Notes under the pieces: model-generated
Database searches by the model: none
What the model was told of the DNA's origin: nothing
Seen by the model: the letters and a program-made list of their open reading frames with translations, nothing else
DNA from: Alistipes sp.
GTDB taxonomy: Bacteria; Bacteroidota; Bacteroidia; Bacteroidales; Rikenellaceae
Assembly: GCA_031285345.1 (NCBI GenBank)
Contig: JAITWI010000008.1
Location: forward strand, 36,111 to 100,110
Direction: 5' to 3'
Length of the DNA stretch: 64,000 bases
Part shown: positions 1 through 64,000 of the stretch, piece by piece
Position numbering within the stretch: the stretch's first letter is position 1
How the letters are laid out: every line of letters begins with the position of its first letter
Translations under genes and position numbers: made by a program

Positions 1-2
1 GC

Positions 3-941
3 GGGTACTGCTTCATGGAGGTGTCGTCCCACGCGATAGTTCAGGAGCGCATCGCGGGTTTGACCTTCGCGGGCGGGGCGTTCACCAACATCACCCACGA
101 GCATCTGGACTACCACGGCACTTTCGCCGAATACATCGCGGCTAAAAAACGTTTCTTCGACGACCTGCCGACCGGAGCTTTCGCCCTCACCAACATCGAC
201 GACCGCAACGGACGGGTGATGACTCAAAACAGCCGCGCGACGGTGCGCACAATCTCGCTTCGCGCGCCGTCGGACTACCACTGCCGAATAGTGGAGCAGC
301 ACCTCGACGGAATGCTGCTGTCGATAGACGGAGTGGAGCTTTGGGTGGGCTTCATAGGCCGATTCAACGCCTACAACCTGCTGACGGTCTATGCCTGCGC
401 CCGCGAGTTGGGGGTCGAAAAACAGGAGGCGTTAAGAATCCTAAGCGCGCTCACCCCCGTGAACGGCCGCTTCGAGACTATCCGTGCCACGAACGGCACC
501 ACTGCGATAGTGGATTACGCCCACACTCCCGACGCGCTGCAAAACGTGCTCGACACCATCGCCGAAATCAAAAAGCCGGGTCAAAAAGTGTTCGCGGTGG
601 TGGGTTGCGGCGGCGACCGCGACGCCTCGAAACGCCCCGTGATGGCTCGCCTTGCGGCGGCGGGTAGCGACATGGCGATCCTCACCTCGGACAATCCCCG
701 CACCGAAGACCCCGGTGAGATTCTGTCGCAAATGCAGGCGGGCCTCCATCCCGGCGACAAGGCGATATGCATCATCGACCGTCGGGAGGCGATTCGCGCG
801 GCGGTAGCGATGGCTTCGGCGGACGACATCATACTCGTTGCCGGCAAGGGACACGAGACTTATCAGATCGTCGGCACCGAACGATTGCATTTCGACGACA
901 GGGAGGAGATTCAAAAAGCATTCTTAGATTATGTTGTATAG
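3..941 (+). CDS. murE: UDP-N-acetylmuramoyl-L-alanyl-D-glutamate--2,6-diaminopimelate ligase, C-terminal part (5' end lies outside the window)
   Basis: The ORF is open to the 5' edge. It carries Mur-ligase motifs NITHEHLDYHG, DYAHTPDAL, GCGGDRD, DNPRTEDP and AGKGHE, and is followed directly by mraY. Confidence 0.93.
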   Translation, partial: GYCFMEVSSHAIVQERIAGLTFAGGAFTNITHEHLDYHGTFAEYIAAKKRFFDDLPTGAFALTNIDDRNGRVMTQNSRATVRTISLRAPSDYHCRIVEQHLDGMLLSIDGVELWVGFIGRFNAYNLLTVYACARELGVEKQEALRILSALTPVNGRFETIRATNGTTAIVDYAHTPDALQNVLDTIAEIKKPGQKVFAVVGCGGDRDASKRPVMARLAAAGSDMAILTSDNPRTEDPGEILSQMQAGLHPGDKAICIIDRREAIRAAVAMASADDIILVAGKGHETYQIVGTERLHFDDREEIQKAFLDYVV

Positions 942-2184
942 TTTATTTCAGGGGCTCGATTTCCCCGGTGCGGGCATATTCCAATATTTGACGTTCCGCG
1001 CGGCGGCGGCGATCATTTTGTCGCTTGTTATAGCGGCGGTGTTCGGCGCGTCGATCATCCGGCTGCTGAAGCGGCGGCAGATCGGCGAAGACATTCGCGA
1101 ACTGGGTCTTGAGGGTCAGACGCAAAAGAAGGGCACACCCACCATGGGCGGGCTGGTGATTCTGGCGGCGATACTCATTCCGCTGCTTCTGGTGGCCGAC
1201 TTGGGCAACGTATACGTGCTGCTGCTTGCGGTGTCCACGGTGTGGCTGGGATTGATCGGTTTTTTGGACGACTACATCAAGGTTTTCCGCCACAAAAAAG
1301 CGGGTCTCGACGGCCGCTTCAAAATTTTCGGTCAAGTGGGTTTGGGCATCATCGTGGGTACGGTTATGTGGCTCAGCCCTCAGATTGCGGTGCGTGAGAT
1401 CGAAGAAACCCCCGCTGCAACGACGATCTCCGCGAACCAAACCGCGCAAAACCAAGCCGGCCAAGCCCCGCAAACCGAGCTGACCCTCCAAAGCGGTGCG
1501 CCGGAGAAGACCACCAAAACCACCGTTCCGTTCGTCAAGGATCTGGAGCTCGACTACGGTGTGTTCACGGGCGAGAAAGGTGACAACGGCACGGTCACGT
1601 GGCTTCTGTATATGCTCATCGCAACGCTCGTCATAACGGCCATCTCCAACGGCGCCAACCTGACGGACGGCCTCGACGGCCTCAACACCGGGGTCGCGAT
1701 TCCGGTGGTGGTGGTGTTGGGTGTGTTCGCCTACCTGTCGGGCAACATCATTTGGGCCGACTACCTTAATATAATGTACATCCCCGGTACGGGTGAGATA
1801 GTTATCTTTGCGGCGGCGATGGCGGGCGCGCTCGTCGGTTTTATGTGGTACAACGGTTTCCCGGCGCAGGTGTTCATGGGCGACACGGGCTCGCTGGCCA
1901 TAGGAGGTGTGGTGGCGGTGATGGCTCTGCTGATTCGCAAGGAGCTACTGCTTCCGGTTATGTGCGGAGTTTGGGTTGTGGAGACGGCTTCGGTGGTGAT
2001 CCAAACCACCTGGTTTAAGATAACCAAGCGCCGCTACGGCGAGGGTCGGCGGGTGTTCCTGATGGCTCCGCTGCACCATCACTACCAAAAGAAGGGCTTC
2101 CATGAGTCGAAGATAGTGATCCGTTTCGTGATCCTGTCGATCCTGATGGCGGCGATAACGTTAACCACACTGAAAGTAAGATGA
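931..2184 (+). CDS. mraY: phospho-N-acetylmuramoyl-pentapeptide transferase
   Basis: 417-aa polytopic membrane protein with MraY motifs NLTDGLDGL, FMGDTGSLAIGG and APLHHHY. It has an ATG start and overlaps the murE end by 11 nt. Confidence 0.96.
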   Translation: MLYSLFQGLDFPGAGIFQYLTFRAAAAIILSLVIAAVFGASIIRLLKRRQIGEDIRELGLEGQTQKKGTPTMGGLVILAAILIPLLLVADLGNVYVLLLAVSTVWLGLIGFLDDYIKVFRHKKAGLDGRFKIFGQVGLGIIVGTVMWLSPQIAVREIEETPAATTISANQTAQNQAGQAPQTELTLQSGAPEKTTKTTVPFVKDLELDYGVFTGEKGDNGTVTWLLYMLIATLVITAISNGANLTDGLDGLNTGVAIPVVVVLGVFAYLSGNIIWADYLNIMYIPGTGEIVIFAAAMAGALVGFMWYNGFPAQVFMGDTGSLAIGGVVAVMALLIRKELLLPVMCGVWVVETASVVIQTTWFKITKRRYGEGRRVFLMAPLHHHYQKKGFHESKIVIRFVILSILMAAITLTTLKVR

Positions 2185-3524
2185 GTAAAAAAATAGTAAT
2201 ACTTGGCGGGGGGATAAGCGGTTACGGCAGCGCGATCCTCGCCAAAAAAGAGGGCTTCGAGGTGTTCCTGAGCGACATGGGCGCCATCGACCCAAAATAT
2301 AAGGCGCGCCTGGACGAGTGGGGCGTGCCTTACGAGGAGGGCGGCCACACCGAGGAGCGCATCCTGCAGGCCGACGAGGTGATCAAATCGCCCGGCATTC
2401 CCGACAAAGCTCCGATAGTGAAGGCGCTCGCGAAAAAGGGCGTCCCCGTAATCTCCGAGATCGAGTTCGCGGGACGATACACGGCGGCGAAAACGATCTG
2501 CATCACCGGCTCCAACGGTAAAACCACCACCACCACCCTCGCCTACCAAATTTTGCGGGATGCGGGGTTCAACGTGGGTCTGGGCGGTAACATCGGCGAG
2601 AGCTTCGCCTATCAGGTGGCCACCGAAAGTTTCGACTGGTATGTGCTGGAACTTAGCAGTTTTCAGTTGGACGGCATGAGGGACTTTCGCGCCGACGTGG
2701 CGGTGCTGATGAACATCACCCCTGACCACCTCGACCGCTACAACCACTCGATGGAGCTCTACGCCGCCAGCAAGATGGGCATCACCCGCAATCAGGGTCT
2801 GGACGACAGCTTCATCTTTTGCGCCGACGACCCGGTGACGCAGAAAATGCTTACCGAAAGCGAGCCCCGCCTCCATCGCCGGTTGCCGTTCACGGTGAAG
2901 AGCCGCCCGGTTCAGGGGGCGCGCCTCGAAGATGGCGTCATCCGCGCCAAAGTGGGCGGCAAAACGCTGAAAATCGACACGGCCAAAATGCACATCCGCG
3001 GCATCCACAACATCTACAACGCTATGGCGGCGGGGCTGGCGGCTATGGCTGCGGGCGTGAAACCCGAGAGCATCTCCCGAACCGTCGAGAGTTTCGAAGG
3101 CGTCGAGCACCGCCTGCAACGTGTGGGAGAGATCGACGGGGTGGAATACGTGAACGACTCGAAGGCCACCAACGTCGACGCCGTGTGGTACGCCCTCGAA
3201 AGCGTGACTAAGCCGGTGGTGTGGATCGCCGGCGGCACCGACAAGGGCAACGACTACGAACCGTTGTATGAGTTCGTGCCCAAAATAAAAGCACTGGTCT
3301 GCATGGGCGTCAACAACGAAAAATTGGTGAAGGCGTTTCGCGGCCGCGTCGACGAGGTGCACAGCACGGCAACCTTAGACGACGCCATGGCTCGCGCCCG
3401 AAAACTCGCGCGCCCCGGCGATGTCGTTTTGTTGTCGCCCGCCTGCGCGAGCTTCGACCTGTTCGACAACTACGAGCACCGTGGGCGGATGTTCGCCCAG
3501 TGGGTCGATAAAAACAAGAGTTAG
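2181..3524 (+). CDS. murD: UDP-N-acetylmuramoylalanine--D-glutamate ligase
   Basis: 447 aa with an N-terminal GGGISGYG fold, the P-loop GSNGKTTTT, and DSKATN and LLSPACASFD motifs. There is a 4-nt ATGA overlap with mraY. Confidence 0.96.
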   Translation: MSKKIVILGGGISGYGSAILAKKEGFEVFLSDMGAIDPKYKARLDEWGVPYEEGGHTEERILQADEVIKSPGIPDKAPIVKALAKKGVPVISEIEFAGRYTAAKTICITGSNGKTTTTTLAYQILRDAGFNVGLGGNIGESFAYQVATESFDWYVLELSSFQLDGMRDFRADVAVLMNITPDHLDRYNHSMELYAASKMGITRNQGLDDSFIFCADDPVTQKMLTESEPRLHRRLPFTVKSRPVQGARLEDGVIRAKVGGKTLKIDTAKMHIRGIHNIYNAMAAGLAAMAAGVKPESISRTVESFEGVEHRLQRVGEIDGVEYVNDSKATNVDAVWYALESVTKPVVWIAGGTDKGNDYEPLYEFVPKIKALVCMGVNNEKLVKAFRGRVDEVHSTATLDDAMARARKLARPGDVVLLSPACASFDLFDNYEHRGRMFAQWVDKNKS

Positions 3525-3527
3525 AAG

Positions 3528-4802
3528 ATGAGTAACGACGCGGCAAAAAGTTGGACCTGGCGCCCCGGTGGCGACCGTGCGTTGTGGGGAATAATCCTCA
3601 TATTGGCGGTGGTGTCGGTGGTGGTGGTCTACTCGTCGACGGGCGCGGCGGCTTTCAGCGGCGGCAGACTCGAAGGCAGCCACCTGAACGTGCTGATACG
3701 ACAGGCCGGCATAGTGGCGATGGGTCTGGTGGCGATCTACGCGATCCACAAGATCAACTATCAGGTCTACGGGCGCATGGTGTGGTTTCTGTATTCGCTG
3801 GCGCTCGTGTTCACCGTCATGGTCTATTTTATCGGCGAGGTCAACCCGGCGGCCCCCGACGCCCCGAGGTGGATCCGGATACCGATCATCAACTTCACAT
3901 TCCAGCCCTCCGACTTTCTGAAGGTGGCCACAGTGATGGTGGTGGCTCGCGAACTTGCCCGCCGCCAGAAGACCATAGCCGGGGAGGATGTGATCCCGCC
4001 GCTCACTTCGCGCGCGTGGCGCGAACGCAAGGGGGCGCGAACCCTGGTCGAAACCACCATGCCGATCGTGGCGCCGATCATACTTTCGTGCGGGGTTATA
4101 CTGCCGGCCAACCTTTCGACGGCGCTGATTCTGTTCGCCACCTGCTTCGTGGTGCTGTTCATCGGGCGGGTGCGTGTTCGCGAACTTGTGCGGATGGTGA
4201 TGGTTTTGGCGTTGTTGGCGGCTTTGGCTGTCGGATTTTTGTACGCCATCGGTCGGCCGCCCAAGCGAATGGAGACCTGGGTGGGTCGCTTCGAAAGGTT
4301 CGCGGCGGCCGACGGCACGGTCGACACCTATCAGGTCGACCAGGCGGCCATAGCCATAGCGGCCGGCAAACTTGCGGGTCGCGGAGCCGGAGGCAGCATC
4401 CAGAGGGGTCTTCTTCCCGACGCCGAGAGTGACTACGCCTATGCGTTCATAATCGAGGAGTACGGTTCGATCTTCGGCGGATTGATAGTGTTGATGTACG
4501 TCTGGATATTTTTCCGGGGCATAGCCATTTTCCGAAAGTGCGGCACCGCGTTCCCGAGCCTGTTGGTGCTGGGGCTTGCGCTGCTCATCACGCTTCAGGC
4601 GCTGGTCAACATGATGGTCTCGACCGACATGATCCCCTCAACGGGGGTGGCGCTGCCGCTCATATCCAAGGGCGGCTCTTCGGAGTTGTTCCTGTCGTGC
4701 GCTCTGGGAATGATGCTGGGTGTGAGCCGCCAGACGGGCGAAAAAACGTTGGATAAACCGCGGGCGGAGTCGCTGCTCGAAATAAATCGTACCGAAAAAT
4801 GA
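3528..4802 (+). CDS. ftsW: FtsW/RodA/SpoVE-family peptidoglycan glycosyltransferase (cell division FtsW)
   Basis: 424-aa multi-pass membrane protein with the SEDS motifs ESDYAYAFIIEEYG and PSTGVALPLISKGGSS. It sits in the dcw position between murD and murG. Confidence 0.92.
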   Translation: MSNDAAKSWTWRPGGDRALWGIILILAVVSVVVVYSSTGAAAFSGGRLEGSHLNVLIRQAGIVAMGLVAIYAIHKINYQVYGRMVWFLYSLALVFTVMVYFIGEVNPAAPDAPRWIRIPIINFTFQPSDFLKVATVMVVARELARRQKTIAGEDVIPPLTSRAWRERKGARTLVETTMPIVAPIILSCGVILPANLSTALILFATCFVVLFIGRVRVRELVRMVMVLALLAALAVGFLYAIGRPPKRMETWVGRFERFAAADGTVDTYQVDQAAIAIAAGKLAGRGAGGSIQRGLLPDAESDYAYAFIIEEYGSIFGGLIVLMYVWIFFRGIAIFRKCGTAFPSLLVLGLALLITLQALVNMMVSTDMIPSTGVALPLISKGGSSELFLSCALGMMLGVSRQTGEKTLDKPRAESLLEINRTEK

Positions 4803-6013
4803 GAATAATTTTAAGCGGCGGCGGCACGGGCGGCCACATATATCCGGCGGTGGCGGTGGCCGAGGCGCTCAAACGCAGACTCGGCGACGATGTCGAGTTG
4901 CTGTTCGTGGGCGCCGCGGGCAAGATGGAGATGGAGAAGATCCCCGCTTTGGGTTACCGGATCGAGGGTCTGCCGACGGCGGGTCTGCACCGTAAGTTGG
5001 ACGCGCGCAACCTGCTGCTGCCGCTGAAGATAGCGCGCAGCCTGCGTATGGCCCGAAAGGTTATAAGAGATTTCGGTGCCGACGCGGTGGTGGGTTTCGG
5101 CGGCTACGCGTCGGGCCCGGTGCTCAGGGTGGCTCAGCGGATGGGCATCCCCACGGTGATTCAGGAGCAGAACTCCTACGCCGGCTTAACCAACAAACTG
5201 TTGGGCAAGCGGGCGCAAAAAATTTGCGTCGCCTACGAAGGCATGGAGCGGTTTTTCCCGCCCGAACGGCGCTCTTCCGCCGGCAGTTCCTCGTCCGCCC
5301 GGCCTTACCGCGTCGCCAACTCCTCGTCCGACCTGCCTTCTGCCTCCGACCGACTTTCCACTGCCGGCCGTATAGAGTTGACGGGCAATCCATTGCGTGG
5401 CGACTTTTCGGTGCAACCCTCGCGCGAGGAGGCGTTGGCGTACTTCGGCTTCACGCCCGACAAACCGGTACTGTTGGTGGTGGGCGGGAGCTTGGGCAGC
5501 CGCACCCTCAACGACATGATGAAGCGCCATGTGGAACGGCTCGCTTCCGACGCCGAAATTCAGGTGATTTGGCAGACGGGCAAGTTCTACGAGACTGAGA
5601 TCGACGGGTTTATGGCCGAAAAGTTCGGCGATGGCAAGCCCGTGCAAAACATCTGGCGCAACAAATTCATCGACCGGATGGACTACGCCTACGCGGCGGC
5701 TGATTTGGTAATTTCGCGCAGCGGCGCCACCACGGTGTCGGAGCTCAGCCTGCTGGGCAAAGCTACGCTGTTCGTGCCCTCGCCCAACGTGTCGGAGGAT
5801 CATCAGACCAAAAACGCTATGGCGCTTGTGGAGCGCGGCGCGGCGGAGATATGTCCCGACTCGATGGCCGTCGAGCGGGCAATTCCGCTGGCGTTGAGGC
5901 TTTTGGGCGATCGCGCGCGCCTCGACGAACTGTCGGCGGGTATTCGCCGTTTGGCCATCGCCGACTCCGCCGACCGGGTGGCCGAAATCGTCACCCGATT
6001 GATAACCGGCTAA
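4799..6013 (+). CDS. murG: undecaprenyldiphospho-muramoylpentapeptide beta-N-acetylglucosaminyltransferase
   Basis: 404 aa with GGGTGGHIYPA, TGNPLR, SRSGATTVSEL and HQTKNA motifs. It carries an extra Ser-rich block of about 33 aa at 5270-5368. Confidence 0.95.
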   Translation: MRIILSGGGTGGHIYPAVAVAEALKRRLGDDVELLFVGAAGKMEMEKIPALGYRIEGLPTAGLHRKLDARNLLLPLKIARSLRMARKVIRDFGADAVVGFGGYASGPVLRVAQRMGIPTVIQEQNSYAGLTNKLLGKRAQKICVAYEGMERFFPPERRSSAGSSSSARPYRVANSSSDLPSASDRLSTAGRIELTGNPLRGDFSVQPSREEALAYFGFTPDKPVLLVVGGSLGSRTLNDMMKRHVERLASDAEIQVIWQTGKFYETEIDGFMAEKFGDGKPVQNIWRNKFIDRMDYAYAAADLVISRSGATTVSELSLLGKATLFVPSPNVSEDHQTKNAMALVERGAAEICPDSMAVERAIPLALRLLGDRARLDELSAGIRRLAIADSADRVAEIVTRLITG

Positions 6014-6041
6014 CGCAATACGCGCGTAACGAATAATAATC

Positions 6042-7667
6042 ATGATAAAAAACATATATTTCATCGGCATCGGCGGCATCGGCATGAGCGCGCTGGCTCG
6101 CTATTTCCTCCACAAAGGGGCGCATGTGGCGGGTTACGACCTGACGGAAACCCCTCTTACCAAGGCGCTTGCCAAAGAGGGCGCGGCGATTCACTACGCC
6201 GACGATCCGGCGCTTATTCCGCCCGGGTTTCGCGATCCGGCCACCACCACGGTAGTCTACACCCCAGCCGTGCCGTCCGACCACCGGGAGCTGACGTGGT
6301 TTCGCGAGGGTGGTTTCATGATAGCCAAGCGCGCTGAAATACTGGGAATTATCTCGCGCGACCACTTCACCATGGCCGTCGCCGGCACCCATGGCAAAAC
6401 CACCGTCACCACCCTCACCGCATGGCTAAACCGGGTGCTTTACGACGGCGAAAGCGGGAGCGGCGGCAATGGTAGCTGCAAAGACAGAGGCAATGGCGGC
6501 GGCAGCGCGTTTTTGGGCGGCATTTCCAAAAATTTCGACAGCAACCTTGTCCTCGGAAAGGATGACCGTTTGGTTGTCGAGGCCGACGAGTTATCTCCTT
6601 CACAAGATGCCTCCACCGCCTGCGGCGACGGTCGGCGTTCGGTCGATGAGCTTGCTTGGCAAGGTCGGCCCCGCCTTGTTGTCGAGGCCGACGAGTACGA
6701 CAGATCGTTTTTAAGACTTTCGCCCGACGTGGCGGTCATCACGAGCGCCGATGCCGACCATTTGGACATCTACGGCACCCACGAGGCGGTCAAAGAGGCG
6801 TTCTCGCAGTTCGTGGGTCGCATTTCGCCGACCGGGGCGGTTATTGTCAACAAAAAAGCCGACGTCGCGATCCCCGGCGGGACGCTCGCCAAATACTCCT
6901 ATTCGCTCGACGATCCGGAGACGGACTTCTACGCGGCGAACATCCACGTCCTGCCGAGCGGCCACTATACATTCGACATAGCCACCCCCGATGGCCTCAT
7001 CGAGAAATGCACACTCGGCATCACGGGCAAGATCAACGTCGAGAACAGCGTCGCCGCGGTCGCCCTGATGTGGGCCGCCGCAAAACTCCGCGAAGAACCT
7101 CTCGACGAGGCGAAACTTCGCTCCGGGCTTGCAGACTTCAGCGGGGTCAAAAGGCGCTTCGACATCCACGTCAACACCCCCCCGGCGGTCTACATGGACG
7201 ACTACGCCCACCATCCGGACGAACTTCGCGCCGCGCTCACCTCGCTGCGCGCGATGTTTCCGGGGCGCAGGATCACCGCCGTTTTTCAGCCCCACCTCTA
7301 CTCGCGGACGAGGGATTTCGCCGCCGGGTTCGCGGAGGCGCTATCCAACGCGGACGAGCTCATACTCACCCCCATATACCCGGCGCGCGAAGAGCCGATC
7401 CCCGGCGTCGACTCCGGGACGATCGGCGCACTCGTCAAAAACATCCCCTGGTGTGTGGTGGCTAAAGAGGGGCTCGCCGACGCCATCGCCGCCCGCGACA
7501 CCGATGTGGTGGTGACCTTCGGGGCGGGCAACATCGACAATCATGTCGCCGAGATAGCCCGGGTCGTGAGCCGAAAAGCCGCGACTGTCGGGGAAGAGGC
7601 GGCAGGTAAAGAAACGGTCGAAAAACTCGGAAAATTCGAAAGTCAGAGTAGTGGGCAGAGCGATTAA
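6042..7667 (+). CDS. murC: UDP-N-acetylmuramate--L-alanine ligase carrying an in-frame repeat-element insertion
   Basis: 541 aa with GIGGIGMSALA, GTHGKTT, EADEYDRSF, DADHLDIYG and DYAHHPDE motifs. The frame is intact despite the 105-nt insertion at 6591-6695 and a Gly/Ser-rich block near 6445-6500. Confidence 0.93.
   Translation: MIKNIYFIGIGGIGMSALARYFLHKGAHVAGYDLTETPLTKALAKEGAAIHYADDPALIPPGFRDPATTTVVYTPAVPSDHRELTWFREGGFMIAKRAEILGIISRDHFTMAVAGTHGKTTVTTLTAWLNRVLYDGESGSGGNGSCKDRGNGGGSAFLGGISKNFDSNLVLGKDDRLVVEADELSPSQDASTACGDGRRSVDELAWQGRPRLVVEADEYDRSFLRLSPDVAVITSADADHLDIYGTHEAVKEAFSQFVGRISPTGAVIVNKKADVAIPGGTLAKYSYSLDDPETDFYAANIHVLPSGHYTFDIATPDGLIEKCTLGITGKINVENSVAAVALMWAAAKLREEPLDEAKLRSGLADFSGVKRRFDIHVNTPPAVYMDDYAHHPDELRAALTSLRAMFPGRRITAVFQPHLYSRTRDFAAGFAEALSNADELILTPIYPAREEPIPGVDSGTIGALVKNIPWCVVAKEGLADAIAARDTDVVVTFGAGNIDNHVAEIARVVSRKAATVGEEAAGKETVEKLGKFESQSSGQSD
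6571..6695 (+). mobile_element. Short repeat element copy A (85-nt insert at 6591-6675) flanked by a 20-bp direct duplication of murC sequence (6571-6590 and 6676-6695)
   Basis: The flanking repeats are tggttgtcgaggccgacgag and ttgttgtcgaggccgacgag. The insert core gatgcctccaccgcctgcggcgacggtcggcgttcggtcgatgagc matches the reverse complement of 49298-49397 with a few mismatches. Confidence 0.75.
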
Positions 7668-8757
7668 CATAGTCGTGGCCACGGTTATGTGGTGCGCCGT
7701 GGTGGCCTATCTGGTCGTCATGGCCGACTACGTTCCCGAGCGAAGGAGCGCCGTGGTGGTCGAAAGCGTGCGCATCGTGGTGGTGGACACGGCCGACGTG
7801 CGCACCGTGAGCCGCGAAAAGGTGACGCGTATTCTCTCTCTGAACACAGATTCGCCGACAGGCCTTCCCGTCGACAGCATCGACGTCGGCGCGATAGAGA
7901 ACGCCCTTGCGGCCCTTCCCGAAGTGAAGCGAGCGAGCGTTAGGTGCGATCTGGAGGGTGTGCTGACGATAAGGGTCGAGGGTCGCGCCCCCATGCTGCG
8001 CGTGAGGAGCGATGGCGGCTACCGTTTTTGGCTTTCCGACGACGGCTACATCATTCCGGACGAGGGCGTGTTCGGGGCTTACGTTCCGGTGGTGACGGGC
8101 TCCATCCCGTTCCCGTTCGGCCCCTCCGCCTCGGGCAGCTACGCGGCGATCCGAAGGGCCGACTACGACGACTACCTCGGGCGCTTTACGGCCATCGAGG
8201 CGGAGCGCGGGCGGCTCTCCTCGGAACTTGCGGATATTCGCGGAAAACTTCGCGCCGCCCGTTCGTCGGGGCCCAAGCGATTTTGGCGCGACGATCGCAA
8301 AGAACGTTTCGCCGCCGATCGCCTCGTTCGCATCGCCGAACACGAGGCCGAAGTGGCGAAAACGGAGACCGCGCTGCGCGAATTGGCCTCTAAAAAGGCT
8401 TCTTTGATCGAAAAAGAAAAAAAATCGCACGAAAGTTACATTTTTTTAACCAAACTCGCTAACTTTGTGGGAATCGTCGAGCGCGACGATTTTTGGAGCG
8501 CTCAGATTGTGCAGATAAACGTTCCGGGCGACGCTCCGGGTTCCAACGGCAACCCCTACCGCTGGCGCGAGCCCGAGTTGGAGCTCGTTCCCCGGGCGGG
8601 CGACCACACGGTGCTGCTGGGGCGGCTGGACGGAGACGAAAAACAGAAACTCGAAAAACTGCGTTTGTTCTATCTCGACGGCCTACGGCACGAGGGTTGG
8701 GACAGGTTCGGTCGTATAGATATAAGATATAAAGATCAGATAGTGTGCACGCGATAG
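7651..8757 (+). CDS. ftsQ: cell division protein FtsQ-like (TM helix plus POTRA-like region, with a charged helical insertion)
   Basis: It occupies the dcw position between murC and ftsA. The GTG start at 7651 is needed to include the TM helix INIVVATVMWCAVVAYLVVMA, and the similarity is otherwise weak. An alternative ATG lies at 7687. Confidence 0.7.
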   Translation: MGRAINIVVATVMWCAVVAYLVVMADYVPERRSAVVVESVRIVVVDTADVRTVSREKVTRILSLNTDSPTGLPVDSIDVGAIENALAALPEVKRASVRCDLEGVLTIRVEGRAPMLRVRSDGGYRFWLSDDGYIIPDEGVFGAYVPVVTGSIPFPFGPSASGSYAAIRRADYDDYLGRFTAIEAERGRLSSELADIRGKLRAARSSGPKRFWRDDRKERFAADRLVRIAEHEAEVAKTETALRELASKKASLIEKEKKSHESYIFLTKLANFVGIVERDDFWSAQIVQINVPGDAPGSNGNPYRWREPELELVPRAGDHTVLLGRLDGDEKQKLEKLRLFYLDGLRHEGWDRFGRIDIRYKDQIVCTR

Positions 8758-8759
8758 AT

Positions 8760-10187
8760 ATGGAGAGGCATAACAGAATAGTGGCTTTGGACGCGGGGTC
8801 GGGCTCCGTCGTCATGGCCGTGGGTCGGCGTGACGCCGATGGCAAACTCGTGTTGGAGGATATATCCTCGCACCCTCTTGCCGGCATCACCCGCGGCGAG
8901 ATCACCAACCGCCAGCAGATGACCGAAGGCGTGCAGGCGCTGTTGGCCGCGGTGGAGCAGAAGTTGGGCCTGCGCGTGTCGGACGTCTACACCGGCACCT
9001 CGGGTCGTCACGTCCGTTTCGCGGGCCACGACTACTTCGTCTTCGTGGGCGAGGGCTCCGATGGCGAGATCCGCTCCGAGGATGTGAGGGCGCTCCACGC
9101 CGGGATGAACAACGTGCAGGCCGAGGAGGGACTCCGCATAATGGATCGCATTCCCCAAAAATATGTGGTTGACGGTCGCGACGTGGTTAAAGACCCCGTC
9201 GGCCGGTTCGGCCGTAAGCTGGACGCGACGTTCGGTTTCGTGTTGGGTTCGGCGACGCTTATCGACCGGCTCGAAAAGAGCCTGCTGGCGATGGAGATCC
9301 GCTCCCGAAAAACCTTTGCGGCGGCCATTGCGAGCGCCGAGGCGGTGTTGCTGCCCGAGGAGAGGGAGATGGGCGTGGCGGTGATAGACCTGGGCGCCGG
9401 AACCACCGACCTGTGCGTGATGCACGACAACGGGGTGCGCTTCGTGCGCGGCATTCCGTTCGGCGCGGGAGACATCAACAGCGACATCCATCAAATGGGC
9501 CTGTTGGAGAAGTATGTGGAGGGGTTGAAAAAAGAGTTCGGTCAGGCGATGGCCTCTCAGGTGGACGCCGACAAACTGATCGCCATGCCGGGCCGCTCGC
9601 CTCGCGAAAAGCAGGAGATATCGAAGAGGAACCTGGCGACGATAATCGAAAACCGCCTCCGCGAGATCATTGGCTTCGTGATGGAGGAGATCGCCGACTC
9701 GGGCTACGCGGGCAAACTCAGGGGAGGCGTCGTGCTGACGGGCGGCGGGTCGCGACTGCCGGGCATCGACGAACTGTTCGCCGAGGCGACGGGCATGGAG
9801 GTGCGACTGGCGCTTCCCGACGCGAGGGTGGCCGCCGAGAGCCTGCCCCTTGCGCAGGATCCGGCTCACGCGACCGTCATAGGACTGTTGCTGATGGCCT
9901 TGGAAGAGGAGTCGGCGCATAGGTCGGCACCGGGGACGCCATCCGGAGAGGCTCCTGCGGGAGGTGTCGGAACGGTCTCCCCGAAAGGCGGCGTATTTTC
10001 GCGACGCAACGATCCGGCCGGCGGGGGAGGGAAGATATCGCATGCGCCCGATCCCAGAGACGAGGAGGATGACGACGACGACGGCTCGGGAGGCAGAAAG
10101 AAAAAGCGCGGTCTGTTCGGCAGGTTGCGCAAAACGTTGGAGGACACCATCTTTGTCGAAACCTTGGATGGCGACGAAGACCTGTAA
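8760..10187 (+). CDS. ftsA: cell division protein FtsA
   Basis: Actin-fold motifs VALDAGSGSVVMAVG, VIDLGAGTTDL and VLTGGGSRLPG are present. The C-terminal amphipathic helix is GLFGRLRKTLEDTIF. The ATG at 8760 lies just after the ftsQ stop; the ORF track begins at an upstream GTG. Confidence 0.93.
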   Translation: MERHNRIVALDAGSGSVVMAVGRRDADGKLVLEDISSHPLAGITRGEITNRQQMTEGVQALLAAVEQKLGLRVSDVYTGTSGRHVRFAGHDYFVFVGEGSDGEIRSEDVRALHAGMNNVQAEEGLRIMDRIPQKYVVDGRDVVKDPVGRFGRKLDATFGFVLGSATLIDRLEKSLLAMEIRSRKTFAAAIASAEAVLLPEEREMGVAVIDLGAGTTDLCVMHDNGVRFVRGIPFGAGDINSDIHQMGLLEKYVEGLKKEFGQAMASQVDADKLIAMPGRSPREKQEISKRNLATIIENRLREIIGFVMEEIADSGYAGKLRGGVVLTGGGSRLPGIDELFAEATGMEVRLALPDARVAAESLPLAQDPAHATVIGLLLMALEEESAHRSAPGTPSGEAPAGGVGTVSPKGGVFSRRNDPAGGGGKISHAPDPRDEEDDDDDGSGGRKKKRGLFGRLRKTLEDTIFVETLDGDEDL

Positions 10188-10234
10188 CAACGGTTAACGA
10201 TTAAATTGGCTACGCAAAACGGCGATTTGGAATT

Positions 10235-11866
10235 ATGAACAACATACTCAAAGGTTTGGCTCTGGACGAGGTGACGCGCTCGATAATAATGGTGGCGGGA
10301 GTGGGCGGTGCGGGCGGCAACGCCCTCAACCACATGGTGGAGATGGGCATCAACGACGTCACCTTTCTGGCGACCAACACCGACGCCCAGGCGCTCGAAA
10401 AGAGTCTGGCTCAGATCAAAATTCAGTTGGGCAGCGGCTTGGGGGCGGGCAACATGCCCGAGTTAGGTCAGCAGGCGGCTAAAGAGAGCATCGACGACAT
10501 AATCAACGTGTTCCGCACCGAGGGAACGAAGATGCTCTTCATAACGGCGGGAATGGGTGGCGGCACCGGCACCGGGGCGAGTCCCATCATCGCCCGCGCG
10601 GCGCGTGAACTCGACATTTTGACGGTCGCCATCGTCACCACCCCGTTTACGGACGAGGGGCCCGTTCGCACTATGCAGGCCCGAGCGGGTATCGAAGAGC
10701 TACGGCAATACACCGACTCCCTGCTGGTGCTGAGCAACGACAGCATCGCCGAACTCTATCCCGATCTGCCCTACGACGAGGGGTTCGGCAAGGCCGACGA
10801 CGTGCTGGCCACGGCGGTGAAGGGCATCGCCGAGATAATCACCGGCCACGGCACAGTCAACGTCGACTTCAAGGACGTCAACACCGTGATGAGGGGCAGC
10901 GGCCGCGCGTTCATGGGCTCGGCTCGTGCCGCCGGATCCGACAGAGCTCTGGAGGCGGTCGAATCGTCGGTCACATCGCTGCTGCTCAACCACAGCGACA
11001 TCAAGGGCGCCAAAGATATTCTGCTCAACATAAGCTACGGCGACAGGACGGTCACCCAGCGGGAGGCGAGCACAATCCGCGGCTACCTTCAGGAGCGCAC
11101 CGGCTGGACGGCCAACCTTATTTGGGGAACGGCCCACAAGGAGTCGCTGGGCGAAGACCTTGAACTGACCATCATCGCCACCGGTTTTCCCGGAGGAGCC
11201 GACGAGGTGGTGTCCGTGCCGCCGCCCCGTCCCGCCGCGGTGCAATCGGGGGCTTTGCTGCCGGGGGCCGACTTCGATGGCGAGGCTGAGTTCGGCGACG
11301 AGCCCCGTGGAGAGTCGAGCCGTGCGGCGGATACGCATGTCAATCGCGTGGCGGAGGTCGCGGCCGATGCCATGGCCTCCGGTTCTACGGATGGTGGCCG
11401 CCAGACCGACCATGTCGGCGCGCGGATATACACCCCGCAACCCGACCCCGTTTCCGCCGGCGCGTCGGCGCGGGAAAGCCATGCCGGTCGCGAATCCCAC
11501 ATAGGTCGAGAGGCTTACGCCGCCCGGGAGTCCCTCGTCGGTCGACCGCGGTCGACCACTACGTCGACAGCCCCGACCCCCGCATCGCCTGGAACCGGAA
11601 CCGGAGTCAGAGCCGGAGCAGGAGCCGCTCCCGTGGCACCTCGCGCGGGCACCGTGCAGTGGAGGGGCAAAGACCGCTACGTGGATATCGACAACCTCGC
11701 CTCGACCCCCGCGTGGGTGCGGCGCAAAGCCAAACTGACCAATCCGTACGAAGGCAGGCCGGCGGGCAAGGCGGCGCTCAAAGATTCGCACAAAGAGGCG
11801 GCATCCGGAGCGAGCGACCAAGAAACGGACGAGACCCCAAAGTCGCAACCCTCGACGCTGTTCTAA
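10235..11866 (+). CDS. ftsZ: cell division GTPase FtsZ with a long disordered linker and tail
   Basis: GVGGAGGNALNHM and the tubulin signature FITAGMGGGTGTGASP are present. A conserved C-terminal peptide-like DIDNLASTPAWVRRK is encoded at 11678-11737. Confidence 0.96.
   Translation: MNNILKGLALDEVTRSIIMVAGVGGAGGNALNHMVEMGINDVTFLATNTDAQALEKSLAQIKIQLGSGLGAGNMPELGQQAAKESIDDIINVFRTEGTKMLFITAGMGGGTGTGASPIIARAARELDILTVAIVTTPFTDEGPVRTMQARAGIEELRQYTDSLLVLSNDSIAELYPDLPYDEGFGKADDVLATAVKGIAEIITGHGTVNVDFKDVNTVMRGSGRAFMGSARAAGSDRALEAVESSVTSLLLNHSDIKGAKDILLNISYGDRTVTQREASTIRGYLQERTGWTANLIWGTAHKESLGEDLELTIIATGFPGGADEVVSVPPPRPAAVQSGALLPGADFDGEAEFGDEPRGESSRAADTHVNRVAEVAADAMASGSTDGGRQTDHVGARIYTPQPDPVSAGASARESHAGRESHIGREAYAARESLVGRPRSTTTSTAPTPASPGTGTGVRAGAGAAPVAPRAGTVQWRGKDRYVDIDNLASTPAWVRRKAKLTNPYEGRPAGKAALKDSHKEAASGASDQETDETPKSQPSTLF
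11471..11542 (+). repeat. Four imperfect 18-bp in-frame tandem repeats in the ftsZ linker (RESHAG/RESHIG/REAYAA/RESLVG)
   Basis: Read directly from the sequence: cgggaaagccatgccggt, cgcgaatcccacataggt, cgagaggcttacgccgcc, cgggagtccctcgtcggt. Confidence 0.8.
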
Positions 11867-12102
11867 TAGTTAATCACTCGGAAAACAGAAAAATCGGAAA
11901 AACGAAAAGGCGGCGGACTTTGCGCGCATAACGCACCTTGCACACCGCCCGCATCGAACAAACCTTACGTGCCGCCCGCGCCGCCCGCATCGAATACTTT
12001 GAACGCACCAAGCACATCTATCGCTCCAGACGCTCCGGGCGAAAATAACTCTCGACTTTGGAAGTTCTATCACATACCTTCGCCTCGACCGAGGTCATAG
12101 CG

Positions 12103-13407
12103 ATGCTCGCGGGGATCGCGCTACTGATTCTCTGCTCGGCGTTCGCGTCGGGGTCTGAGACGGCCCTGTTTTCGCTCACCGCGACCGACATCGCCCAGAT
12201 GGAGGAGCACAATCCCCGACCGGCATCCAGGATAGAGCGCCTTTTGGGCGGCGAGGCGAGGGAGTACACATTGGCCACGATTCTGGTGCTCAACAACCTG
12301 GTCAACGTCGGCATAGTAATCCTTTCGGCACTCGCCATAGCCCGCACCACCCGCTTCACTTCGCCGGTGTGGGAGTTCGTCTTCACGTCGGTGGTCGTGA
12401 CGTTCATCCTGCTGCTCTTCGGCGAGATACTGCCCAAGGTCTACGCGACATACAACAACCGACGGTTCGCGGCGTTTTGCGCCCCCGTCATCGGCACCAT
12501 CGGAGCGGTGCTGCGTCCTGTGGCGTGGTTGCTGGTCAAGACCGGCTCGGGCATAAAGGGGCGCGGGCGCGAAAACCTGTCGCTGGAGGAGTTGTCGGAG
12601 GCGCTGGACGTCACCGAGGCCCACTCCGAGGAGGAGAAGCAGATTTTGGAGGGGATAGTCAGTTTCGCCGGCCGCGAGGTGGGGCAAATCATGCGTCCGC
12701 GGCTGGACATGACCACCCTCGACATCGAGGAGGGCTTCACCCGCGTCAAGGAGGTGATCGTCGCCTCGGGCTTCTCGCGCATTCCGGTCTACGAGGAGAA
12801 TATCGACCATATTCGCGGAGTGCTGTATATCAAGGACGTGGTGCCCCACATCGCGGAGGGAGACGGCTTCGAGTGGCAAAAACTGCTGCGAAAGGCCTAT
12901 TTCATTCCCGAGCACAAAAAGATCGACGACTTGTTGGAGGAGTTTCAGGCGGGGAAGGTGCATATCGCCATAGTGGTGGACGAGTATGGCTCCACGCGCG
13001 GGTTGGTGTCGCTGGAGGATATTTTAGAGGAGATCGTGGGCGAAATTTCCGATGAGAGCGACCCCGACGGAACCCTCTACACCCGCACGGCGGAGGGTGA
13101 GTACATCTTCGAGGGGAAGGCCCATTTGGGTGACGTGGAGCGGGCGCTCGATCTGGACGAGGGTTTTTTCGACGACGCTCGCGGCGAGGCGGAGACGTTG
13201 GCGGGGTTGATGCTTGAGATCCGCCGCGGTTTTTTGAAGCGCGGCGAGAGTGTCGCGTTTCGCGGCAACGGTAGCGGCGATTCCTCCGGTTCCGCCGAAA
13301 GCGCGGGTGCGGGTGCGGCGGGAATGGCGAGTGCGATGGAACTCACCGTGCTGTCGCTATCCGGCCACCGCATCGAAAAGATCAAGGTTAAGTTTAATCG
13401 AAATTGA
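12103..13407 (+). CDS. CorC/HlyC-family membrane protein (DUF21 TM domain, CBS pair, CorC_HlyC domain); GldE-like
   Basis: The N-terminus LLILCSAFASGSETALFSL is typical of DUF21. A CBS-like region and a C-terminal transporter-associated domain follow. ATG 12103 was chosen over the upstream TTG at 12058. Confidence 0.85.
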   Translation: MLAGIALLILCSAFASGSETALFSLTATDIAQMEEHNPRPASRIERLLGGEAREYTLATILVLNNLVNVGIVILSALAIARTTRFTSPVWEFVFTSVVVTFILLLFGEILPKVYATYNNRRFAAFCAPVIGTIGAVLRPVAWLLVKTGSGIKGRGRENLSLEELSEALDVTEAHSEEEKQILEGIVSFAGREVGQIMRPRLDMTTLDIEEGFTRVKEVIVASGFSRIPVYEENIDHIRGVLYIKDVVPHIAEGDGFEWQKLLRKAYFIPEHKKIDDLLEEFQAGKVHIAIVVDEYGSTRGLVSLEDILEEIVGEISDESDPDGTLYTRTAEGEYIFEGKAHLGDVERALDLDEGFFDDARGEAETLAGLMLEIRRGFLKRGESVAFRGNGSGDSSGSAESAGAGAAGMASAMELTVLSLSGHRIEKIKVKFNRN

Positions 13408-13511
13408 CGCGCCGACGCCAAGCGGCGGTTTCTCCGAATTTTCGCTCACGTGTCTCTCGGAACAGGCTTCCGGAGGCGCCATCCGCGAATTTAGACCGTC
13501 AAAAAAAAGAT

Positions 13512-14138
13512 ATGGACAGTTGGCTCGAAATACGTCCCGTCTCCGATCGGTGCGATGCACCCGAAACGCCCGCGACACATGGGGCGTGTGAGGGGAGAGA
13601 GACGTGCGGGGCGGTTCGCCGCCGGGCCGAAGGTGCGGCGTGGCGGGCGATCGTGCGCGAACGCTTGGGCGACGACATTATAATAGGTTACAACGCGCTG
13701 GGCGCCCCCGTGCTCTCGCGCTTAGCCGCCACCGGATCGCCCGAAATCACACCCGTGCCGGACGACCAAATTTGCCGCATAACGGACGACTATCCCGACC
13801 ACCCCGGCTACATCGGCGTTTCGCACACCCGCGGTTGGGTTGCTGTGGTCTGGTCGCCGGAGCCGTGCGCGGTGGACATCGAACTGAAAGGCCGCGCTAT
13901 ATCGCCCGCCGTCCGTAGCCGCTACTCGATCGAGACTATTTCGGATTGGTGCGCTCTGGAGGCGCGTTACAAATACGAGAGCCTAATCGGCGGCGCGTCG
14001 GCCTCCGAATCCGAAACGGTTCCCGGAGCCGAAATAGACGTCCCCCCCTCCTGCTCAGAATCGGCCCCTGTGGAGGTTCGTTTCGTCTCCCACCCCGAAC
14101 TCGTAGTGGCGGTGGTCGGCGCAAAAATGAAACCCTAA
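13512..14138 (+). CDS. 4'-phosphopantetheinyl transferase superfamily protein
   Basis: The motif GYIGVSHTRGWVAVVW followed by CAVDIE resembles PPTase motifs. The start is uncertain, because the ORF is open from 13404. Confidence 0.6.
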   Translation: MDSWLEIRPVSDRCDAPETPATHGACEGRETCGAVRRRAEGAAWRAIVRERLGDDIIIGYNALGAPVLSRLAATGSPEITPVPDDQICRITDDYPDHPGYIGVSHTRGWVAVVWSPEPCAVDIELKGRAISPAVRSRYSIETISDWCALEARYKYESLIGGASASESETVPGAEIDVPPSCSESAPVEVRFVSHPELVVAVVGAKMKP

Positions 14139-14755
14139 GACTCCCCGTGGATGTAAATCACCGATCCGTCCTTTATGGCGTCGATGACCGGTGCTGCGAG
14201 CGCCTGCGGCAAGGCCGGGCAACCCCAACTTCGCCCCAACCGCCCCGCCGAGGCTATCACCGACGGATTGGCGTAGGCCGCCCCGTGGATTACCACCGCG
14301 CGCGCCCGGGCGTTGTCGTTCACCCCCGGTTCGAGGCCGTCTATCAGCAGCGAGTATCCGTTGCGCCCGATGTATGTGTGATCGGTGAGAAAGAACCCCA
14401 GCGAACTTTGGTGCGATCCGCTGACGTTGGAGAACGAGGTGGCGTAGTTGCCGCCGCTTCCCTGTCCGTGGGCCACGTGGCACGAGAACAGCAACTTGCC
14501 GCACTCCATGTCTATCACCCATAGTCGCTCCAGGGTCGATGGTTTCGAGAAGTCGATGAGCGTGAGCACCTCCCTGCGGCGGTCGGCTATGCCGTAAAAT
14601 CCCTCGACGGCGCGCTCGAACACGTCGAGCGAGGTGCGACCGTCAAGTCCCAACTCCTCGAAAAGGATCTCGCTTGCGGTCGGCCGGGATTTGGCGGCGG
14701 GCTCCAATCCGGACGAACACAACAGTATGATAAGCAGAAAACCGGCTCCCTTCAT
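14135..14755 (-). CDS. L,D-transpeptidase catalytic-domain family protein (YkuD_2-like), secreted
   Basis: It has a signal peptide. The motifs HQSSLGFFLT and VIHGAAYANP...GRLGRSWGCPALP supply the catalytic His/Cys signature. Confidence 0.8.
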   Translation of the reverse strand: MKGAGFLLIILLCSSGLEPAAKSRPTASEILFEELGLDGRTSLDVFERAVEGFYGIADRRREVLTLIDFSKPSTLERLWVIDMECGKLLFSCHVAHGQGSGGNYATSFSNVSGSHQSSLGFFLTDHTYIGRNGYSLLIDGLEPGVNDNARARAVVIHGAAYANPSVIASAGRLGRSWGCPALPQALAAPVIDAIKDGSVIYIHGES

Positions 14756-14823
14756 TTCGTTCGACTATGTACACGCGAACGTAAACCGGGGCGAAAAATT
14801 GTGTCGACCGCCGAAACGCCTGT

Positions 14824-14871
14824 GAAACCGCCCCCGAAACCGCTCGCGAGACCGCCAGCAAAACCGTTCCC
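14824..14871. repeat. Four phased 12-bp repeats (gaaaccgccccc, gaaaccgctcgc, gagaccgccagc, aaaaccgttccc) in the intergenic region between the two L,D-transpeptidase genes
   Basis: The units start at 14824, 14836, 14848 and 14860, an exact 12-bp period read directly from the sequence. Confidence 0.7.
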
Positions 14872-14884
14872 TAAATGCCCCCGA

Positions 14885-16009
14885 TCAGTCGTAGACGAAC
14901 ACGACGGACTCCATTACGGGTGCGAAATCGTATATGAATTCGGCATGCGACGAGGCGTTGCGAACGCACATGTGAGACTTGGGAGTGGTGCCCAGAGTGC
15001 GGCTGAACTCTATTATATCCGCCCGAGTGTCGTTGGTCGGCACCCCGTGCAGATAGGCTCCGTTGCAGAAACGGCTGGCCCACGGCGCGTATCCGGCAAG
15101 CAGGTCGGTGCCGTCGCGGTTGTAGTACATCTTCAGCTTTTTTTCCTGCACGACGAACATCCCGACCGGGGTGGGGTGGGCGTAGGGCGGATTGTGCAGG
15201 CCGGTCGTGGCGGGATTCATGCTGCGTACCAGCCACCTGTCCGACACCTTCTCCACCGTGGCTATGTTCTGGTTGGTGCGGTCGACCATCACGGCTTTGC
15301 GAAACGCCGTCCCCTCGGCAATCGGTTTCACGTAGCGCAACTCCGCCTCCCACACTCCTGGCGCGTTATACGATTCGACGAGGCGCCGAGTCGAATCGAC
15401 ACTGTAACCTATCAGCCTGACCAGCGACCCGTCCCTGCCGTAACATTCGCCCTCAGTCTCGCCCGGCCCATAGAGCACTACCGACTGATAGCGCTCCACC
15501 CCCGCCGCGTCCGACACGAGACCGTACTCGTTGCGTGCCCACGCCTTGACCAGAGGCGACTCGCCGTTCACGTTGCCGCGATTTTGCAGCACCGCCCACA
15601 GTGAGGGAATTCGCTGTATGGAGTCGAGCATGAAGAGCCGCGCGCGCATCTTGTCGAACTGAAAGACCCTCACTCCGTCGCCGTATGGAAACGAGTCGCT
15701 TAGCGTGTAGCGGTCATACAGGAGCTCCTTTTCGAGGATCACGTCGTCCACGGTAGGCCGCTTGGGTCTTTCCGGCAATCCTGGCCTTTCCGGCACCCCG
15801 GGCGCTCCCTGTTTTCCGAATACTCCCGAATGGGCGACGCTGTCCGCCGCCCGGCCACCACGCAACCGGTATCCGACCGTCGCACCGGCGCTGTCCGCCG
15901 CCCGACCGCCGCGAGCCCGATCTTCGCCGACTACACCGCCGCGATTCTCCACGCACGACTGCGAAAGGAGCAGGCAAACGCAGGCCGCCGCCACCATCCT
16001 TAATAACAT
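14885..16009 (-). CDS. L,D-transpeptidase family lipoprotein
   Basis: The lipobox is LLLSQSC. YkuD signature residues are YLHGVPTN and LGTTPKSHMCVRN. The N-terminal region contains in-frame duplications. Confidence 0.82.
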   Translation of the reverse strand: MLLRMVAAACVCLLLSQSCVENRGGVVGEDRARGGRAADSAGATVGYRLRGGRAADSVAHSGVFGKQGAPGVPERPGLPERPKRPTVDDVILEKELLYDRYTLSDSFPYGDGVRVFQFDKMRARLFMLDSIQRIPSLWAVLQNRGNVNGESPLVKAWARNEYGLVSDAAGVERYQSVVLYGPGETEGECYGRDGSLVRLIGYSVDSTRRLVESYNAPGVWEAELRYVKPIAEGTAFRKAVMVDRTNQNIATVEKVSDRWLVRSMNPATTGLHNPPYAHPTPVGMFVVQEKKLKMYYNRDGTDLLAGYAPWASRFCNGAYLHGVPTNDTRADIIEFSRTLGTTPKSHMCVRNASSHAEFIYDFAPVMESVVFVYD

Positions 16010-16075
16010 ACCTAATGATTTTTATTACAGGGCGATGCAATTCCCCTGCCAATCTCCTTTCGAGTGGAGAGCGTA

Positions 16076-16108
16076 TCGCACTTCGGGTCGCACTTCGGGT
16101 CGCACTCT
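16076..16108. repeat. 12-bp tandem repeat tcgcacttcggg x2.7 immediately downstream of the MATE gene stop
   Basis: Read directly: tcgcacttcggg tcgcacttcggg tcgcactct. Confidence 0.75.
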
Positions 16109-17467
16109 CTACGAGGCGGCTTTGAACTGCCTGAGCTGTCTGAACAGCAGCACGGCGGCGAGCACTATGGCGGCCGAATCGGCGATGGGGAACGAGATCC
16201 ACACCCCGCGAACCCCCATCACGGGCGGCAACAGCAGCAGCAGCGGCAACAGGAAGAGCATCTGCCGTGTCATCGACAGCAGAATCGCCTTCCACGCCTT
16301 GCCGATGTACTGGAAGAAGTTGGAGGTGACTATCTGGAACCCGATTATCGGGAAAATTATCATCACCGTCCGCATCGCCCGGGCCGCTATCGCCACCAAC
16401 TCGTCGGCCTGCGGGTCGTCGGGCTTGACAAAGAGCCGCGCAACCGCCTCGGGAAAGAATTCGCCCATGATCCACGCCACCGTCATCACCCCCACGGCGC
16501 AGAAAACCGTCTGCCGGAACGCCGCCACCACGCGCTCGTATTTCCGCGCGCCGTAGTTGAATCCCACGATGGGCTGCATCCCCTGATTGAACCCGGCGCA
16601 GATCATAATGAAGAGCATCACCACGCGGTTCATCACCCCGTAGGCGCCCGAATGGAGGTCTCCGCCCTGCTCCTGCAGTGCCAGATTGACGAACGCCACA
16701 ACTATCGACGAGCAGAAGTTCAACAAAAAAGGAGCCACCCCGATCGAAATGATCCCTCCGACGATGCGCCGCCGCAATCGAAAAATCCCGCGCCGGAAGT
16801 GCAAAAAACTCTTCTCCGACGAAAAGTGGGCGATCTGAATCCCCAACACCGACAGCCACGCCAGCACCGTAGCGAACGCCGATCCGCGCACACCCCAATG
16901 GAAGACGAACAGAAACAGCGCGTTGTACACGCACGCCAGACCAATCGCCACCAGCATCATCGTCATCGCCTTGCGCGGATAACCCGACGCCCTCATCACC
17001 TCGTTCATCCCCCAAAACAGATGGTTGACCACGCTGCCGGCCAAAATTACCTGCATAAAGTCGCGCGCAGGAGGAAGCGTGGCCTCGCTCGCGCCGAACA
17101 GCATCAATATATCGTCCAGAAAAACAAAAGAGGCCGCGGCCAGAGTCGCCCCCACGATGACGTTCAACAACACCTGGTTGCCCAGAATTTGAAACGTGCG
17201 CTCCTTTTTGCCCTCGCCCAAACTTATCGAGATGAGCGCCGCCGACCCTATGCCCACCATCGACCCGAAGGCGGCCGAGATGTTCATCAGCGGCATCGCT
17301 ATGGCCATCCCCGAGAGCGCCGTCGCCCCCACCGCGTGGCCGATGAACACGCTGTCGATGATGTGGTAGAGCGACATCGACGACATGGCGATGATGGCCG
17401 GAATGGCGTAGCGCCAAAGCAGCTTGGAGATATTCTCCGTTCCCAAATCGTGCGGTATGACGGCCAT
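16109..17467 (-). CDS. MATE family efflux transporter
   Basis: 452-aa protein with 12 predicted TM helices and the N-terminus LLWRYAIPAIIAMSSMSLY, typical of MATE/NorM. The ATG at 17467 was preferred over the TTG at 17479. Confidence 0.9.
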   Translation of the reverse strand: MAVIPHDLGTENISKLLWRYAIPAIIAMSSMSLYHIIDSVFIGHAVGATALSGMAIAMPLMNISAAFGSMVGIGSAALISISLGEGKKERTFQILGNQVLLNVIVGATLAAASFVFLDDILMLFGASEATLPPARDFMQVILAGSVVNHLFWGMNEVMRASGYPRKAMTMMLVAIGLACVYNALFLFVFHWGVRGSAFATVLAWLSVLGIQIAHFSSEKSFLHFRRGIFRLRRRIVGGIISIGVAPFLLNFCSSIVVAFVNLALQEQGGDLHSGAYGVMNRVVMLFIMICAGFNQGMQPIVGFNYGARKYERVVAAFRQTVFCAVGVMTVAWIMGEFFPEAVARLFVKPDDPQADELVAIAARAMRTVMIIFPIIGFQIVTSNFFQYIGKAWKAILLSMTRQMLFLLPLLLLLPPVMGVRGVWISFPIADSAAIVLAAVLLFRQLRQFKAAS

Positions 17468-17525
17468 ATTAATGCGCAAAATTCATAACCCGCAAAGGTA
17501 CGAAAAACGAACGACAAAATAGTCG

Positions 17526-17570
17526 CACAAAAACAATTCGTAAAGAATTTGTTTTTGTGAAAAAAAAAAA
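17526..17570. promoter_or_regulatory. AT-rich imperfect palindrome (cacaaaaacaattc gtaaa gaatttgtttttgtg) followed by an A11 homopolymer, in the divergent region between the MATE gene and the surface-lipoprotein genes
   Basis: The arms are 17526-17539 and 17545-17559, with one indel. A11 lies at 17560-17570. The location is intergenic. Confidence 0.4.
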
Positions 17571-17662
17571 CAAACTTGCACTGTTTTGTTGCATTTTCGG
17601 CAGAAACTCATCAAAAAACAACCAAACTAAAACCAAACAACAAAAACCAAAACAATCAACAC

Positions 17663-19021
17663 ATGAAAAAACTACTACAACTGGCCTCCCTTTGCGCACT
17701 TGCGTTGGGGTTAGCGGTATCGTGCGGCGATCCCGACAAGGAACCCACACCCCCGACGCCCGAAGCGCCCGCCGCTCCCACCGGCCTCACGGTCGGCACT
17801 CTCACCACTACCACCGCCGCCCTGTCGTGGTCGGCTGTCGAGGGAGCCGACGGCTACAACGTGACGATAGGCGACGGCGAGGCGACCTCCGTCACCTCCC
17901 CCGCCTACGCCGCCGAAGGTCTCACCCCCGAAACCGTCTACACATGGAAAGTGCAGGCCGTCAAGGGCGACCTGGCCAGCGACTGGACCGACGGCACAGC
18001 CTTCACCACCCTCAAAGAGAACGAGGAGCCCGAACCCGAGCCCTTAAAATTGTTCGTGGACAACAACTACGAACACAACAGGGGCATATATAGCGACGGT
18101 GCCGACAACCTCAACATCGGTTTTCTGGACATAGACCCTTGGGGCACCGAAACCAGCGGAACCTTAATAAGATTGGATATGGCGACAGCGCCGATCAATG
18201 TCGACAAGACCACCGAATTCCTTCAAATTCCCAATGGCACCTACGAGTTGAACACGAGCACCGAGGCGGGGTCGATTTTTCATAACGACACCTATTCGTT
18301 CGTACAAATCATAGAAGACGCCTTCCCGACAGCGATGTTCGGTCTCACGGGCGGCACTATGACCGTCGAGGGCAGCCATCCCGACGACTACACCATTACC
18401 GTCGACTTCACCTACACGAATGGAGAAGAGGATATGAGGTTTTACGGCATATACGAAGGCCCTATCCTCATGAAAAACCCCGACTACGTGATCCCGGCGA
18501 TTGATTTCGGCACGCTGGTCAAATCCAACGGCGTCAACTTCTACTCCAACCCCTACGACGATTACAGCGTCGACCGCTGGGCCATCTACGCGTCCGATCC
18601 GGGCGTTGAAAAACAGGGTGGCAACTACCTGGGCGAAGGATACGTTATCGAACTCTCCCACATCTTCACCGCCATAGGCAGCAACAAACAGATTCCCGAC
18701 GGCGAGTACACGATCGACTACTCGGGTGATGCCGGCACGGTCGAGGGCGCCAAGTCCGACAATGCGAGCCACAGCGGAGCCTGGATCGTGAAGATGGAGA
18801 ACACATACAGTCAGGCGCCCGTCGCCCTCGTGCAGGGTAAGATGACGTTCGCCTACGTCGATGGCGAGTACACCATCGAGGTCGACGCCGTATCCGACAA
18901 GGGCACTGTGGTGACCGGCACCGTCAAGATAGCCCACGAGGCCGACCTTGGCGACGGCACCGTCGGCGGCACCCCCGGCGACATCGACTACGATCCCGAC
19001 AACGACCACATCAACCTCTAA
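17663..19021 (+). CDS. surface lipoprotein: fibronectin type III domain plus an uncharacterised C-terminal module of about 300 aa
   Basis: The lipobox is LGLAVSCG. The FN3-like segment reads PTGLTVGTLTTTTAALSWSAVEGADGYNV...YTWKVQAVKG. The C-terminal part is paralogous to the C-terminus of the next gene. Confidence 0.8.
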   Translation: MKKLLQLASLCALALGLAVSCGDPDKEPTPPTPEAPAAPTGLTVGTLTTTTAALSWSAVEGADGYNVTIGDGEATSVTSPAYAAEGLTPETVYTWKVQAVKGDLASDWTDGTAFTTLKENEEPEPEPLKLFVDNNYEHNRGIYSDGADNLNIGFLDIDPWGTETSGTLIRLDMATAPINVDKTTEFLQIPNGTYELNTSTEAGSIFHNDTYSFVQIIEDAFPTAMFGLTGGTMTVEGSHPDDYTITVDFTYTNGEEDMRFYGIYEGPILMKNPDYVIPAIDFGTLVKSNGVNFYSNPYDDYSVDRWAIYASDPGVEKQGGNYLGEGYVIELSHIFTAIGSNKQIPDGEYTIDYSGDAGTVEGAKSDNASHSGAWIVKMENTYSQAPVALVQGKMTFAYVDGEYTIEVDAVSDKGTVVTGTVKIAHEADLGDGTVGGTPGDIDYDPDNDHINL

Positions 19022-19034
19022 CGAATTCTTGAAG

Positions 19035-20918
19035 ATGAAAAAACAGATATTCACAGCCGGCCTCGCGCTTGCCGCGTTAGGCTTCGCGGGGTGCCAAAAC
19101 GAACCCGCCAAAGCACCCGACACCGAGCCCCGCGCCATTCCCGTGACCATCTCGGCCTCGGTAACCGACGGTGGCGAAACACGCACCATAATCGAGGGCG
19201 ATCGCCAGACGGGCTTCACATCGGCCTGGACCCTGGGCGACAAGATCGGCTTCTACGCCTTCAATCAGGCCGTGCAGTACGACTACCGCACCGTCAACGC
19301 CGAGTTCTCCATCACCTCCATCGAGGACGGCATCGGCACCTTCGACGGCGAGATAATCCACGATGGAGCCGCTCGCACGTTCGACCTCTACGCCTACACC
19401 CCGCGCAAGGCCGACATAAACGTCATGGCCAACCACACCTCGGTCGAGTTTCTGTCGATCGAAACCACCCAGACCATGCGCGAAAACGATATGCACGACG
19501 ACAGCAGCGACCTGATGGTGGCCCTTCCGGGTCAGCAGATTTCGGTGCTCTCCAGCGGCGAGATAATCTCCGACGATTTGGAAGACCTCCAATTCCGCTA
19601 CGTGGTGGGCTTCATGAATCTGACCGTCGGCGACATCACCGCAGATGGAGTTTCGGCAGACGAAGAGGTGGTGAGCGTCAAGATCACCGGCCGCGACGCC
19701 GAGACCGCCCCCGCCCTTGCCGCCAACTTCAACCTCGACCTCACCAACGGCGACATGAAATCCATGTTCGGCAAGTCCGACAATGTGACCGTGTGGCTGC
19801 CCGAAGGCGTCACGTTGGGTGAGCTGAGCGCCTGGGCCTGCGTGATTCCGTTCGAGGCCGACGAGTTGGATTTCGTGGTCACCACCGCCGCCAACGTCAT
19901 CCGCCGCACAGCCACCACGGAACAGTTCGGCGGCAAGTTCTCCATCGCCGCGGGCAACGTCAAAACGTTCGAGCTCAACGTCGACGAAAACTGCACCGTC
20001 GAGGCCAACAAACCGGTCGAGTTCAACTCCGCGAACTACGGCGTCATCCAAAACGGCCTCTACGGCCAGGGGCTGCAAAACGTGTCGCTCACCTTCCGCG
20101 ACTACGATCCGCAGGCCGCCGTGCGCGAGGGCTTCCAGCTGACGATGGAGCTCATAGCCGCGATGGACACCGATCCGTCGAACGAATACCTCGATCTTCC
20201 CGAAGGCACCTACCACTTCAACGAATCCCGCGCCGGTATGTCCATCTCCATCGACCCGCAGTACACCAACGTGATGCCGTTCGTGGCCGACCGTCCCATG
20301 GGGTCGCAGGCCATTTCTGGCGGCACGATGGTGGTGGAAGGCGACCATACGGACTACACGATCACCTTCGACATCGACTACACGGGCGGTAAACTCAAAG
20401 CCGAGTACAACGGTGCGATCTACATCGAAAACCCGGGGTACATTCCTCCCGCGCAGTCGATAGATCTGGGCGAGTTGACAGGAGTGTTGAGCCTGACTCA
20501 CAAACCCAACATCTGGGGGGCGCCCTACAATGTTGACGGCTGGGAATTGGCGTTCGGTAATGCCGGCACCTTCTTGGAGTACGGCAACTACAAGGGCTCG
20601 GGTTGGGTGCTCCAGCTCTTCCTCCATGCTCCGATGGTGGCCGAGGGACAGCCCCTGCCCGACGGCGAGTACCAGATTAAGCAGTCGTACGATCCTTTCA
20701 CAGGCCTGCCCGGCGCGTGGGGCCGCACCGACAACGCCTGGATCATTCACTACAAATTCAGCTCCATCGACAACGAACTCCCCATCACCGAGGGCTTCAT
20801 CACCTCGAAGTTCGAGGACGGACTCTACAACATGACCGTCAACCTGAAAACCATAAACGGCGACATCGTCACCGGTACCGTCAAGGCCGACCCGACCGTC
20901 ACACCGATGCCGCTGTAA
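19035..20918 (+). CDS. fimbrillin-family-like lipoprotein with the same C-terminal module as the preceding gene
   Basis: The lipobox is LGFAGCQ. The N-terminal pattern ETRTIIEG...WTLGDKIGFYAF resembles Mfa-like fimbrillin family proteins. The C-terminal segments GGTMVVEGDHTDYTITFDIDY and PLPDGEYQIK align with gene 17663-19021. Confidence 0.75.
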   Translation: MKKQIFTAGLALAALGFAGCQNEPAKAPDTEPRAIPVTISASVTDGGETRTIIEGDRQTGFTSAWTLGDKIGFYAFNQAVQYDYRTVNAEFSITSIEDGIGTFDGEIIHDGAARTFDLYAYTPRKADINVMANHTSVEFLSIETTQTMRENDMHDDSSDLMVALPGQQISVLSSGEIISDDLEDLQFRYVVGFMNLTVGDITADGVSADEEVVSVKITGRDAETAPALAANFNLDLTNGDMKSMFGKSDNVTVWLPEGVTLGELSAWACVIPFEADELDFVVTTAANVIRRTATTEQFGGKFSIAAGNVKTFELNVDENCTVEANKPVEFNSANYGVIQNGLYGQGLQNVSLTFRDYDPQAAVREGFQLTMELIAAMDTDPSNEYLDLPEGTYHFNESRAGMSISIDPQYTNVMPFVADRPMGSQAISGGTMVVEGDHTDYTITFDIDYTGGKLKAEYNGAIYIENPGYIPPAQSIDLGELTGVLSLTHKPNIWGAPYNVDGWELAFGNAGTFLEYGNYKGSGWVLQLFLHAPMVAEGQPLPDGEYQIKQSYDPFTGLPGAWGRTDNAWIIHYKFSSIDNELPITEGFITSKFEDGLYNMTVNLKTINGDIVTGTVKADPTVTPMPL

Positions 20919-20942
20919 AGAATTAGGCATCTTTCCTAACGC

Positions 20943-20985
20943 AAGTGGGCGCGATCGTAAAGATCGCGCCCACTTCTATTTCATT
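20943..20985 (+). terminator. Rho-independent terminator-like hairpin between convergent genes
   Basis: A perfect 14-bp stem pairs aagtgggcgcgatc with gatcgcgcccactt around the loop gtaaa. A T-rich stretch cttctatttcatt follows. Confidence 0.6.
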
Positions 20986-21014
20986 CCACTTAGCCCGTTT
21001 TCAATTTCACGTTT

Positions 21015-22625
21015 TCAACTTTCAATCTCGTCGAGACATCCGACTATAATTTGGCAGCACTCGCGAATCTCGGCCTCGGTGATTGTGAGCGGCGGCGAGA
21101 TGCGAAATGCCGTGTCGCAAAACAGAAACCAGTCGCTCACCACGCCGCGGGCGACGAAAAGCTCCATCAGACGATACATTTTCGCGCTGTTGCCCAACTC
21201 GACCGCTATCAGCAGACCTGCTCTGCGTATTTCGACCACCGCCGGATGCACACCTATAACCTCCTCGAACATAGCGCCTTTCGACTCCACCTTCGACAGC
21301 ACGCTGCCACCCAGCCCCGTCCCTTTAGCCTCGACCTCCGACAGCACGCTGCCGTTCGCTCCGATGGCCCGAGAACCGTCCCGCACCAAAAACTCCAACG
21401 CCGCCAACCCCGCCGCGCAGCACACCGGATGGCCGCCGAAAGTGGTGATGTGCCCCAACGCCGGGTCGTGCGACAGCAGCGACATCAATTCGTTAGAAGC
21501 GATGAACGCCCCCAGAGGCATCCCGCCCCCGAACGCCTTCGCAAGACACAAAATATCGGGCACAACCGTTCCGCCACCGTCGGCCGCACCGGCCTCAGAA
21601 CTTTCTCCGTCGACCTTTGAGTCGCCGGTCGCACCGGCCCCCGAACAGCCCGAACCGGCCCCCGAACCGCCAGAATAGCTCGCACCCGGAAGCCCCAAAC
21701 GCCCCGCCTGCTCGAAAGCGAACAGCGTTCCGGTGCGCCCCATTCCGGTTTGAATCTCGTCGAAAATCAGCAGCGCGCCCGTCTCGTCGCACCGGCGGCG
21801 CAGAGCGGCCAAAAATCCGGGCGCAGGAAGACGCACCCCCGCCTCGCCCTGCACCGGTTCGACGACAACGCACGCCGTGGCCTCGGTGATGCGCGACAGC
21901 GACGAGAAGTCGTTGAATGTCAGCCAATCCACATCTGATAATAGCGGCTCGAACGGCGTCCTCCACTCATCGCCCTCGGGCGACGACATGAGCGACAGCG
22001 CGCCGTGGGTCGAGCCGTGGTATGCCCGCCGAAACGCCAAAATCTCGCGCCTCGCGGTCGAGTCCATGCCTTTCGAAACCCGTTCCCGCGCCGCCCGTTT
22101 GGCAAGTTTGAGCGCCCCCTCAATGGCTTCGGCGCCGGAATTCACAAAGTAAACCGACTGCAACGATGCACCCCTCGAACCGGCCGCCGCCGAGCTCACT
22201 GCTGCGCCCGAACATTCAGCCGCCGCCCCCTCGCAAGAAGCCCGCAAAACCTCGGCCAACCGCGCGGCGTAACGCACCTGCGGCGCCAATACCATCTCGC
22301 CGTAAACCATTGTGTGCATGAAGCTTGCGGCTTGCGCCCGCACTGCTTCAACTACCTCCGGATTGCCATGCCCGACGTTGGACACCGACACCCCGGACAC
22401 CAAATCGAAATATCTTCTGCCGCCCCCCGGCACATCCCCGGTCGATGCGTCTTCACTCGGCGTACACCCACTCGGCGCGCCACCTCCCGGCATGTCCTCC
22501 CTCGATGCGTCGGAACCCTCCGGAGCGTAAAAAAACACCCCCTCGGCTCGTTCGATCTCGATGGCCAGGGGCGAGGGCGACGTCTGCGCCACATGCTCCA
22601 AAAACTGTTGCCTCAATATTTTCAT
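21015..22625 (-). CDS. class-III (acetylornithine/ornithine-type) pyridoxal-phosphate aminotransferase with four low-complexity insertions
   Basis: Motifs SGVSVSNVGHGNPEV, NSGAEAIEGALKLA, LIFDEIQTGMGRTG and DILCLAKAFGGGMPLGAF (PLP lysine) are present. The ATG at 22625 was chosen over the upstream start. Confidence 0.88.
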   Translation of the reverse strand: MKILRQQFLEHVAQTSPSPLAIEIERAEGVFFYAPEGSDASREDMPGGGAPSGCTPSEDASTGDVPGGGRRYFDLVSGVSVSNVGHGNPEVVEAVRAQAASFMHTMVYGEMVLAPQVRYAARLAEVLRASCEGAAAECSGAAVSSAAAGSRGASLQSVYFVNSGAEAIEGALKLAKRAARERVSKGMDSTARREILAFRRAYHGSTHGALSLMSSPEGDEWRTPFEPLLSDVDWLTFNDFSSLSRITEATACVVVEPVQGEAGVRLPAPGFLAALRRRCDETGALLIFDEIQTGMGRTGTLFAFEQAGRLGLPGASYSGGSGAGSGCSGAGATGDSKVDGESSEAGAADGGGTVVPDILCLAKAFGGGMPLGAFIASNELMSLLSHDPALGHITTFGGHPVCCAAGLAALEFLVRDGSRAIGANGSVLSEVEAKGTGLGGSVLSKVESKGAMFEEVIGVHPAVVEIRRAGLLIAVELGNSAKMYRLMELFVARGVVSDWFLFCDTAFRISPPLTITEAEIRECCQIIVGCLDEIES

Positions 22626-22718
22626 AGAATATTCCTCAGAAATAGCCTGAAAAACAGACCAAAAACTTTTACAACAAAATTCCGGCAATTTCTTAATTAA
22701 GTTGCCGGAAATGTCCAA

Positions 22719-23813
22719 CTATTTCCTGTATTTACCGTCCTCTTCGAGCATTTTCAGGTAGCTCATGTAGCGTTCGTCGGCTATGGCACCCTCTTCGACG
22801 GCTCGCACCACGGCGCATCCGGGCTCGTGTGTGTGTGTGCAGTTATAGTATTGGCAGTCAGATGAAAATCGCATCAGATCGGGGAAATATCGACACAATT
22901 CGTCGGCTGAAATGTCGATTAGCCCAAACCCCTTGATGCCCGGCGTGTCGATAATGTAGCCTCCGCCTCCGGAACTCGTCGACCCACTGCCCGAATCGGA
23001 ACCCGCGCCGTCCGAGGCGATATCGGTATTAGGAAGGCCGTCCAACAGATACATCTGCGAAAATGTGGTGGTGTGCATCCCCTTTCCGTGGGAGCGTGAC
23101 ACCTCGCCGACGCGGATTTCGAGCCCGGGCGACACCGCACCCACGAGGGTCGATTTGCCGACGCCCGAATTGCCCGAGACCAGCGTCGTGCGCCCCCGCA
23201 AAAACTCGCGAACCTCCTCCACGCCGAGACCCGTGCGAGCCGACGCGAAAATCACCCGATAGCCCGCCCCGCGATATATCGCCGCGAATCGTTCCATCGC
23301 CTCCTCGCCGCCATCCGTCGCGAGCACCAAATCTACTTTATTGAGCAAAATCGTAGCCGGAACGCCATATGCCTCGCACGTCACCAGAAATCGGTCGATG
23401 AATTCGGTCGGTGTCGCGGGCGACGCCAGCGTGGCCACCACCAGCGCCTGATCGACGTTGGCGGCAATGATGTGACTCTCGCGCGACAGGTTCGACGCCC
23501 GTCGGATTATGTAGTTGCGCCGCGGCCCTATCGCCTCGATCCACACCTCTTTCGCGCTCTGATCCGAGCTCGCGCCCGAACCTGCGCCCGAACCTGCGCC
23601 GCCGCCCGCGCCCGCGCCCGAACTGCCGCCAATGGCCTCGATCGAGCACTCCACCGCGTCGCCCACCACCACGGGATTGGTTGCCCTCGACCCGGCGAGC
23701 CGCAACCGTCCCCTGAGCCGCGCGCTGAAAATCTCTCCCTCCGCCGTTCGCACCTCATACCAACTCCCGGTCGAACGCGTCACTACCGCCGTAAATCGTC
23801 CCTCGACAACCAT
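22719..23813 (-). CDS. rsgA: ribosome small-subunit-dependent GTPase A
   Basis: Motifs LLNKVDL, P-loop GNSGVGKSTL, and the C-terminal zinc knuckle CQYYNCTHTHEPGCAV are present. There are two Gly/Ser/Ala insertions. Confidence 0.92.
   Translation of the reverse strand: MVVEGRFTAVVTRSTGSWYEVRTAEGEIFSARLRGRLRLAGSRATNPVVVGDAVECSIEAIGGSSGAGAGGGAGSGAGSGASSDQSAKEVWIEAIGPRRNYIIRRASNLSRESHIIAANVDQALVVATLASPATPTEFIDRFLVTCEAYGVPATILLNKVDLVLATDGGEEAMERFAAIYRGAGYRVIFASARTGLGVEEVREFLRGRTTLVSGNSGVGKSTLVGAVSPGLEIRVGEVSRSHGKGMHTTTFSQMYLLDGLPNTDIASDGAGSDSGSGSTSSGGGGYIIDTPGIKGFGLIDISADELCRYFPDLMRFSSDCQYYNCTHTHEPGCAVVRAVEEGAIADERYMSYLKMLEEDGKYRK
23572..23630. repeat. 12-bp in-frame tandem repeat array inside rsgA (gcgcccgaacct x2, then degenerate units)
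   Basis: Read directly from the sequence. It encodes the GAGSGAGSGA-type insertion. Confidence 0.75.
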
Positions 23814-23825
23814 AAGCACCCCTCC

Positions 23826-24299
23826 CTAAAAAAGCGACTTAACAGCCGGAAACACCACTCCGTTCACAGCGTCCACCACCCCGTACATGGCCGAACCCTC
23901 CTTCACGCGCTCGCTCAAAACGCGCCCCTCGATATCTACGGCCTCCAACAGCATCACCGCCAGCCCCACCAGGGCGAACATCTTTACCACCGCGAACACC
24001 ACACCCAGCAGGTTGTCGAACACCCCGAGACCCGCCACCCGAAACAGCCCGCGCGTCAGCCGCCCTATCAAAACCACCCCCACGACGACAACGACCAGCA
24101 CCGCCAAAAAGCCCACCACCGTGGCCGCTACGCCGTCCAGTCCGAACCACAAGCCGATGCCGGCGCCATAGCGCCAAGCCAAAAATATACCGAGTCCGAC
24201 GGCCAGCAGTCCCAGCACCTGGGTCACCACGCCGTTCCTCCATCCGTCCCACAGGGCGACCAGGAGCAGCAAACCGATCACTATATCGAGCCAATTCAT
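23826..24299 (-). CDS. cvpA: CvpA family membrane protein
   Basis: 157 aa with four hydrophobic helices and the N-terminus MNWLDIVIGLLLLVALWDGWRNG, typical of the CvpA family. Confidence 0.8.
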   Translation of the reverse strand: MNWLDIVIGLLLLVALWDGWRNGVVTQVLGLLAVGLGIFLAWRYGAGIGLWFGLDGVAATVVGFLAVLVVVVVGVVLIGRLTRGLFRVAGLGVFDNLLGVVFAVVKMFALVGLAVMLLEAVDIEGRVLSERVKEGSAMYGVVDAVNGVVFPAVKSLF

Positions 24300-24356
24300 A
24301 GTTTTAACAAAAATAAGTTTCCGCGAAATTAATGAAAATTATTAATTTTGCCCACT

Positions 24357-26840
24357 ATGAGACAAGCCATTAAAAAATCACGACTCCCATATCTGCTCCT
24401 TGTCGCGCTCGTCGGCTGCGTTTTCGGAGCCTCCGCCGAAGCCTCCGCCCGCGAGGTGCAAAACCTCGATCGGGGATGGACCTTCTTCACTGACGGAGAC
24501 ACCGACGCGGCCCATTCGCGCACCATAGACCTGCCCCACACCTGGAACGGCAACGACAGCGGCACCACCGGCACCACCGGCTCCGGCATTAGGGCGACCA
24601 CGGGCAACTACCTCAAAGATGTCTTCGTTCCGCGCCGGTGGCAGGGTCGCAGAGTATTTCTGCGCATAGGCGGGGCGGCCACGGTGGCGGACGTTTTCGT
24701 AAATTCGCGCCACTCGGGGCGGCACGCGGGAGGTGGCACGGCCTTCGCAGTCGAGATCACCGACCTTGTGCGATTCGGGGCAAGCAACAATCTGCGCGTG
24801 GTGGTCGATTCGTCGCCGCGTCTCGACGTGCCTCCCACCGCCGGCGAAGAGAGAATATACGGCGGCCTCTACCGCGGGGTCGAAATCGTAGTCTGCGAAC
24901 CGCTCGCGATCTCGCCGCTGATGCACGGTGCCGACGGAATAATGGTAACCACCGACCGCCTCAACGCCGAGCGGGTCGAAGGGTCGGTGCACCTCGAACT
25001 TCTCACTCCGGCCGCCATGCCGTCCGGTGCGCGCGCGCGGATCCGCTTCATCGACGCCGAGGGTGTCGTGGCGGCCCAAAACAGCGTCGCCATCCCGCGC
25101 GGCAACAGCGGCAATAGCAGTGGCGGCGGCGGTGGTGCGAATCACGGCGTGACGCTCTCCGTCCCTTTCTCCATCGCAAACCCCCGATTGTGGTGCGGCA
25201 CGGCGGATCCGTATATGTACGCGGTGGAGGTGACGCTTCGGTCGGGCGGGGCGAACGAAGCTAACGGCGCGGCGCTCGACTCGCTTGTCGTGACGACGGG
25301 CTTCCGTACGGTGGGCGTCGACCGCGACGGCAATTTCACCCTCAACGGAGAACCCCTGAAAATTCGCGGGGTAGTCCTTCACCGCGACCGTCCCGTGACG
25401 GGCACCGCCATGGCATCGTTCCAAATCGAGGAGGATGTCGAACTAATACGACGGATGGGCGCCAACGCGGTGCGTGTGGCGGGCGGGCGCCATGGCGATC
25501 TGTTCTACGACCTGTGCGACCGGGCGGGACTGCTGGTCTGGACCGACGGCCCTCTGACCGGTTCGGCGCATCCGGCCGACATTGATTTCGTCGACACCGA
25601 GGCGTTTCGCGCGAGCGGCCGCCTGCAACTCACCGAGACCATACATCAGCTCCACAACCACCCTTCGGCGGCGATGTGGGGCATATTCTCCAACCTTTCG
25701 CTGCGCGGCGACGATCCCGCGCGATACATCGGCGAACTTCATGCCCTTGCCCGCTCGCTCGACCCTTCACGCCCGACGGTTGCAAGCAGCGTGAGGGACG
25801 GCGACACCAACCGCATCACGGATCTGATCTCGTTCGACCTGCCGATGGGGTGGGAGAGTGGTCTGCCCGACGGAGTGACCCCATGGCTCGCCCAACTACG
25901 CAGCGGTTGGCCCGACCTTCGCGCGGCGATATCATACTCGGCCGGTGGATCTGTCTTCCGCCACTCCGAACCGGGGCCGGCGGGGGTCGAAAAACCAGCT
26001 ATTTACGGTGGCTTCCACCCCGAGGAGTGGCAGGCGTTCGTCCACGGAGAGTACCTGCGGCTGGCGGCGGAGGCACCCGGATTGTGGGGCGTTTTCGTCG
26101 GCAACATGTTCGATTTCGGGGCGGCCAACTATCCCTGGGGCGACGGGGGCGATGTGAACGACCACGGTCTGGCGACATTCGACCGCCACTACCTCAAAGA
26201 CGCATACTATCTCTACAAAGCAGCCTGGAACGGTTCCGAACCGTTCGTTCGCATCGCCGCGTCGCGATCGAGGGTGCGCACGTCGCCCGTTCAAACCATC
26301 GAGGTCTTCTCCAATCTGCCCTCCGTCGAACTCTTTCTGGACGGCAGGTCGCTGGGCGTTCGCAATTCCTTGAAAGCCGATAACGTCGACGCGGAGAGGG
26401 CTCAGGCGGTGGGCGGAGGCGAAACCGGATCCGACAGCGGCCGCAAAGAGCGCACGAACGGCATCTCCCAAAGGGGAGGTGAAGGCGCCTCGGAATATGG
26501 TGAACGCGGCGTTTCCAAAGATGGCGCGACGGGTGTTTACAGAGAGGGCGAACGGGGAGTTTTCAGATGGGAGGGGGTCGAATTTCGCCCGGGCGTCAAC
26601 GTCATCGAAGTCCGCGCTCGAATCGCGGACGCCGAGGCGGGTCGGAATACCGTGTTGGCTCGGAATACTTCTGAAGCCCGGAATGCCGAAGCCTCCGGTA
26701 GCGCCGGAAGTGCGAAGGTTGCAGGAAACACCGACAACGCAAGGGATACGGGTGGCGCCGCACCGGGCGTGCGCGCCGGTTTCGTCACCGACAAGGCGGT
26801 CTTGATGCTCGACAACTCCGTGACGACAACGGCTCGATAG
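24357..26840 (+). CDS. glycoside hydrolase family 2 protein (beta-galactosidase-like), secreted
   Basis: It has a signal peptide and GH2 N-terminal motifs NLDRGWTF and LPHTWN. The TIM-barrel region reads NAVRVAGGRHGDLFYDLCDRAGLLVWTD. The C-terminal region is interrupted by low-complexity segments. The ATG at 24357 was preferred over the TTG at 24348. Confidence 0.85.
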   Translation: MRQAIKKSRLPYLLLVALVGCVFGASAEASAREVQNLDRGWTFFTDGDTDAAHSRTIDLPHTWNGNDSGTTGTTGSGIRATTGNYLKDVFVPRRWQGRRVFLRIGGAATVADVFVNSRHSGRHAGGGTAFAVEITDLVRFGASNNLRVVVDSSPRLDVPPTAGEERIYGGLYRGVEIVVCEPLAISPLMHGADGIMVTTDRLNAERVEGSVHLELLTPAAMPSGARARIRFIDAEGVVAAQNSVAIPRGNSGNSSGGGGGANHGVTLSVPFSIANPRLWCGTADPYMYAVEVTLRSGGANEANGAALDSLVVTTGFRTVGVDRDGNFTLNGEPLKIRGVVLHRDRPVTGTAMASFQIEEDVELIRRMGANAVRVAGGRHGDLFYDLCDRAGLLVWTDGPLTGSAHPADIDFVDTEAFRASGRLQLTETIHQLHNHPSAAMWGIFSNLSLRGDDPARYIGELHALARSLDPSRPTVASSVRDGDTNRITDLISFDLPMGWESGLPDGVTPWLAQLRSGWPDLRAAISYSAGGSVFRHSEPGPAGVEKPAIYGGFHPEEWQAFVHGEYLRLAAEAPGLWGVFVGNMFDFGAANYPWGDGGDVNDHGLATFDRHYLKDAYYLYKAAWNGSEPFVRIAASRSRVRTSPVQTIEVFSNLPSVELFLDGRSLGVRNSLKADNVDAERAQAVGGGETGSDSGRKERTNGISQRGGEGASEYGERGVSKDGATGVYREGERGVFRWEGVEFRPGVNVIEVRARIADAEAGRNTVLARNTSEARNAEASGSAGSAKVAGNTDNARDTGGAAPGVRAGFVTDKAVLMLDNSVTTTAR

Positions 26841-26863
26841 ATCGGGGTTGTCCGCGCCCGTCA

Positions 26864-27505
26864 CTACTCATAGAGGAGATCCGCGGCGGCCGGCCCCTCG
26901 CACATAATGAGGTCGATGATCGACAATCCCGGCACGAACCCGAACCGGTCGGCAAAGACCTGAATATATTCGGCGCTAAAAACGGTCGGAATTCGCGCCC
27001 CGGCTGCCTCGATCGCCCCGGCCGTCTCGCCATCCCTCTGCCGGAGGGCTTTTTTGCCGCGAAGATCGAAGTCGCCAGGCGACGCGACGACGTAGTTTTC
27101 AGATATTTTCACGCGCTCGGCCACTCCCAATATCCCGGCCGCGACGCTCAGTAGTTCGAGATTCAGGTCAACCAAAAGGTCAAACCGGCGCGACTCGAAA
27201 ACGGGCGCGAACCGCTCGGCGTAGTGCTCGAAGTAGGGCGAACCCGCGTACGCCGACACGATGGCGTTCCAATGCCGATGCCGCCACCGCTTCGAGTGGT
27301 CTATCCTCACGTCGCGCGTCGCAATCTTTCCGCCTCCATGCACGGGCACGGCGAGAGCGGCGACCCCTCCGGCGGTGAGAATCTCACAACGGTTCCGTGC
27401 GGTCTGCCTCACATAGTTTTCGCCTATGTCGATCACGCAATCGTCCTGCATAAGCCGCGCGAACCACTCCACACTACCCAAATATGTCAATGGCAGGATT
27501 GTCAT
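26864..27505 (-). CDS. WbqC family protein
   Basis: 213 aa. The pattern LGSVEWFARL...IGENYVRQTARNRCEIL...LAVPV...IDHSKRWRHRHWNAIVSAYAGSPYFEHY matches the WbqC-like family signature as I recall it. Confidence 0.75.
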   Translation of the reverse strand: MTILPLTYLGSVEWFARLMQDDCVIDIGENYVRQTARNRCEILTAGGVAALAVPVHGGGKIATRDVRIDHSKRWRHRHWNAIVSAYAGSPYFEHYAERFAPVFESRRFDLLVDLNLELLSVAAGILGVAERVKISENYVVASPGDFDLRGKKALRQRDGETAGAIEAAGARIPTVFSAEYIQVFADRFGFVPGLSIIDLIMCEGPAAADLLYE

Positions 27506-27512
27506 TCAATTT

Positions 27513-28727
27513 TCAATTCTCGACCCACACCCCGTCGGCCTTCAATAACTCTACAAGTGCGTCTAAAGCCTCGGCCTGAGGAACGCCGCGCCGCACAACC
27601 TCGCGCCCGCGATAGAGCGTGATCATTCCCGGATCGGCCCCCACATATCCGTAGTCGGCGTCGGCCATCTCGCCAGGTCCGTTGACGATGCAGCCCATAA
27701 CGGCGATCTTCAACCCCGGCAGATGACCCACGGCGGCCTTGATCTCGTCCAACACGGGCGATAGGGCGTACAGCGTCCGCCCGCAACCGGGACAGGCTAT
27801 GAATTCGGTTCTCGAACGATCCAACCCGCAAGCCTGCAAAATCGCCCGCGCCACATCAATCTCGTTCTCGGGCGGCTCGGTGAGCGAAACTCGGATGGTG
27901 TCGCCCAGCCCCTCGGTGAGCAGCGCGCCTATGCCGACGGCCGACTTCACGCGCCCTTCAAGTCCGTTTCCGGCCTCGGTAACTCCTAAGTGCAGAGGGA
28001 AATGCATGTCTTCCGCATCCATCGCCGCCACCAATTCGCGATACGCGGCCACCATCACGCGCGTGTTAGACGACTTCATCGACACCACCACCTGCGAGAA
28101 GTCGCGCTCGCGGCAAACCCGCAAAAACTCCATCGCCGAAGCCACCATCCCGGCCGGCGTGTCGCCATATTGCTCGACGATCCGCCGCGCCAGCGACCCG
28201 TGGTTGACCCCTATCCTTATGGCCGTGCCCGTTTCGCGGCATTTGTCCACAAGTTCGGCGAAATTGCCGCCCGCCATTTCGGCGAGCCTCGGCGACTCCG
28301 CCTCTTTTCCATCCGCCGCTCGGTCGATGAAATAGTTACCCGGATTGATGCGCACCTTGTTCACCACCCCCGCAAGTGCCATTGCCACAGCGGGTTGAAA
28401 ATGCACGTCGGCCACCAGTGCTACGTCGGGCCACAGCGAGCGCACCCGCCGGGCGATCTCCGTCATAGACTCCACTTCGCGTATTCCCTGCGTGGTGAGG
28501 CGCACAACGCGGCACCCGGCGTCGCGCAACCGCCCGATCTGCGCCACAGAAGCCTCCACATCATTCGTATCGGTGTCGGTCATCGACTGTACCGCCACGG
28601 GATTCATCGCCGCCGCACTCGGAACCGCGCCCGCCGACGAAACAGCCGCCGCATCCCAACCGCCACCTATCGTCACCGGGCCTATGCGCACCGCCACGGT
28701 CTTTCGCCGTCCTAAAAACGCTCCCAT
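27513..28727 (-). CDS. ispG: 4-hydroxy-3-methylbut-2-en-1-yl diphosphate synthase
   Basis: Motifs VAVQSMTDTDTNDV, VRLT, RINPGN, IRIGVNHGSL, CPGCGRT and VMGCIVNGPGE are present. The ATG at 28727 lies 2 nt downstream of the porin gene stop. Confidence 0.92.
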   Translation of the reverse strand: MGAFLGRRKTVAVRIGPVTIGGGWDAAAVSSAGAVPSAAAMNPVAVQSMTDTDTNDVEASVAQIGRLRDAGCRVVRLTTQGIREVESMTEIARRVRSLWPDVALVADVHFQPAVAMALAGVVNKVRINPGNYFIDRAADGKEAESPRLAEMAGGNFAELVDKCRETGTAIRIGVNHGSLARRIVEQYGDTPAGMVASAMEFLRVCRERDFSQVVVSMKSSNTRVMVAAYRELVAAMDAEDMHFPLHLGVTEAGNGLEGRVKSAVGIGALLTEGLGDTIRVSLTEPPENEIDVARAILQACGLDRSRTEFIACPGCGRTLYALSPVLDEIKAAVGHLPGLKIAVMGCIVNGPGEMADADYGYVGADPGMITLYRGREVVRRGVPQAEALDALVELLKADGVWVEN

Positions 28728-28729
28728 AC

Positions 28730-30604
28730 TCAAAACACCATTTCGATTCCCGCCATCACGTTTGCCCCGCGCCCGCGGTAATAGGGCCACGGATAGAGTT
28801 TGTGTCCCCCCAACCCGGCCAGATTGCGCCCCTCGACGAACACCCAAAAGTCGGACTGCACCCTGAACTCCACCTCCAGCGACACGTCCGCCACTGTGGG
28901 GATCGTCACCCCTTTTAAAAAATGCGATTCCAACGAAGGAGACAAGTAATACGTTTCTGTTCTAAACCTCCTCTTGCCTGTTACCTCGACCCCGGCCTTA
29001 ATCCTAAAAACATCCTTATGCGAATAGGATACCTCCGCTCCCGCGTCGAATTCGGGAAGCCCCGGCAAGACCGACAAACTCCATTCGTAATAGGAGTCGG
29101 AGCCCCACGCATCGTCGGGCAAATCATACGACACATAATCCACTTCCGGTCTGAGCTCATGCGTATAGACGTTGCCGTAGAGGCGCGCCGAGAATCCGCC
29201 CACATTGCGCAGCCCAAACTCCGCCCCCGCGGTATACCGCCGACCCCTCATCGCCACGGGATTGAACGTCATGGGCCTGTATAGGTCGCCATACTCGGGG
29301 CACATGATGTTGTAGTCGCGCAGCAACGACGCACCGCCCGAGAGCCGATAGGTAAACACGCCGCCCACGTCGCCCTCGAAACCCATCAGCGCATCGGTTG
29401 CAAGCCCCGTCGCCCCGTAGGTCGTCACATAGGGATTCGTGCGCGACAAGGCCTCCATACTGCCGTCCACAATCCGCGACGACACCCTTGCGAAAGGCAC
29501 GAACCGCCCGCCGGCCACGTCGTAGCTTAACTCCAAAGCGGGACGCAGCCTCACCCCGTCCTGCCCGTAATATTGATTGTAGACGTAGTAGAGGTCGCCC
29601 CCCACGCGCAGCCTGAGTCCGCCTGTCGACAGGTCGTAGCGCACGGCGACCGATGCCGACGAAAAACGGTTGTCCGCTTCGTTGGTAGTAATGGACGCCG
29701 TATTATCGTAAACTTCCGCGTAGTGTTTGCCCATTCGCCCCCTGAACTCGGCTTCGAGCGCGTGTCCCGTTCTCAACTCCCGACCGAGTCGCAAACTCAA
29801 CTCACCGTCGGCCTGCGAAGGACGATACATGTGGCCGATCCGGTAGTACGACGAATCAAAAACTCGGATATCGTTCCTTCGGGTGTATCCTCCGTCGAGC
29901 CCGACGTGGAAGTTGAGACGCGACAGGTCGGTGAAGTCGTCGCCGAAGCCGACGTTTCCGCCCACTCTGTTCCACGATGCCGTCATCCACTCGAAGCTAC
30001 TATCGTCCGGAACCTCATCCGTACCATACATATCATACCTCCTGTGGGTATACGACACATCGCCCTTGAGTTCGTAGCGAGCCCAACGCCGCGAGCCCCA
30101 CAGCCCCACACCGTTGTACGTCTCCGTCGCGTCGGCCTTGACGCCGAAATCGTTACGCAGCTTCGAGTACGCCCCCCGGTGGTTGACATACAGCCCCAGC
30201 GAACTTCCGGCGGCCATCCGCGGCGTGAAGTAGAGGTCGAGCGTGCTTTGCAGCGGCAACCCCAGCCCCGCCCGAAGGTAGAGCGGCCGCCCCGGATCCC
30301 ACCGCGCCGTCGACACACTTGCCGGCTCGAAAGCCCTGACCTCGAACGACACAGGCCCGGCGACGGGCGTGATTCTATACGTCACCTCGGGCCTGAGCCT
30401 CACCGTGTCCGTCATATTGGGTTCTATGGGCAGCTTTCCGGCCGGCCCGACATTCGGCGTGTACTCCCGAGTCACCTCCAACCGCCTGTCGAGCCCCTCA
30501 GGAGCCTGAGTTTGGGTCTGAGCTTGGACTTGGACTTGAGCCGAACCCCGCGCCGAAATCGTGGCGACCGCCATTAACACCGATGCGACAACTATTATTC
30601 TCAT
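28730..30604 (-). CDS. outer-membrane beta-barrel protein (Bacteroidota putative-porin type)
   Basis: It has a signal peptide ending SARGSAQ, a long run of alternating amphipathic strands, and the C-terminal aromatic GIEMVF. Confidence 0.7.
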   Translation of the reverse strand: MRIIVVASVLMAVATISARGSAQVQVQAQTQTQAPEGLDRRLEVTREYTPNVGPAGKLPIEPNMTDTVRLRPEVTYRITPVAGPVSFEVRAFEPASVSTARWDPGRPLYLRAGLGLPLQSTLDLYFTPRMAAGSSLGLYVNHRGAYSKLRNDFGVKADATETYNGVGLWGSRRWARYELKGDVSYTHRRYDMYGTDEVPDDSSFEWMTASWNRVGGNVGFGDDFTDLSRLNFHVGLDGGYTRRNDIRVFDSSYYRIGHMYRPSQADGELSLRLGRELRTGHALEAEFRGRMGKHYAEVYDNTASITTNEADNRFSSASVAVRYDLSTGGLRLRVGGDLYYVYNQYYGQDGVRLRPALELSYDVAGGRFVPFARVSSRIVDGSMEALSRTNPYVTTYGATGLATDALMGFEGDVGGVFTYRLSGGASLLRDYNIMCPEYGDLYRPMTFNPVAMRGRRYTAGAEFGLRNVGGFSARLYGNVYTHELRPEVDYVSYDLPDDAWGSDSYYEWSLSVLPGLPEFDAGAEVSYSHKDVFRIKAGVEVTGKRRFRTETYYLSPSLESHFLKGVTIPTVADVSLEVEFRVQSDFWVFVEGRNLAGLGGHKLYPWPYYRGRGANVMAGIEMVF

Positions 30605-30627
30605 CTTCGAAATCTTAAACAAGTTTA

Positions 30628-33600
30628 TTACAGGTTGGCGATTTTTTCGCGCGCCTCGTCAATCACTCCGTCGTCCGCGGGCGAGTATCCGTCCACAATG
30701 CTTTGGTAGGTGGCTCGCGCCTGAAACGCGTCGTCCCGACCGGCGTATATGTCGCCCAGCACGAGGAATGCCCTGGCCAGCCACTGCCCGTGCGGGGTTC
30801 CTGCGTCCGAAAACTCGAACACGGCCTCTTCGGCGGCGGCGTAATCCTGCGCCGCGTATAGATATTCGATGACGCGGTAGGTGCTCTCGGCCCCGCGCGG
30901 GGTGCGCACCTCGTCGGCCAGATCGCGGTATATCGCCAGGGCTCTGTTTGCGTTGGCCCCGCCGCCGAACGCTCTGCGACCCTCCTGACGCAATACTCCC
31001 GCGATGGCGAACAGCGCGTTTCGCCGCGTTTCGTCGGGAACGCTCCGCTTTTTGACCACCTCCTCCATCGCCTTTATTCGATCGGCGTCCCCGGTGGCCA
31101 CAGTCGCCGCCACCCATCCGTCGAGGGCGCGCCCGGCGTCGGCGTCCGAAGAGGCCATTGTCGCCAGATCGCTATAAGTGTCGGCCGCCTCGGCGTAACG
31201 TTCGGCCTTGAAGTAGCTATGGGCCAGATATTCCGTCGCCGTGGGAACGTAACGCCCGCCCCCGGCATCCGCTCCCGAAGCGCCATCTGCAGCCTTACCC
31301 GCTCCCGAACCGCCTGCGACCCCGGCGAGATACTTTTCCAGAGCCGCGACGGCCCTCTCGGGGTCTCCGGCGAGATAGACGCTTTCTGCGGCGGCGAACG
31401 ACAGCGAATCCCTCTGCGCGGCACCGGTGTCGGTCGCCACTTCCACCGTCGCGGCGTAATCGAAGTAGCCCTCCACGTCGTTACGGTCGACATATATGCT
31501 CCGGATGCCGTCCATTGCGTCGCGAGCCTCGCGCGACCACGGCGCCCGCTCGACTATCGCTTTGTAATACGCCATCGCCCCCTCGCCGTCGCCCGTGTTG
31601 AGGCGGGCGAGCGCAAGATTCGACAGCGCGGCCAAAGCGAACGTCGACGACGGATATCCGGCCACGAACTCGTCCAACACCTTCGCCCCAGCAGCGTAAT
31701 CTCCGCGCGAGACAAGCGTCCGCCCCAGTTCGTAGGTCGCCGCCTCGACGTAGTCGCCCTCGCCCTTCGCTACGATAGCCCTCAGGCTCTCTATCTTGCG
31801 CTCAGGCCGATCCACCAGTCCCAACATGATAGCCCGCTGATAGGCCGAGTAGTGCTTTTCGGGAGTGATGCCGTGATCCGAAACGCCCACCGCGGCGGCC
31901 CTGTCGTAGTTCTCGATGGCTCGCCAGTAGGCCTTTTCGGCGTGGTCGATGTCGCCCAGACGGTTGAATGCGTCGGCGCGGTAACGATCCTCGAACGAGT
32001 GGCGCTCCACGAAATCGTCGAACCAATCGCGCGCCCCGACCCAGCGACCCGAATTAAAATCTATGTAGCCCAAATCGTAGCGCGCCAGCGAGTTCTCCGT
32101 CTCGGTGGTGGGCGATATCCTCAGATACTCCCTCAGTTTTGTGGCGGCATTATCGTACTCTCCACCGGAATAGAGTATCTCGCCCTGCCAAAACGCCGCC
32201 AGGGCCGTGTACTTCGCGGAGTAACGGTTCTTCAGCGACTCGCGCAGCAGCCCCATCGCCCCCTCCGCGTCGCCCGCCGACCAGAGTTCCAGCGCACGGA
32301 AGTATGTGATCTTTTGCAGCGCGGCCTTCACGTCGTTGTCGGGATCGGGGTGGCGCAGAATCGCCTCGTAGGCCGCCGCGTAGTCGTGCGAGTTGTAGTA
32401 GGCGGCTATCAGATATCCCCTCGCCTCGGTCGTTCGCGACGACGCCGGATAGGTGGCCACGTAGCGGGTGAGTACGTTGACCGCCTCGTTGAACCGCCCG
32501 GCGCCCGTTTCATAGAGCAGTTTGCCGTAGTTGAACAGGGCGTCCTCGGCTATGGCCGCGTCGTGTCCCGAGGCCGAGGCTATGGAGAACGACTGCATCG
32601 CCCTGAGCCTGTTGCCCGTCCGCAGATAGAGGTCGCCAAGGTGATACGACGCGTTTTGCGACAGCGCGTCGTCGGGTCCGGTGGCGAGCGCCAACAACCG
32701 CGCTGCCTCGACAAGATAGGCTTCGGATTCGGCTCTTTCTGCATCGGCCTGGGTTGTGAGCCCTTCGGTTTTTCCTGCCCCGGCTGCTCCCGCTTCGGCT
32801 GCGCGTTCACCGGCTTCTGTTCCGTGTTCTCTCGCCTCCGCCAAACGCCCCAGCGAATACAAGGCAAACCCCATCATGTAGTTCTCCTCGCGCCCGAAGC
32901 TGCTGCCCGATTCGTCGTTCGAGCCGTCATTCGCGTCACTACCGGTTCCGTCGCCGCCCAAGTTATCGGCTTCACCCGAGCCGCTGCCACCACCCGAAGC
33001 GTCGTCCGAGCCGACTAACGCGCGATATTTGTTCAGATTTTCGATCGCTCCGGCCCAATCCTCCGACTCCCACAGACTTTGCGCCGCCATCCTCACTATC
33101 TCGGCGTCGCGTGGCGGAGCGGTCTGCGCCGCCAAAGCGGGGGCGTTTTCGATCACGTAACCATGATCCCTTTCGAGGAGCGCGATTTGCAGCAGATAAT
33201 ATGGCACCAGTATCCGATAGGACGGATGCGAGGCCAGAGCCGTGAACCGCCGCCTGGCCGCCTCCGTGTCGCCGTCCCGATACTCCATATAGGCCAGATA
33301 ATAGTCGGCGTGGGGCGAGTAGTCGCTTCCGCGGGAGACGCGTTCCAGATACTGCCGCGCGCGGGAACCGTCGTCCAGCACCTTTCCGTCGAGCCTCACC
33401 CGCGCGCGATCGCTCTCCCTCGACCGGACGAAATAGGAGTGTCCCAAAATGAAATTATACTCGTCCCGCTCACCCGCCGACAGCCTGCGCGCATCCATTC
33501 CCGCCAACAGCTCCGTAGCCCGGACGTAATCCCCCTCGGAGTGGCTCGCCGCCCCGGCCCGCAGCCTGAGATGCGCCGAATGGGGCGACGCCGGATATTT

Positions 33601-33894
33601 TTCTATCAGCGCCTCAAGCCTTGCCGCCGAACCGGGTTCCTCCAACCGCGCCGCGCACAGAGCCGCCAGCGTCTCGCTCTCGGTCGTTTCGGAGGCGCTC
33701 AAATCCGATGTGAGGGCGTTTTCTAACTCCGCCCTTGCCGCCGCCCACTGCCCCGCATGGTAGAGCCTGCGGGCGGTGGCGAGCGGGTCTTTCGCGATTT
33801 CGGTTTGGGTTCCGGTTTGGATTCCGGTTTGAGCTCCGGTCGGACCGCACACGATCACAGCCGCCGCGATGGAGAAAAAAATGGTTTTTCGCAT
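30628..33894 (-). CDS. large tetratricopeptide-repeat protein (1088 aa), secreted or lipoprotein
   Basis: It has an N-terminal signal sequence and many TPR-like helix pairs rich in A/Y/L/E (for example YRADAFNRLGDIDHAEKAYWRAIENY). Confidence 0.8.
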   Translation of the reverse strand: MRKTIFFSIAAAVIVCGPTGAQTGIQTGTQTEIAKDPLATARRLYHAGQWAAARAELENALTSDLSASETTESETLAALCAARLEEPGSAARLEALIEKYPASPHSAHLRLRAGAASHSEGDYVRATELLAGMDARRLSAGERDEYNFILGHSYFVRSRESDRARVRLDGKVLDDGSRARQYLERVSRGSDYSPHADYYLAYMEYRDGDTEAARRRFTALASHPSYRILVPYYLLQIALLERDHGYVIENAPALAAQTAPPRDAEIVRMAAQSLWESEDWAGAIENLNKYRALVGSDDASGGGSGSGEADNLGGDGTGSDANDGSNDESGSSFGREENYMMGFALYSLGRLAEAREHGTEAGERAAEAGAAGAGKTEGLTTQADAERAESEAYLVEAARLLALATGPDDALSQNASYHLGDLYLRTGNRLRAMQSFSIASASGHDAAIAEDALFNYGKLLYETGAGRFNEAVNVLTRYVATYPASSRTTEARGYLIAAYYNSHDYAAAYEAILRHPDPDNDVKAALQKITYFRALELWSAGDAEGAMGLLRESLKNRYSAKYTALAAFWQGEILYSGGEYDNAATKLREYLRISPTTETENSLARYDLGYIDFNSGRWVGARDWFDDFVERHSFEDRYRADAFNRLGDIDHAEKAYWRAIENYDRAAAVGVSDHGITPEKHYSAYQRAIMLGLVDRPERKIESLRAIVAKGEGDYVEAATYELGRTLVSRGDYAAGAKVLDEFVAGYPSSTFALAALSNLALARLNTGDGEGAMAYYKAIVERAPWSREARDAMDGIRSIYVDRNDVEGYFDYAATVEVATDTGAAQRDSLSFAAAESVYLAGDPERAVAALEKYLAGVAGGSGAGKAADGASGADAGGGRYVPTATEYLAHSYFKAERYAEAADTYSDLATMASSDADAGRALDGWVAATVATGDADRIKAMEEVVKKRSVPDETRRNALFAIAGVLRQEGRRAFGGGANANRALAIYRDLADEVRTPRGAESTYRVIEYLYAAQDYAAAEEAVFEFSDAGTPHGQWLARAFLVLGDIYAGRDDAFQARATYQSIVDGYSPADDGVIDEAREKIANL

Positions 33895-34033
33895 ACCAAA
33901 GGTTTTGACAAAAATAGTGTAAGCCGAGCGGAAATGCAAGCGGTGGCTTGCAATTTTCCGAGGCGCCGCCCATACACGATGAAGATACGAAATTTTTCGA
34001 CGAACACCGAACCTCCGCCGACAAGGAGGGGTT

Positions 34034-37000
34034 TCATCGTGCCCATTCGCGCATCAGCGGATTGACGGTGGGCAGGGGCTTTTCGCCGACGCTCTCACCG
34101 ACCCCTATTTCAACATCCTCCATCAACACGCCCGACGGATGGATCATCGAGGCGGGCACCCTGCCGGCCAGATAGTTGCGCGCCGTTCTTTCGCTCGATA
34201 CTCCCGCCACGCGCCTCAATGCGCCGAGCGTCGGTATGACCACCCGGGCACCCCTCACAAGGGTTTGCTCGCCGGTCGACACCTCGATTCGCCACACCCG
34301 GTCGACCATGCCCGCGGCCCGCTCGACGACGTAAGCATGGTCGAGCCCGTCCTCCGAAGCGAGGCGCAGCAGGTCGGCCCGAAGCCCCTCCATGGTAGTG
34401 CCCCCTTTGGTGCGGATTTCGAGCGTTCCGGGCGCTATGTAGGGTTGCATATCGACGCTGAAGCGGTTGCTGCCGGTCGAGGCGGAGTGGCCCGGGGTGG
34501 GTATCCGCCCGCCCAACAGAAGGCGCAGCATTCCATCCTCCACGAGCATCGTCGAGTCGGGCGGCATCACCCCGTCGGCGTCTATCCGGTAATAACCCAT
34601 CAGGGGGATTCCCGCAGCGTCAGGGAAGTTTCGGGTACTCGTGCTGTTCGTGGCGCTGTCGGGGTCGCACCATCGGCGCATTGAGGAGTGGTTGACGATC
34701 GACAGCCGGCGATCCAAGACCCTTTTGCCGAGGCGCACTTCGAGCCTGCGCGGCGAGGGAGGCGATGTTTGGGTTTCGGGTCTGCGTTTGGCCAAAAGAG
34801 CGCTGCCGTCGCCCGCAAGCAGGTTACCGTCGAAGAGTTCGAACGCCCCCCGGTCGACGAAAAGCACCGGGCCTATGTAGAAGTCGTCGATAGCCGGGGC
34901 TGCGGCCCACGCTTCGAGCTCTCGCGCAAAGTCGCCTACCCACGCTTCGAGCTCCTTCTCGACGGAATCGGTTATCACGCAGGGGGGCTCTTGGGGGTTC
35001 GAAGATTGGTTCGGGGCGGGCGTAGATGGGTCGCATGGGATGAAAAATTCGCGGCCGTCGGAGAATTCGCCGCCTTCGGGGGTGCGCACCGAGGCAGATA
35101 CCGAGATGGCGACGAACCGCATCGACTGTTCCGTGGCGGTCTCTTCAAACGAGGCGGGTGCGACGGCGGTGGTTTCAAACCCTGCGGACTGTTTCATGGC
35201 GGTGGTTTCGAACCCCGCCTCCGCGCCCCCCGACCCCATCGTGTCGGCCATTCCGGTTCTCTCGGCCGAGAGGGTGCGGTCGGTCCGGTCATAGACCGTT
35301 ACCCCCACCTGCGAGCCGTAGAGAGAGGGGAAGTCTGTCAATATGGCGGAAAGATGTCTCGCCACCTCCTCCAAGCGCTCTTCCTCTCGTTCCTGCTCCC
35401 GGTCTTGTTCCGTCGCATGTTCAGTCGCCCGATCGGATGCCGGCGGAATTATGGGCATCGGCGTCAGGTCGGGCAGGGTCTCCTCTTCGGGCGTGCGAAC
35501 CGTCTGGCGGCGGATGGCGAGTTTGCGGGCAAGGTCGGCGGCGGCTCTCTTGTAGGCGTGGTCTACGGAGAGCCACACCTCGCGGCGGATCTGGTCGCGG
35601 TCGGTTTCGATGGCCGCCGGCCGCAGGTTGTAGGCTCCGCCGTACGACATGTCGCTGGTGACGCGGCCGTCGCCCAATAGTACGCGCGTGCCGATAGTCC
35701 GTGTCGGTTCGAGGCGCGAGTAGGTCACTTTGCCGAGCGTTGCCCGGACGGATATCGCGCGCAGATCGCTGTAAAGCAGGCTAATATGGAACGGCGAGGA
35801 TTCGGCGATGGCTCGGGCGGCTACTACGGGTACTTCGTTCCCGTCGGTTTCGACCGCGTCGTGACGGGAGGGCCGCAACCGCACCATGTTGCGGGCGAGT
35901 TCCGAGCGCATGGCCGCGAAAATCGTCGCGTCGTCGTCGGCTTCACGGTCATCGGTGCAGCTACGCGCATCGGCAACTTCGAGCCCGTCGAGGCTCTGAT
36001 GGTCGCCGAGGCCACGTTGAGCAATTGTCGTTTCTGGCTCGCCGAGGCCGGACGCTTCGTCGGTGTCGGGCGCAACGTCGGGTCGCGGAAGCAGAGGCGG
36101 AGTTTCGGCGGTTTTGGCTTTGCGTTGAACCTCCACCTCTCCCACCAACAAGGCGGGCGAGACGGCCGTCACCGCAACCGCACCCGACTCGGCGCCGCAC
36201 ACGCCCGTGAATATTCCGATCCCGCCGAACGTCGCCCTGTCGAACTTGTCTCCGTCCCCGCGCCTGTCCTCGTCCCCATCTCCGCCGGCAGCGATTATGC
36301 CCGCGAACATCGACAGGGGCGTGCCTATCAGGTCGACCCCGCGGACAAGTTCGTCGGGTCGCCCATCCACATATATCTTGTATACCTCCAGCGGGGTGAC
36401 GTTGAACGAGCCTGCGGTGTAGCGTCCGGTTTGGGTGAATCCGCCCGTCACCTTCTTGAAAAAGAGGCCGAACTCTTTTCCCCGTGCCTTCGCTTCGCGG
36501 ACGAGGGCTTTGCGAAGCTGCTCGTCCGAAAGTGGCCGCGAACTTTCGACCACCAGGTTGGATTGGCGCGAGACGGGAGTGCGGTCGGCGGCGGCGCGGG
36601 CGTGGCCGTTCGACGAGGCGAAGGCGTCGATGGGGGTGCGCGTCATAAGGAACTCCTTCAGGACGCCATCCTCGACGATGTCGACGCGGCGGGCACGAAC
36701 ACCTTGATCGTCATACAGATAGTGGCCGTGGAGGTCTTCCGCCCCGTAGGAGCGCAGGGTAGGGTCGTCGTACACCCCGAATCCTCGCGGCAGAACCTGC
36801 TGTCCCACCATCTTTTTGAAGGTTTGACCGTCGGCGTCGCTCTTCATGCGCTGTCCCTCGACCCGGTGGCCGAATATCTCGTGGAAGAACACGCCCGCCG
36901 CCTCGCCCGACAGGATCGCAGGGCCGGTGTAGGGGTCGACCACAGGTGCCGAGGCCATCGCGGTGAGCGTTTCGACCATACGCCGCACTTCGGTTAGCAC

Positions 37001-38050
37001 CGTCTGGTCGGAGGGTAGGCCGTCGGGCGAAAAGGCGAACCACGAGGCCGACAGCGGCAGATCCATCCCGTCGTCGGTGCGCACCGACGCGTTGATTATC
37101 AGGCGGCACGAACGCGAATTATGAACCACCGAGCCCCCCTCCGACGAGACGAAATATTTGCGCCCGACGGTCTGTTCGATCGTGGCCGTGCCGGTGAGGA
37201 TGTCGGGCGACGAGAGGAAAGCCGCGCTGTAAGCCTTCACGCGGCGCCTTGCGTCGGCACGATCGAACGCGATTTCTGCGGCGGTGAAGGGGACCTCGTA
37301 GTGGTTCTCGACCGGGGCGGGCGACCAGTCGGGGGCCGAGTCCTCCCTTGCGGCGTTCACGCGGTCGGCGGCACGGGCGTTTTCCAACGAGGCCACCGAG
37401 CGGCGATAGTCGCGCTCCACCTCGCGCCAAATCGTCTGACGGACGGCGGCGTGAGGGTCGGATGCTTCGGCGGCGTGAGGGTCGGGTGCCTGTGGGTCGA
37501 TGGTTTTTTTGTCGAGGTCGGATGCTTCGGCGTTCGGGTCGTGGTGGGCGGTCGGGTTTTCGATACGATCTCCGTAGTCCAACGGCAGCAGAATCTTGGA
37601 GCCGCGGTAGTCGTCCTGAGCCGTTCCGTTGTGAAAATTATCGAACGCCGGAGTGCCCACGCGGATGTGCGGTTCGAAAATTCGCTCGCGGGAATCGGTG
37701 TCGGCAAACAGAACGCCGAGCGAGGCACCGATTTTGCATTGGCGGGTGTCGGTCACACGAAAGTCGATGTAGTAGGGGGCGACGGGCGCCGCCGAGAGCC
37801 GGCTGAAAGTGTAGTCGAGTTCGTCGCGCAAAACCTCCGGCAGCGGATCGGACAGGAATCGCGCTTCGCTATGTTGGGTTTCACTATCCGGAGTTTCGCT
37901 ATGCGCCGCCGCCGGGGAGCTTGGCGGCACGCTTGCCGAGGCGTTCGCTTGGACTCTTATCGAGCCGTTCGCCGTAACGTTCGCCGCGACGCAGACGAAA
38001 AACAGGGCGAAAAAGGCGGGCAAAAGTTGAACAAAAATAGATTTTCGCAT
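34034..38050 (-). CDS. secreted single-chain TldD-like plus PmbA-like metallopeptidase fusion (1338 aa)
   Basis: It has a signal peptide. The first module carries the TldD zinc motif FHEIFGHRVEG and ends GVCGAESGAVAVTAVSPALLVGEVEVQ. The second PmbA/TldD-like module has no HExxxGH and ends SMIHPSGVLMEDVEI. Confidence 0.78.
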   Translation of the reverse strand: MRKSIFVQLLPAFFALFFVCVAANVTANGSIRVQANASASVPPSSPAAAHSETPDSETQHSEARFLSDPLPEVLRDELDYTFSRLSAAPVAPYYIDFRVTDTRQCKIGASLGVLFADTDSRERIFEPHIRVGTPAFDNFHNGTAQDDYRGSKILLPLDYGDRIENPTAHHDPNAEASDLDKKTIDPQAPDPHAAEASDPHAAVRQTIWREVERDYRRSVASLENARAADRVNAAREDSAPDWSPAPVENHYEVPFTAAEIAFDRADARRRVKAYSAAFLSSPDILTGTATIEQTVGRKYFVSSEGGSVVHNSRSCRLIINASVRTDDGMDLPLSASWFAFSPDGLPSDQTVLTEVRRMVETLTAMASAPVVDPYTGPAILSGEAAGVFFHEIFGHRVEGQRMKSDADGQTFKKMVGQQVLPRGFGVYDDPTLRSYGAEDLHGHYLYDDQGVRARRVDIVEDGVLKEFLMTRTPIDAFASSNGHARAAADRTPVSRQSNLVVESSRPLSDEQLRKALVREAKARGKEFGLFFKKVTGGFTQTGRYTAGSFNVTPLEVYKIYVDGRPDELVRGVDLIGTPLSMFAGIIAAGGDGDEDRRGDGDKFDRATFGGIGIFTGVCGAESGAVAVTAVSPALLVGEVEVQRKAKTAETPPLLPRPDVAPDTDEASGLGEPETTIAQRGLGDHQSLDGLEVADARSCTDDREADDDATIFAAMRSELARNMVRLRPSRHDAVETDGNEVPVVAARAIAESSPFHISLLYSDLRAISVRATLGKVTYSRLEPTRTIGTRVLLGDGRVTSDMSYGGAYNLRPAAIETDRDQIRREVWLSVDHAYKRAAADLARKLAIRRQTVRTPEEETLPDLTPMPIIPPASDRATEHATEQDREQEREEERLEEVARHLSAILTDFPSLYGSQVGVTVYDRTDRTLSAERTGMADTMGSGGAEAGFETTAMKQSAGFETTAVAPASFEETATEQSMRFVAISVSASVRTPEGGEFSDGREFFIPCDPSTPAPNQSSNPQEPPCVITDSVEKELEAWVGDFARELEAWAAAPAIDDFYIGPVLFVDRGAFELFDGNLLAGDGSALLAKRRPETQTSPPSPRRLEVRLGKRVLDRRLSIVNHSSMRRWCDPDSATNSTSTRNFPDAAGIPLMGYYRIDADGVMPPDSTMLVEDGMLRLLLGGRIPTPGHSASTGSNRFSVDMQPYIAPGTLEIRTKGGTTMEGLRADLLRLASEDGLDHAYVVERAAGMVDRVWRIEVSTGEQTLVRGARVVIPTLGALRRVAGVSSERTARNYLAGRVPASMIHPSGVLMEDVEIGVGESVGEKPLPTVNPLMREWAR

Positions 38051-38196
38051 GTCGAAGGCGTTAAATATGCAATACAACGACCGCAAATTTAATGTTTTTA
38101 TTGTCCGTAAGGATAATATATATTAGTTTCGCGTCGTTTTTGAGTTTAGACAACGGCTTGGATTATGCGAATGTAAAAACCATAAATAAACTTTAT

Positions 38197-39471
38197 ATGA
38201 ATATGAACAGAAAACATTACCTATCGACGGCGGCCACAATTGCCGCCATAGTCGTCGCGGGAGCGATGGCGTCGTGCATCGACAAGGAGTACGACATCGA
38301 GGGAGACGACCTCGACGGAACGATTGAGATCGCCCCGGGAGGCATCACCGTTCCGCTGGCCACCATCGAACGCTATGAGATTTCGGAACTCATAAAGGAT
38401 TTCGACCAGATAACCGTCACAGACGACGGACTGTTGGCTGTCCGTGTGAGCGGCCAGGCCACCACCGACGTTCCCGTACCGGGTGCGGTGATTGCCGCTG
38501 CGGCCCAATTCGGCGAAGGTGCCGAACCGGTGGACGCGATCACCATCCCCGAGATCGACCTGGCCGACATGCTCGACGGGCTCGACGTCATCGACATTCT
38601 GGAGGGCGCGACGCTCGATCTGGCGGCTCCGCGCATCACCATGTCGATCACCAATCCGACTCCCGTCACCATCGGCTCCACCATGACCCTCACCCCTTCG
38701 GGCGGTGATCCGGTGGTGATCGACGGACTCGACGTGGGCCCGGCCGAGGAGGGCACCGATGGGGTCAACTACTTCTTCATAGCCGAGGACGGTGTGGCTG
38801 CTCCCGCCGACCGCAACTATGTGACGCTGCATCCGGCGAACCTGCGCGGCCTTGCGAGCGACATCATGGGCACGATAAACGGCGGAATGGCGGTGTCGGT
38901 GTTGGATGGCAACGCCGCCGATGTGGACATCGAAGCAATGTATGAGTTCGGCGCGGCCTACGATATCGCCTGCCCGCTGGCGTTCGGCAGCGCGATGCGC
39001 TTCCCGGTGCCGGTCACCTCGACCCAGATGTTGGATATGTTCGCCAACATAGCCGAGCGGAAGATCAGCGTCCCCGAGGTCGGCATCAAGGCCGAGATCA
39101 CCGCTTCGTTCCCCTTCCGCATAGCCGACATCGAGGTCGAGTTCTACGACAATGTGAAAGGCGGCGAGGATGGCGACGGCAATCTGATAGAGGAGGTCGA
39201 CCTCGCGGTAGACGGCGTTATCGAAGGCCCCGCCCCGACGGGCACGGGCAACGTGTCGACCCTGTCGCTGACGCTGAAAGTGGCGGACGGCGACCTGAGG
39301 CGGCTCGCTCGCGTCAAACAGATGCGAATGAACATGCTGCTCACCCCCACCGCCACGGGCAACGAGCTGAGCGGATTCCGCCCGACCGACTACATCGAAG
39401 GCCGCGTGTGGGCGACTCTGCCCGAGGGAGCGACGGTCGACATAAAAGATCTGTTGGATGACAAAGAATAA
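38197..39471 (+). CDS. acidic lipoprotein of unknown function
   Basis: The lipobox is GAMASCID. The protein is D/E/T/V-rich with predicted beta content, and I recognise no family. Confidence 0.7.
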   Translation: MNMNRKHYLSTAATIAAIVVAGAMASCIDKEYDIEGDDLDGTIEIAPGGITVPLATIERYEISELIKDFDQITVTDDGLLAVRVSGQATTDVPVPGAVIAAAAQFGEGAEPVDAITIPEIDLADMLDGLDVIDILEGATLDLAAPRITMSITNPTPVTIGSTMTLTPSGGDPVVIDGLDVGPAEEGTDGVNYFFIAEDGVAAPADRNYVTLHPANLRGLASDIMGTINGGMAVSVLDGNAADVDIEAMYEFGAAYDIACPLAFGSAMRFPVPVTSTQMLDMFANIAERKISVPEVGIKAEITASFPFRIADIEVEFYDNVKGGEDGDGNLIEEVDLAVDGVIEGPAPTGTGNVSTLSLTLKVADGDLRRLARVKQMRMNMLLTPTATGNELSGFRPTDYIEGRVWATLPEGATVDIKDLLDDKE

Positions 39472-39484
39472 GGATGGCCTAAAA

Positions 39485-40903
39485 ATGAATAAGACTATGA
39501 AAAGAATAATATACACTTCGGCCCTTGCTGTCGCATTTGCCGTCACCGCCATCACAGGCGCCCGAGCGCAGGTCCAGCAGCTCAAGACCTCCTACTTTAT
39601 GGAGGGTTCGCTGCCGCGCTACGAGATGAACGCCGCACTCACCCCGCAGAACAGCTACTTCCGATTCGGGTTCGGGGGCATAGGCTTCGGCCTCAACAAT
39701 CGCTTCACCTCGGTGGACAAGATGCTCTACCCGCTGGCGAACGGCAAGATGGGAACTTTCATGCACCCGTCGGTCGACGCGAGCGACTTTTTGGGTTCGC
39801 TCACCAAGCAACCGAACCTCGGGATAGGGTTTAACTATAATCTGTTCGGCTTCGGGCGCTACGCCACCGACAGCAAATACTTCTGGTCGGTGGACTTCAA
39901 CGTCCGCGCCGAAATGGACGCGGTGCTACCCGGCGCGCTGTTCGGCGTGATGAAGGATCTGGGCAACAAGGCCTATCCGGCGGGCAAGTTGGGGGTCGAC
40001 ATGATGCTGTTTTCGGAGTTGGCGTTGGGATTCTCGATGCCCATGCCGTGGGAGAACATCGTGGTCGGCGGCCGGGTCAAGTTTTTGATGGGCCACGCAC
40101 AAGCCACGGCGCAGTTTAGCGACCTGACTATCGACCTGAGCGGCGATGATGCCATGACCACCTCCGTTCGCGGTGACTTCCGCGCAAGTGTTCCCGGATT
40201 TAGCTCCAAGGTGGATGTAGGCGAAAGTGGGATTATTGATGACATGTTCGAGCTCAAGGAGGATCTCATGGTCGGCAACGTGGGCGACGTGTTGCGCGGC
40301 TACGGCGCGGCGATCGACCTGGGTGCCGAACTCAAACTGTTCGACGACCGGTTCAAGGTGTCGCTCGGCGTGAACGACTTGGGTTTCATCGCCTGGAACG
40401 GACGCGGAGCCACGCAGGCCGAGATAGACGAACTGAGGGCCGAATACCGCGGCTTCGACACTGCCGAGGACGAGGTGGATTTTGGGACGCCCGATGATAT
40501 GACGGGTACGGTGACCGGCGCGGGCTACAACAGCCGCCTGTCGACGACTTTGAACGTCGGCGCGGAGTATACCTTCTTGGACAACATGTTGGGCGTGGGC
40601 GTGTTGTCGCACACCCGCTTCGGGCGCATCATAACCCGCAGCGACCTCACCATAACCGGCACCGTGCGCCCTGCAAAGTGGTTCACCGCCGCAATCAGCC
40701 AGACCGTCACCCGCAATCGCTTCGGCGCACTGGGTCTGGCGCTCAACTTCCACCCCCGCGGCTTCAACTTCTTCGTCGGAGCCGACTACCTGCCCGCCAA
40801 CTGGGCACGCATCGAGGGTATACCTCTGCCCCGCAGCGGCAAGTCGATGAACTTCTACACCGGCATTTCATTCGGTTTGGGAGGGCGCTCCAAGCCGTGG
40901 TAG
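39485..40903 (+). CDS. outer-membrane beta-barrel protein (DUF5723-like; the family assignment is tentative)
   Basis: The signal peptide ends GARAQ. The N-terminal motif is TSYFMEGSLPRYEMNAALTP. An amphipathic strand pattern runs to the C-terminus. The start could instead be 39497. Confidence 0.65.
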   Translation: MNKTMKRIIYTSALAVAFAVTAITGARAQVQQLKTSYFMEGSLPRYEMNAALTPQNSYFRFGFGGIGFGLNNRFTSVDKMLYPLANGKMGTFMHPSVDASDFLGSLTKQPNLGIGFNYNLFGFGRYATDSKYFWSVDFNVRAEMDAVLPGALFGVMKDLGNKAYPAGKLGVDMMLFSELALGFSMPMPWENIVVGGRVKFLMGHAQATAQFSDLTIDLSGDDAMTTSVRGDFRASVPGFSSKVDVGESGIIDDMFELKEDLMVGNVGDVLRGYGAAIDLGAELKLFDDRFKVSLGVNDLGFIAWNGRGATQAEIDELRAEYRGFDTAEDEVDFGTPDDMTGTVTGAGYNSRLSTTLNVGAEYTFLDNMLGVGVLSHTRFGRIITRSDLTITGTVRPAKWFTAAISQTVTRNRFGALGLALNFHPRGFNFFVGADYLPANWARIEGIPLPRSGKSMNFYTGISFGLGGRSKPW

Positions 40904-40925
40904 GATAACTAATGCGATGCAATGC

Positions 40926-40962
40926 AAAAACTCCCGTCCGATGTGGCGGGAGTTTTTTGTTT
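40926..40962. terminator. bidirectional Rho-independent terminator between convergent genes
   Basis: The stem pairs aaaaactcccg with cgggagttttt. An A-run lies on one side and a T-run on the other, so it reads as hairpin plus U-tract on both strands. Confidence 0.7.
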
Positions 40963-40998
40963 AATAGATCGCTTGTCGGCCGTTTTACGGGGGCGGAT

Positions 40999-41316
40999 TT
41001 ACGCCTCGCCGGGTGCGAAACCGAGCGTCAGACCATCTTCGGGCGAGGTGTGTTTGCCGTGAACGTCTATGCGCCCGAATGTGCTCTCGTAGCGGGTGAC
41101 GTTGTCCTGCAGCGACAGCAGCACGCGCTTGGCATGCTCCGGAGCAAGCACTATTCGGCTTTTGACCCGCGCTTTGGGTACGCCGGGCATGATGGCCGCG
41201 AAGTCGATGACGAATTCGGTGGGGGAGTGCGAAATCACAGCCAGATTGGCGTAGTGGCCCTGTGCCGTTTCGGGATCGAGTTCGAGGTCGATTCCCTGTT
41301 TCTTTATTTCAGACAT
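40999..41316 (-). CDS. DUF3467 domain protein
   Basis: 105 aa. The segment YANLAVISHSPTEFVIDFAAIMPG...RIVLAPEHAKRVL matches the DUF3467 pattern as I recall it. Confidence 0.75.
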   Translation of the reverse strand: MSEIKKQGIDLELDPETAQGHYANLAVISHSPTEFVIDFAAIMPGVPKARVKSRIVLAPEHAKRVLLSLQDNVTRYESTFGRIDVHGKHTSPEDGLTLGFAPGEA

Positions 41317-41552
41317 TGTGTTCTTTTTCAGGCGTTATTTTATGGTCTTTTCGGCTTCGCCCTTCATCGCGAACCCGTTCGCGGATTTTCCGAGGTTCAT
41401 CCTATCCCAATACGCAGTCAAAGGTAGGCACAGAGGCCTTTCGATGTGCGTTACGTGGCGCGAAGTTATTGCGTAGTTTTCAACAATACGCCGCACAGGA
41501 GGGGGCGGGCATAGGTGCCGCCGATTGGTTTGCCTGTGTCGGGAGGAGTTTG

Positions 41553-42908
41553 TCAGTGCCGCGAAGGGGTGGTCAGCAGCGCGAGGGCTTCGCCGACTAC
41601 GTAGTTGCTGCCGCCGATGTAGATCATGTCTTGAGATCCGGCCGATTCGCGGGCGAGGGCGATGGCCGCGGCGACACATTCGGCCGCCTCTTTGGATGGG
41701 AAAGCGGCGAAACGCGACATCAGTTTTTCGACGGGCATCGAGCGGCTGTTGTCGGCGCGGGTGAGGATATAACGGGCGTCGGCGGGCAGCAGCGGCAGGA
41801 TGGAATCGAGATCCTTGTCGCCCGCGAATCCCAACACCATGTGGAGTTCGCCGCCGGGCCGCGACTCCATGCGGTTGGCGATCTGCCTAACTATCTCGCT
41901 AAGGCCGTGTGCGTTGTGCGCGGTGTCGAGCACTACTAACGGTTCGTTGCCGACGACCTGCCAGCGACCTTTTAAGCCGGTCAGGGCGGCGGCGTTTTCG
42001 AGCCCGGCGCGCAGTGCCGTTCCCGAAATAACAAACCCTGTCGAACGCAAAACATCGACCGCCACGAGCACCGTGCGCACATTTTTTTGCTGGTAATCAC
42101 CGCCCAAATCCAATTGAAAACTATCGGCAGGGATATTTCTATCGGCGGGGGCATTTTTGTCGGCGAAAACGATCGGCGAGTCGACGGCGGCGGCGCTGGC
42201 GCGGAAAACAGGCGCGCTTTCGGGGTCGGTTTCGCCGATGACTACCGGCACTCCCGGCTTTATTATGCCCGCCTTTTCGGCGGCGATCTTGGTTCTCGTA
42301 TCGCCCAGGTACTGAGTGTGTTCGAGGCCTATATTGGTGATTATGGATAGCGCCGGCACTATGATGTTGGTCGAGTCCAACCGTCCGCCCAAACCCGCCT
42401 CGATTATCGCCACGTCGCAACCTCGACCCGAATCCGAATCCGAATCCGAATCCGAATCGAAACCGCATACGCCACCCGAATCCGAATCCTCGCCAAAACC
42501 TTCGCCCCCCGCGAACCACCAGAGCGCCATGGCGGTGGCCATCTCGAAGAAAGTCAGCCCAAGAACCACCATCTCGTCGTGCCATCGGGCGGCGAACCAC
42601 ACCACCGCCGACTCGGGTATCATGTCACCGTCCACGCGGATGCGCTCGCGAAAATCGACCAGGTGCGGCGAGGTGAACAGCCCCACGCGATAGCCCGCCG
42701 ACTGAAGCACCGCCGCAAGCATGTGCGAGGTCGAGCCCTTGCCGTTGGTGCCGGCCACGTGTATGGTCGTGAGGCGGTTATGCGGATTACCGATCGCGTC
42801 GAGGAACGCCTCTATGCGCTCCAGACCGGGCTTATATGCCGCCGCCCCCTTCTGCTCCCACACGGGCAGCGAGGCGAACATAAATTCGAGAGTCTCGGGG
42901 TAGGTCAC
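41553..42908 (-). CDS. folC: bifunctional folylpolyglutamate synthase / dihydrofolate synthase
   Basis: The P-loop HVAGTNGKGST and the motif IIEAGLGGRLDSTN are present in a Mur-ligase fold. The start is GTG. A (DS)n insertion is present. Confidence 0.9.
   Translation of the reverse strand: MTYPETLEFMFASLPVWEQKGAAAYKPGLERIEAFLDAIGNPHNRLTTIHVAGTNGKGSTSHMLAAVLQSAGYRVGLFTSPHLVDFRERIRVDGDMIPESAVVWFAARWHDEMVVLGLTFFEMATAMALWWFAGGEGFGEDSDSGGVCGFDSDSDSDSDSGRGCDVAIIEAGLGGRLDSTNIIVPALSIITNIGLEHTQYLGDTRTKIAAEKAGIIKPGVPVVIGETDPESAPVFRASAAAVDSPIVFADKNAPADRNIPADSFQLDLGGDYQQKNVRTVLVAVDVLRSTGFVISGTALRAGLENAAALTGLKGRWQVVGNEPLVVLDTAHNAHGLSEIVRQIANRMESRPGGELHMVLGFAGDKDLDSILPLLPADARYILTRADNSRSMPVEKLMSRFAAFPSKEAAECVAAAIALARESAGSQDMIYIGGSNYVVGEALALLTTPSRH
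42428..42489. repeat. hexanucleotide microsatellite (ccgaat)x5 plus a second short block, in frame inside folC (encodes DSDSDSDSDS)
   Basis: Read directly: ccgaatccgaatccgaatccgaatccgaat at 42428-42457 and ccgaatccgaatcc at 42476-42489. Confidence 0.85.
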
Positions 42909-42912
42909 GGTT

Positions 42913-43761
42913 CTAAAATTCTATGGCTTCGAGCATTTCGATATACTCAGACTCGTTGAACTCATCCTTTTCCGCATCAAGAATCATTCGGCGACACAGA
43001 GCGTACATCTGATGGGCTCGACCATTGGGGACGTGAATGCTCAGCGACCACAACTCTCCTTCGACCACACACCTGAAATCCACGTAGTAACCATCCATTA
43101 CGATAACCTTATCGCCTCCGGATCTGAAATTGTATATGAGGGCCGCCATTTTTTCTTGCAAGAGATCACCGAGACGGCCGACGGTAAATGTTTTCGTTTC
43201 GGGGCGGAGCGACGCATAGGTCTCCTCGCTTCGTTCTGCCGACTGAGCATCTCCGTTTTGCTTATACGCCTTATGAAGCACCGAATCGAGTATATTTTTC
43301 ACAAGATGTAGCATTTCGGCCTCCCTAAGTTCGGCTTCCAAAAGACGGATATAGTCATAAGGGATGTCTATTTCACCTGTAACTCGACGTATTTCTCTCA
43401 TTTCATCTGTGTAGTCTCCTTTGGGTATGACCTCTATTTTCCAATCGCGGCCGTCGGGCCAATCCTTGTAGAGACGTAAACCCGAACTGGTGGGATTCAT
43501 GAAATCCACACTGCCTACGCTGAACTCAACAGCCGAATTGGTAAAGCCGAAAAACAGTTTGTCCATCATGCTTTTGTCGTCAAGTATGTAGCGCGGCGGC
43601 TTACTTTCATCGGCTTGTCTCAAAGGCCATGGGGTGCGAGTATAGGCGTTGTATGTGATTCGTTTCTCGAAATGTCCCCCGTCGATATGGTCAGCCTCCT
43701 GAGCCGAAGCCAACACGGTAGACAACAGTGTCGTAAGTATCGACGCGATTATATTCTTCAT
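42913..43761 (-). CDS. secreted hypothetical protein with low G+C
   Basis: The signal peptide is MKNIIASILTTLLSTVLASAQ. There is a 4-nt ATGA overlap with the lnt stop. G+C is clearly lower than in the neighbours, and I recognise no family. Confidence 0.7.
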   Translation of the reverse strand: MKNIIASILTTLLSTVLASAQEADHIDGGHFEKRITYNAYTRTPWPLRQADESKPPRYILDDKSMMDKLFFGFTNSAVEFSVGSVDFMNPTSSGLRLYKDWPDGRDWKIEVIPKGDYTDEMREIRRVTGEIDIPYDYIRLLEAELREAEMLHLVKNILDSVLHKAYKQNGDAQSAERSEETYASLRPETKTFTVGRLGDLLQEKMAALIYNFRSGGDKVIVMDGYYVDFRCVVEGELWSLSIHVPNGRAHQMYALCRRMILDAEKDEFNESEYIEMLEAIEF

Positions 43762-45434
43762 GATATCAGGTGTTTGCGGCGAATGCGCCAGGCGACGAAG
43801 TAGAGGATCGACAGCCCCAGCACGAGCATCGAGACGCGAACAGGCCAGTCGCCGAAACGAACGAAAAATGTGATGCGCCGGTCTATCGGCAGGTCGGCCG
43901 TGATCACCCCGCGCTCGTTCCACTCCAAAGTTCCGTCCGTCGCCGAAGTGTCACCCATCACCAAATCCCCGCCCAGCACGTCGCCGCGAGGGGAGATGAA
44001 TCCGCTGCGGCCGGTGTTGGCGCTGCGGGCGACGGAGCGGCGGGTCTCGATCGCCCGCAGGCGCGCCAGGTCGAAGTGCTGACGGTGGCCGGGGGTGTCG
44101 TCCCACCAGCCGTCGTTGGTGATGATGAACAGCAACTCGGCGCCGCCCCGCACGAATTCGGACATGTATTCGCCATAGACAGACTCCCAGCAGATGCCCG
44201 CGCCCGCCCTCACAGTGCCCGTTGCCGCACTCGAACCTGTGCCCGGAGCGACGGCGTCCGGAACGGCAACGGCAACAGCGGCCGATTCGTTGTCGAACAC
44301 AGTGCGGGCGGTGCCGTAGCCATATTGGCCGACATAGAAGTCGAGCCCGTCGATCAGAAATAACAACTTACGTGCCCACCACCACGAGGGCGTCATCTCG
44401 GCCCCTGGCACAAGTTTGGCTTTGTGGTGGATGGCGACCGTGCCGTCGGGCGAGACCGCCAACGCCGAGTTGAAGTGGTCGGAGTAGCCCGTCTCGACGT
44501 CTCCATGGGCGGTGTCGGTGGCTTTTGTCGAGCCGTATAGCCGGTACGTAGTCGCTCCCGCCACTATCGTCGCTTCGGGGGCGCTCGCGGCGACGGCACC
44601 CTTCAACGCGGCTAACGAGGGCGATGAGGCCAAACGTCCCTCGATGAGGCTCTCGTTTACGGCCGCCTCGGGCATCACTATGAAGCGGGTGTCGGAGGGC
44701 GCCTCGGAGATTAGTTCGACAAGGCCGGCGGTCTTCTCCTCGGGCGATATCTCGTTTTGGGCCCAGGCGTCTACGTTGGGCTGCACGACCGTCACCCGGG
44801 CGGTACGGGTCGGTTCGTCGTAGGTGAAGTAAAGGGCGAGCGACACGGCCAACGGGACTATTACGGCCAGCGCGGGGGCGAACAGGTTCTTCACACGGAA
44901 CGGCCTGATCGCCAAAAATTCATATATAAGTATGGAAGAGACGAGCACCCAAACGGTTCCCCCGTAGACGCCCGTCCATTCATACCACTGCACCGCCCAT
45001 GGGTCGTGGGCGAATCCGTTGCCTATGTTGAGCCACGGGAACGACAGCTGGTTGGTGTTGTATATCCACTCGCCGACCGTCCATGCCGACACCAAAAAGG
45101 TGTACGACAACGCTTTGGGCGCGCGCTTCGAGATCCAGAACCAGGCCATTAACGGCAGTCCCGTGTATATCCACGCAAGGAACACCGCCGCTATGGGGCC
45201 CGCCGGAGTCGCCAGCCACACCCACCACACCGTCATGCCGTACCAGAGTGCGAAGAACAACATCACGTAGCCCGCCATCCGCCACCACGAACGGCGCGAG
45301 GCGTCGTGGCGCGAGGCCAATATTAGCAGCGGCACGAATCCCGCCAGCATGGGAAGACCCGACGACAGCCACCATCCGAAAGACATCGCCACCGCCGCGA
45401 GCGCGACCAATCCCAGATTCTGTAAAGTTTTCAT
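43758..45434 (-). CDS. lnt: apolipoprotein N-acyltransferase
   Basis: It has an N-terminal multi-TM domain followed by a CN-hydrolase domain with VVQPN, MPEAA and the catalytic Cys context GICWESVYGE. Confidence 0.9.
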   Translation of the reverse strand: MKTLQNLGLVALAAVAMSFGWWLSSGLPMLAGFVPLLILASRHDASRRSWWRMAGYVMLFFALWYGMTVWWVWLATPAGPIAAVFLAWIYTGLPLMAWFWISKRAPKALSYTFLVSAWTVGEWIYNTNQLSFPWLNIGNGFAHDPWAVQWYEWTGVYGGTVWVLVSSILIYEFLAIRPFRVKNLFAPALAVIVPLAVSLALYFTYDEPTRTARVTVVQPNVDAWAQNEISPEEKTAGLVELISEAPSDTRFIVMPEAAVNESLIEGRLASSPSLAALKGAVAASAPEATIVAGATTYRLYGSTKATDTAHGDVETGYSDHFNSALAVSPDGTVAIHHKAKLVPGAEMTPSWWWARKLLFLIDGLDFYVGQYGYGTARTVFDNESAAVAVAVPDAVAPGTGSSAATGTVRAGAGICWESVYGEYMSEFVRGGAELLFIITNDGWWDDTPGHRQHFDLARLRAIETRRSVARSANTGRSGFISPRGDVLGGDLVMGDTSATDGTLEWNERGVITADLPIDRRITFFVRFGDWPVRVSMLVLGLSILYFVAWRIRRKHLIS

Positions 45435-45437
45435 ACC

Positions 45438-45475
45438 GCAAAGTTAGCAATTCGGCCCCGAATTGCTAACTTTGC
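45438..45475. promoter_or_regulatory. perfect palindrome (18-bp arms, 2-nt spacer) containing two outward-facing TAacTTTG boxes, between the lnt and LysE-family gene starts
   Basis: The sequence is gcaaagttagcaattcgg cc ccgaattgctaactttgc. The boxes lie at 45467-45474 (+) and 45439-45446 (-), each 4 nt from its start codon. Confidence 0.55.
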
Positions 45476-45478
45476 ACG

Positions 45479-46138
45479 ATGAATTTCGAGATAGTCTTCA
45501 GAGGGCTCGTCGTGGGGCTGTTGGCGTCGATAACGCTCGGGCCGGTGGGGGTGATGTGCATTCAGCGCACGCTGAGCAAGAGCCGCGCCTCGGGGTTCGT
45601 CTCGGGGCTGGGCGCCGCCACCGCCGACACCATATTCGCTACATTGGCCTACTTCTTCGTGGCGGTCATCTCGTCCGTGATAGAGAACAACCTGCAAACG
45701 CTCAAAATAGTGGGCGGGGTGTTCGTGATGGGGGTGGGGATGTATTTCTTTCTGAAGAACCCCGTGGTGCAGATACGCCGCAACAGAGCAGGCAAGAGCA
45801 ACCTCGGGCAGGACTACGCCTCGACCTTCGTGTTGACGCTCACCAACCCGGGCTTTATATTGTGGCTGTTAGTGGTGTTTTCGGCGTTCAACTTGGGGGG
45901 TGGGAGTGGCGACGCCGGGGCGGCGAGCGAGATGACGCCTTCGCACATCGGAACCGGAGCGCAGATGATACTCGGCTTTTTCGGCGGAGCGGCGGCGTGG
46001 TGGCTTGCTCTGACGGCGGTGGTGGGGCTTTTCAGGCGCAATTTTAGGCCGCGCTACCTGCTGTGGATCAACCGCGGGGCGGGGGCGGCGATAGTGTCGT
46101 TGGGAGTGGCGGCGATAGTTTCGGCTTTTGTTTTTTAA
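45479..46138 (+). CDS. LysE/RhtB family amino-acid exporter
   Basis: 219 aa with about 6 TM helices. The N-terminus GLLASITLGPVGVMCIQRTL is typical of the LysE family. Confidence 0.8.
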   Translation: MNFEIVFRGLVVGLLASITLGPVGVMCIQRTLSKSRASGFVSGLGAATADTIFATLAYFFVAVISSVIENNLQTLKIVGGVFVMGVGMYFFLKNPVVQIRRNRAGKSNLGQDYASTFVLTLTNPGFILWLLVVFSAFNLGGGSGDAGAASEMTPSHIGTGAQMILGFFGGAAAWWLALTAVVGLFRRNFRPRYLLWINRGAGAAIVSLGVAAIVSAFVF

Positions 46139-46201
46139 TAATGAATCGGGGAACGCCTTCCACGTATGCTTAATATTGCGTAGCCGATCATTTATGATTA
46201 T

Positions 46202-46885
46202 ATGAAGAGACTTACCATAGCGATAGACGGGTTTTCGAGCGGGGGCAAAAGTACCCTGGCCCGGACCATTGCCGCGCGGTTGGGCTATGTATTCGTCGAC
46301 AGCGGGGCGATGTACCGCGCGGTGACCCTGTACGCCCTGCGTCACGGGTTTGTGCGCGAAGGAGCGTTGGACGAGGCGGCCCTGATTGCGGCGATGGACG
46401 AAATGGGCGTCGGGTTCCGCTTCGATAGCGAAAGCGGGACGAGTCGGGTGCTTCTCGACGGAGAGGATGTGTCGGGCGCGATTCGCACCATCGAGGTGAG
46501 CGATCTGGTGAGTCGGGTGAGTTCGATAGGTGCCGTGCGCGAAAAGTTGGTGGCGGCCCAGCGTGAGATGGGGCGCGGGGGAGGTGTGGTGATGGATGGG
46601 CGCGACATCGGCACGGTGGTGTTTCCCGACGCCGACCTCAAGATTTTTCTCACGGCCGATCCTCTCGTGCGTGCCCGGCGGCGCTACGACGAGCTTAGGG
46701 CGGGGGGCGTAGACGTTTCGCTCGCCGAGATAGAACGCAACATTCGCGAGCGCGACCTGCTCGACCAGACACGCGAGATAAGCCCCCTGAGGCAAGCCCC
46801 CGACGCCATAGTGATAGACAACAGCGACATGACCCCCCAGGAGCAGATGGAGCGGGTTATGGAGTTGGTAAACTCGAAGCGTTGA
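46202..46885 (+). CDS. cmk: (d)CMP kinase
   Basis: The P-loop IAIDGFSSGGKSTLA is present, along with DSGAMYRA and GRDIGTVVFPDA. Confidence 0.93.
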   Translation: MKRLTIAIDGFSSGGKSTLARTIAARLGYVFVDSGAMYRAVTLYALRHGFVREGALDEAALIAAMDEMGVGFRFDSESGTSRVLLDGEDVSGAIRTIEVSDLVSRVSSIGAVREKLVAAQREMGRGGGVVMDGRDIGTVVFPDADLKIFLTADPLVRARRRYDELRAGGVDVSLAEIERNIRERDLLDQTREISPLRQAPDAIVIDNSDMTPQEQMERVMELVNSKR

Positions 46886-46888
46886 GCC

Positions 46889-47986
46889 ATGCGGGTCGAG
46901 ATAGACAGCCAATCGGGATTCTGTTTCGGGGTGGTGGGCGCCATCTCGAAGGCCGAGGCGCGTATAGCGGCGAACGGGGCGCGGGACGAACGGGCCGTGG
47001 CGGATGACGATGGTGTCGGGGTGCCGGGTGAAATGTCCGGGGCGACCGAAGAAGTTGCCGGAGTGCCAGACAGGGCTGAAAGATTGGTGTCGCTGGGAGA
47101 TATCGTGCACAATGGAGCCGAGGTGGCGCGGCTGGAGGCATTGGGGCTCGAAACCGTGCCCGAGCAGACCGACCTTGCGACGCTTGCCGGGCGGACGGTG
47201 CTGATACGTGCCCATGGAGAACCGCCGGCCACGTACGCGATGGCGGCGCGGCATGGGATAACGCTTGTGGACGCGACCTGCCCCGTGGTGGCGCGGCTGC
47301 AACGGACGGCGCGGGAGGCGGGTGCGGATATGAAGAGGGTCGGCGGGCAGGTGGCGATATTCGGCCGCAGGGGTCACGCCGAGGTGCGCGGACTCGCAGG
47401 GCAGGTGGAGGCCGGAATGAATAGTGTAGACGGCGGCGCGGGCGCCGGAAGGGCGGCGGTCGCAGGCTTCGGATCGAAAGCAGGAGGGGCGATCGTGGTG
47501 GAGGGCGAGGCCGATCTGGATGAGATTGATTTCTCAAGGCCGATATATTTCATGGCGCAGACCACCGGCAGCCTCGCCGAATTTCGCAGGTTGAGCGAGG
47601 CGATACAGGGCAGAGCGACGAATCCGGCCGCGGTGACGGTGCGCGACACGGTGTGCCGTCAGGTGGCGGGGCGCGAGGAGCACCTGGTGGAGTTCGCAAA
47701 GCGGCACGACGCGGTGGTGTTCGTCGCCGGCGGCAAAAGTTCCAACGGGCGGGTGCTGTTCGAGGCGGTGGGGGCGGCCAATCCCCGCAGCCACAAGATA
47801 GAGAGCGCCTCCGAACTTCGACCGGAGTGGTTCGAGGGGTGCGGATCGGTGGGGGTGTGCGGCGCCACTTCGACCCCTAAATGGCTTATGGAGGAGGTTG
47901 CCCGAAAGATAATGAAAGCCGAGAGTAATCGAAAATTTATTTTCAGATTGCCGAGGCGCATCCTATCTTGGATGAGCGAAGCGTAG
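46889..47986 (+). CDS. ispH: 4-hydroxy-3-methylbut-2-enyl diphosphate reductase
   Basis: Motifs GFCFGV, GDIVHN, DATCPVV, GHAEV and TVCRQV are present. Two lineage-specific insertions lie at about 46967-47086 and 47414-47490. Confidence 0.92.
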   Translation: MRVEIDSQSGFCFGVVGAISKAEARIAANGARDERAVADDDGVGVPGEMSGATEEVAGVPDRAERLVSLGDIVHNGAEVARLEALGLETVPEQTDLATLAGRTVLIRAHGEPPATYAMAARHGITLVDATCPVVARLQRTAREAGADMKRVGGQVAIFGRRGHAEVRGLAGQVEAGMNSVDGGAGAGRAAVAGFGSKAGGAIVVEGEADLDEIDFSRPIYFMAQTTGSLAEFRRLSEAIQGRATNPAAVTVRDTVCRQVAGREEHLVEFAKRHDAVVFVAGGKSSNGRVLFEAVGAANPRSHKIESASELRPEWFEGCGSVGVCGATSTPKWLMEEVARKIMKAESNRKFIFRLPRRILSWMSEA

Positions 47987-48020
47987 TCAAAGATAATGAA
48001 AACATGATCAAAGAGAATAG

Positions 48021-49151
48021 ATGTTGTTAGAAAGATTTTTGAGATACGTGTCGATGGACACGCAGAGCGATCCGGCGAGCGGGACATACCCCTCGACGCC
48101 CGGGCAGTCGACGATGCTGAGGCTGTTGGCCGAAGAGATGCGCGCGATGGGCGTGGCCGACGTGAAGATGGATTCGTTCGGCTACGTGACGGGCACCGTT
48201 GCCGCCACGCCGGGGTGCGAGGGCGAACCGACGATAGGGTTTCTGGCCCACGTGGACACCTCGCCCGACGCGCCGGGGGCGAACGTGAAGCCACAACTAA
48301 CCGATAAGGACGGAGACACCATAATATCCACCGACGGGACTACCCTTTTGGGTGGCGACGACAAGGCGGGGGTGGCCGAGATCATGACCGCCGCGGAGTA
48401 TTTGCTGACCCATCCGGAGGTTAGACACGGCAAGATCCGCATAGCCTTCACCCCCGACGAGGAGATTGGGCACGGGGTGGATCATTTCGACGTGGAGGCG
48501 TTCGGCGCGGACTTCGCCTACACGATGGACGGAGGGGTGGCGGGCGAGTTGGAGTACGAAAACTTCAACGCCGCCACGGCGCATATCTCCATCGTCGGCC
48601 GAAGCGCGCATCCGGGCGACGCCAAGGGCAAGATGCTGAACGCGACCCGGGTGGCGATGGACTTAGACGCCATGCTGCCCGACTCGGAGCGTCCCGAAAC
48701 CACCGAAGGGTACGAGGGATTCTTCCACATGATGAGCCTCGACGGGACGGTCGAGCGCGCCGAGGTGGAGTATATAGTTCGCGACCACGACCGAGAGAGG
48801 TTCGAGCAGCGGAAGGCTCTGCTTGTCGAGGCGGTGCGCGGGCTGAACGAGCGGCACGGCGATGGGACGGCGGCGATCGAGGTGAGGGATCAATACTACA
48901 ACATGCGCGAGGTTGTGGAACGCCATCCACGGATCGTGGAGCGCGCCGCCCGGGCGATAGAGGCCGTCGGTCTTGAACCGCGCATAAAGCCTATCAGGGG
49001 TGGAACCGACGGCGCGCGATTGTCGTTCATGGGGCTGCCGTGTCCCAACATATTCACCGGCGGGATCAACTTCCACAGTCGCCGCGAGAGCATCTCGTTG
49101 AACGCCATGAGGAAAGCCGTCGAGGTTATAGTGGGGATAGTGAGGTTGTAG
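48021..49151 (+). CDS. pepT: peptidase T (M20B tripeptide aminopeptidase)
   Basis: Motifs LLERFLRYVSMDTQS, HVDTSPD, GGDDKAGVAEIM, TPDEEIG and IRGGTDG are present. Confidence 0.9.
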   Translation: MLLERFLRYVSMDTQSDPASGTYPSTPGQSTMLRLLAEEMRAMGVADVKMDSFGYVTGTVAATPGCEGEPTIGFLAHVDTSPDAPGANVKPQLTDKDGDTIISTDGTTLLGGDDKAGVAEIMTAAEYLLTHPEVRHGKIRIAFTPDEEIGHGVDHFDVEAFGADFAYTMDGGVAGELEYENFNAATAHISIVGRSAHPGDAKGKMLNATRVAMDLDAMLPDSERPETTEGYEGFFHMMSLDGTVERAEVEYIVRDHDRERFEQRKALLVEAVRGLNERHGDGTAAIEVRDQYYNMREVVERHPRIVERAARAIEAVGLEPRIKPIRGGTDGARLSFMGLPCPNIFTGGINFHSRRESISLNAMRKAVEVIVGIVRL

Positions 49152-49177
49152 GTAAGGGTTTTGAATAATGGAATGCA

Positions 49178-49215
49178 AACGGGCGACCCTTTCAAGGGCC
49201 GCCCGTTGTTTTGCG
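49178..49215 (+). terminator. Rho-independent terminator of pepT
   Basis: The stem pairs aacgggcgaccctt with aagggccgcccgtt with one mismatch, and is followed by gttttg. Confidence 0.6.
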
Positions 49216-49259
49216 GTATGCTTTGCTTAGCTACGAATCGCCGCGGCAGTCGGAGGTCA

Positions 49260-49434
49260 AATCCCCCACTTGTAGTACATAGCGCCCCAGGTGAACCGAG
49301 CGTCGCAGATGCGAGCTCATCGACCGAGCGCCGAGCGTCGCCGCAGGCGGTGGAGGCATCGTGTGAGGGAGTAACTAACACATAGATGAGGGTCTATAAT
49401 CCCCACTTGTAGTACATAGCGCCCCAGGTGAACC
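49260..49434 (-). mobile_element. Short repeat element copy B (100-nt insert at 49298-49397) flanked by a 37-38-bp direct duplication of the fabH 3' end (49260-49297 and 49398-49434)
   Basis: aatccccc(c)acttgtagtacatagcgccccaggtgaacc occurs twice with a single C indel. The insert is the reverse complement of the murC insert plus an extra 24 nt. Confidence 0.75.
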
Positions 49435-50377
49435 CCGCGCCGAACGCCGATATTATGAGGTTGTCGCCGCGCTTGAAACGGTCGCGGAACTCCCACAAAA
49501 CCAACGGAATGGAGGTGCCGGCCGTGTTGCCAAGGTGCTCTATGTTGACAAGTATTTTGTCGTCCGACAGACCCATCCGGTGGCCGGTGGCCGACAGAAT
49601 GCGCAGGTTGGCCTGGTGGGGGATCAGATAGGCGATGTCGTCGGGCTTTAGGCCGTGCCTTGCCATCATCGCCACCGACACGTCGGCCATGTTGCTGACC
49701 GCGTATTTGAACACCGTTTTGCCGTCCTGAATGATGTAGTGCTCGCGGCGGGCCACCGTCTCGGCCGAGGCGGGGTACATGCTGCCGCCAGCCTTCTGGT
49801 ATAGATAGTGGCGACCGATGCCGTCCACGTGGTTTTCGTAGTCCACAAGGCCCTCGTCCGGAGAGTCTGTCGGCTCGATGAGCATAGCCACCGCCGCGTC
49901 GCCGAACAGCGGACAGGTGTTGCGGTCGGTGTAGTCGGTGATGCCGCTCATCCTCTCGCCGCACACCAACACCACCTTTTTAGCCCGGCCGGCGCGAACC
50001 AAGGCGTCGACGGTGGAGAATGAGTAGATGAAGCCGCAGCAGCCGGCGTTGACGTCGAATCCCCAGGCGTTTTTGATGCCCACCTTGTCGGAGATTATGT
50101 TGGCCGTGGCGGGGAACTGCATGTCGGGCGTGACGGTGGCGCACACCAACATGTCCACCTCCTCGGGTTTGGTGCCCGTGGCGGCCAAGAGTTTACGAAC
50201 CGCGTCGGCTCCCATTTCGGAGGTGCCCAAACCGTCCTGCTTGAGGATGCGGCGCTCGACTATGCCGGTGCGCTCGCGGATCCACTCGTCCGACGTGTCG
50301 ACCAACTTTTCTATCTCGGCGTTGGTGAGGATGTACTCCGGAAGCGACGCCTCTATACCTTTTATTACTGCTCTCAT
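49394..50377 (-). CDS. fabH: 3-oxoacyl-ACP synthase III
   Basis: The active-site Cys context is NAGCCGFIYS. Motifs HQANLRI and GNTAGTSIP are present. The last codon and the stop codon are contributed by the repeat-element junction. Confidence 0.94.
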   Translation of the reverse strand: MRAVIKGIEASLPEYILTNAEIEKLVDTSDEWIRERTGIVERRILKQDGLGTSEMGADAVRKLLAATGTKPEEVDMLVCATVTPDMQFPATANIISDKVGIKNAWGFDVNAGCCGFIYSFSTVDALVRAGRAKKVVLVCGERMSGITDYTDRNTCPLFGDAAVAMLIEPTDSPDEGLVDYENHVDGIGRHYLYQKAGGSMYPASAETVARREHYIIQDGKTVFKYAVSNMADVSVAMMARHGLKPDDIAYLIPHQANLRILSATGHRMGLSDDKILVNIEHLGNTAGTSIPLVLWEFRDRFKRGDNLIISAFGAGFTWGAMYYKWGL

Positions 50378-50565
50378 GGTTGCGCGTTTTAATATGTGTG
50401 CCGCAAATTTATCGAATATGTTCGGCCTCGCCTCGCCGCGGGGTGTGATTTAACGATAAGATAACATTAGAGGAGGGTGCGCGGATGGGCGTGGAGGGGC
50501 CGTCGGAGGGCGAAATGACTGCTATCGACCACTGTATATTAATTATCGACAAAATAGTGGATTGT

Positions 50566-50597
50566 TTTGATGTTTCATCGTTTTTTACATATCTTTG
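50566..50597 (+). promoter_or_regulatory. candidate Bacteroidota sigma-A-type promoter (TTTG, 20-nt spacer, TAtcTTTG) for the 50.7-60.8 kb surface locus
   Basis: TTTG lies at 50566-50569 and TAtcTTTG at 50590-50597. The first gene's ATG is at 50663. The region is AT-rich and intergenic. Confidence 0.45.
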
Positions 50598-50662
50598 CCC
50601 CAAACTGAAGACTTGAACGAACAACTTAAATAGAACAATTAACAAGTAAAAATCAAACGATT

Positions 50663-51448
50663 ATGAAACACCGGACACTATTTGCGCTGCCCGCTGTTCT
50701 CGCGGGAATCCTCCTGTCGGGATGCGCGGCCGACGGCGAAACGCGCGGTGGCAGCGGAACCATCGACCTGCAGCTGACCGCCTCGTCGGAGGCTGTCGTC
50801 GTCGAGGCCACAAGGGGAACAATCCCCGGAATCACGGCGCCCGAGGAGAGTCAGTTCAGCCTGGTCATCGTGAAGGACGGAGCCAATCCCGCCACGAGCC
50901 CCCGCTGGGACGACATCACCCAGTATCCCACAGACAACAAGCTTCAGGTGGGCGGCTACACCGCCACAGCGGCGTACGGCGACCCCGACTCCGAAGGGTT
51001 CGAGAGACCTGCTTTCGGCGTGTCGGAGCATTTCGAGGTGCTGCACGGCCAGACCGTGACGGTGGCTCTGGAGGCGCGCCTGGTCAACACCGCCGTGACG
51101 ATGGAGTACACCGACGACTTTAAGAACTACTTCTCGGACTACACGGTGACTGTGGTCAACGAAGGTGCGGATGCCAAAACGTTCGTCAAAGACGAGACCC
51201 GCGCGATGTTCGTGCGTCCCGAGGCCTTCTCGCTGAGGCTGGACTACACCCGTCAGAGCAGCGGCCGCAGCGGAACCGTGTCGTACGACATGGCGGACCT
51301 TATCGAGGGCGAAGTGGCGGCCTGCACACACTATAAAGTGGGCCTCGACATCAACGAAGGCCACGTGGGCGGTGCGGCGATCGTGATCAACCTCGACGGC
51401 AACATCGAGGAGATTCCGCTCGAAATCGAAGTGGGCGAAGGTGAATAA
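50663..51448 (+). CDS. DUF4493-like lipoprotein
   Basis: The lipobox is LLSGCA. The GSGTIDLQL strand is followed by EATRG. Size and pattern fit the Bacteroidales DUF4493 family, assigned from memory. Confidence 0.72.
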   Translation: MKHRTLFALPAVLAGILLSGCAADGETRGGSGTIDLQLTASSEAVVVEATRGTIPGITAPEESQFSLVIVKDGANPATSPRWDDITQYPTDNKLQVGGYTATAAYGDPDSEGFERPAFGVSEHFEVLHGQTVTVALEARLVNTAVTMEYTDDFKNYFSDYTVTVVNEGADAKTFVKDETRAMFVRPEAFSLRLDYTRQSSGRSGTVSYDMADLIEGEVAACTHYKVGLDINEGHVGGAAIVINLDGNIEEIPLEIEVGEGE

Positions 51449-51468
51449 CATTAAAAATCGACAGAGAG

Positions 51469-53214
51469 ATGAAAAGAACGATATATAAACTGTTTGCGTT
51501 GTGCGGCGTGGCTTTGGCGGCGTTCGCATGCGTGGAGGCCGAAGTGCCCGCCGGAGAGACGCAACAAGAGGGCGAGGGTGTGCTCCGCCTGTCGGGTGTG
51601 AGCGTGGTGGAGGATGTGACCGAAAGGCCGTCGCTCTCGACCCGCGCCGTGTCGCCCGACGATTTCGACGTGACCATCACCCGCACGAGAACGGGCGAGG
51701 TGCAGACTTTCAAATACGGTGAGATGCCGGCCGAGTTGACCCTCAAGGCGGGCGACTATGAGCTCTACATCGAGTCGCACGAGATGCCCGACGTTCCCCA
51801 GTGGGACGCGGTGCACTACTCGACCAGGCGCACCTTCACCATCGCGAAGGATATGACCACCAACCTGACCGACGTGGTGTGTAAGGTGACCAGCATTTTG
51901 GTGTCGGTGCGCTACACCGACGAGATGGTGAAGGCGCTGACCGAAGGCGAGGATGGCGAACGGGTGAGGGTGACCATCGGCGGCGTATATCGCGAGTACG
52001 ACCGCGACGAACACCGCGTGGGCGTGTTCAAGGCTCCGGTGGAGGAGAACCTGCTCAAGTGGGAGTTCCACGGCAGTCTGGGCGAGGGAATGGATATGCA
52101 GCAGGTGGCGCAGGCGGGATCTATCCCCGCCGTGAAGGCCGGGCAGCACCGTACCCTGACGTTCGACATATTGGTGGACGAGATGGGTAAGGTGGTGTTC
52201 CCGCTGACCGTCTCGGTGGAGTGCGAAACCGTGGACGTGAACGTGAACGTCGATCTGGACGAAGAGGTGATAGTGCCGTTCCTGCCGGTGGAGGTCGTAG
52301 CGAGCGAGGGATGGACGCTGACCGCGCCCGACGAACCCGCGATACCAAATGTGATATATCTGGGAGCGAACAGCTCCAATGTTCCCGAAGATATTACGAT
52401 GACGCTGAACGCCAAGAACGGTATAGAGGAGGCGACTCTGAAAATAGTGTCGCTGGATGGAGAGACGCCGTTCGCCGGATTGAGCCTGCTTTACAACGAC
52501 AGGTACGGCAATCTTTCGGCAGGATTGAATCTGCTTGTGGATCCGGTCGCCTCGGGCGCTGCGTATATCAACAACTCGCTGGGTATAAAGACCGGCGGCG
52601 ATATAGTGGGGCAGACGGAATATGTGCTGGATATGACCAAATTGATACGATTTATCCACTACAACCTTACGACTAACAGCGCTCCCGCGAGCACCAGACT
52701 CATAGTTACTTTGAGTGGCGCCGACGACCAGGGCAACTCGATGACGCGTGTGCTTACGTTCGAACTACGCAAGGGCGACAAACCCGTCGTGGAGTCGATC
52801 TTGACGGCGACAGGTAGCGGTATCGGCGAAAGGATGGAGATTCTCGGATCCAACCCGGCGGCGAATCCCGTGAAGGTTGATATCGTAGCCTCGGCGGGTA
52901 TCAAAGGGTTTGAGATCGACATGGAGTCGTCGAACACCCAATTCGACGGCGCGTTGGCGCTGATGCGTCCGCTGAACCTGCTGGATGAGAGCAAGTACGA
53001 GGATATCGCGACGCTCGGGCTGCCCTACGGCGACGGGGTGAGGAACCAGACCGAGCTCGTATTCGACATCACCGGATTTATGAGCCTTATCACGCTGTTT
53101 CTGGATATGGAGCCGGGCGACATGACTGCCGACTTCCACCTGAAGGTTACCGACAACACCGACAAGGTGCTCGAAGCGACCATCGGGCTGCAAATCATAG
53201 ACGACAGAGACTAA
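51469..53214 (+). CDS. large lipoprotein with a DUF4493-like N-terminal domain and extra Ig-like C-terminal domains
   Basis: The lipobox is AAFAC. The GEGVLRLSG strand is followed by STRAVSPDDFDVTI, then AGDYELYIES, paralleling the neighbouring DUF4493-like genes. Confidence 0.72.
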   Translation: MKRTIYKLFALCGVALAAFACVEAEVPAGETQQEGEGVLRLSGVSVVEDVTERPSLSTRAVSPDDFDVTITRTRTGEVQTFKYGEMPAELTLKAGDYELYIESHEMPDVPQWDAVHYSTRRTFTIAKDMTTNLTDVVCKVTSILVSVRYTDEMVKALTEGEDGERVRVTIGGVYREYDRDEHRVGVFKAPVEENLLKWEFHGSLGEGMDMQQVAQAGSIPAVKAGQHRTLTFDILVDEMGKVVFPLTVSVECETVDVNVNVDLDEEVIVPFLPVEVVASEGWTLTAPDEPAIPNVIYLGANSSNVPEDITMTLNAKNGIEEATLKIVSLDGETPFAGLSLLYNDRYGNLSAGLNLLVDPVASGAAYINNSLGIKTGGDIVGQTEYVLDMTKLIRFIHYNLTTNSAPASTRLIVTLSGADDQGNSMTRVLTFELRKGDKPVVESILTATGSGIGERMEILGSNPAANPVKVDIVASAGIKGFEIDMESSNTQFDGALALMRPLNLLDESKYEDIATLGLPYGDGVRNQTELVFDITGFMSLITLFLDMEPGDMTADFHLKVTDNTDKVLEATIGLQIIDDRD

Positions 53215-53237
53215 CCGACTAACAACCGAAAAAAGCA

Positions 53238-55382
53238 ATGAAAAAGATATTATCATACATCTGTACGCTTGCGGCGACGGGTCTGTTGGTTGCAGGTTGC
53301 GCCACCGATCCGGCAAGCGAGGCTGCAAAAGGCAGCGGACGATTGGTGTTCGACATAGAGTTCGATGGCCAAATAGCCACCCGGGTCGATATTCCGGAGA
53401 ACGTGTCGATCAAGATCGGCATCCCCGAGGTGGGATATACCCATATCTACGAATCGCTGGACGACGTGCCCGAAGAGATGTGGCTGTCGAGCGGCGACTA
53501 CTTCATCGAAGTTGTGGCGGGTGATCCCACCGTGCCCGGATTCGAACAGAACATCAACCTTGCGGGCGGCGCCGACTTCACCATCACGGACGGTGAGGTG
53601 ACCCCCGTGGTGGTGAACTGCACGGTGGCCACGACCTTAGTTTCGATCAGTTTCGACGAGAGCGTGCCCGAATGGCTGACCGACTACTCGGTGACCATGT
53701 TCCCCGTGCCCGACGACGCGGCGACGACCCTTGTGTTCGATGCGACCAACGGCGGCCAGACCGCCTACTTCGACCTTGCACCCGAGCAGACCACCATGGC
53801 GTGGAAGTTCGAGGCCAACCACACCAACGAGGCCGAAGAGGAAGAGGTGTTGGTGGAGGGTGAGATGGTGGGGCTGAAGCGTGGCGCCAAATATTCGGCT
53901 ACGTTCAAATATACCTACTCCGAGAAGGAGGGCGGCCTTGCGCTGGTCGTGACGGTGGACGAGAGCACCGAAGATATCGGCACCGACATCATCATCCTGC
54001 AGAAGCCCGCCATCGAGGGTCACGACTTTGACGAACCGATAACTCCCGGCGAGAACCAAACCCTGCGCTTTACGGGCGCACAGTCCATCACGAGCATCGA
54101 CTTCTCGGGCTCGGTGTTCGGTGCCGGAGTGGAACTGCTCACAACCTTGGCCGAAGAGTTGGCCGAGTATGGAATCGAGGTCGCACCGATCGAAAAGGGC
54201 TACGAGGTTACGCTGTCGATGACCTTCTTCGAAAAGGTGGCTCTGTATGTGCCTGAGGTGCCCGCTCCCGGGACCCGCGCCGGCGGTGCCGTCGGCGAAC
54301 CGGTCGTAATCACGGCCACAGACCAGAGCGACAGGGTTACAGAGGTGAGCCTTGTGATGGGCGGCGCGGCGTTCGTAGTGGAACCTCCCGCGATCCACCT
54401 GTGGCCGACCAGCGCACGTTTGGCCGGTATCAACCTGACGGGCGAAGGAACGATTATGTTTGCATACCGACCCGAAGGCGCCGCCGAATGGACATTCGTT
54501 GACGGAGTGCTCACGGAAGGAATGCGCTACGAGGCTTCGGTGACGGGTCTTACCCCCGGCGCGAGATACGAACTCGACATCGAGCACGACGGCGCACTGT
54601 CGGGTGCGGTGAGGATATTCGCTTCGGCTACGCCTTACCCTTTATATAACGGAGGTTTCGAAAATTGGAACCAGAACGGAGGAGTGTGGTACGCCAACGC
54701 CGCCGGAACCAACTTCTGGGACAGCGGCAACAAGGGTACCGTGACTGCTCCGGTTGTGGGTAGCCCCAACAACAACATCACCACCGGAGTTAGCGAACCC
54801 CGTCCCGGTTCCGCGGGCATCAAGTCGGCGAAACTCGATTCGAATTGGTTCGGAGTGGCGGGTATGGGCGCTTTCGCCGCAGGTAACCTCTACACCGGAG
54901 AGTTCCTCGAAGCGAGGGCCAACCTGTCGAACCCGAGCGGACGGGTGAGCTTCGGCCGTCCCTTCACGGGGCGTCCCACCGCGATGAACGTCTGGTATAA
55001 GGGCTCGACCGGAAAGGTGGACTACGCCAAGGGCGGCGCTCCGCTCTCTGTCGGGCAGCAGGATGAGTATATCATTTTGGTGGCGCTGGTGGACGGCAAC
55101 TTCCCCCGCGTGGTGGATACAGCCGACTGGAACACCATATTCGACTGGGAAAACGACCAGGACGTGATCGCTTTCGGCCAGATGTACGGTTCGGATGCCG
55201 TCGACTGGACTTCCGCGTCCATCCCGCTGGTCTACCGCTCGCTCGACCGCGTGCCGACCCACATCGTGGTGCTGGCCTGCGCGAGCCGATATGGCGACTA
55301 CTTCACCGGCAGCACGTCGAGCGTGTTGTATGTGGACGACTTCGAACTGGTGTACGACGACAACGTGGTCGTGGCCGAGTAG
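53238..55382 (+). CDS. lipoprotein: DUF4493-like N-terminus, FN3-like domain, C-terminal PCMD (putative carbohydrate metabolism) domain
   Basis: The lipobox is LVAGC. GSGRLVFDIE is followed by ATRV. The FN3-like segment is AYRPEGAAEWTF...GLTPGARYEL. The PCMD-like segment reads YPLYNGGFENWN...FWDSGNKG...AAGNLYTGEF...GRPFTGRPTAMNVWYKG. Confidence 0.75.
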   Translation: MKKILSYICTLAATGLLVAGCATDPASEAAKGSGRLVFDIEFDGQIATRVDIPENVSIKIGIPEVGYTHIYESLDDVPEEMWLSSGDYFIEVVAGDPTVPGFEQNINLAGGADFTITDGEVTPVVVNCTVATTLVSISFDESVPEWLTDYSVTMFPVPDDAATTLVFDATNGGQTAYFDLAPEQTTMAWKFEANHTNEAEEEEVLVEGEMVGLKRGAKYSATFKYTYSEKEGGLALVVTVDESTEDIGTDIIILQKPAIEGHDFDEPITPGENQTLRFTGAQSITSIDFSGSVFGAGVELLTTLAEELAEYGIEVAPIEKGYEVTLSMTFFEKVALYVPEVPAPGTRAGGAVGEPVVITATDQSDRVTEVSLVMGGAAFVVEPPAIHLWPTSARLAGINLTGEGTIMFAYRPEGAAEWTFVDGVLTEGMRYEASVTGLTPGARYELDIEHDGALSGAVRIFASATPYPLYNGGFENWNQNGGVWYANAAGTNFWDSGNKGTVTAPVVGSPNNNITTGVSEPRPGSAGIKSAKLDSNWFGVAGMGAFAAGNLYTGEFLEARANLSNPSGRVSFGRPFTGRPTAMNVWYKGSTGKVDYAKGGAPLSVGQQDEYIILVALVDGNFPRVVDTADWNTIFDWENDQDVIAFGQMYGSDAVDWTSASIPLVYRSLDRVPTHIVVLACASRYGDYFTGSTSSVLYVDDFELVYDDNVVVAE

Positions 55383-55494
55383 ATACTTCGTCGGGGTGCC
55401 GTGCGGTGGGGCGTTTGTGCGCTGCCATGCGGCACTCCGATATAAAAAACCCAAACTGGCGCTGGTTTGCAGCGCGTTGTAGAAAGCAAAACAA

Positions 55495-56493
55495 ATGGTT
55501 GGTAAAATAGTAGCGGTGTTGGCGGCCGCCCTCGTAACGGGGGCGGCTAAGGCACAAATCATGGCGCAGGAGGTTTCGGAGGCGACTTCGAGAGCAACTC
55601 TTGCACAAACAGAGGTCGGAGCCGGGCTGAACGCCGGGGCTTCGGCGCAGGAAGGGACAGCGTCGGTTGGCGGCGATGGTGGCGGAATGTACGCCGACGC
55701 GCAGAAGGAGGGCACAATGTACGCCGACGCGCAGGCCAGGGCGATGGAGGGGATGGTGGCTCCGGGAATGAAGGAGCAGACGCGCCGCGAGAGGTTCGAC
55801 CGCGGGCTGGCGTTCGACACCAAAACGCCGTTCATGCCCAAGGGGCTGTGGGTGGCGGGAGTCAACGTGTCCTATTCGCAGCAGCAGAGTGCCGATTACA
55901 GGCTGCTTATTATCAGGGATATGGACATGGAGGGCAACACGTTCAACATCTCGCCCACGGTGCAGTATATGTTCGCCAACAACCAGTCGATCGGGGCGAG
56001 ATTCACGTACAGTCGCCACCTTATAGACATTCAAAACATGGAGTTTTCGTTCACCGACGAGTTGAACAGCATGATGTTCCCCGACGGCGTGCTGCACTAT
56101 AAGTATGAGGATCAGAGCTATATGGGCTACATAACCTATCGCTACTATGTGGGTTTCGGGGCCAGCAAAAGGCTGATCATGTTCAACGAGGTGCAGGCGG
56201 GTTTCGGTGGCGGACAGCAGAGGGAACTCAGCGGATGGAACGACGACAAGACGGGTTACAGGTTCGGAACGTACCAAAATTCGTTCAGCTTTAGGCTCGG
56301 GCTCGCTCCGGGTATGACATTTTTCGTGACCAACGTGTTCGCCGTGGAGGTGCAGATGGGGCTGTTGGGCTACGAATTCAAGCGGCAAACCCAGACCGGC
56401 ACCAATCTGGAGCTCTCGACCCGCAAGTCGAGCAACATCTCGTCGAGGTTCGACTTTTTGTCGATAGCTTTCGGGACGACGTTTTATCTCTAA
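55495..56493 (+). CDS. small outer-membrane beta-barrel protein
   Basis: It has an SPI-type signal peptide ending AAKAQ and an N-terminal low-complexity region containing a 30-bp tandem repeat (MYADAQ x2). About 230 aa of alternating strands follow, ending FGTTFYL. Confidence 0.65.
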   Translation: MVGKIVAVLAAALVTGAAKAQIMAQEVSEATSRATLAQTEVGAGLNAGASAQEGTASVGGDGGGMYADAQKEGTMYADAQARAMEGMVAPGMKEQTRRERFDRGLAFDTKTPFMPKGLWVAGVNVSYSQQQSADYRLLIIRDMDMEGNTFNISPTVQYMFANNQSIGARFTYSRHLIDIQNMEFSFTDELNSMMFPDGVLHYKYEDQSYMGYITYRYYVGFGASKRLIMFNEVQAGFGGGQQRELSGWNDDKTGYRFGTYQNSFSFRLGLAPGMTFFVTNVFAVEVQMGLLGYEFKRQTQTGTNLELSTRKSSNISSRFDFLSIAFGTTFYL

Positions 56494-56505
56494 TACTTTG
56501 CGGCG

Positions 56506-58332
56506 ATGAGGGTCGGGAAACATATATGGGTGGCTTTGATGGCTGGTCGGATCGTGATGGCGGCAGTCTCGGCGATTGCGCTTGTCGGATGCGGCATGGG
56601 GTCGGAGACGCCGGCGCCGGGTGTGGCGGGCGAGATAGTGGCGATGGAGTTCGAGGGGGCTGTCGGCGAGGCGACGATAAACGGCGCGCGGCGAACGGTG
56701 GAGGTGGTGTTAGGCGAGGCGGTGGATTTGCGCGAGGTGAAGATCGCGGCCATAGAGGTGACCGAGGGCGGGGTGTGCGGCCTTGCGGCGGGAGACGTGT
56801 TGGATCTGACGCAGCCGCTGACGGTGACGGTCAAAACCACGTCGGCGTATGAGTGGACAGTCTCGGCGGTGCAGGATGTGGAGTATCGCTTCGGGGTGGA
56901 GGGGCAGATAGGCGAGACGCTCTTCGAGATGCACACCCGCAGCGTGTTCGCATTCGTGCCCGGGGGGACCGACCTGACGGCGGTGACGATACTCGATCTG
57001 AAACTCGCTCCGGAGGGTGTGCAGGCAATATATAACCCGTCGCTCGAATCGCTCATGTCTGAGCCGCAGCCGTTCATCACCACCGAGCAGGGCGGCGAGG
57101 CGGTGTGCGAGATAGAGGTGAGTTACCGCGACGTGACTGAAAAATGGTATCTGCACGTCACGCAGAGCAATGTGATGGTGGAGCGGGTGAACCCGTTCGC
57201 GCGTAAGGCGTATCTGTCGGCCTTCGGGTCTGAGGATCAGGTTCACGGATTCGAATATCGCTCCGCCGCGGGATTCGATCCTGCGGCCGCCGAAGAGGAT
57301 CAGGGTTGGATACGCATTGCGGGCGAACAGATAACGGAGGGCGAGAACGGAGCATTCTCGGCAACCCTGACCGACCTTAGTCCCGACACCGAATACTTTG
57401 TGAGGGCCTTCTCAGGCGAGGACAGATGCGAGTATCGCGAATTCATGACCGTGGAGGAGCGGGAGTTGCCCGGCGCGAGCTTCGAAGAGTGGAGCTGGGG
57501 GGTGGATGACAAAAAATCGGAAGACGGGTCGCTCAAAAACGTCGAGGCGTGGGCTCCTTGGGCCGAGGGTGCGCAGTGGGAGGTGAATCGCTGGTGGGAC
57601 ACGGGTAACAGGGGTGTGGCGTTCGTGGACAGAGACGGCGGCGGCAACTCGCTGCGCGACGAAAACGGATACAGAGGCAACGGCGCCGTGTTGGAGACGC
57701 GCTGGGCGGTGGTCAAAGTGGCGGGCGGAAACATATACTTCGGCGAGTTCGGCGAGATGTACGGCATGAACGCCACCTGCCGGTTGGGGCACAACTGGAC
57801 GACCAAACCCACCGGATTGAAAGGCTTCTACAAATATTTTCCGCAGCCAGTTAACCGCGTGAGCGAAGAGCACCGCAAGCTGCACCCATACAGATTCTCG
57901 ACCGAAAAGTGGATGAACTCGCCCGACTCGCTGCACGTGTGCGTGGCGCTGTGGGCGTCGCCCGACGGACGGGATATTCCGTTCCAGGTGAACACGGTTA
58001 CGGATAACGGAGGGGCCGAATTCGTGGACTTCTCGCGCGATGCGGACGGCGTGATAGCCTACGGTGCCTTTGTGAGCCCCGACGAGCAGGCCGCGTGGAG
58101 CGAGTTCAACATCGAGATGGACTACCTCGACCAGAGCGAAATGTCGCGCACGACCGTTAACTACCTGAAGCGCAACAACTACTTCTCGACCGGAGTGCTA
58201 CCGCCCAACACACAGCTATATCTGCTGATCACGGCGAGCAAAAACTGCAACTACTTTATAGCCGGGACGGGTGGTGGAGGCACGGCCGGAAGCACCATGC
58301 ATGTGGACGAGTTGGAGATGATATACGAGTAG
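56506..58332 (+). CDS. PCMD-domain lipoprotein with N-terminal Ig-like and FN3-like domains
   Basis: The lipobox is ALVGCG. The FN3-like segment is FEYRSAAGF...LTDLSPDTEYFVRAF. The PCMD-like segment reads LPGASFEEWS...WWDTGNRG...AGGNIYFGEF...TTKPTGLKGFYKYFP. Confidence 0.75.
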   Translation: MRVGKHIWVALMAGRIVMAAVSAIALVGCGMGSETPAPGVAGEIVAMEFEGAVGEATINGARRTVEVVLGEAVDLREVKIAAIEVTEGGVCGLAAGDVLDLTQPLTVTVKTTSAYEWTVSAVQDVEYRFGVEGQIGETLFEMHTRSVFAFVPGGTDLTAVTILDLKLAPEGVQAIYNPSLESLMSEPQPFITTEQGGEAVCEIEVSYRDVTEKWYLHVTQSNVMVERVNPFARKAYLSAFGSEDQVHGFEYRSAAGFDPAAAEEDQGWIRIAGEQITEGENGAFSATLTDLSPDTEYFVRAFSGEDRCEYREFMTVEERELPGASFEEWSWGVDDKKSEDGSLKNVEAWAPWAEGAQWEVNRWWDTGNRGVAFVDRDGGGNSLRDENGYRGNGAVLETRWAVVKVAGGNIYFGEFGEMYGMNATCRLGHNWTTKPTGLKGFYKYFPQPVNRVSEEHRKLHPYRFSTEKWMNSPDSLHVCVALWASPDGRDIPFQVNTVTDNGGAEFVDFSRDADGVIAYGAFVSPDEQAAWSEFNIEMDYLDQSEMSRTTVNYLKRNNYFSTGVLPPNTQLYLLITASKNCNYFIAGTGGGGTAGSTMHVDELEMIYE

Positions 58333-58351
58333 TTACAAATTACTATCACGA

Positions 58352-59158
58352 ATGAAAAGAGTTGTTTTATATACTGTTTTAGGGTTTATTCTGGCCGGAT
58401 GTGCGCGCGAAGCCGATATGACGCGCGTGGCGGAGGACGAAGGTTACGGCACGCTCGACCTGGGCGGAGTAACTTTTTCGGCTGCCGAAGAGGTTGCAGG
58501 TCTGACGCGGGCTGCTGAGGCTTCGGGGACGCGGGAAGCCGCTCCGGGCATGACTCGGGCGGTGGACGCGTCGGATTTCGAGGTGAAGATATGGCGGCAA
58601 AGGCGCGAGGGCGAGGAACTTGTGGAGGGTTTGCCGGCGACGGTGGCGGGATTTGCCGCGCCTGTGACGCTTCCGGTGGCCGACTATCGCATCGAGGTGC
58701 GTTCGGCAGGCGAGGCTCAGGCGGCGGCTTTCGACGCCCCGTGGTATGTGGGCGAGGTCGAGTTTTCGATCTTGCGCGACCAGACCGTCAGCCCCGAGGT
58801 GGTGTGCCGACAGGCGAACGGCAGAGTGACGGTGCGTTACGGATTTAGTCTGATTGAAGAATTTTGGAATCCGGCTGCGGTGTCGACCTCCGTCACGATG
58901 GGCGAAAACTCGCTGGAGTTTCCTTTCGGCGAATTGCGCGGCGGATATCTGTGGGTGACCGAGCCGACCGAGGTGAACGTTGTCTTTACGGGCGAGGTGA
59001 GCGGCAATTTCACACAAATAGACCAAACTGTGACAGTCTCGCCCGGCGGCTGGACGAGGGTGCGGTTGGTGTTGGAGAACGACGAGTCGTTTCCGATAAT
59101 AGTGGTCGACAACGACGAAAACGGGGCGGGGCAGATAGGCGATGGCGAGTCGTGGTAG
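58352..59158 (+). CDS. DUF4493-like lipoprotein
   Basis: The lipobox is ILAGCA. GYGTLDLGG is followed by LTRAAEASGTREAAPGMTRAVDASDFEVKI and then ADYRIEVRS. Confidence 0.72.
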   Translation: MKRVVLYTVLGFILAGCAREADMTRVAEDEGYGTLDLGGVTFSAAEEVAGLTRAAEASGTREAAPGMTRAVDASDFEVKIWRQRREGEELVEGLPATVAGFAAPVTLPVADYRIEVRSAGEAQAAAFDAPWYVGEVEFSILRDQTVSPEVVCRQANGRVTVRYGFSLIEEFWNPAAVSTSVTMGENSLEFPFGELRGGYLWVTEPTEVNVVFTGEVSGNFTQIDQTVTVSPGGWTRVRLVLENDESFPIIVVDNDENGAGQIGDGESW

Positions 59159-59178
59159 TAATTAAGAGAGATTTTGAG

Positions 59179-60750
59179 ATGAAAAACATAGCAATTCGGT
59201 TCGCCTTCGGGGCTTTGGCGATTTCGTCGGGATGGATTTTGTCGGGATGTGCCGAAAACGGCGGATTCGACGATGTGGTACCCGGAGGGGGAGATGAGCG
59301 GCGCTTTGGAGTGACGGTCGGTGGGGAGACGGTCGACAAGCCCGATGTCGAAAACGCGACGGGCACGCGCGCGGAATCTTGGGATTCGAGTGGCGGCGAT
59401 ATGGCTGGCGGCACGCGTGCGGAGTACGACCCGGGCGCAGCGGGAGCGGAGTATTTGTGGTCGCCGGGCGACGAGGTGGGATTGTTTATGGTGCCGACGG
59501 GTGGCAGCGAGCCCGTGGTGGCCAATTCGCCCCTCAGGAGCCTGAACACCGTGCCGCAGCGGTACGCCGAGTTCGACGGAGAGTTGACGGGCGAGGAGAT
59601 CGGGCGGATAGATCCCGCGGTGAAATATGACTACTATTCGTATTATCCCTATTCTGCGGCGGCTTCGGCGACTTTCGAGGCGGGCGCACCGAAGGTGACG
59701 TTCGCGATGCCGGCGGCGATAGACGTTGCGCCCGGTGTGTTCCCGGTCGAATATGGATTTATGTACGCTACGCCCGAGTTGACGCCTGCCGGTGAGAGGC
59801 CGCTGACGTGGTTGGAGAACGGACAGCAGCGTTTCGGCGAGAAGGTGGGCTTCGGCTACAATCACGCCTTCGCGTGGTTGGAGGTGTCGCTGGCGCTCAA
59901 CCTTATGTCGCAGCCGGTGACGCAGATAGTGGTGACGTGCGCCGACGGGGCGATGTCGGGGGTGGCTAACGTGAATTTACGGAACGGGGCTATGGAGTTT
60001 GCCGCCGGATCGTCGAACTCGCTGACGGTCAATATCGAAGGCGGGATGGATATTCGTAGCGCGACCGACTACGACTCCATTTGGATTCCGATAAATCCGG
60101 CGCTGGCGAATCGCAACTTTACTTTCGAGTTTAGGTCGGCGGCGGGGGCTTCGTCGGTTTTGACGCGTCAGGGCGGCGCTTTGCAGGCAGGGATGAAGCA
60201 CAAGGCGGCGATGAAGGTGCCGTTTAGGGTCAATTTCGCAGGAATAGTCGGCAGGAACGACACTTACGGAGGGGACAACATAACCCATTGGGGGTATAGT
60301 TTTTGGAAATCGGGGGTCAATACCGCTCCGAATATGAAAGGGCTTGTGGGTAACAGCGAAGACTTCAACCCCTTCAAGGTAGACGGAGACTGCCGCGTCA
60401 TTTATTTTGCCCCGGCCGTAGGAATGTTCTCCGGTACCTCCGGAGAACTCGAAGCGCCTGAGTTTAAGTTGGTCAACTCGCTCGGACTGACCGACGTGAG
60501 GGTAAAGGTGACGTTCGCCGCCTCGGGGAATGCTGTGAGCGGGAATGATAGAATTATGAGACACGGATTTACAAAAAGCGGTATAGGCAGCAACCTTACC
60601 GGACAGACTACGCTCGATAGGACAACGGCAAAGGAGTACTCTTTTACCGGCACGCTTAATTCGACCACACCCAATGTCAAGTTTAGGGGGGAGACTTGGG
60701 GGTACTATTTTATATATATGCACGAGATAAGGGTGGAGTACGCCGAGTAG
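59179..60750 (+). CDS. fimbrillin-family (Mfa-like) lipoprotein
   Basis: The lipobox is ILSGCA. GTRAE occurs twice. WSPGDEVGLFMV and NHAFAWLEVSL are typical of the Bacteroidales fimbrillin family. The ATG at 59179 lies within the longer listed ORF. Confidence 0.75.
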   Translation: MKNIAIRFAFGALAISSGWILSGCAENGGFDDVVPGGGDERRFGVTVGGETVDKPDVENATGTRAESWDSSGGDMAGGTRAEYDPGAAGAEYLWSPGDEVGLFMVPTGGSEPVVANSPLRSLNTVPQRYAEFDGELTGEEIGRIDPAVKYDYYSYYPYSAAASATFEAGAPKVTFAMPAAIDVAPGVFPVEYGFMYATPELTPAGERPLTWLENGQQRFGEKVGFGYNHAFAWLEVSLALNLMSQPVTQIVVTCADGAMSGVANVNLRNGAMEFAAGSSNSLTVNIEGGMDIRSATDYDSIWIPINPALANRNFTFEFRSAAGASSVLTRQGGALQAGMKHKAAMKVPFRVNFAGIVGRNDTYGGDNITHWGYSFWKSGVNTAPNMKGLVGNSEDFNPFKVDGDCRVIYFAPAVGMFSGTSGELEAPEFKLVNSLGLTDVRVKVTFAASGNAVSGNDRIMRHGFTKSGIGSNLTGQTTLDRTTAKEYSFTGTLNSTTPNVKFRGETWGYYFIYMHEIRVEYAE

Positions 60751-60784
60751 TTTCGCGACCGATTGTTAAACCGCAACAGTTTTT

Positions 60785-60820
60785 GCCGCCTTACCCGTTC
60801 GTGGTGAGGCGGCTTTTTTT
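60785..60820 (+). terminator. Rho-independent terminator closing the surface locus
   Basis: An 11-bp stem pairs gccgccttacc with ggtgaggcggc around the loop cgttcgt, followed by T7. Confidence 0.75.
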
Positions 60821-60886
60821 GTGGATTTTGGCGGTTCGAACTGAATTTTGTATCTTTGTTGGATAGTCGAAATTAAACGCAGAGAG

Positions 60887-61963
60887 ATGAAAAAATCGTA
60901 CAACAGATGGATAGCCCTGGGGGTGATGGCACTGATAGTGACGGGAGTGGTGCTGTGGAGATTCGTGTGGCAGCCAACGGTGGCCGACGGCGATGCGCCG
61001 CAGCGTGGACGGGGCGCCCAGGGGCCGCTCAGCGTGCAGGGAATGGTGATCGGGCAGCAGCCACTGTCGTTCGCGCTCGACAACATCACCGCCACCGTGA
61101 CGGCCGACGAGGAGGTCGATCTGGCGTTCGAGGCGTCGGGAAAGATCACCGCCATCCATTTTCGCGAAGACACCGGCGTGCGCAAGGGTCAGTTGCTGGC
61201 CAAGATAAACGACGCGCCGTTGCAGGCTCAGCTCAAAAAACTTGAGGCGCAGGTGAAACTCTCCGAGGACAGGCTCTACCGCCAGAGCGAACTGCTGGAG
61301 CGCGACGCCGTCAGCCGCGAGGCGTACGAACAGGCAAAGACCGAGCTGGCTATGTTGCAGGCCGATATCGACCTTGTGAAGGCCAATATCGCCCAGACCG
61401 AACTGAGGGCGCCGTTCGACGGGGTGATCGGGTTTCGCTACGTGAGCGAGGGAGCCAACGTGTCGCCCACCACCACCGTGGCGAGGCTCTCTAAGATCGT
61501 GCCGCTCAAACTCAACTTCGCCGTCTCGGAGCGCTATGTGGACGCCGTGCGGCAGGGAACCAAGGTGCGCTTCACGGTGGACGGATATCTGGACGCGTTC
61601 GACGCCGAGGTGTACGCCGTGTCGTCGGAGGTGGATATGGCCACCAGGCAGTTGGATGTGAAGGCGCTCTATCCCAACTACCGCGGGCAGTTGATGCCCG
61701 GTCGTTACGCCGCCGTGTCGATAGTGCTCTACGAACAGGACAACGCGATGGTGATCCCGGCCGAGGCCTTAGTCAAGGAGATGGGGGTCGATAAGGTCTA
61801 TGTGTACCGCGGCGGGAAGGCGGAGGGCACCGCCATCACCGCCGGTCAGCGCACCGATTCGCAGATAGAGGTGGTGATGGGACTTATGCCCGGCGACACC
61901 CTCATTACCACCGGCACGCTGCAACTTCGCGAGGGGCTGGCGGTGGAGTTGGAGAATCTTTAA
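60887..61963 (+). CDS. efflux RND transporter periplasmic adaptor subunit
   Basis: It has an N-terminal TM or signal sequence and a coiled-coil hairpin (LQAQLKKLEAQVKLSEDRLYRQSELL). The barrel motif TELRAPFDGVIG is present. Confidence 0.88.
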   Translation: MKKSYNRWIALGVMALIVTGVVLWRFVWQPTVADGDAPQRGRGAQGPLSVQGMVIGQQPLSFALDNITATVTADEEVDLAFEASGKITAIHFREDTGVRKGQLLAKINDAPLQAQLKKLEAQVKLSEDRLYRQSELLERDAVSREAYEQAKTELAMLQADIDLVKANIAQTELRAPFDGVIGFRYVSEGANVSPTTTVARLSKIVPLKLNFAVSERYVDAVRQGTKVRFTVDGYLDAFDAEVYAVSSEVDMATRQLDVKALYPNYRGQLMPGRYAAVSIVLYEQDNAMVIPAEALVKEMGVDKVYVYRGGKAEGTAITAGQRTDSQIEVVMGLMPGDTLITTGTLQLREGLAVELENL

Positions 61964-61996
61964 CCCGCGGCGAAAAACACGTAACTTGCAGTAGAG

Positions 61997-64000
61997 ATGA
62001 ACATTTCTGAGTTAAGCATAAAGAGGCCCGTGTTGGCGACGGTGTTCTCGCTGGTGATCCTGCTGTTCGGGTTCATCGGGTTCACATATCTGGGGGTGAG
62101 GGAGTATCCGAGCGTCGACAACCCCATCATCACCGTGCAGACGTCGTACCCCGGGGCTAACGCCGACGTGATCGAAAGTCAGATAACCGAGCCGCTGGAA
62201 CAAAACATCAACGGCATTCCGGGGATCCGGTCGCTCACTTCCGTTTCGTCGCAGGGGTCGAGCCGCATCACGGTAGAGTTCGAGCTGTCGGTCGATTTGG
62301 AGACCGCCGCCAACGATGTTCGAGATAAGGTTTCCCGCGCCCAGCGATATCTGCCGCGCGACTGCGACCCGCCCACGGTGACCAAGGCCGATGCCGACGC
62401 GAGTCCGATCCTGATGGTGGCGGTGCAGAGCGACGCCCGATCGCTGCTGGAACTGAGCGAGATTGCCGATTTGACCATCAAGGAGCAGTTGCAGACCATT
62501 CCCAACGTGAGCGGGGTGGAGATTTGGGGCGAAAAACGATACGCGATGCGTCTGTGGCTCGACCCGGTGAAGATGGCGGCACACGGCGTGACGACGATGG
62601 ACGTGAAGGCGGCGGTCGATCGCGAGAACGTGGAGCTGCCCAGCGGAAGCATCGAGGGCAACACCATCGAACTTTCGATCCGCACCCTGGGGCTGCTGCA
62701 CACCGCCGCCGAGTTCGACAATCTGATCGTGCGCACCGACGGGCAGCGGGTGGTGAGGATGCGCGACGTGGGTTGGGCGGAACTCTCGCCGAGGGATATG
62801 CGCTCCTATATGAAGATGAACGGCGTGCCGATGGTGGGGGTGGTTGTGATCCCGCAGCCGGGTGCCAACCACATCGAGATTGCCGACGCGGTGTACGCCC
62901 GAATGGAGACGATGGCCAAAGACCTGCCCGACGATGTGACCACCGGCTACGGGTTCGACAACACGAGATTCATTCGCGCGTCGATATCGGAGGTGGTGGA
63001 GACGGTGTGGGTGGCTTTCCTGTTGGTTATTATCATCATATTTTTGTTCTTGCGCGACTGGCGGGTGACGCTGGTGCCGGTGGTGGTGATTCCGGTGTCG
63101 CTCATAGGGACTTTCTTTGTGATGTATGTCGCCGGATTCTCGATCAACACCCTGACGATGTTGGCCGTGGTGCTGGCGATCGGGCTGGTGGTGGACGATG
63201 CCATAGTAATGACCGAGAACATATATATAAGGATAGAGCGCGGGATGACGCCGCACGACGCGGGGATAGAGGGGGCGAAGGAGATTTTCTTCGCGGTGGT
63301 GTCGACTACGATAACCCTTGTGGCCGTATTCCTGCCGATCGTGTTTATGAGCGGGATGACGGGGCGGCTATTCAGGGAGTTTAGCCTCGTGGTGGCGGGC
63401 GCGGTGACCATATCGTCTTTCGCGGCGCTGACGCTCACCCCCATGCTCTCGACTCGGATTTTGAAACGGCGCACGCGCCAGAGTTGGCTCTACCGCTCGA
63501 CCGAGCCTTTCTTCGTGTGGTTGAACGGAATATATCGCCGCTCTTTGGAGGGCTTTTTGCGTCGGCGGTGGATGGCGCTGCCCATCGTGGCGGCTATGTT
63601 GGGGCTGATAGTGTGGCTGTGGGGGGCGATCCCGGGTGAGCTGGCTCCGTTGGAGGACCGTTCGTCGGTGTCGATCCGAACCATGGGGCCCGAGGGTATC
63701 ACCTACGAATATATGCGCGACTACACCGAGAGTATAAACCTGCTGGCCGATTCGCTGGTGCCCGAGGCGAGGTTCGTAACGGCGCGCGTGGGCGGAATGG
63801 GCGGCACGAGTTCGGGCAACATACAGATAGAACTGACCGACATAACCGACCGCAAGCGCACCCAAATGGAGGTGGCCGAGGCTCTGTCGGCGGCGGTGCG
63901 TATGCAGACCGACGCGCGGGCGCTCGTGCAGCAACGGTCGACCTTCGGCGGAGGACGGGGTGGCGGAATGCCGGTGCAGTATGTGTTGCAGGCGACCGAC
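61997..64000 (+). CDS. efflux RND transporter permease (AcrB/HAE1 family), 3' end outside the window
   Basis: My own translation from ATG 61997 gives MNISELSIKRPVLATVFSLVILLFGFIGFTYLGVREYPSVDNP and later AIGLVVDDAIVMTENIYIRIE. The frame stays open to the window edge, which is why it is absent from the ORF track. Confidence 0.9.
   Translation, partial: MNISELSIKRPVLATVFSLVILLFGFIGFTYLGVREYPSVDNPIITVQTSYPGANADVIESQITEPLEQNINGIPGIRSLTSVSSQGSSRITVEFELSVDLETAANDVRDKVSRAQRYLPRDCDPPTVTKADADASPILMVAVQSDARSLLELSEIADLTIKEQLQTIPNVSGVEIWGEKRYAMRLWLDPVKMAAHGVTTMDVKAAVDRENVELPSGSIEGNTIELSIRTLGLLHTAAEFDNLIVRTDGQRVVRMRDVGWAELSPRDMRSYMKMNGVPMVGVVVIPQPGANHIEIADAVYARMETMAKDLPDDVTTGYGFDNTRFIRASISEVVETVWVAFLLVIIIIFLFLRDWRVTLVPVVVIPVSLIGTFFVMYVAGFSINTLTMLAVVLAIGLVVDDAIVMTENIYIRIERGMTPHDAGIEGAKEIFFAVVSTTITLVAVFLPIVFMSGMTGRLFREFSLVVAGAVTISSFAALTLTPMLSTRILKRRTRQSWLYRSTEPFFVWLNGIYRRSLEGFLRRRWMALPIVAAMLGLIVWLWGAIPGELAPLEDRSSVSIRTMGPEGITYEYMRDYTESINLLADSLVPEARFVTARVGGMGGTSSGNIQIELTDITDRKRTQMEVAEALSAAVRMQTDARALVQQRSTFGGGRGGGMPVQYVLQATD

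Follow-up and report, generated by a model that had tools for sequence, protein, structure and literature searches.

A short, dispersed insertion element with long target duplications, in frame in an essential murC gene and recurring in other Alistipes-like genomes

This analysis concerned an 85-nt insert in the murC gene of the window, by which we mean the whole 64-kb stretch of Alistipes DNA that was analysed. The insert belongs to a family of dispersed insertion elements that are non-autonomous and have a unit of about 60-69 nt; members were found in several genomes of Alistipes/Rikenellaceae-like bacteria, the majority of them from termite guts. Beyond the two clear copies in the window, in murC and fabH, it was found at eight further loci in termite-gut and related metagenomes (Table 1). 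Unrelated genes and also non-coding DNA contain near-identical cores, which lie in either orientation and in three reading frames, each flanked by its own duplication, and cores from different genes and species share 83-95% identity. A preliminary description of this DNA had proposed that a dispersed short element lies in frame within a conserved MurC motif, EADE(Y/F)D, and that a long duplication retains the complete motif; this is borne out by the copies elsewhere, in different genes and genomes, all of which have a flanking duplication of their own.

Table 1. Features of the element copies, their host genes and related loci (coordinates are those of the window)
Feature	Coordinates	Strand	Details
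murC (UDP-N-acetylmuramate--L-alanine ligase)	6042..7667	+	541 aa, intact ORF; hosts element copy 1
Upstream target copy, murC	6566..6591	+	R-L-V-V-E-A-D-E plus T; exact part 6573-6591; residues 176-183, extra looped-out motif
Element core, murC copy	6591..6650	+	60 nt, sense orientation, TTATCTCCTTCACAAGATGCCTCCACCGCCTGCGGCGACGGTCGGCGTTCGGTCGATGAG; nhmmer E=4e-17
Central hairpin, murC copy	6620..6638	-	CCGTCGCC-GCA-GGCGGTGG; 8-bp stem, two G.T/G.U pairs, GNA triloop
Variable tail, murC copy	6651..6670	+	cttgcttggcaaggtcggcc
Downstream target copy, murC	6671..6696	+	RLVVEADEY, functional motif; residues 211-219; aligns with all orthologues and solved MurC structures
MurC peptides within or across the predicted 35-aa addition			ADELSPSQ; GRPRLVVEADEY
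Probable decayed element remnant	28317..28335	+	antisense to ispG; 18/20 match, ttcatcgaccgagcggcgga; nhmmer E about 0.6
Distal target copy, fabH	49264..49305	-	former C-terminus ...FTWGAMYYKWGI-stop, now untranslated
Variable tail, copy 2	49298..49315	-	ctcgcatctgcgacgctc
Element core, copy 2	49316..49374	-	59 nt; sense relative to fabH but beyond its stop; nhmmer E=1.9e-14
Extra partial copy of element fixed end, fabH	49375..49400	-	attatagaccctcatctatgtgttag; ahead of the full copy; gives fabH a new L-stop
fabH (3-oxoacyl-ACP synthase III)	49394..50377	-	hosts element copy 2; PF08541, PF08545
Gene-proximal target copy, fabH	49401..49442	-	34/34 exact at 49401-49434; 39/42 overall; encodes ...FTWGAMYYKWG
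Eight further loci			L018/L035; L039/L040; L041 (two copies); L042; L043 (two copies); L044; L048 (five units); L049

A database protein identical to the murC product (P0001) carries all three Mur-ligase domains in Pfam (PF01225, PF08245 and PF02875), solved MurC structures match it with E=2.7e-58 in a PDB alignment that begins at query residue 212, and the E-A-D-E-x-D motif of the nucleotide-binding domain is intact and in register with those structures. Exactly as described earlier, the 85-nt insert (6591-6675) lies between tggttgtcgaggccgacgag at 6571-6590 and ttgttgtcgaggccgacgag at 6676-6695, with a repeat period of 105 nt and a single open murC frame. A target duplication is indeed present, but it is 19-26 nt long rather than strictly 20 bp, as the direct repeat extends to 26 nt with 23 identical positions and an exact part of 19. 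It covers the entire RL(A/V)VEADE strand, and because the insertion duplicates so long a stretch of target, a complete enzyme motif is restored behind the insert, the native motif being rebuilt by the downstream copy. This explains how a hit in an essential catalytic motif can be survived, the rest becoming a loop, and it offers selfish DNA a direct route for adding surface segments to core enzymes.

An AlphaFold2 model of the protein (mean pLDDT 88) bears on the earlier question whether the insert loops out. Residues 211-215 form a strand in the model and the downstream-copy block reaches a pLDDT of about 91, while values lie below 50 across residues 177-200; the downstream motif copy is thus predicted to occupy the native MurC strand, with the remainder looped out. 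The upstream copy and the insert together make up a 35-residue surface loop, at a site that tolerates many insertions in the clade. Most MurC orthologues lack the 35 residues: the 25-residue segment is uninterrupted in 42 of 66 related MurC proteins, which represent empty sites, and in many relatives the loop at this position is variable, many different insertions being tolerated there within the clade.

An identity matrix puts the murC core at 92-93% identity with copies from other genes and genomes. Its tail, cttgcttggcaaggtcggcc, is specific to the murC insertion, and the orthologous insertions of L043 and L044 show 72-80% conservation of it; the second half looks like a re-copied piece of the core (ggtcggc). 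The possibility that this tail belongs to a longer, full-length element was considered and rejected, since beyond about 7-9 nt only the murC orthologues have it.

The recurrence of the core on the other strand had also been recognised before. It proved to lie at the 3' end of fabH (49298-49400, minus strand), and the complementary arms (6595-6655 and 49311-49371) were found to be 61 nt long and 92% complementary. A 25-mer and a 24-mer from the element each have two matches in the window, against 0.00 expected from shuffles. This second copy is real, but its perfect 34-nt target duplication had gone unnoticed. The direct repeat stops 26 nt before the start of the core, and the last two codons and the stop codon of fabH now lie within inserted sequence. 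The ctgcgacgctc(gg) stretch in the tail of this copy re-copies part of a segment of the core, ctgcggcgacgctcgg.

A third site in the window, in ispG (27513-28847, minus strand), is probably a decayed remnant of the element. The sequence match at 28317..28335 is weak by itself, and its position, in the loop after RINPGNY, is the one at which recognisable copies occur in the ispG genes of L018, L042, L048 and L049. Many IspG orthologues have only a minimal loop there and represent empty sites. An insert in the MurG of the window showed no significant similarity to the element, either by nhmmer profile or by alignment.

Elsewhere, in-frame copies were found in ispG, uvrD/pcrA and a DUF1573 gene, with all frames open, as in murC. 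Another copy lies directly beyond a murC stop codon, and L048 includes an intergenic head-to-tail array. L018 and L035 come from independent assemblies and are 99.9% identical, with two differences. Between L018 and the window, the orthologous host DNA shares only about 70-73% identity; the insertions in L043 and L044 stem from different sequencing projects. The comparisons drawn here are based on only about 8-10 independent insertion events.

Broader searches suggest that public protein data contain few members of the family, since a six-frame peptide search yielded only three further in-frame copies. The 30-aa insert peptide, compared with 1.84 billion representative proteins, matched a single spurious repetitive protein. 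An exact 21-mer scan of GTDB representative genomes gave 16 matches, all of them chance matches of 21-23 nt in high-GC phyla, and the species of the window is apparently absent from that collection. The same scan of metagenome contigs gave 22 matches, of which just L018 and L035 were genuine, and three pattern scans of viral contigs returned one chance match (L046) and no real copy. Neither a master locus nor a source RNA gene was found in the genome, metagenome and viral contig scans. No Rfam family was found for the window or for the insert even at E<=10, nor any match pointing to derivation from a known small RNA (tRNA, 7SL, 5S). One further candidate, P0132/L050, was suspected from its 'MPPPA' to be a sense-oriented copy and turned out to be a different, hairpin-rich repeat.

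The two ends of the element behave differently. The fixed end (TTAYCTCCCTCRCAAG...), from which a core of about 60 nt runs, always adjoins a T or TT of the target, and at every independent site the duplicated target extends 1-3 nt (T, TT or ATT) into the element start. Insertion is always beside ...TT, and the target often reads CGNARTT. The opposite end is variable, with tails of 3-27 nt that often re-copy parts of the core. Target duplications measure 7, 9, 12, 14-17, 19-26, 28 and 34-42 nt, an overall range of 7-42 nt, with matches of 19/19 (23/26) in murC, 34/34 in fabH, 28/28 in uvrD (L041), 13/14 in ispG and 24/26 in L044; in L048 the duplication, AATTACGAG, is present three times. As a control for chance, the best flanking direct-repeat score was taken at 300 sites of matching geometry placed at random in the window, giving a mean of 6.8, a 95th percentile of 9 and a maximum of 14.5. 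The observed values of 19 (murC), 34 (fabH) and 28 (uvrD, L041) exceed these, and all the duplications listed are well above the control. Terminal inverted repeats are absent. The ends of the 85-nt copy have no inverted similarity; TTATCTCCYTC... showed none to ...GGTCGGCCCCGCC (murC) or to ...GATGAR with the variable tails, and a repeat search gave no local inverted pair at the element ends.

The element had been described as having no evident palindromic structure. This is correct in that it has neither terminal inverted repeats nor a long palindrome, but 14 of 15 members contain a conserved, covarying hairpin of 6-8 bp with a GNA triloop, which pairs fully only on the antisense strand; DNA mini-hairpins with loops of this type are known to be very stable. 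In the hairpin alignment, which took the best hairpin of each copy and is to that extent biased towards structure, 96% of cells are paired, both sides have changed in all seven pairs (7/7), and wobble pairs occupy 20 of 84 stem cells (24%), where the sense strand would have A.C. Whole copies fold no better than their shuffles (z from -0.3 to -1.5). The antisense strand, which carries the hairpin, is also the one predicted as template from the asymmetry of the junctions.

The insertion footprint looks more like copy-and-paste, in the manner of SINEs, than that of any known bacterial miniature transposon. The reading we lean towards, with somewhat less than even confidence, is that this non-autonomous element spreads by copying rather than by cut-and-paste, through target-primed synthesis from a single-stranded template that would be structured, of antisense polarity and made of RNA or ssDNA. 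A nick would leave a 3' end ...(CGNAR)TT, which would pair with the 3' end of the template (...GGGAGRUAA) and be extended, so that one junction is fixed and has 1-3 nt of microhomology. Stuttering or jumping of the polymerase near the 5' end of the template would generate tails of 3-27 nt in which parts of the core are copied again, and a break of the second strand at a variable distance would produce a duplication of variable length. The hairpin with its GNA triloop would be the handle by which the enzyme recognises its template, and a reverse transcriptase is the most plausible candidate. Neither the 64-kb window nor the fetched flanks contain a gene for a reverse transcriptase, transposase or integrase, and the proposed mechanism is drawn from the insertion footprints. 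Mutagenesis of adenines of the DGR type was considered and set aside, as differences between copies are ordinary transitions and not A-specific.

A stronger version of target-primed copying is possible but rather doubtful: the element would be a true retroposon of prokaryotes, whose short, structured RNA with its antisense hairpin would be reverse-transcribed into the nicked chromosome, leaving a SINE-like footprint and repeatedly seeding loops in essential enzymes. Eukaryotic SINEs and LINEs, which move by target-primed reverse transcription, have variable target duplications, microhomology at T-rich targets, template jumps and structured RNAs recognised by the enzyme. The element resembles them in its variable duplications, in having one precise end with target microhomology and another that is truncated, template-jumped or carries extra nucleotides, in its adjacent old and young copies, and in its structured RNA, which is a prediction here. 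It differs from them in that its end, ...GGGAGRTAA, has two A's only and no poly(A) or A-rich tail, and in that no polymerase III promoter boxes were identified and no partner reverse transcriptase was found here. Insertion of the SINE/LINE type is not known in bacteria, for which target-primed retroposition that duplicates its target is not established either; if target-primed copying is right, a mechanism thought to be essentially eukaryotic would be acting on a bacterial chromosome.

A related possibility is that the inserted DNA is cDNA from a retron- or DRT-like system, the product of which occasionally integrates. DRT2, whose biology is the subject of PMC11100668 and PMC12039810, makes concatemeric cDNA through template jumping. 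Shared with retrons and DRT2 would be a short structured non-coding template (as proposed here), the head-to-tail junctions of L048, tails that restart within the unit and a 60-nt unit length open in two sense frames. However, the cDNAs of those systems are not known to integrate into chromosomes, and no such RT/ncRNA locus was seen here, so that the resemblance would be one of analogy only.

Among the alternatives to target-primed copying, templated-insertion repair fares best, though it seems unlikely. By this account no dedicated mobile element is involved; template switching during the repair of breaks or forks (MMBIR/FoSTeS-like, or polymerase-theta-like end joining) would have duplicated local sequence and patched in filler from an unusually available donor. 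The tails and the 5' region of the fabH insertion do resemble repeated template jumps, the junctions have 1-3 nt of microhomology, and these genomes also have, at the same places, pure duplications that lack any insert: a perfect 27-nt tandem duplication in the murC of L047, (AATTACG)n expansions in ispG, and an aminotransferase in the window with a 45-nt duplication and other in-frame expansions. Repair would not readily account for the use of the same 60-nt donor with an identical start nucleotide, at 83-95% identity, at a minimum of six different sites in several genera, and the covarying, strand-specific hairpin and the recurring target motif point instead to specific recognition.

That same hairpin could be recognised by an HUH/Y1 enzyme acting on single-stranded DNA beside a short target motif, which would make the element a PATE derived from IS200/IS605 or a REP/REPIN mobilised by a RAYT. 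This is decidedly unlikely, even though the strand-specific stem with G.T pairs and a GNA triloop, the constant position beside ...TT (often CGNARTT), the intergenic head-to-tail arrays and the missing terminal inverted repeats would all fit. Like REP/REPIN sequences, the element is a short repeat built around a strand-specific hairpin, forms intergenic arrays and is conserved across related species. However, IS200/IS605 and REP elements do not duplicate their target on insertion, whereas the duplications here are long, with up to 34/34 and 28/28 nt matching; REP sequences have GTAG beside the hairpin and are essentially extragenic, whereas this element often lies in coding DNA. It also has a single hairpin instead of sub-terminal hairpins at both ends, one of its ends is variable, and a Y1 transposase was seen in none of the fetched loci.

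A miniature derivative of a DDE insertion sequence is an improbable source. Direct repeats of 8-514 bp, differing in length from copy to copy, in the IS1634/IS1549 group show that a transposase can give long, variable duplications (PMC2266710), and in this the element is similar. Members of that group are, on the other hand, 1.5-2 kb in size with a DDE transposase and inverted ends, while the element measures 60-85 nt and has no ORF, no terminal inverted repeats and a ragged end. Its tail end differs between copies in both sequence and length, partial re-copies of the element lie inside its own insertions, and the window has no transposase. Least credible of all is that nothing moved, with an ancient, lineage-specific MurC loop resembling other loci by chance or convergence, or an assembly artefact: the two closest MurC proteins do share the 35 aa in diverged form and the loop is variable in many relatives, but against this stand near-identical cores with their own duplications in unrelated genes, frames and orientations, and insertions that recur in independent assemblies (L018/L035) and separate projects (L043, L044).

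Short repeats within genes are known from very few bacterial lineages, of which Rickettsia is the classic case; the present host is a gut member of the Bacteroidota, and the footprint is different. Rickettsia palindromic elements are about 150 bp (100-150 bp) long, palindromic and confined to Rickettsia, and lie in frame in housekeeping genes, where the retained peptides are compatible with function (PMC10969869). The element is like them in being short, non-autonomous and in frame in unrelated housekeeping genes whose proteins are kept intact; unlike them, it has a unit of 60-69 nt with only a 6-8-bp central hairpin instead of an extended palindrome, one fixed and one ragged end, and long, variable duplications. 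With bacterial MITEs (Correia/NEMIS, RUP, BOX, ERIC) it shares small size, dispersal, a lack of coding capacity of its own and both genic and intergenic locations, and some MITE members also form in-frame fusions (PMC10969869; also PMC3184786, PMC2229807). MITEs are, however, defined by terminal inverted repeats and a short, fixed-length duplication set by the transposase, both of which this element lacks.

The insertions appear to differ in age. An orthologous murC insertion is found in two other species (P0002/L043 and P0003/L044), with the 85 nt and the duplication boundaries seen in the window, a homologous tail and a diverged core, and because it is common to two species with MurC proteins only 68% identical, the event is old rather than recent. 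The murC core of the window is nevertheless 93% identical to the family consensus, which needs slow decay, gene conversion or re-insertion. That this core must have been refreshed was rejected, as its ungapped identity of 55% to the orthologues becomes 67-73% once gaps are properly placed. With this value, and with 80% identity between the element consensus and the L043 core in a gapped alignment, a single old event with unequal decay is tenable. Both duplication copies in the murC of the window carry the same derived GTT codon, which bears on the same question. While the murC and ispG insertions are old, those in fabH and uvrD have perfect duplications and look young. Insertions that are shared or private in this way provide clean phylogenetic markers for uncultured termite-gut bacteria. 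In the ispG of L048, an older and a younger unit lie next to each other with the same duplication, indicating that one site was used repeatedly.

The insert in murC was confirmed as the preliminary description had given it, in sequence, coordinates and reading, with a target copy on either side, and a single open frame (6042-7667, 541 aa by ORF analysis) runs through all three parts. Protein and domain searches of the product gave three Mur-ligase domains and matches to MurC proteins. When extended, the flanking direct repeat spans 26 nt (6566-6591 versus 6671-6696, 23/26), and its score of 19 compares with a mean of 6.8 and a maximum of 14.5 for the best flanking repeats at 300 random sites of the same geometry. 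The claimed recurrence of the core on the other strand was also found in a repeat search of the window (6595-6655 versus 49311-49371, 61 nt, 92%); 24-25-mers of the core occur twice each there, with zero expected in shuffles.

The second copy lies at the extreme end of fabH, flanked by an exact 34/34-nt duplication (39/42 if extended). The gene-proximal duplication copy retains the coding for ...FTWGAMYYKWG, with an L-stop provided by the insertion, while the distal copy is the original gene ending, now abandoned (...KWGI-stop). A 26-nt partial copy of the element start stands ahead of the full copy, and the tail holds ctgcgacgctcgg, a partial re-copy of the core segment ctgcggcgacgctcgg. The murC and fabH copies share their anatomy, and both are therefore insertions with long target duplications that left the host proteins essentially intact.

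Features of the murC insertion and copies of the element in the window and at other loci
Feature	Location	Strand	Description	Basis
murC upstream target copy	6571-6590	+	tggttgtcgaggccgacgag	direct sequence read
murC insert	6591-6675	+	85 nt	direct sequence read
murC downstream target copy	6676-6695	+	ttgttgtcgaggccgacgag	direct sequence read
fabH copy	49264-49442	-	second copy in the window	gene by Pfam
ispG loop	28317-28335		weak remnant	profile
IspG P0121	L042		insertion same as L018, more diverged	peptide search
UvrD/PcrA P0122	L041		...GTRVMHTK, then LSPSQDASTTCGDGRRSVDEFS, then AGTRVMHTKFGHG; 28/28-nt duplication	peptide search
DUF1573 lipoprotein P0123	L039/L040		in-frame copy	peptide search
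downstream of murC	L043		consensus-like copy directly after the stop codon	profile
uvrD	L041		decayed old antisense copy; young copy 40 nt away	profile
ispG	L048		two adjoining units	profile
ispG	L049		copy read in a third frame	profile
intergenic array	L048, 8283-8487		three diverged units head-to-tail	profile

Further copies are present in other genes and at metagenome loci. An exact 21-mer scan of metagenomes recovered the element from contigs L018 and L035, where it sits in ispG in antisense orientation without breaking the frame (...RINPGNYEVR/STEYSSTERRTSPQAVEASCEG/GNYEVRGG..., slashes marking junctions), here too between two copies of a duplicated target. Contig L018 shares synteny with window positions 25.5-28.8 kb, but DNA identity there is only 70-73%, which makes it a different species; between its element and the window copies, identity is 92-93%. 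Three more in-frame copies were found with six-frame peptides of the element; going by record names, contigs L039, L040 and L042 are from termite-gut metagenome, and for L041 the tool output gave JGI sample 3300042603 and no environment. The remaining copies came from a profile built from known ones, which in the window matched only the murC and fabH copies and the ispG remnant. The intergenic array could be a source locus; its neighbours are a GH2 gene on one side and a short-chain dehydrogenase gene on the other, and a terminator-like hairpin, aaaccgctgtgcggttt, comes after it.

In murC orientation, all copies begin at one point, TTAYCTCCCTCRCAAGATGCC..., and share a 60-nt core ending ...GGTCGATGAG. 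Between the core and the second duplication copy stand tails of 3-27 nt that differ among copies. Some tails open with 7-9 nt that recur (TACTCCGTA in ispG, CCCTCTGTA at the L048 unit junction, TTCTCTG in uvrD), which suggests that the full unit may be about 69 nt; beyond these the tails are event-specific. Target duplications measure 7, 9, 12, 14-17, 19-26, 28 and 34-42 nt. The duplicated target overlaps the first bases of the element by 1-3 nt (T, TT or ATT) at every independent site, and the target sequence immediately ahead of the junction is CG(N)A(R)TT at 7 of the 9 sites, a motif recognised after the fact.

The preliminary description saw no palindromic structure, which holds for the termini, where there are no inverted repeats, but not for the centre, where the antisense strand carries a conserved hairpin. 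A 6-8-bp stem with a GNA triloop occupies the same central position in 14 of 15 family members, and stem sequences vary widely (CGTCGCC/GGCGGTG, CGTCACC/GGTGGTG, GTCAGCC/GGCTGGT, TCGGCT/AGCCGG, GTGCCGC/GCGGCGC). In a 17-column alignment of 17-mers, each the best hairpin picked per copy, 96% of hairpin cells are paired, each of the seven pairs has changed on both sides, and the observed covariation was reached by no shuffle; a less fitted alignment gave a concordant but weaker signal. G.U/G.T pairs make up 20 of the 84 hairpin cells and become A.C mismatches if read on the other strand. Folding energies of whole element copies were unremarkable.

These features (a fixed microhomology end, a ragged re-copied end, variable duplications, no inverted ends and a one-strand hairpin) do not match the footprints of DDE-type MITEs, IS200/IS605-REP elements or integron cassettes. 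Eukaryotic LINE and SINE insertions, in which a single-stranded template is copied from a primed target, leave such features, and target-primed copying of this kind would produce the footprint described here. The template would be the antisense strand, on which two independent lines agree: its 3' end (...GGGAGRTAA) lies at the fixed junction, and the same strand bears the hairpin. The element would then be copied in by a polymerase that recognises the hairpin, most plausibly a reverse transcriptase, a proposal to which we give somewhat less than even chances because no enzyme, master copy or RNA for it was seen. Among four rivals, template-switch repair using a hot donor carries the most weight, as insert-free duplications were found in the same genomes. 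Next comes a single-strand DNA element of HUH/Y1 type, which fits the hairpin and the target motif but is contradicted by the target duplications, and then a MITE of an IS1634-like transposase, a group with documented variable target duplications (PMC2266710), although the inverted ends are absent here. A non-mobile loop or artefact is contradicted by the many copies and independent assemblies.

By outcome, the closest known case is that of the Rickettsia palindromic elements, which are selfish repeats that have become in-frame parts of housekeeping proteins (PMC10969869), but the palindrome that defines them is missing from the present element, which has long variable duplications besides. 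With neither inverted repeats nor a fixed duplication it is not a MITE, and with duplications it is not a REP. It works most like a SINE, membership of which takes an RNA intermediate and a partner enzyme. We rate the element as belonging with intragenic short repeats, a known kind, and see a substantial chance that its mechanism is new for bacteria.

Most related MurC proteins lack the 35 residues. The plain segment LVLGxGxRLAVEADEF is present in 42 of 66 such proteins, and in the other 24 the loop preceding the RLAVEADE strand bears various lineage-specific insertions, but the two closest (P0002 of L043 and P0003 of L044, 68% identical to the window MurC) share the insertion. There it has the same 85 nt, identical duplication boundaries and a homologous tail (72-80%), while the core has diverged (67-73% to the window, gapped; 75-80% to the family consensus), which makes it a single old event that three species have inherited. 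Identity of the window copy to the consensus remains 93%, and a derived GTT codon is common to its two duplication copies; any one of slow decay, re-insertion into the same site or conversion between copies could be the cause. Re-insertion at a used site does happen: in L048 ispG, the same AATTACGAG duplication separates two neighbouring units, one older (34 bits) and one younger (57 bits). Perfect duplications mark the fabH and uvrD events, which look recent.

Alignment with solved MurC structures covers residues 4-127 and resumes at 212, in the downstream motif copy. In the AlphaFold2 model (mean pLDDT 88, pTM 0.86), R211-A216 occupy the native strand (E211-215), and pLDDT falls below 50 at residues 177-200, a stretch covering the upstream copy of LVVEADE and the greater part of the insert. 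Insertion inside EADE^Y is survivable because the duplication takes in the entire strand, beginning in the loop before it; a shorter one would have split the strand. Selection for whole-strand duplication probably also explains a perfect, insert-free 27-nt tandem duplication (AGACTGGCTGTCGAGGCCGACGAGTTC x2) in murC of an unrelated species (L047, a Rikenellaceae-like contig, 10478-10531), which yields RLAVEADEF-RLAVEADEF with almost the boundaries of the element's target duplication. The window MurC has two other lineage-specific additions: a Gly/Ser-rich insertion (YDGESGSGGNGSCKDRGNGGG, 6441-6506, residues about 134-155), missing or shorter in orthologues and with residues 139-151 modelled at pLDDT below 50, and a C-terminal extension of ~25-30 residues (..ATVGEEAAGKETVEKLGKFESQSSGQSD, 7570-7667), which orthologues lack, which overlaps the start of ftsQ (7651) and which is modelled as part of a long terminal helix.

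Insertions are likewise tolerated in the ispG loop that follows RINPGNY; this loop contains, in different lineages, the element, (AATTACG)n expansions or other hairpin repeats, and is a general sink for small repeats. The heptamer AATTACG, the element's ispG target, is expanded to at least four tandem copies (translated SITNYELRIT) at L049 about 430-470 and L050 about 1315-1350 and in IspG proteins P0131, P0136, P0142 and P0155, both with and without the element. Unrelated hairpin-rich repeats stand in frame in the same loop in P0133, P0138 and L050 (1350-1500), with peptides resembling ...SRRSNPE...APRNDD and ...LLRHSVPRNDGE. Compared with L018, the window IspG has 11 extra residues (DAAAVSSAGAV) after IGGG (28650-28700), another lineage-specific in-frame expansion.

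The closest relatives of MurC and IspG carry the labels Alistipes sp. or Rikenellaceae, and the window has a G+C content of 60.6%. Pfam scans of about 40 window ORFs gave only housekeeping genes and no reverse transcriptase, transposase or integrase; the genes include murE-mraY-murD-ftsW-murG-murC-ftsQ-ftsA-ftsZ, ispG, ispH, cmk, lnt, fabH and surface-protein genes. MurG (4799-6013, plus strand) has a 34-residue Ser/Ala/Pro-rich insertion (PERRSSAGSSSSARPYRVANSSSDLPSASDRLST, 5261-5363) between FFP and the conserved (A/G)-(D/R)-RI..TGNPLRG segment, which three aligned orthologues lack and which had no significant similarity to the element in profile searches of the window. A class-III aminotransferase (21018-22718, minus strand) has 567 aa versus 400-410 in orthologues, with five lineage-specific in-frame insertions that include internal direct repeats spaced 21, 45 and 60 nt; one insert has ASCEG, with a weak element-profile match at 22228-22260 (E=1.9), and another, PSEDASTGD, faintly resembles the element's PSQDASTACGD. 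Short tandem repeats within coding regions were also seen as (CCGAAT)n in a Mur-ligase-family gene (41553-42908; repeat at 42415-42489) and as a 12-nt, CCCGAACCTGCG-like repeat close to the start of an rsgA-like gene (repeat at 23564-23630).

What the first reader, a model, noticed from the sequence alone, without database searches (positions are those of the whole stretch)
49260..49434. A second copy of the same element sits at the fabH stop codon, with a 37-38-bp target duplication that regenerates the C-terminus and stop
The sequence aatcccc(c)acttgtagtacatagcgccccaggtgaacc occurs at 49260-49297 and again at 49398-49434, bracketing a 100-nt insert. Several features are read on the fabH strand.

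- **C-terminus.** The proximal copy ends the gene as ...FTWGAMYYKWGL-TAG, with the last base of the Leu codon and the stop supplied by the insert. The distal copy still encodes the presumed ancestral end ...YYKWGI-TGA.
- **Homology.** The insert aligns with the murC insert over about 76 nt, with a few mismatches.
- **Orientation.** Both copies lie in the same orientation relative to the host gene's coding strand.
- **Ends.** Both begin with ttat immediately after the duplicated target.
- **Extra segment.** The fabH copy carries an extra 24 nt (agaccctcatctatgtgttagtta). That is exactly 8 codons, includes an in-frame TAG in the murC-equivalent frame, and is absent from the copy inside essential murC.

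Long target duplications of variable length (20 versus 37-38 bp), no terminal inverted repeats, and orientation bias do not fit classical MITE, IS or REP behaviour. They suggest an unusual insertion mechanism. No transposase, integrase or reverse transcriptase is encoded in this window.
Basis: seen in the sequence. Interest (0 to 1): 0.72.

Follow-up and report, generated by a model that had tools for sequence, protein, structure and literature searches.

The report
Small mobile insert duplicating fabH's end
A roughly 60-100-base mobile DNA insert sits exactly on the stop codon of the fatty-acid gene fabH, flanked by a 37-base copy of the gene's own end. It belongs to an apparently undescribed family in termite-gut Alistipes-like bacteria that lands inside essential genes and makes unusually long, variable target duplications.

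Summary
A 37/38-nt direct repeat (49260-49297 and 49398-49434) brackets a 100-nt insert at the fabH stop. The proximal copy ends the gene as ...YYKWGL-TAG. The distal copy keeps ...YYKWGI-TGA, which is how the closest FabH homologues end. Relatives' DNA carries one copy of the repeat and no insert.

**It is a family.** The insert shares a 57-58-nt core (91% identical) with the in-frame insert in murC. I found eight further copies (ten in all, seven distinct sites) in other metagenome contigs. At least three of these come from termite-gut metagenomes. The sites are:
- murC, at two different positions
- ispG
- the murC stop
- the 3' end of rsmH
- one intergenic site at the end of a transglycosylase gene

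Each site is flanked by an 11-37-nt duplication that is single in the empty sites available (murC, fabH). Every copy has a sharp junction ...TARTT|ACCTCC on one side and a ragged opposite end.

- Orientation relative to genes is not biased: five sites are reversed.
- The shared "ttat" is coincidental.
- The "extra 24 nt" lies outside the conserved core.

**What was not found.** There are no convincing terminal inverted repeats, no Rfam match, and no transposase or reverse transcriptase among 40 window ORFs.

**Mechanism.** The best reading is a non-autonomous element copied in from a primed target end. This is inferred, not shown.

The parts
49398..49434 (-). Proximal copy of the target duplication. 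It forms the present 3' end of fabH (...FTWGAMYYKWG + TT of the Leu codon).
   Evidence: The sequence is single-copy in relatives L050 and L051.
49394..49397 (-). Insert-derived last base of the Leu codon (49397) plus the new TAG stop (49394-49396).
49373..49397 (-). 25-nt segment ATAGACCCTCATCTATGTGTTAGTT between the duplication and the conserved terminus. It ends in the family junction motif GTTAGTT. Its origin is unresolved: it may be a longer element tail or a carried-over flank.
   Evidence: Alignment of copies. L044 and L056 have comparable 8-11-nt and 7-nt extras ending in TAAATT and TTAATT.
49316..49372 (-). Conserved 57-nt core, ACTCCCTCACACGATGCCTCCACCGCCTGCGGCGACGCTCGGCGCTCGGTCGATGAG.
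   Evidence: Covariance-model hit of 77 bits, E = 1.7e-18. It is 91-93% identical to the murC and L043 cores.
49298..49315 (-). 3' extension CTCGCATCTGCGACGCTC(GG). L044 shares it at 17 of 19 nt, and the murC copies resemble it loosely.
49260..49297 (-). Distal copy of the target duplication. It still encodes ...FTWGAMYYKWGI.
49257..49259 (-). Ancestral fabH stop codon (TGA), now 137 nt downstream of the working stop.
   Evidence: L051 ends aagtggggaatttga.
49394..50377 (-). fabH (ketoacyl-ACP synthase III), the host gene.
   Evidence: Pfam ACP_syn_III and ACP_syn_III_C. Homologues.
6593..6668 (+). Sister copy inside murC: core 6593-6650 plus an 18-nt extension. It is translated in frame as (L)SPSQDASTACGDGRRSVDELAWQG.
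   Evidence: Covariance-model hit of 96 bits.
6565..6592 (+). murC target duplication, upstream copy (encodes DRLVVEADE).
   Evidence: Empty sites in P0004, P0005, P0007, P0086, L048, L056 and L057.
6669..6696 (+). murC target duplication, downstream copy (encodes PRLVVEADE, continuing into YDRSF).

Best explanation
**What it is (shown).** The fabH insert is a recent copy of a small non-autonomous mobile element. The element has a 57-58-nt core and sometimes 6-25 extra nt at either end. It is scattered through the genomes of Alistipes-like Rikenellaceae; at least three of the carrier contigs come from termite-gut metagenomes. Insertion duplicates 11-37 nt of target. Copies that persist sit where the host tolerates them: on stop codons, where the duplication rebuilds the gene end, or in frame in protein loops.

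**How it inserts (inferred).** I think the element is copied in rather than cut and pasted.
1. A free target 3' end finishing in ...TARTT pairs with the complementary tail of a separate template, either an RNA or a single-stranded DNA copy of the element. That end may be a nick or a nascent strand.
2. It is extended through ACCTCC... towards the other end of the template.
3. Synthesis stops or switches back at variable points, which gives the ragged far end.
4. It rejoins the chromosome 11-37 nt upstream of the priming site. Repair then leaves a long duplication of variable length.

The enzyme acts in trans and is not in this window.
For: **Mobility and target duplication**
- Ten copies at seven distinct sites were found.
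- Each site is flanked by a repeat of local sequence.
- Relatives have single-copy, insert-free sites for fabH, for murC site 1 and for murC site 2.
- The ispG copy occurs in two independent assemblies, and the murC copy in three.

**Asymmetry of the ends**
- Every copy has TT|ACCTCC at one junction. The preceding bases are CGAGTT, CGTAGTT, CGTAATT, CTTAATT, GTTAGTT or GTTAAATT.
- The other end falls at GATGAG, at +6 (ATATTC), or at +18-20 nt.
- Three copies carry 7-25 extra nt at the sharp junction, and these extras themselves end in the same TARTT motif. This is what priming further out on a template tail would give.

**Other points**
- There are no convincing terminal inverted repeats, and single copies do not fold better than shuffled sequence.
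- Both orientations relative to genes occur.
- No transposase was found among 40 scanned ORFs of the window.
Against: - Only seven sites were available, so the junction motif and the raggedness rest on small numbers.
- No reverse transcriptase, source gene or discrete transcript was seen.
- No known bacterial system makes such insertions.
- Subfamily variation could mimic ragged ends in a cut-and-paste element.
- A weak conserved hairpin has some covariation support: 8 pairs with double changes, 0 of 500 shuffles reaching the observed value. If real, it could be a transposase recognition structure instead.
- Older duplications have diverged, so their lengths are uncertain.
Confidence: 0.4

Rival explanations
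1. It is an ordinary miniature transposon (MITE) moved by a DDE transposase encoded elsewhere. That transposase cuts the two target strands far apart and at variable distance, as reported for IS1549 and IS1634.
For: - IS1549 and IS1634 make variable direct repeats of 8-514 bp, with no mechanistic model proposed (PMC2266710).
- The element is short and non-coding, and its copies have target duplications.
- There is weak end complementarity, TTACC...GGTGA, and an alifold hairpin with compensatory changes.
Against: - There are no real terminal inverted repeats. Five complementary bases include the target-derived TT.
- One end is ragged, with three classes, and three copies have extra bases at the other end.
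- Single-copy folds are not significant.
- No transposase was seen in the window's 40 scanned ORFs or among the genes called in the fetched relatives' loci.
Confidence: 0.25
2. No dedicated enzyme is involved. During replication or break repair, a nascent strand occasionally switches by microhomology to an existing copy, copies it, and returns upstream of where it left. This produces a templated insertion with a flanking duplication.
For: - It accounts for the same asymmetry, junction microhomology, ragged ends and variable duplications as the best explanation.
- Any resident copy could act as donor. This fits two subfamilies, A and B, coexisting in one genome, as in L046.
Against: - Random template switching should not pick the same 58-nt donor at seven sites over long evolutionary time.
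- Nothing obvious makes this sequence a preferred donor.
- Donor flanks should often be co-copied, but they are seen at most as short extras.
Confidence: 0.15
3. The same-site copies spread between related bacteria by homologous recombination of whole gene segments, not by fresh insertion. The element itself may now be immobile.
For: - Carriers of the murC site-1 and site-2 inserts are not monophyletic in an NJ tree, and their sister sequences lack the inserts.
- The 18 nt after the core are shared between the window and the L046/L047 murC copies, although their cores belong to different subfamilies.
Against: - This does not explain seven different sites in unrelated genes.
- It does not explain the nearly perfect 37-nt duplication at fabH, which the two closest relatives whose DNA was examined (89% and 86% protein identity) lack.
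- The tree has no support values.
Confidence: 0.1
4. It is an assembly artefact, or a functional recoding signal such as a translational bypass between the two repeat copies.
For: - GGA followed closely by a stop, with a matching codon 137 nt downstream, superficially recalls the phage T4 gene 60 bypass (own knowledge).
- The window comes from a metagenome contig.
Against: - The same inserts occur in independent assemblies from different samples.
- The fabH distal copy is out of frame with the element and adds nothing after landing except Ile-stop.
- The murC copy is simply read through.
- There is no Rfam match.
Confidence: 0.03

Closest known systems
Rickettsia palindromic elements (RPEs)
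   Same: Both are short non-coding repeats. Both are frequently inserted in frame into unrelated housekeeping genes, adding a conserved peptide that the protein tolerates (PMC10969869). Here the host genes are murC and ispG.
   Different: - RPEs are about 150 bp and clearly palindromic. This core is 58 nt and does not fold significantly.
- RPEs belong to a different phylum.
- I know of no long target duplications for RPEs (not checked in the primary papers).
Prokaryotic MITEs (including intragenic ERIC and RU elements)
   Same: They are small, non-autonomous, multi-copy and flanked by direct repeats of target, and they sometimes make in-frame fusions (PMC10969869; PMC2759123, listed, title and abstract only).
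   Different: MITEs are defined by terminal inverted repeats of 4-30 bp and usually by short duplications of fixed length. Here there are no real inverted repeats, the duplications are 11-37 nt and variable, and one end is ragged.
IS1549 / IS1634 (IS1634 family)
   Same: They are the only bacterial precedent found for long, variable-length target duplications (8-514 bp). The mechanism is unknown (PMC2266710).
   Different: They are 1.5-2-kb insertion sequences with a DDE transposase and inverted ends. No such gene or ends are seen here, and no MITE derivative of them is known to me.
Eukaryotic SINEs / LINE-type target-primed reverse transcription
   Same: Shared features are variable-length target duplications, one defined junction with short homology to the target, a variable opposite end, occasional extra flanking bases, no inverted repeats, and dependence on an enzyme in trans (own knowledge of LINE/SINE biology).
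   Different: There is no poly(A) or tRNA-like part and no reverse transcriptase in evidence, and no such retroposons are known in bacteria. This is a resemblance of pattern only.
REP / REPIN elements mobilised by RAYT (Y1 HUH) transposases, and IS200/IS605 derivatives
   Same: They are short, multi-copy and asymmetric, and they insert next to a short specific target motif (own knowledge).
   Different: Those elements depend on strong hairpins, are extragenic, and make no target duplication.

Membership tests
MITE | Terminal inverted repeats of about 4-30 bp | tested here: not met
   Only TTACC/GGTGA (5 nt) is complementary, and two of those bases are target-derived. The repeat finder reports no inverted repeat within the insert.
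MITE | Flanking direct repeats made from the target | tested here: met
   All seven sites have them. Empty sites were found in relatives for fabH and murC.
MITE | Short length (under 500 bp), no coding capacity, multiple copies | tested here: met
   Length is 58-101 nt. There are 2 copies in the window and 8 in other contigs.
Rickettsia palindromic element-like (intragenic palindromic repeat) | In-frame insertion in unrelated protein-coding genes | tested here: met
   In-frame copies occur in murC at two sites and in ispG. The called rsmH ORF in L056 also runs through a copy.
Rickettsia palindromic element-like (intragenic palindromic repeat) | Stable palindromic (hairpin) structure | tested here: inconclusive
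   The alifold hairpin has 88.9% of cells paired and 8 pairs with double changes, with 0 of 500 shuffles reaching that. However, the consensus energy is only -7.7 kcal/mol, single-copy z-scores run from -1.1 to +0.5, and alignment of the B-type copies is ambiguous.
IS1634/IS1549-type transposition | Long target duplications of variable length | tested here: met
   Lengths run from 11-13 up to 37 nt across sites.
IS1634/IS1549-type transposition | DDE transposase and matching inverted ends on an autonomous partner | tested here: not met
   None was found among 40 window ORFs or among the genes called in the fetched loci. Whole genomes were not available.
Target-primed retroposon (SINE-like) | Variable target duplications, one homology-defined junction, variable far end | tested here: met
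Target-primed retroposon (SINE-like) | RNA intermediate and a reverse transcriptase acting in trans | not testable with these tools
   No transcript data and no complete genome were available. There is no Rfam family for the element.
IS200/IS605-derived or REP/RAYT element | No target duplication, and a strong subterminal hairpin | tested here: not met
   Duplications are present at every site. No significant hairpin was found.
Diversity-generating retroelement repeat pair | Adenine-specific differences between two repeats at a gene's 3' end, with an adjacent reverse transcriptase | tested here: not met
   The fabH repeats differ by one C/G indel only. The murC repeat differences are not A-specific. 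The neighbours are pepT and DUF4493 genes.

The most novel reading that the evidence does not exclude
This is a bacterial counterpart of a SINE: a short RNA-derived element inserted by target-primed reverse transcription. Priming occurs from target ends finishing in TARTT, and the element has been active over long evolutionary time in termite-gut Rikenellaceae. A weaker variant of this case is that it is the product of an unknown polymerase-based copy-in pathway.
Probability: 0.2. Interest if true: 0.88.

Novelty: new variant of a known kind. Interest (0 to 1): 0.62.

Why it matters
**Mechanism.** Small repeats that live inside essential bacterial genes are rare outside Rickettsia. Long duplications of variable length have no accepted mechanism in bacteria. 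This family combines both features and adds a sharply asymmetric anatomy that points away from cut-and-paste transposition. If the copy-in reading holds, bacteria would have a SINE-like or template-switch insertion pathway that is currently unknown.

**Protein evolution.** The copies show how essential enzymes (MurC, IspG, FabH, RsmH) absorb 28-35 extra residues or a rebuilt C-terminus.

**Practical use.** The inserts are handy lineage markers for uncultured termite-gut Alistipes-like bacteria. They are also a warning for gene callers, because stop codons and C-termini here are supplied by mobile DNA.

Tried and rejected
**Searches for more copies**
- A scan of GTDB species representatives for the 20-mer core gave 42 hits, all chance matches in GC-rich genomes. 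None carried the 24-mer.
No census was therefore possible.
- Three IMG/VR scans gave nothing, or chance hits that the covariance model rejected.
- Plasmid and phage collections gave no match.

**Peptide census for proteins carrying the insert**
- A composite peptide query found nothing.
- The representative-library search with the 30-aa reverse-frame peptide returned only two unrelated repeat proteins.

**Structure and RNA family checks**
- Rfam at gathering and at permissive thresholds gave nothing credible.
- Single-strand folding of the inserts and of eight cores was no more stable than shuffles.
- The AlphaFold model of MurC had pLDDT below 50 across residues 135-224. It could not say which duplicated RLVVEADE strand is used.

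**Other attempts**
- Three contig look-ups were lost. Two used references that included the stop codon, and P0121 itself was not on record.
- GC skew is dominated by gene orientation, so orientation relative to replication could not be judged.

**Readings considered and dropped**
- Diversity-generating retroelement repeat pair
- Off-target CRISPR spacer integration
- Integron attC site
- T4-type translational bypass
- Assembly artefact

The reasons are in the membership tests and the rival explanations.

Full report
**1.

On the + strand, aatcccccacttgtagtacatagcgccccaggtgaacc lies at 49260-49297. The same sequence with one C fewer lies at 49398-49434, and 100 nt separate the two.

The fabH ORF (49394-50377, minus strand; Pfam ACP_syn_III and ACP_syn_III_C) ends ...F T W G A M Y Y K W G L, TAG. 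The TT of the Leu codon belongs to the repeat. The A and the TAG belong to the insert. The distal copy reads ...K W G I, TGA (stop at 49257-49259).

None is expected by chance.

**2. The duplication was made by the insertion**

- Most of the closest FabH homologues (about the top 20 listed) end ...KWGI or ...KWGM. More distant ones end differently or carry short extensions. Only the window's protein ends ...KWGL.
- The DNA of two close relatives has one copy of the repeated sequence, no insert, and the stop where the distal copy has it. These are L050 (89% protein identity, ending ...aagtggggtatgtag) and L051 (86%, ending ...ttcacctggggtgcaatgtactacaagtggggaatttga).
- The same test works for murC. 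Homologues without the insert read ...DRLAVEADEFDRSF once, whereas the window reads DRLVVEADE-[26 residues]-PRLVVEADEYDRSF.

**3. It is a family, not a pair**

The source is a 146-kb JGI contig. One source names its FabH 'MAG: Alistipes sp.'. The nearest MurC is only 68% identical. Further copies came from the metagenome scan, from DNA fetched for MurC homologues, and from nhmmer and covariance-model searches.

| Site | Where found | Orientation and frame |
|---|---|---|
| ispG | L043 and L045, two assemblies | Reversed, in frame: NYEVRSTE-YSSTERRTSPQAVEASCEGG-NYEVRGGS |
| Intergenic, on the stop codon of a transglycosylase gene | L044 | Reversed relative to the gene |
| murC site 1 (same site as the window) | L046 and L047 | Same as gene, in frame |
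| murC site 2, after AWLN | L048 and L057 | Reversed, in frame; duplicates NSQV, which is single in relatives |
| murC stop codon | L046 | Reversed |
| 3' end of rsmH | L056 | Reversed; the called ORF runs through the element |

- L046 and L048 come from termite-gut metagenome project PRJNA193472.
- L047, L056 and L057 come from JGI metagenomes. L043, L045 and L050 come from GenBank metagenome assemblies QMCE and QMCD. I could not establish the habitat of either group.
- In 64 kb, the window has only its two copies.
- There is nothing in Rfam, plasmids, phages or IMG/VR, and no true hit among 185,579 species representatives.

**4. Anatomy**

Aligning eight copies gives a 57-58-nt core: ACCTCCCTCGCAAGATGCCTCCACCGCCTGCGGCGACGnTCGGCGCTCGGTCGATGAG.

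*The sharp end.* In every copy the core is preceded by TT, and the downstream duplicate also ends in TT. The TT is therefore target sequence or junction homology. The bases before it are alike across sites: CGAGTT, CGTAGTT, CGTAATT, CTTAATT, GTTAGTT, GTTAAATT.

*The ragged end.* It falls at GATGAG (ispG). It falls at +6, ATATTC, in L046 (murC stop) and L056. It falls at +18-20 nt in fabH and L044, and more loosely in the murC copies.

*Extras at the sharp junction.* Three copies carry extra bases between the duplication and the sharp end: fabH 25 nt, L044 8-11 nt, L056 7 nt.

*Duplications.* They measure about 37 nt (fabH), 27 nt (murC site 1), 14-25 nt (ispG), 11-13 or possibly 27 nt (murC site 2), 12 nt (L046, L056) and about 15 nt (L044). 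Old ones have diverged, so some lengths are uncertain.

*Orientation.* The element runs with the gene at the two window sites and against it at the other five.

*Folding.*
- RNAalifold proposes an imperfect hairpin over the core, with compensatory changes. It has 88.9% of cells paired against 23-47% when slid, 8 pairs with double changes, and 0 of 500 shuffles reaching the observed values.
- The consensus energy is weak, however, and single copies fold no better than shuffles.
- The most informative rows are hard to align.
- I call the hairpin inconclusive.

**5. Age and subfamilies**

- The fabH copy is young. Its duplication is nearly perfect, and the relatives examined lack the insert.
- The murC site-1 copy is old. 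Between the window and L046, the core (72% identical) has diverged as much as the flanking gene (71-72%).
- There are at least two subfamilies:
  - A-type: window murC and fabH, L043, L044, L046 murC stop.
  - B-type: L046 and L047 murC site 1, L056 rsmH. These share many derived characters and are 88% identical.
- The same murC site thus holds A-type in the window and B-type in L046 and L047, although the 18 nt after the core are shared.
- Carriers are not monophyletic in an unsupported NJ tree, and their sister sequences have empty sites.
- Recurrent insertion, conversion of resident copies, or transfer of alleles by recombination could each explain this. I could not decide between them.

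**6. Mechanism**

*Shown.* It is a mobile, non-coding insert that creates long, variable duplications of its target. It has one sequence-defined junction and one ragged end. It lacks real inverted repeats and depends on something encoded elsewhere. No transposase, integrase or reverse-transcriptase domain turned up among 40 window ORFs.

*Inferred.*
- The asymmetry, the junction homology, the extras that again end in TARTT, and the variable far end fit copying from a template primed by a target 3' end. This is the pattern of target-primed reverse transcription or of polymerase template switching.
- They fit poorly with cut-and-paste by a DDE enzyme, which needs two defined inverted ends.
- They also fit poorly with HUH or site-specific recombinases, which make no duplication.
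- The one bacterial precedent for such duplications is IS1549/IS1634, at 8-514 bp with no model (PMC2266710). That keeps the transposase rival alive.

My estimates are 0.4 for copy-in from a dedicated template, 0.25 for a wide-stagger transposase, and 0.15 for enzyme-free template switching. The rest goes to minor rivals.

**7. Why copies sit where they do**

Four of the seven sites are at a gene's 3' end. At three of these (fabH, the murC stop in L046, the transglycosylase gene in L044) the insertion falls on or within a few bases of the stop codon. The fourth is the rsmH end in L056. The other three are in-frame additions of 28-35 residues.

- This is most simply survivorship. In a compact genome of about 60% GC, only such insertions are harmless.
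- The AT-containing target motif is also commoner at gene ends.
- At fabH the duplication rebuilds the whole C-terminus, at the cost of one conservative change (I to L).
- In MurC the downstream RLVVEADE copy joins the conserved YDRSF. In other lineages the upstream copy has decayed (P0009, P0020, P0025), which suggests the downstream copy is the working one.
- The structure model was too poor to confirm this.

**8. Comparison with known kinds**

- It behaves like Rickettsia palindromic elements in colonising essential genes in frame (PMC10969869).
- It resembles MITEs in size and copy number.
- It fails the defining MITE feature (inverted repeats) and the RPE feature (a clear palindrome).
- Its duplications are unlike either.
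- I found no description of it in the searchable literature.

I rate it a new variant of a known kind, namely small intragenic mobile repeats. There is a real chance that the mechanism is of a kind not yet known in bacteria.

Noticed in passing
L046 4226-4303 and L047 2965-3042, compared with window 6593-6668: The same murC site holds a B-type core in L046 and L047 and an A-type core in the window. Yet the 18 nt after the core are shared (TTTGCTTCGCAAAGTCGG versus CTTGCTTGGCAAGGTCGG). This points to conversion of resident copies, recurrent same-site insertion, or allele transfer.
   Followed up: partly
L049 10421-10594 (murC of GCA_031547885.1); also P0009, P0025, P0018, P0022, P0023, P0014, P0036: Other Rikenellaceae lineages carry different inserts of 13-46 residues at the same murC position, before RLAVEADE. 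Some include a decayed upstream duplicate (EDLASE...CEDL). The L049 insert has no second copy in the fetched DNA. The site looks like a hot spot, or these are very old decayed copies.
   Followed up: partly
window 6432-6503 (MurC residues ~131-154): A Gly/Ser-rich 24-residue stretch (RVLYDGESGSGGNGSCKDRGNGGG) sits at the second murC insertion site, where relatives have 6-7 residues. It contains a short internal repeat (GGCAATGG twice). The covariance model does not recognise it as a copy.
   Followed up: partly
window 4799-6013 (murG) and 46889-47986 (ispH/lytB): Both proteins carry long low-complexity stretches that looked to me like insertions, though I did not compare them with homologues. 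Examples are RRSSAGSSSSARPYRVANSSSDLPSASDRLSTAG in MurG, and ARDERAVADDDGVGVPGEMSGATEEVAGVP and a Gly/Ala-rich stretch in IspH. This genome may hold other families of intragenic inserts.
   Followed up: no
window 21015-22718(-), 23564-23630, 42415-42489, 37444-37532: There are several short tandem repeats inside coding regions. They include 45-nt and 21-nt units in a 567-residue class-III aminotransferase, CCGAAC/CTGCGC units, a CCGAAT hexamer run in a Mur-ligase-like gene, and 24-60-nt units in a 1350-residue PmbA/TldD-like protein.
   Followed up: no
L056 166-244: The called rsmH ORF reads straight through a reversed B-type copy (...MNISSTEARLSAEGWRGKAEGDN) and stops at a TAA just beyond it. 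The relative L058 ends ...AKLRAAAKWSE at about the point where the L056 sequence enters the element.
   Followed up: partly
window 49176-49213: A GC-rich hairpin (gggcgaccctttcaagggccgccc) lies between the convergent pepT and fabH genes. It looks like a shared terminator and sits downstream of the ancestral fabH stop.
   Followed up: no
L046 5221-5300 and L056 160-260: Two copies at unrelated gene ends share nearly the same flanks (AAYTCGTAATT before the core, ATATTCRYAACTCGTAATT after it). This suggests either strong target specificity or flanks that move together with the core.
   Followed up: partly

Follow-up and report, generated by a model that had tools for sequence, protein, structure and literature searches.

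The seven genes g1–g7, located within the window (the whole 64,000-nucleotide stretch of DNA analysed here), are interpreted with moderate confidence as coding for a self-contained surface assembly composed of a beta-barrel and surface lipoproteins, of a kind typical of the Bacteroidota. On this best reading the complex would be anchored by the barrel and made up of pilin-fold subunits bearing glycan-binding-like heads. The gene structure, protein families, predicted folds, sequence motif, export signal and gene order on which the reading draws were each established by computation.

Organisation and gene content of the locus

The layout given in a preliminary description of this DNA (promoter-like boxes, seven genes on one strand separated by 12–23 nt plus a single gap of 112 nt, and a terminator) was recovered in full (Table 1), the seven co-directional plus-strand genes being separated by successive gaps of 20, 23, 112, 12, 19 and 20 nt. 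The TATCTTTG box ends 65 nt 5' of the g1 ATG and is the single copy of TAnnTTTG on the plus strand ahead of the locus, while 26 such boxes were seen in the window as a whole against 10.9 expected. No inverted repeats were detected around the promoter boxes in a search of positions 50350–50700, so that nothing points to an invertible promoter and that candidate was rejected; likewise no recombinase adjoins the locus, which has fabH and an RND efflux pump as its neighbours. In the terminator a stem of 11 bp, 8 of them G-C pairs, closes a loop of 7 nt and is followed by TTTTTTT. A strong hairpin between g3 and g4 (RNA fold −50 kcal/mol; z = −3.8) counts against the best reading; its candidature as a repeat element was dismissed because it occurs in single copy in the genome.

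Table 1. Features of the locus, with positions numbered from the first nucleotide of the window
Feature	Positions	Strand	Description
Promoter-like boxes, Bacteroidota-type	50566–50597	+	TTTG 50566–50569, 20-nt spacer, TATCTTTG 50590–50597; putative, read from sequence
g1	50663–51448	+	261 aa, lipobox C21; DUF4493 domain alone, Pfam 128.5 bits
g2	51469–53214	+	581 aa, C21; N-terminal DUF4493, Pfam 108.7 bits
g3	53238–55382	+	714 aa, C21; DUF4493 107.3 bits, FN3-like linker, C-terminal PCMD jelly-roll 141.3 bits
Spacer g3–g4	55383–55494	+	112 nt; hairpin ~55390–55441, followed by an A-run, not a U-run
g4	55495–56493	+	332 aa, predicted outer-membrane beta-barrel; barrel = residues 119–331
g5	56506–58332	+	608 aa, C29; two small N-terminal beta domains, FN3-like domain, PCMD 96.4 bits
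g6	58352–59158	+	268 aa, C17; DUF4493 domain alone, Pfam 87.0 bits
g7	59179–60750	+	523 aa, C24; divergent Mfa_like_1 residues 79–349, C-terminal ~170 aa without family
Intrinsic terminator-like hairpin + T-run	60785–60820	+	stem-loop 60785–60813

A Pfam scan of the seven products returned four DUF4493, two PCMD and one borderline Mfa_like_1 protein, and the family assignments first proposed from the sequence alone were thereby upheld, each exceeding the relevant Pfam cut-off (DUF4493, PF14900, 27 bits; PCMD, PF13201, 28 bits; Mfa_like_1, 27 bits). Every DUF4493 and PCMD gene of the genome falls within this one locus. The same scan of all seven products found no usher, ATPase, SusC or SusD, as had been supposed. 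The six lipobox Cys residues claimed were located in g1, g2, g3, g5, g6 and g7, and the broader claim of an export signal in every product held for these six, the N-terminal leader of g4 having been taken for a signal peptide by eye. Similarly, the proposed FN3-PCMD fusions stood in respect of PCMD, the FN3 matches being sub-threshold (E 0.01–0.07).

Pilin-like fold of the DUF4493 lipoproteins

The AlphaFold model of g1 (pLDDT 80.7), built like that of g4 on a shallow alignment (12 and 21 sequences, respectively), predicted a two-domain type V pilin fold, and thus the two transthyretin-like beta-sandwich domains that typify such pilins. The top 15 Foldseek matches to the model were Bacteroidales putative adhesin or fimbrial proteins throughout, including 4qdg, 3gf8, a DUF1812 protein and Mfa2 (5nfi), with a probability of 1.00 and E values of 6.5e-8 to 1.9e-5, and TMq of 0.35–0.48, the TM-scores to pilins being only 0.43–0.48; the matches other than 5nfi are presumably members of the FimA superfamily. 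The structure prediction called for in the preliminary description therefore favoured a pilin-like fold, and DUF4493 is predicted to belong to the type V pilin fold class.

By comparison with type V pili, no relation in sequence could be detected between DUF4493 and the Pfam families Mfa_like_1, Mfa2 or P_gingi_FimA, a point counted against the best reading, as are the shallow alignments and the low TM-scores. An NCBIfam scan gave no link to pilin families, Pfam scans of 45 DUF4493 members gave no pilin family, and sequence searches of the PDB with g1, g7 and a 45-member DUF4493 profile gave nothing relevant, there being no PDB structure matched to DUF4493 by sequence. An hhalign comparison of DUF4493 with the g7 family aligned the signal peptide alone, and membership of a Pfam pilin family was found for g7 only, not for the DUF4493 proteins. 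The family itself is large, 4820 clusters at 50% identity matching the profile, and was defined by a full search of representatives, word-based searches having given five proteins each. No paper in the literature searched mentions DUF4493, and no study of the gene cassette was found.

Short and long DUF4493 proteins differ at their C-termini: in the former the last element is a conserved amphipathic beta-strand whose hydrophobic residues alternate and whose position is comparable to that of a donor strand, and the latter run on into further domains. The C-terminal ~310 aa of g2 were assigned to no family by any library searched, and resemble in phmmer comparisons the C-terminus of the ~430-aa middle DUF4493 protein of four other cassettes (E 3e-8 to 1e-9 in three of them, 3.5e-5 in that of L014).

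The candidate processing site and surface-export signal

In g1 the GxGxIxLxL strand occupies residues 30–40 and is followed by T50-R51, two residues that do not vary across an alignment of 12 DUF4493 domains, all four paralogues included. A shared T-R motif following a beta-strand, the feature to which attention had first been drawn, is accordingly present without variation in g1, g2, g3 and g6, and g7 carries TRAE twice (63–66 and 79–82). Among 147 DUF4493 representatives [TS]R[AST] is present in 93, and it is 22 times as dense in the loop ~30 residues past the Cys as elsewhere in the protein; many representatives, like several other cassettes, have Lys instead of Arg. Cleavage falls at Arg49 in Mfa1, which has its Cys at position 20, and at Arg46 in FimA (PMC13655056), the Cys-to-Arg distance being 30 residues in DUF4493 (Cys21-Arg51) and 29 in Mfa1. 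As judged from sequence, both the motif and its position correspond to the anchor strand plus Arg/Lys loop of type V pilins. The Pfam scan found no Mfa2/FimB anchor gene among the seven products, nor does any of the four DUF4493 paralogues, all of which retain T-R, lack the basic site as an anchor pilin would.

A lipobox Cys is present in 147 of 148 DUF4493 representatives, and in 73% of the family the residue at +3 from it is K, D or E and that at +4 is D or E. This pattern agrees with the surface-export signal K-(D/E)2 (PMC5080379), and indicates that the DUF4493 proteins carry such a signal. The signal of g5 is weak, consisting of one acidic residue at +6, and is counted against the best reading.

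The fimbrillin g7 and other pilus genes

The terminal gene had been described as coding for a fimbrillin-family lipoprotein, an assignment retained as borderline: at 28 bits against 27, g7 ranks lowest among the genome's Mfa_like_1 matches that exceed the cut-off, and its L007 orthologue (36% identity) scores 33 bits and keeps the second TRAE copy (as STRAE). The C-terminal domain of g7 was considered as a further PCMD domain and rejected, being unrecognised by the PCMD profile, with a last strand that is similar by eye. The genome carries many canonical type V pilus genes, the Mfa2 genes among them lying outside the locus, and the maturation activity is therefore plausibly present.

The barrel g4 and its partner g5

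The small beta-barrel noted in the middle of the locus was recovered in an AlphaFold model and in the Foldseek matches to that model. In g4 a hydrophobic leader without a lipobox Cys is followed in turn by a ~75-aa low-complexity insert, the sequence RxRFDRGLAFDTKTP, which forms the near-invariant mature N-terminus of the g4 family, and the barrel; 71 homologues were found, and the family has no Pfam entry. The model is that of a small barrel (pLDDT 75.6) with Foldseek matches to OmpA, OmpW, OmpT/Pla and Ail, those with the best TM-scores being 8- and 10-stranded barrels. We know of no role for an 8–10-stranded barrel in type V pili, a point counted against the best reading.

The constant partner of this barrel is g5, the family profile of which matches PCMD structures with E values of 1e-25 to 1e-29. 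The PCMD part of g3 matches PDB entries 3hbz, 4het, 4jrl and 3s30, JCSG structures of ~350 aa which share the C-terminal domain of g3 and g5, show a weak match to one of the two small N-terminal beta domains of g5, and have no assigned function, the depositors' label of putative glycoside hydrolase being unproven. N-terminal positions 19–206 of the g5 family (~190 residues from the lipid Cys) match Bt1761 (8a9y chain T, E 4e-9), a levan SGBP whose N-terminal domain makes a rigid unit with SusC. In the SusCD utilisome containing Bt1761 (PDB 8a9y, 8aa0, 8aa2), the g5-like N-terminal domains are fixed on the barrel and the C-terminal domain binds glycan. The cassette differs in that its barrel is small and OmpA/OmpW-like rather than a 22-stranded TonB-dependent SusC, in that it has neither SusD nor a glycosidase, and in that the head of g5 is a PCMD and not a levan-binding domain; the defining pair of a SusCD/PUL system, a TonB-dependent SusC with its SusD lid, is absent from the seven products.

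These likenesses bear on a nutrient-uptake function, in which the PCMD lipoproteins would bind a substrate and pass it to the barrel as a channel in the manner of a small utilisome. The utilisome-like N-terminus of the g5 family and the depositors' label on the PCMD structures both speak for it, and OmpW-like barrels can pass small hydrophobic molecules. We nevertheless consider such a device very improbable, since the 8- and 10-stranded barrels with the best TM-scores are too narrow for oligosaccharides, and the locus lacks any TonB-dependent transporter, SusD, enzyme of the periplasm or cytoplasm, or regulator, none of which recurs beside other cassettes.

Conservation of the cassette and its bearing on alternative readings

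Related loci were retrieved with the barrel alignment as query. The core cassette corresponds to g1–g5 and consists of three DUF4493 genes, one or two barrels and one PCMD lipoprotein; of 201 Bacteroidales genomes sampled, 11 carry it, isolates of Barnesiella, Coprobacter and Parabacteroides among them, and the conservation of gene order that the preliminary description had proposed to check extends to eight genomes of other families. The barrel gene is followed by the PCMD lipoprotein gene in all nine distinct related Rikenellaceae loci, mostly from termite-gut Alistipes-like bacteria, and in the same eight genomes, the barrel-PCMD pair being the invariant core of the cassette. Strong barrel matches occur in 11 of the 201 genomes, exactly those with at least three DUF4493 matches save for G113 (five DUF4493 matches over several contigs and a weak barrel match), and the barrel adjoins DUF4493 genes in all 11. 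In every locus examined the barrel gene adjoins lipoprotein genes, the export-signal pattern being that found in the DUF4493 family at large.

Of the eight other cassettes, seven have an orthologue of g3 (707–725 aa) just before the barrel, and the counterpart in L017 is 623 aa long. In five of these eight all three DUF4493 proteins are extended C-terminally by extra domains (~840, 430 and 715 aa), and a stalk subunit whose donor strand is free is not apparent. By comparison with the core, g6 and g7 are lineage-specific additions missing from most cassettes, a counterpart of g6 following the PCMD gene in L007, and at one and the same chromosomal site related genomes have swapped the lipoproteins encoded ahead of the barrel-PCMD pair.

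Type V pili, as known from Porphyromonas gingivalis and gut Bacteroidales (FimA-E, Mfa1-5) and defined here according to PMC13655056, provide a close parallel to the subunits themselves. Both are lipoprotein precursors with a body of two beta-sandwich domains, predicted in the present case, and with an N-terminal strand leading to an Arg/Lys loop ~30 residues past the Cys; paralogous subunits share an operon, one of them here (g7) being Mfa_like_1; and tip pilins, like the large DUF4493 subunits, have no free C-terminal strand. In contrast to such pili, the locus lacks an anchor of the Mfa2/FimB type, a stalk subunit is not evident in most cassettes, and the cassette obligatorily contains one or two integral barrels of the outer membrane together with a PCMD lipoprotein that is not a pilin.

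A true polymeric type V pilus would have g1 and g6 as a stalk formed by protease-mediated strand exchange, g2, g3 and g7 as lectin-like tips, and the barrel as an accessory. The pilin fold, lipobox and Arg at the canonical distance are as expected of it, as are the donor-like strand ending the short DUF4493 proteins, the presence of a true fimbrillin in the operon, the many type V pilus genes in the genome, and the long paralogues, which fit the tip pilins without donor strands previously reported (PMC13655056). Such a pilus is nonetheless regarded as unlikely, in that short DUF4493 subunits are wholly missing from five of the eight other cassettes, every paralogue has the basic site in a locus without Mfa2, g6 and g7 are so often missing, and the strict coupling to a barrel is unmatched in fim or mfa operons. 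The original proposal of a polymeric or multi-subunit surface structure consequently survives in part, the fold, basic site, export signal and gene order supporting it, as do the many pilus genes of the genome, and the want of an obvious stalk subunit and of an anchor, the non-pilin invariant core and the lineage-specific standing of g6 and g7 telling against it.

In Bacteroides thetaiotaomicron the surface lipoprotein Bt1927 is putatively anchored by Bt1926, for which a barrel of 8 strands is predicted, a precedent for the best reading. In this and seven paralogous loci a small barrel gene adjoins that of a large surface lipoprotein, and what results is a surface structure and not a transporter. 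On the same analogy the present locus might specify a protective coat like the Bt1926/Bt1927 S-layer, its barrel anchoring large lipoproteins that would cover the cell and block phage or host factors, with the pilin-like and PCMD domains purely structural. The eight B. thetaiotaomicron loci do pair S-layer lipoproteins with OmpA-like barrels and raise phage resistance, and the swapping of upstream lipoproteins is what would be expected of surface variation under selection. A coat is judged decidedly unlikely, however, because the invertible promoters and tyrosine recombinase of those loci have no equivalent adjoining this one, and the architecture is strongly kept across families, unlike that of fast-evolving decoys. 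The cassette differs from those loci, too, in having four to six lipoproteins, not one.

Proposed assembly and its significance

In the preferred reading of a barrel with surface lipoproteins, g4 would form a small barrel in the outer membrane, serving as an anchor or docking platform for g5, the N-terminal domains of which resemble the part of Bt1761 seated rigidly on the SusC barrel. The association of barrel and lipoprotein is suggested by their conserved adjacency together with the match of g5 to the Bt1761 N-terminus. The products of g1, g2, g3 and g6 would be flipped to the surface via the export signal, each with a type V pilin-like two-domain body, which in g3 (and large paralogues elsewhere) may hold a PCMD jelly-roll head off the membrane, and g7 would contribute a divergent fimbrillin that has a C-terminal domain of its own. 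Such an assembly would probably adhere to, or capture, a glycan or other surface ligand. From the computed features we infer surface location, contact between barrel and lipoprotein, ligand binding, cleavage and strand exchange.

It is possible, albeit somewhat doubtful, that the pilin-fold subunits are cut at the Arg/Lys loop and strand-exchanged into a short defined fibril or tip-like complex. There is little likelihood that the locus represents a new branch of type V pili, in which Arg/Lys-cut, strand-exchanged subunits would be held by a dedicated integral beta-barrel instead of an Mfa2-type anchor, the mature N-terminus of g4 or its partner PCMD lipoprotein perhaps supplying the terminating contact. 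Were it so, this would be the first pilus of the type V class with an outer-membrane protein component, and could bear on the handling of surface lipoproteins at the Bacteroidota outer membrane.

The pilin fold and correctly placed processing-site motif, both as predicted, provide DUF4493 with a testable mechanism, and the strict coupling of pilin-fold lipoproteins, small barrels and a PCMD lipoprotein resembling a glycan-binding protein is undescribed for type V pili. Complexes of barrels with surface lipoproteins have been called a hallmark of the Bacteroidota in recent work, and the cassette, which is found both in cultured genera of the human and animal gut (Barnesiella, Coprobacter, Parabacteroides) and in termite-gut Alistipes-like bacteria, offers a compact model of how such complexes are built and could reveal a new adhesin or glycan-recognition module.

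Members of the ~350-aa PCMD class were also encountered near barrels, one adjoining an OMP_b-brl_2 barrel in L014 and another adjoining the cassette in L022; the barrels beside these proteins belong to a family other than that of g4.

Organisation of the locus and its gene products

The seven forward-strand open reading frames g1 to g7 were found to fill positions 50663-60750 of the window, separated in order by gaps of 20, 23, 112, 12, 19 and 20 nt, and flanked by an RND efflux pump and by fabH, which runs in the opposite direction. Re-reading of coordinates and gaps established that the preliminary description of seven co-directional genes with promoter-like boxes and a terminator was accurate, and the evidence from genes, signals and families bore out that observation as a whole. 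The TAnnTTTG box occurs only once on the forward strand before the locus. The strong hairpin between g3 and g4, which sits in the only long gap of the locus and is followed by an A-run with no U-run, occurs once in the genome, and may therefore be a site of processing or attenuation that sets the DUF4493 genes apart from the barrel gene.

Features of the locus, with window positions
Feature	Position	Strand	Description
Promoter-like boxes	TTTG 50566-50569; after 20 nt, TATCTTTG 50590-50597	+	65 nt 5' of first ATG
g1	50663-51448	+	DUF4493 lipoprotein, 261 aa
g2	51469-53214	+	DUF4493 lipoprotein, 581 aa
g3	53238-55382	+	DUF4493 lipoprotein, 714 aa
g3-g4 gap with hairpin	55383-55494		-50 kcal/mol for 112 nt, z = -3.8
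g4	55495-56493	+	predicted barrel, 332 aa
g4 low-complexity insert	about 55558-55782		~75 aa, residues about 22-96
g5	56506-58332	+	PCMD lipoprotein, 608 aa
g6	58352-59158	+	DUF4493 lipoprotein, 268 aa
g7	59179-60750	+	divergent Mfa_like_1 fimbrillin, 523 aa
Terminator-like hairpin	60785-60820		11-bp G+C-rich stem, then T-run; downstream of g7

Pfam searches located DUF4493 at the N-termini of g1, g2, g3 and g6 (87-128.5 bits), PCMD at the C-termini of g3 (141.3 bits) and g5 (96.4 bits), and Mfa_like_1 in g7 at 28 bits, just over the cut-off of 27; FN3 matches were sub-threshold only, and no NCBIfam model matched any of the seven products. Throughout the 1.72-Mb genome assembly, DUF4493 and PCMD genes were confined to the locus. 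Six of the seven products carry a lipobox Cys, and g4 has a hydrophobic N-terminal leader devoid of one, read as a putative signal peptide. The residues that follow the Cys in the DUF4493 family (+2 S/A/T, +3 K/D/E, +4 D/E in 73%, +5 D/N/E) match the Bacteroidota lipoprotein export signal, K-(D/E)2 (PMC5080379), while g5 has a single acidic residue, at +6. A PCMD-domain protein from Bacteroides caecimuris is reported to be an antigen of T cells, inducing regulatory T cells in mice (PMC13648455), which implies gut expression of such proteins and their recognition by the host.

Gene order in other Bacteroidales

Gene order was compared at three levels: same-site loci in Rikenellaceae, 201 Bacteroidales genomes, and eight genomes in detail. 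In the related Rikenellaceae, mostly termite-gut Alistipes-like organisms, the shared site lies after fabH, with an RND pump beyond it wherever the contig reaches, loci L005 and L009 excepted, and a PCMD lipoprotein always follows the barrel. The lipoproteins encoded before the barrel comprise three DUF4493 proteins in L001, one or two Big_2 proteins in L005, L011 and L012, and an unassigned protein of 322-326 aa in L003 and L009; the constancy of the barrel-PCMD pair beside these differing upstream genes suggests swapping of upstream lipoprotein cassettes at a fixed site after fabH. Locus L007 has barrel, PCMD, DUF4493 and fimbrillin genes, the counterparts of g4 to g7.

DUF4493 was detected in 20 of the 201 genomes, mostly in clusters of three to five genes. 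Strong matches to the barrel occurred in 11, with DUF4493 genes adjacent in every case, and these were exactly the genomes with at least three DUF4493 matches, apart from G113, whose five DUF4493 matches are scattered across several contigs and whose barrel match is no more than weak. The order recorded in five of the eight genomes began with DUF4493 proteins of ~840 aa (also bearing a divergent PCMD) and ~430 aa and a DUF4493-PCMD protein of ~715 aa, followed by one or two barrels and then a PCMD lipoprotein of ~540 aa, frequently from overlapping genes. In the window and in the other three of the eight (L017, L018 and L019), the cassette opens with a short DUF4493 protein (256-284 aa) rather than the 840-aa protein, and in these three the remaining DUF4493 proteins show some variation in size or number. 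Among the carriers are Coprobacter, Barnesiella propionica, Candidatus Barnesiella excrementigallinarum and Parabacteroides acidifaciens, the cassette proteins of which are all annotated as hypothetical or DUF4493. It was apparent from this comparison that g1 to g5, an arrangement which recurs in other Bacteroidales, represent in the window a widespread cassette to which g6 and g7 are additions. The locus elaborates, in a lineage-specific way, a cassette conserved in Bacteroidales on which no published work was found in the literature searched.

At L014:3582-5479 and L022:4130-5224 the main cassette is adjoined by a further PCMD lipoprotein of smaller size (364-376 aa, like those crystallised). 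In L014 a barrel from a different family (OMP_b-brl_2) comes after it, so PCMD-barrel pairing may be general.

The barrel and its PCMD partner

The g4 protein, with 71 homologues that are mainly unnamed or 'opacity protein-like', is predicted to be a small barrel because its AlphaFold model (pLDDT 75.6, shallow alignment) has long antiparallel strands across residues 119-331 and matched OmpA, OmpW, Pla/OmpT and Ail in Foldseek, the top TM-scores being those to barrels of 8 and 10 strands. Conservation within the family is highest at the mature N-terminus, R-x-R-[FY]-D-R-G-L-A-F-D-T-K-T-P-x-M-P-K-G. In the window copy, an A/G/E/Q/T-rich insert lies between the leader and the FDRGL motif, containing 'MYADAQ' twice and disordered in the model; the insert is missing from most homologues, shorter in a few (e.g. 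P0017) and of similar length in the L001 copy only.

A profile of ten g5-type proteins matched, in its C-terminal part, four PCMD crystal structures (E 1e-25 to 1e-29), and its positions 19-206, of which the first is the lipid Cys, matched residues 19-203 of a 'DUF4960' chain (E 4e-9; PDB 8a9y, 8aa0, 8aa2), which on the basis of the utilisome preprint is taken to be Bt1761, the protein that binds levan in the utilisome of B. thetaiotaomicron. By these profile matches the PCMD partner resembles a surface glycan-binding protein. That the locus encodes an uptake device is considered highly improbable.

Complexes of barrels with surface lipoproteins have been called a hallmark of the phylum, and Bt1926, a predicted 8-stranded barrel, putatively anchors Bt1927, an S-layer lipoprotein (PMC12578637); B. 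thetaiotaomicron has eight such barrel/S-layer loci, by which phage resistance is raised (bioRxiv 10.1101/521070). An S-layer-like coat is regarded as quite unlikely for the locus. The best-supported reading, given roughly even credence, is a barrel-anchored surface complex in which the g4 barrel would hold the glycan-binding-like PCMD lipoprotein, and pilin-fold lipoproteins would serve as stalks for additional PCMD or other heads.

Predicted fold and basic site of DUF4493

The g1 structure, like that of g4, is a prediction, generated from a shallow alignment of 12 sequences that included all four paralogues; the AlphaFold model is all-beta, with a mean pLDDT of 80.7. Its best 15 Foldseek matches in the PDB were exclusively Bacteroidales putative adhesin or fimbrial proteins, among them BT2657 (4qdg; E 6.5e-8), a DUF1812 protein (3gf8; TMq 0.47), the P. 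gingivalis Mfa2 anchor (5nfi; TMq 0.48), 3pay, 5cag, 3ufi, 4k4k, 4gpv, 3t2l and 3up6, with lower-ranked matches of the same kind (4dgu, 4eps, 3liu); those other than 5nfi we take to be of the FimA superfamily. TM-scores below 0.5 probably reflect differing angles between the two domains. DUF4493 has, by this prediction, a type V pilin fold. At the sequence level no link to pilin families was detected by three routes: hhalign of DUF4493 with the g7 family aligned the signal peptide and nothing else, none of 45 diverse DUF4493 members matched a pilin Pfam family, and the 45-member profile had no sequence match in the PDB. No mention of 'DUF4493' was found in the literature library searched. On these predictions the cassette brings together small barrels, PCMD lipoproteins and a branch, new at the level of fold, of lipoproteins that resemble type V pilins.

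Invariant in 12 aligned DUF4493 domains were the lipid Cys, G32, T50, R51, Y99 and F124. The DUF4493 profile matched 4820 clusters in a library of 1.84 billion proteins, and representatives of the best 148 of these share a conserved N-terminal strand, G-x-[ILV]-x-[LIV]-x-[LV]; in the loop from this strand to a conserved P-x-x-x-[DE]-F, [TS]R[AST] was present in 93 of 147 sequences, at 22 times its density across the remaining protein. The shared T-R motif proposed earlier was thereby substantiated, with frequent replacement of Arg by Lys in the representatives and in several other cassettes. Cys21 and Arg51 of DUF4493 are 30 residues apart, as compared with Cys20 and cleavage at Arg49 in Mfa1, while cleavage of FimA falls at Arg46, within the loop that follows the anchor strand (PMC13655056); the DUF4493 motif lies at the place of pilin cleavage. 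The Pfam fimbrillin model begins in g7 exactly at the second TRAE, which is kept in the orthologue of g7.

Strand exchange within a barrel-anchored complex is a tentative proposal, favoured by the predicted pilin fold, a basic site spaced as in canonical pilins, the terminal strand that short DUF4493 members conserve, the fimbrillin in the operon, and the abundance of canonical pilus genes in other parts of the genome (Mfa_like_1, 12 over cut-off; Mfa2, at least seven), which implies that the protease maturing pilins, whichever it may be, is present. A true pilus is considered unlikely. Four points speak against a long polymer: the short subunit is missing from five of the eight other cassettes, there is no anchor-like DUF4493 protein lacking the basic site, the locus has no Mfa2 gene, and the size classes form a fixed set, as though the complex were a defined one. 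On these points for strand exchange and against a long polymer, the barrel-anchored complex was rated over a true pilus; the earlier pilus-like interpretation was supported in part.

The same small genome (G000) has canonical type V pilus clusters (FimA-like, Mfa_like_1, Mfa2) at C10:108554-112051, ~8 kb past the window end, C59:25592-31795 and C17:36960-39722. Within the window, a sub-threshold Mfa_like_1 match (22.4 bits) at 19218-19628 lies in a 661-aa open frame that is not part of the locus.
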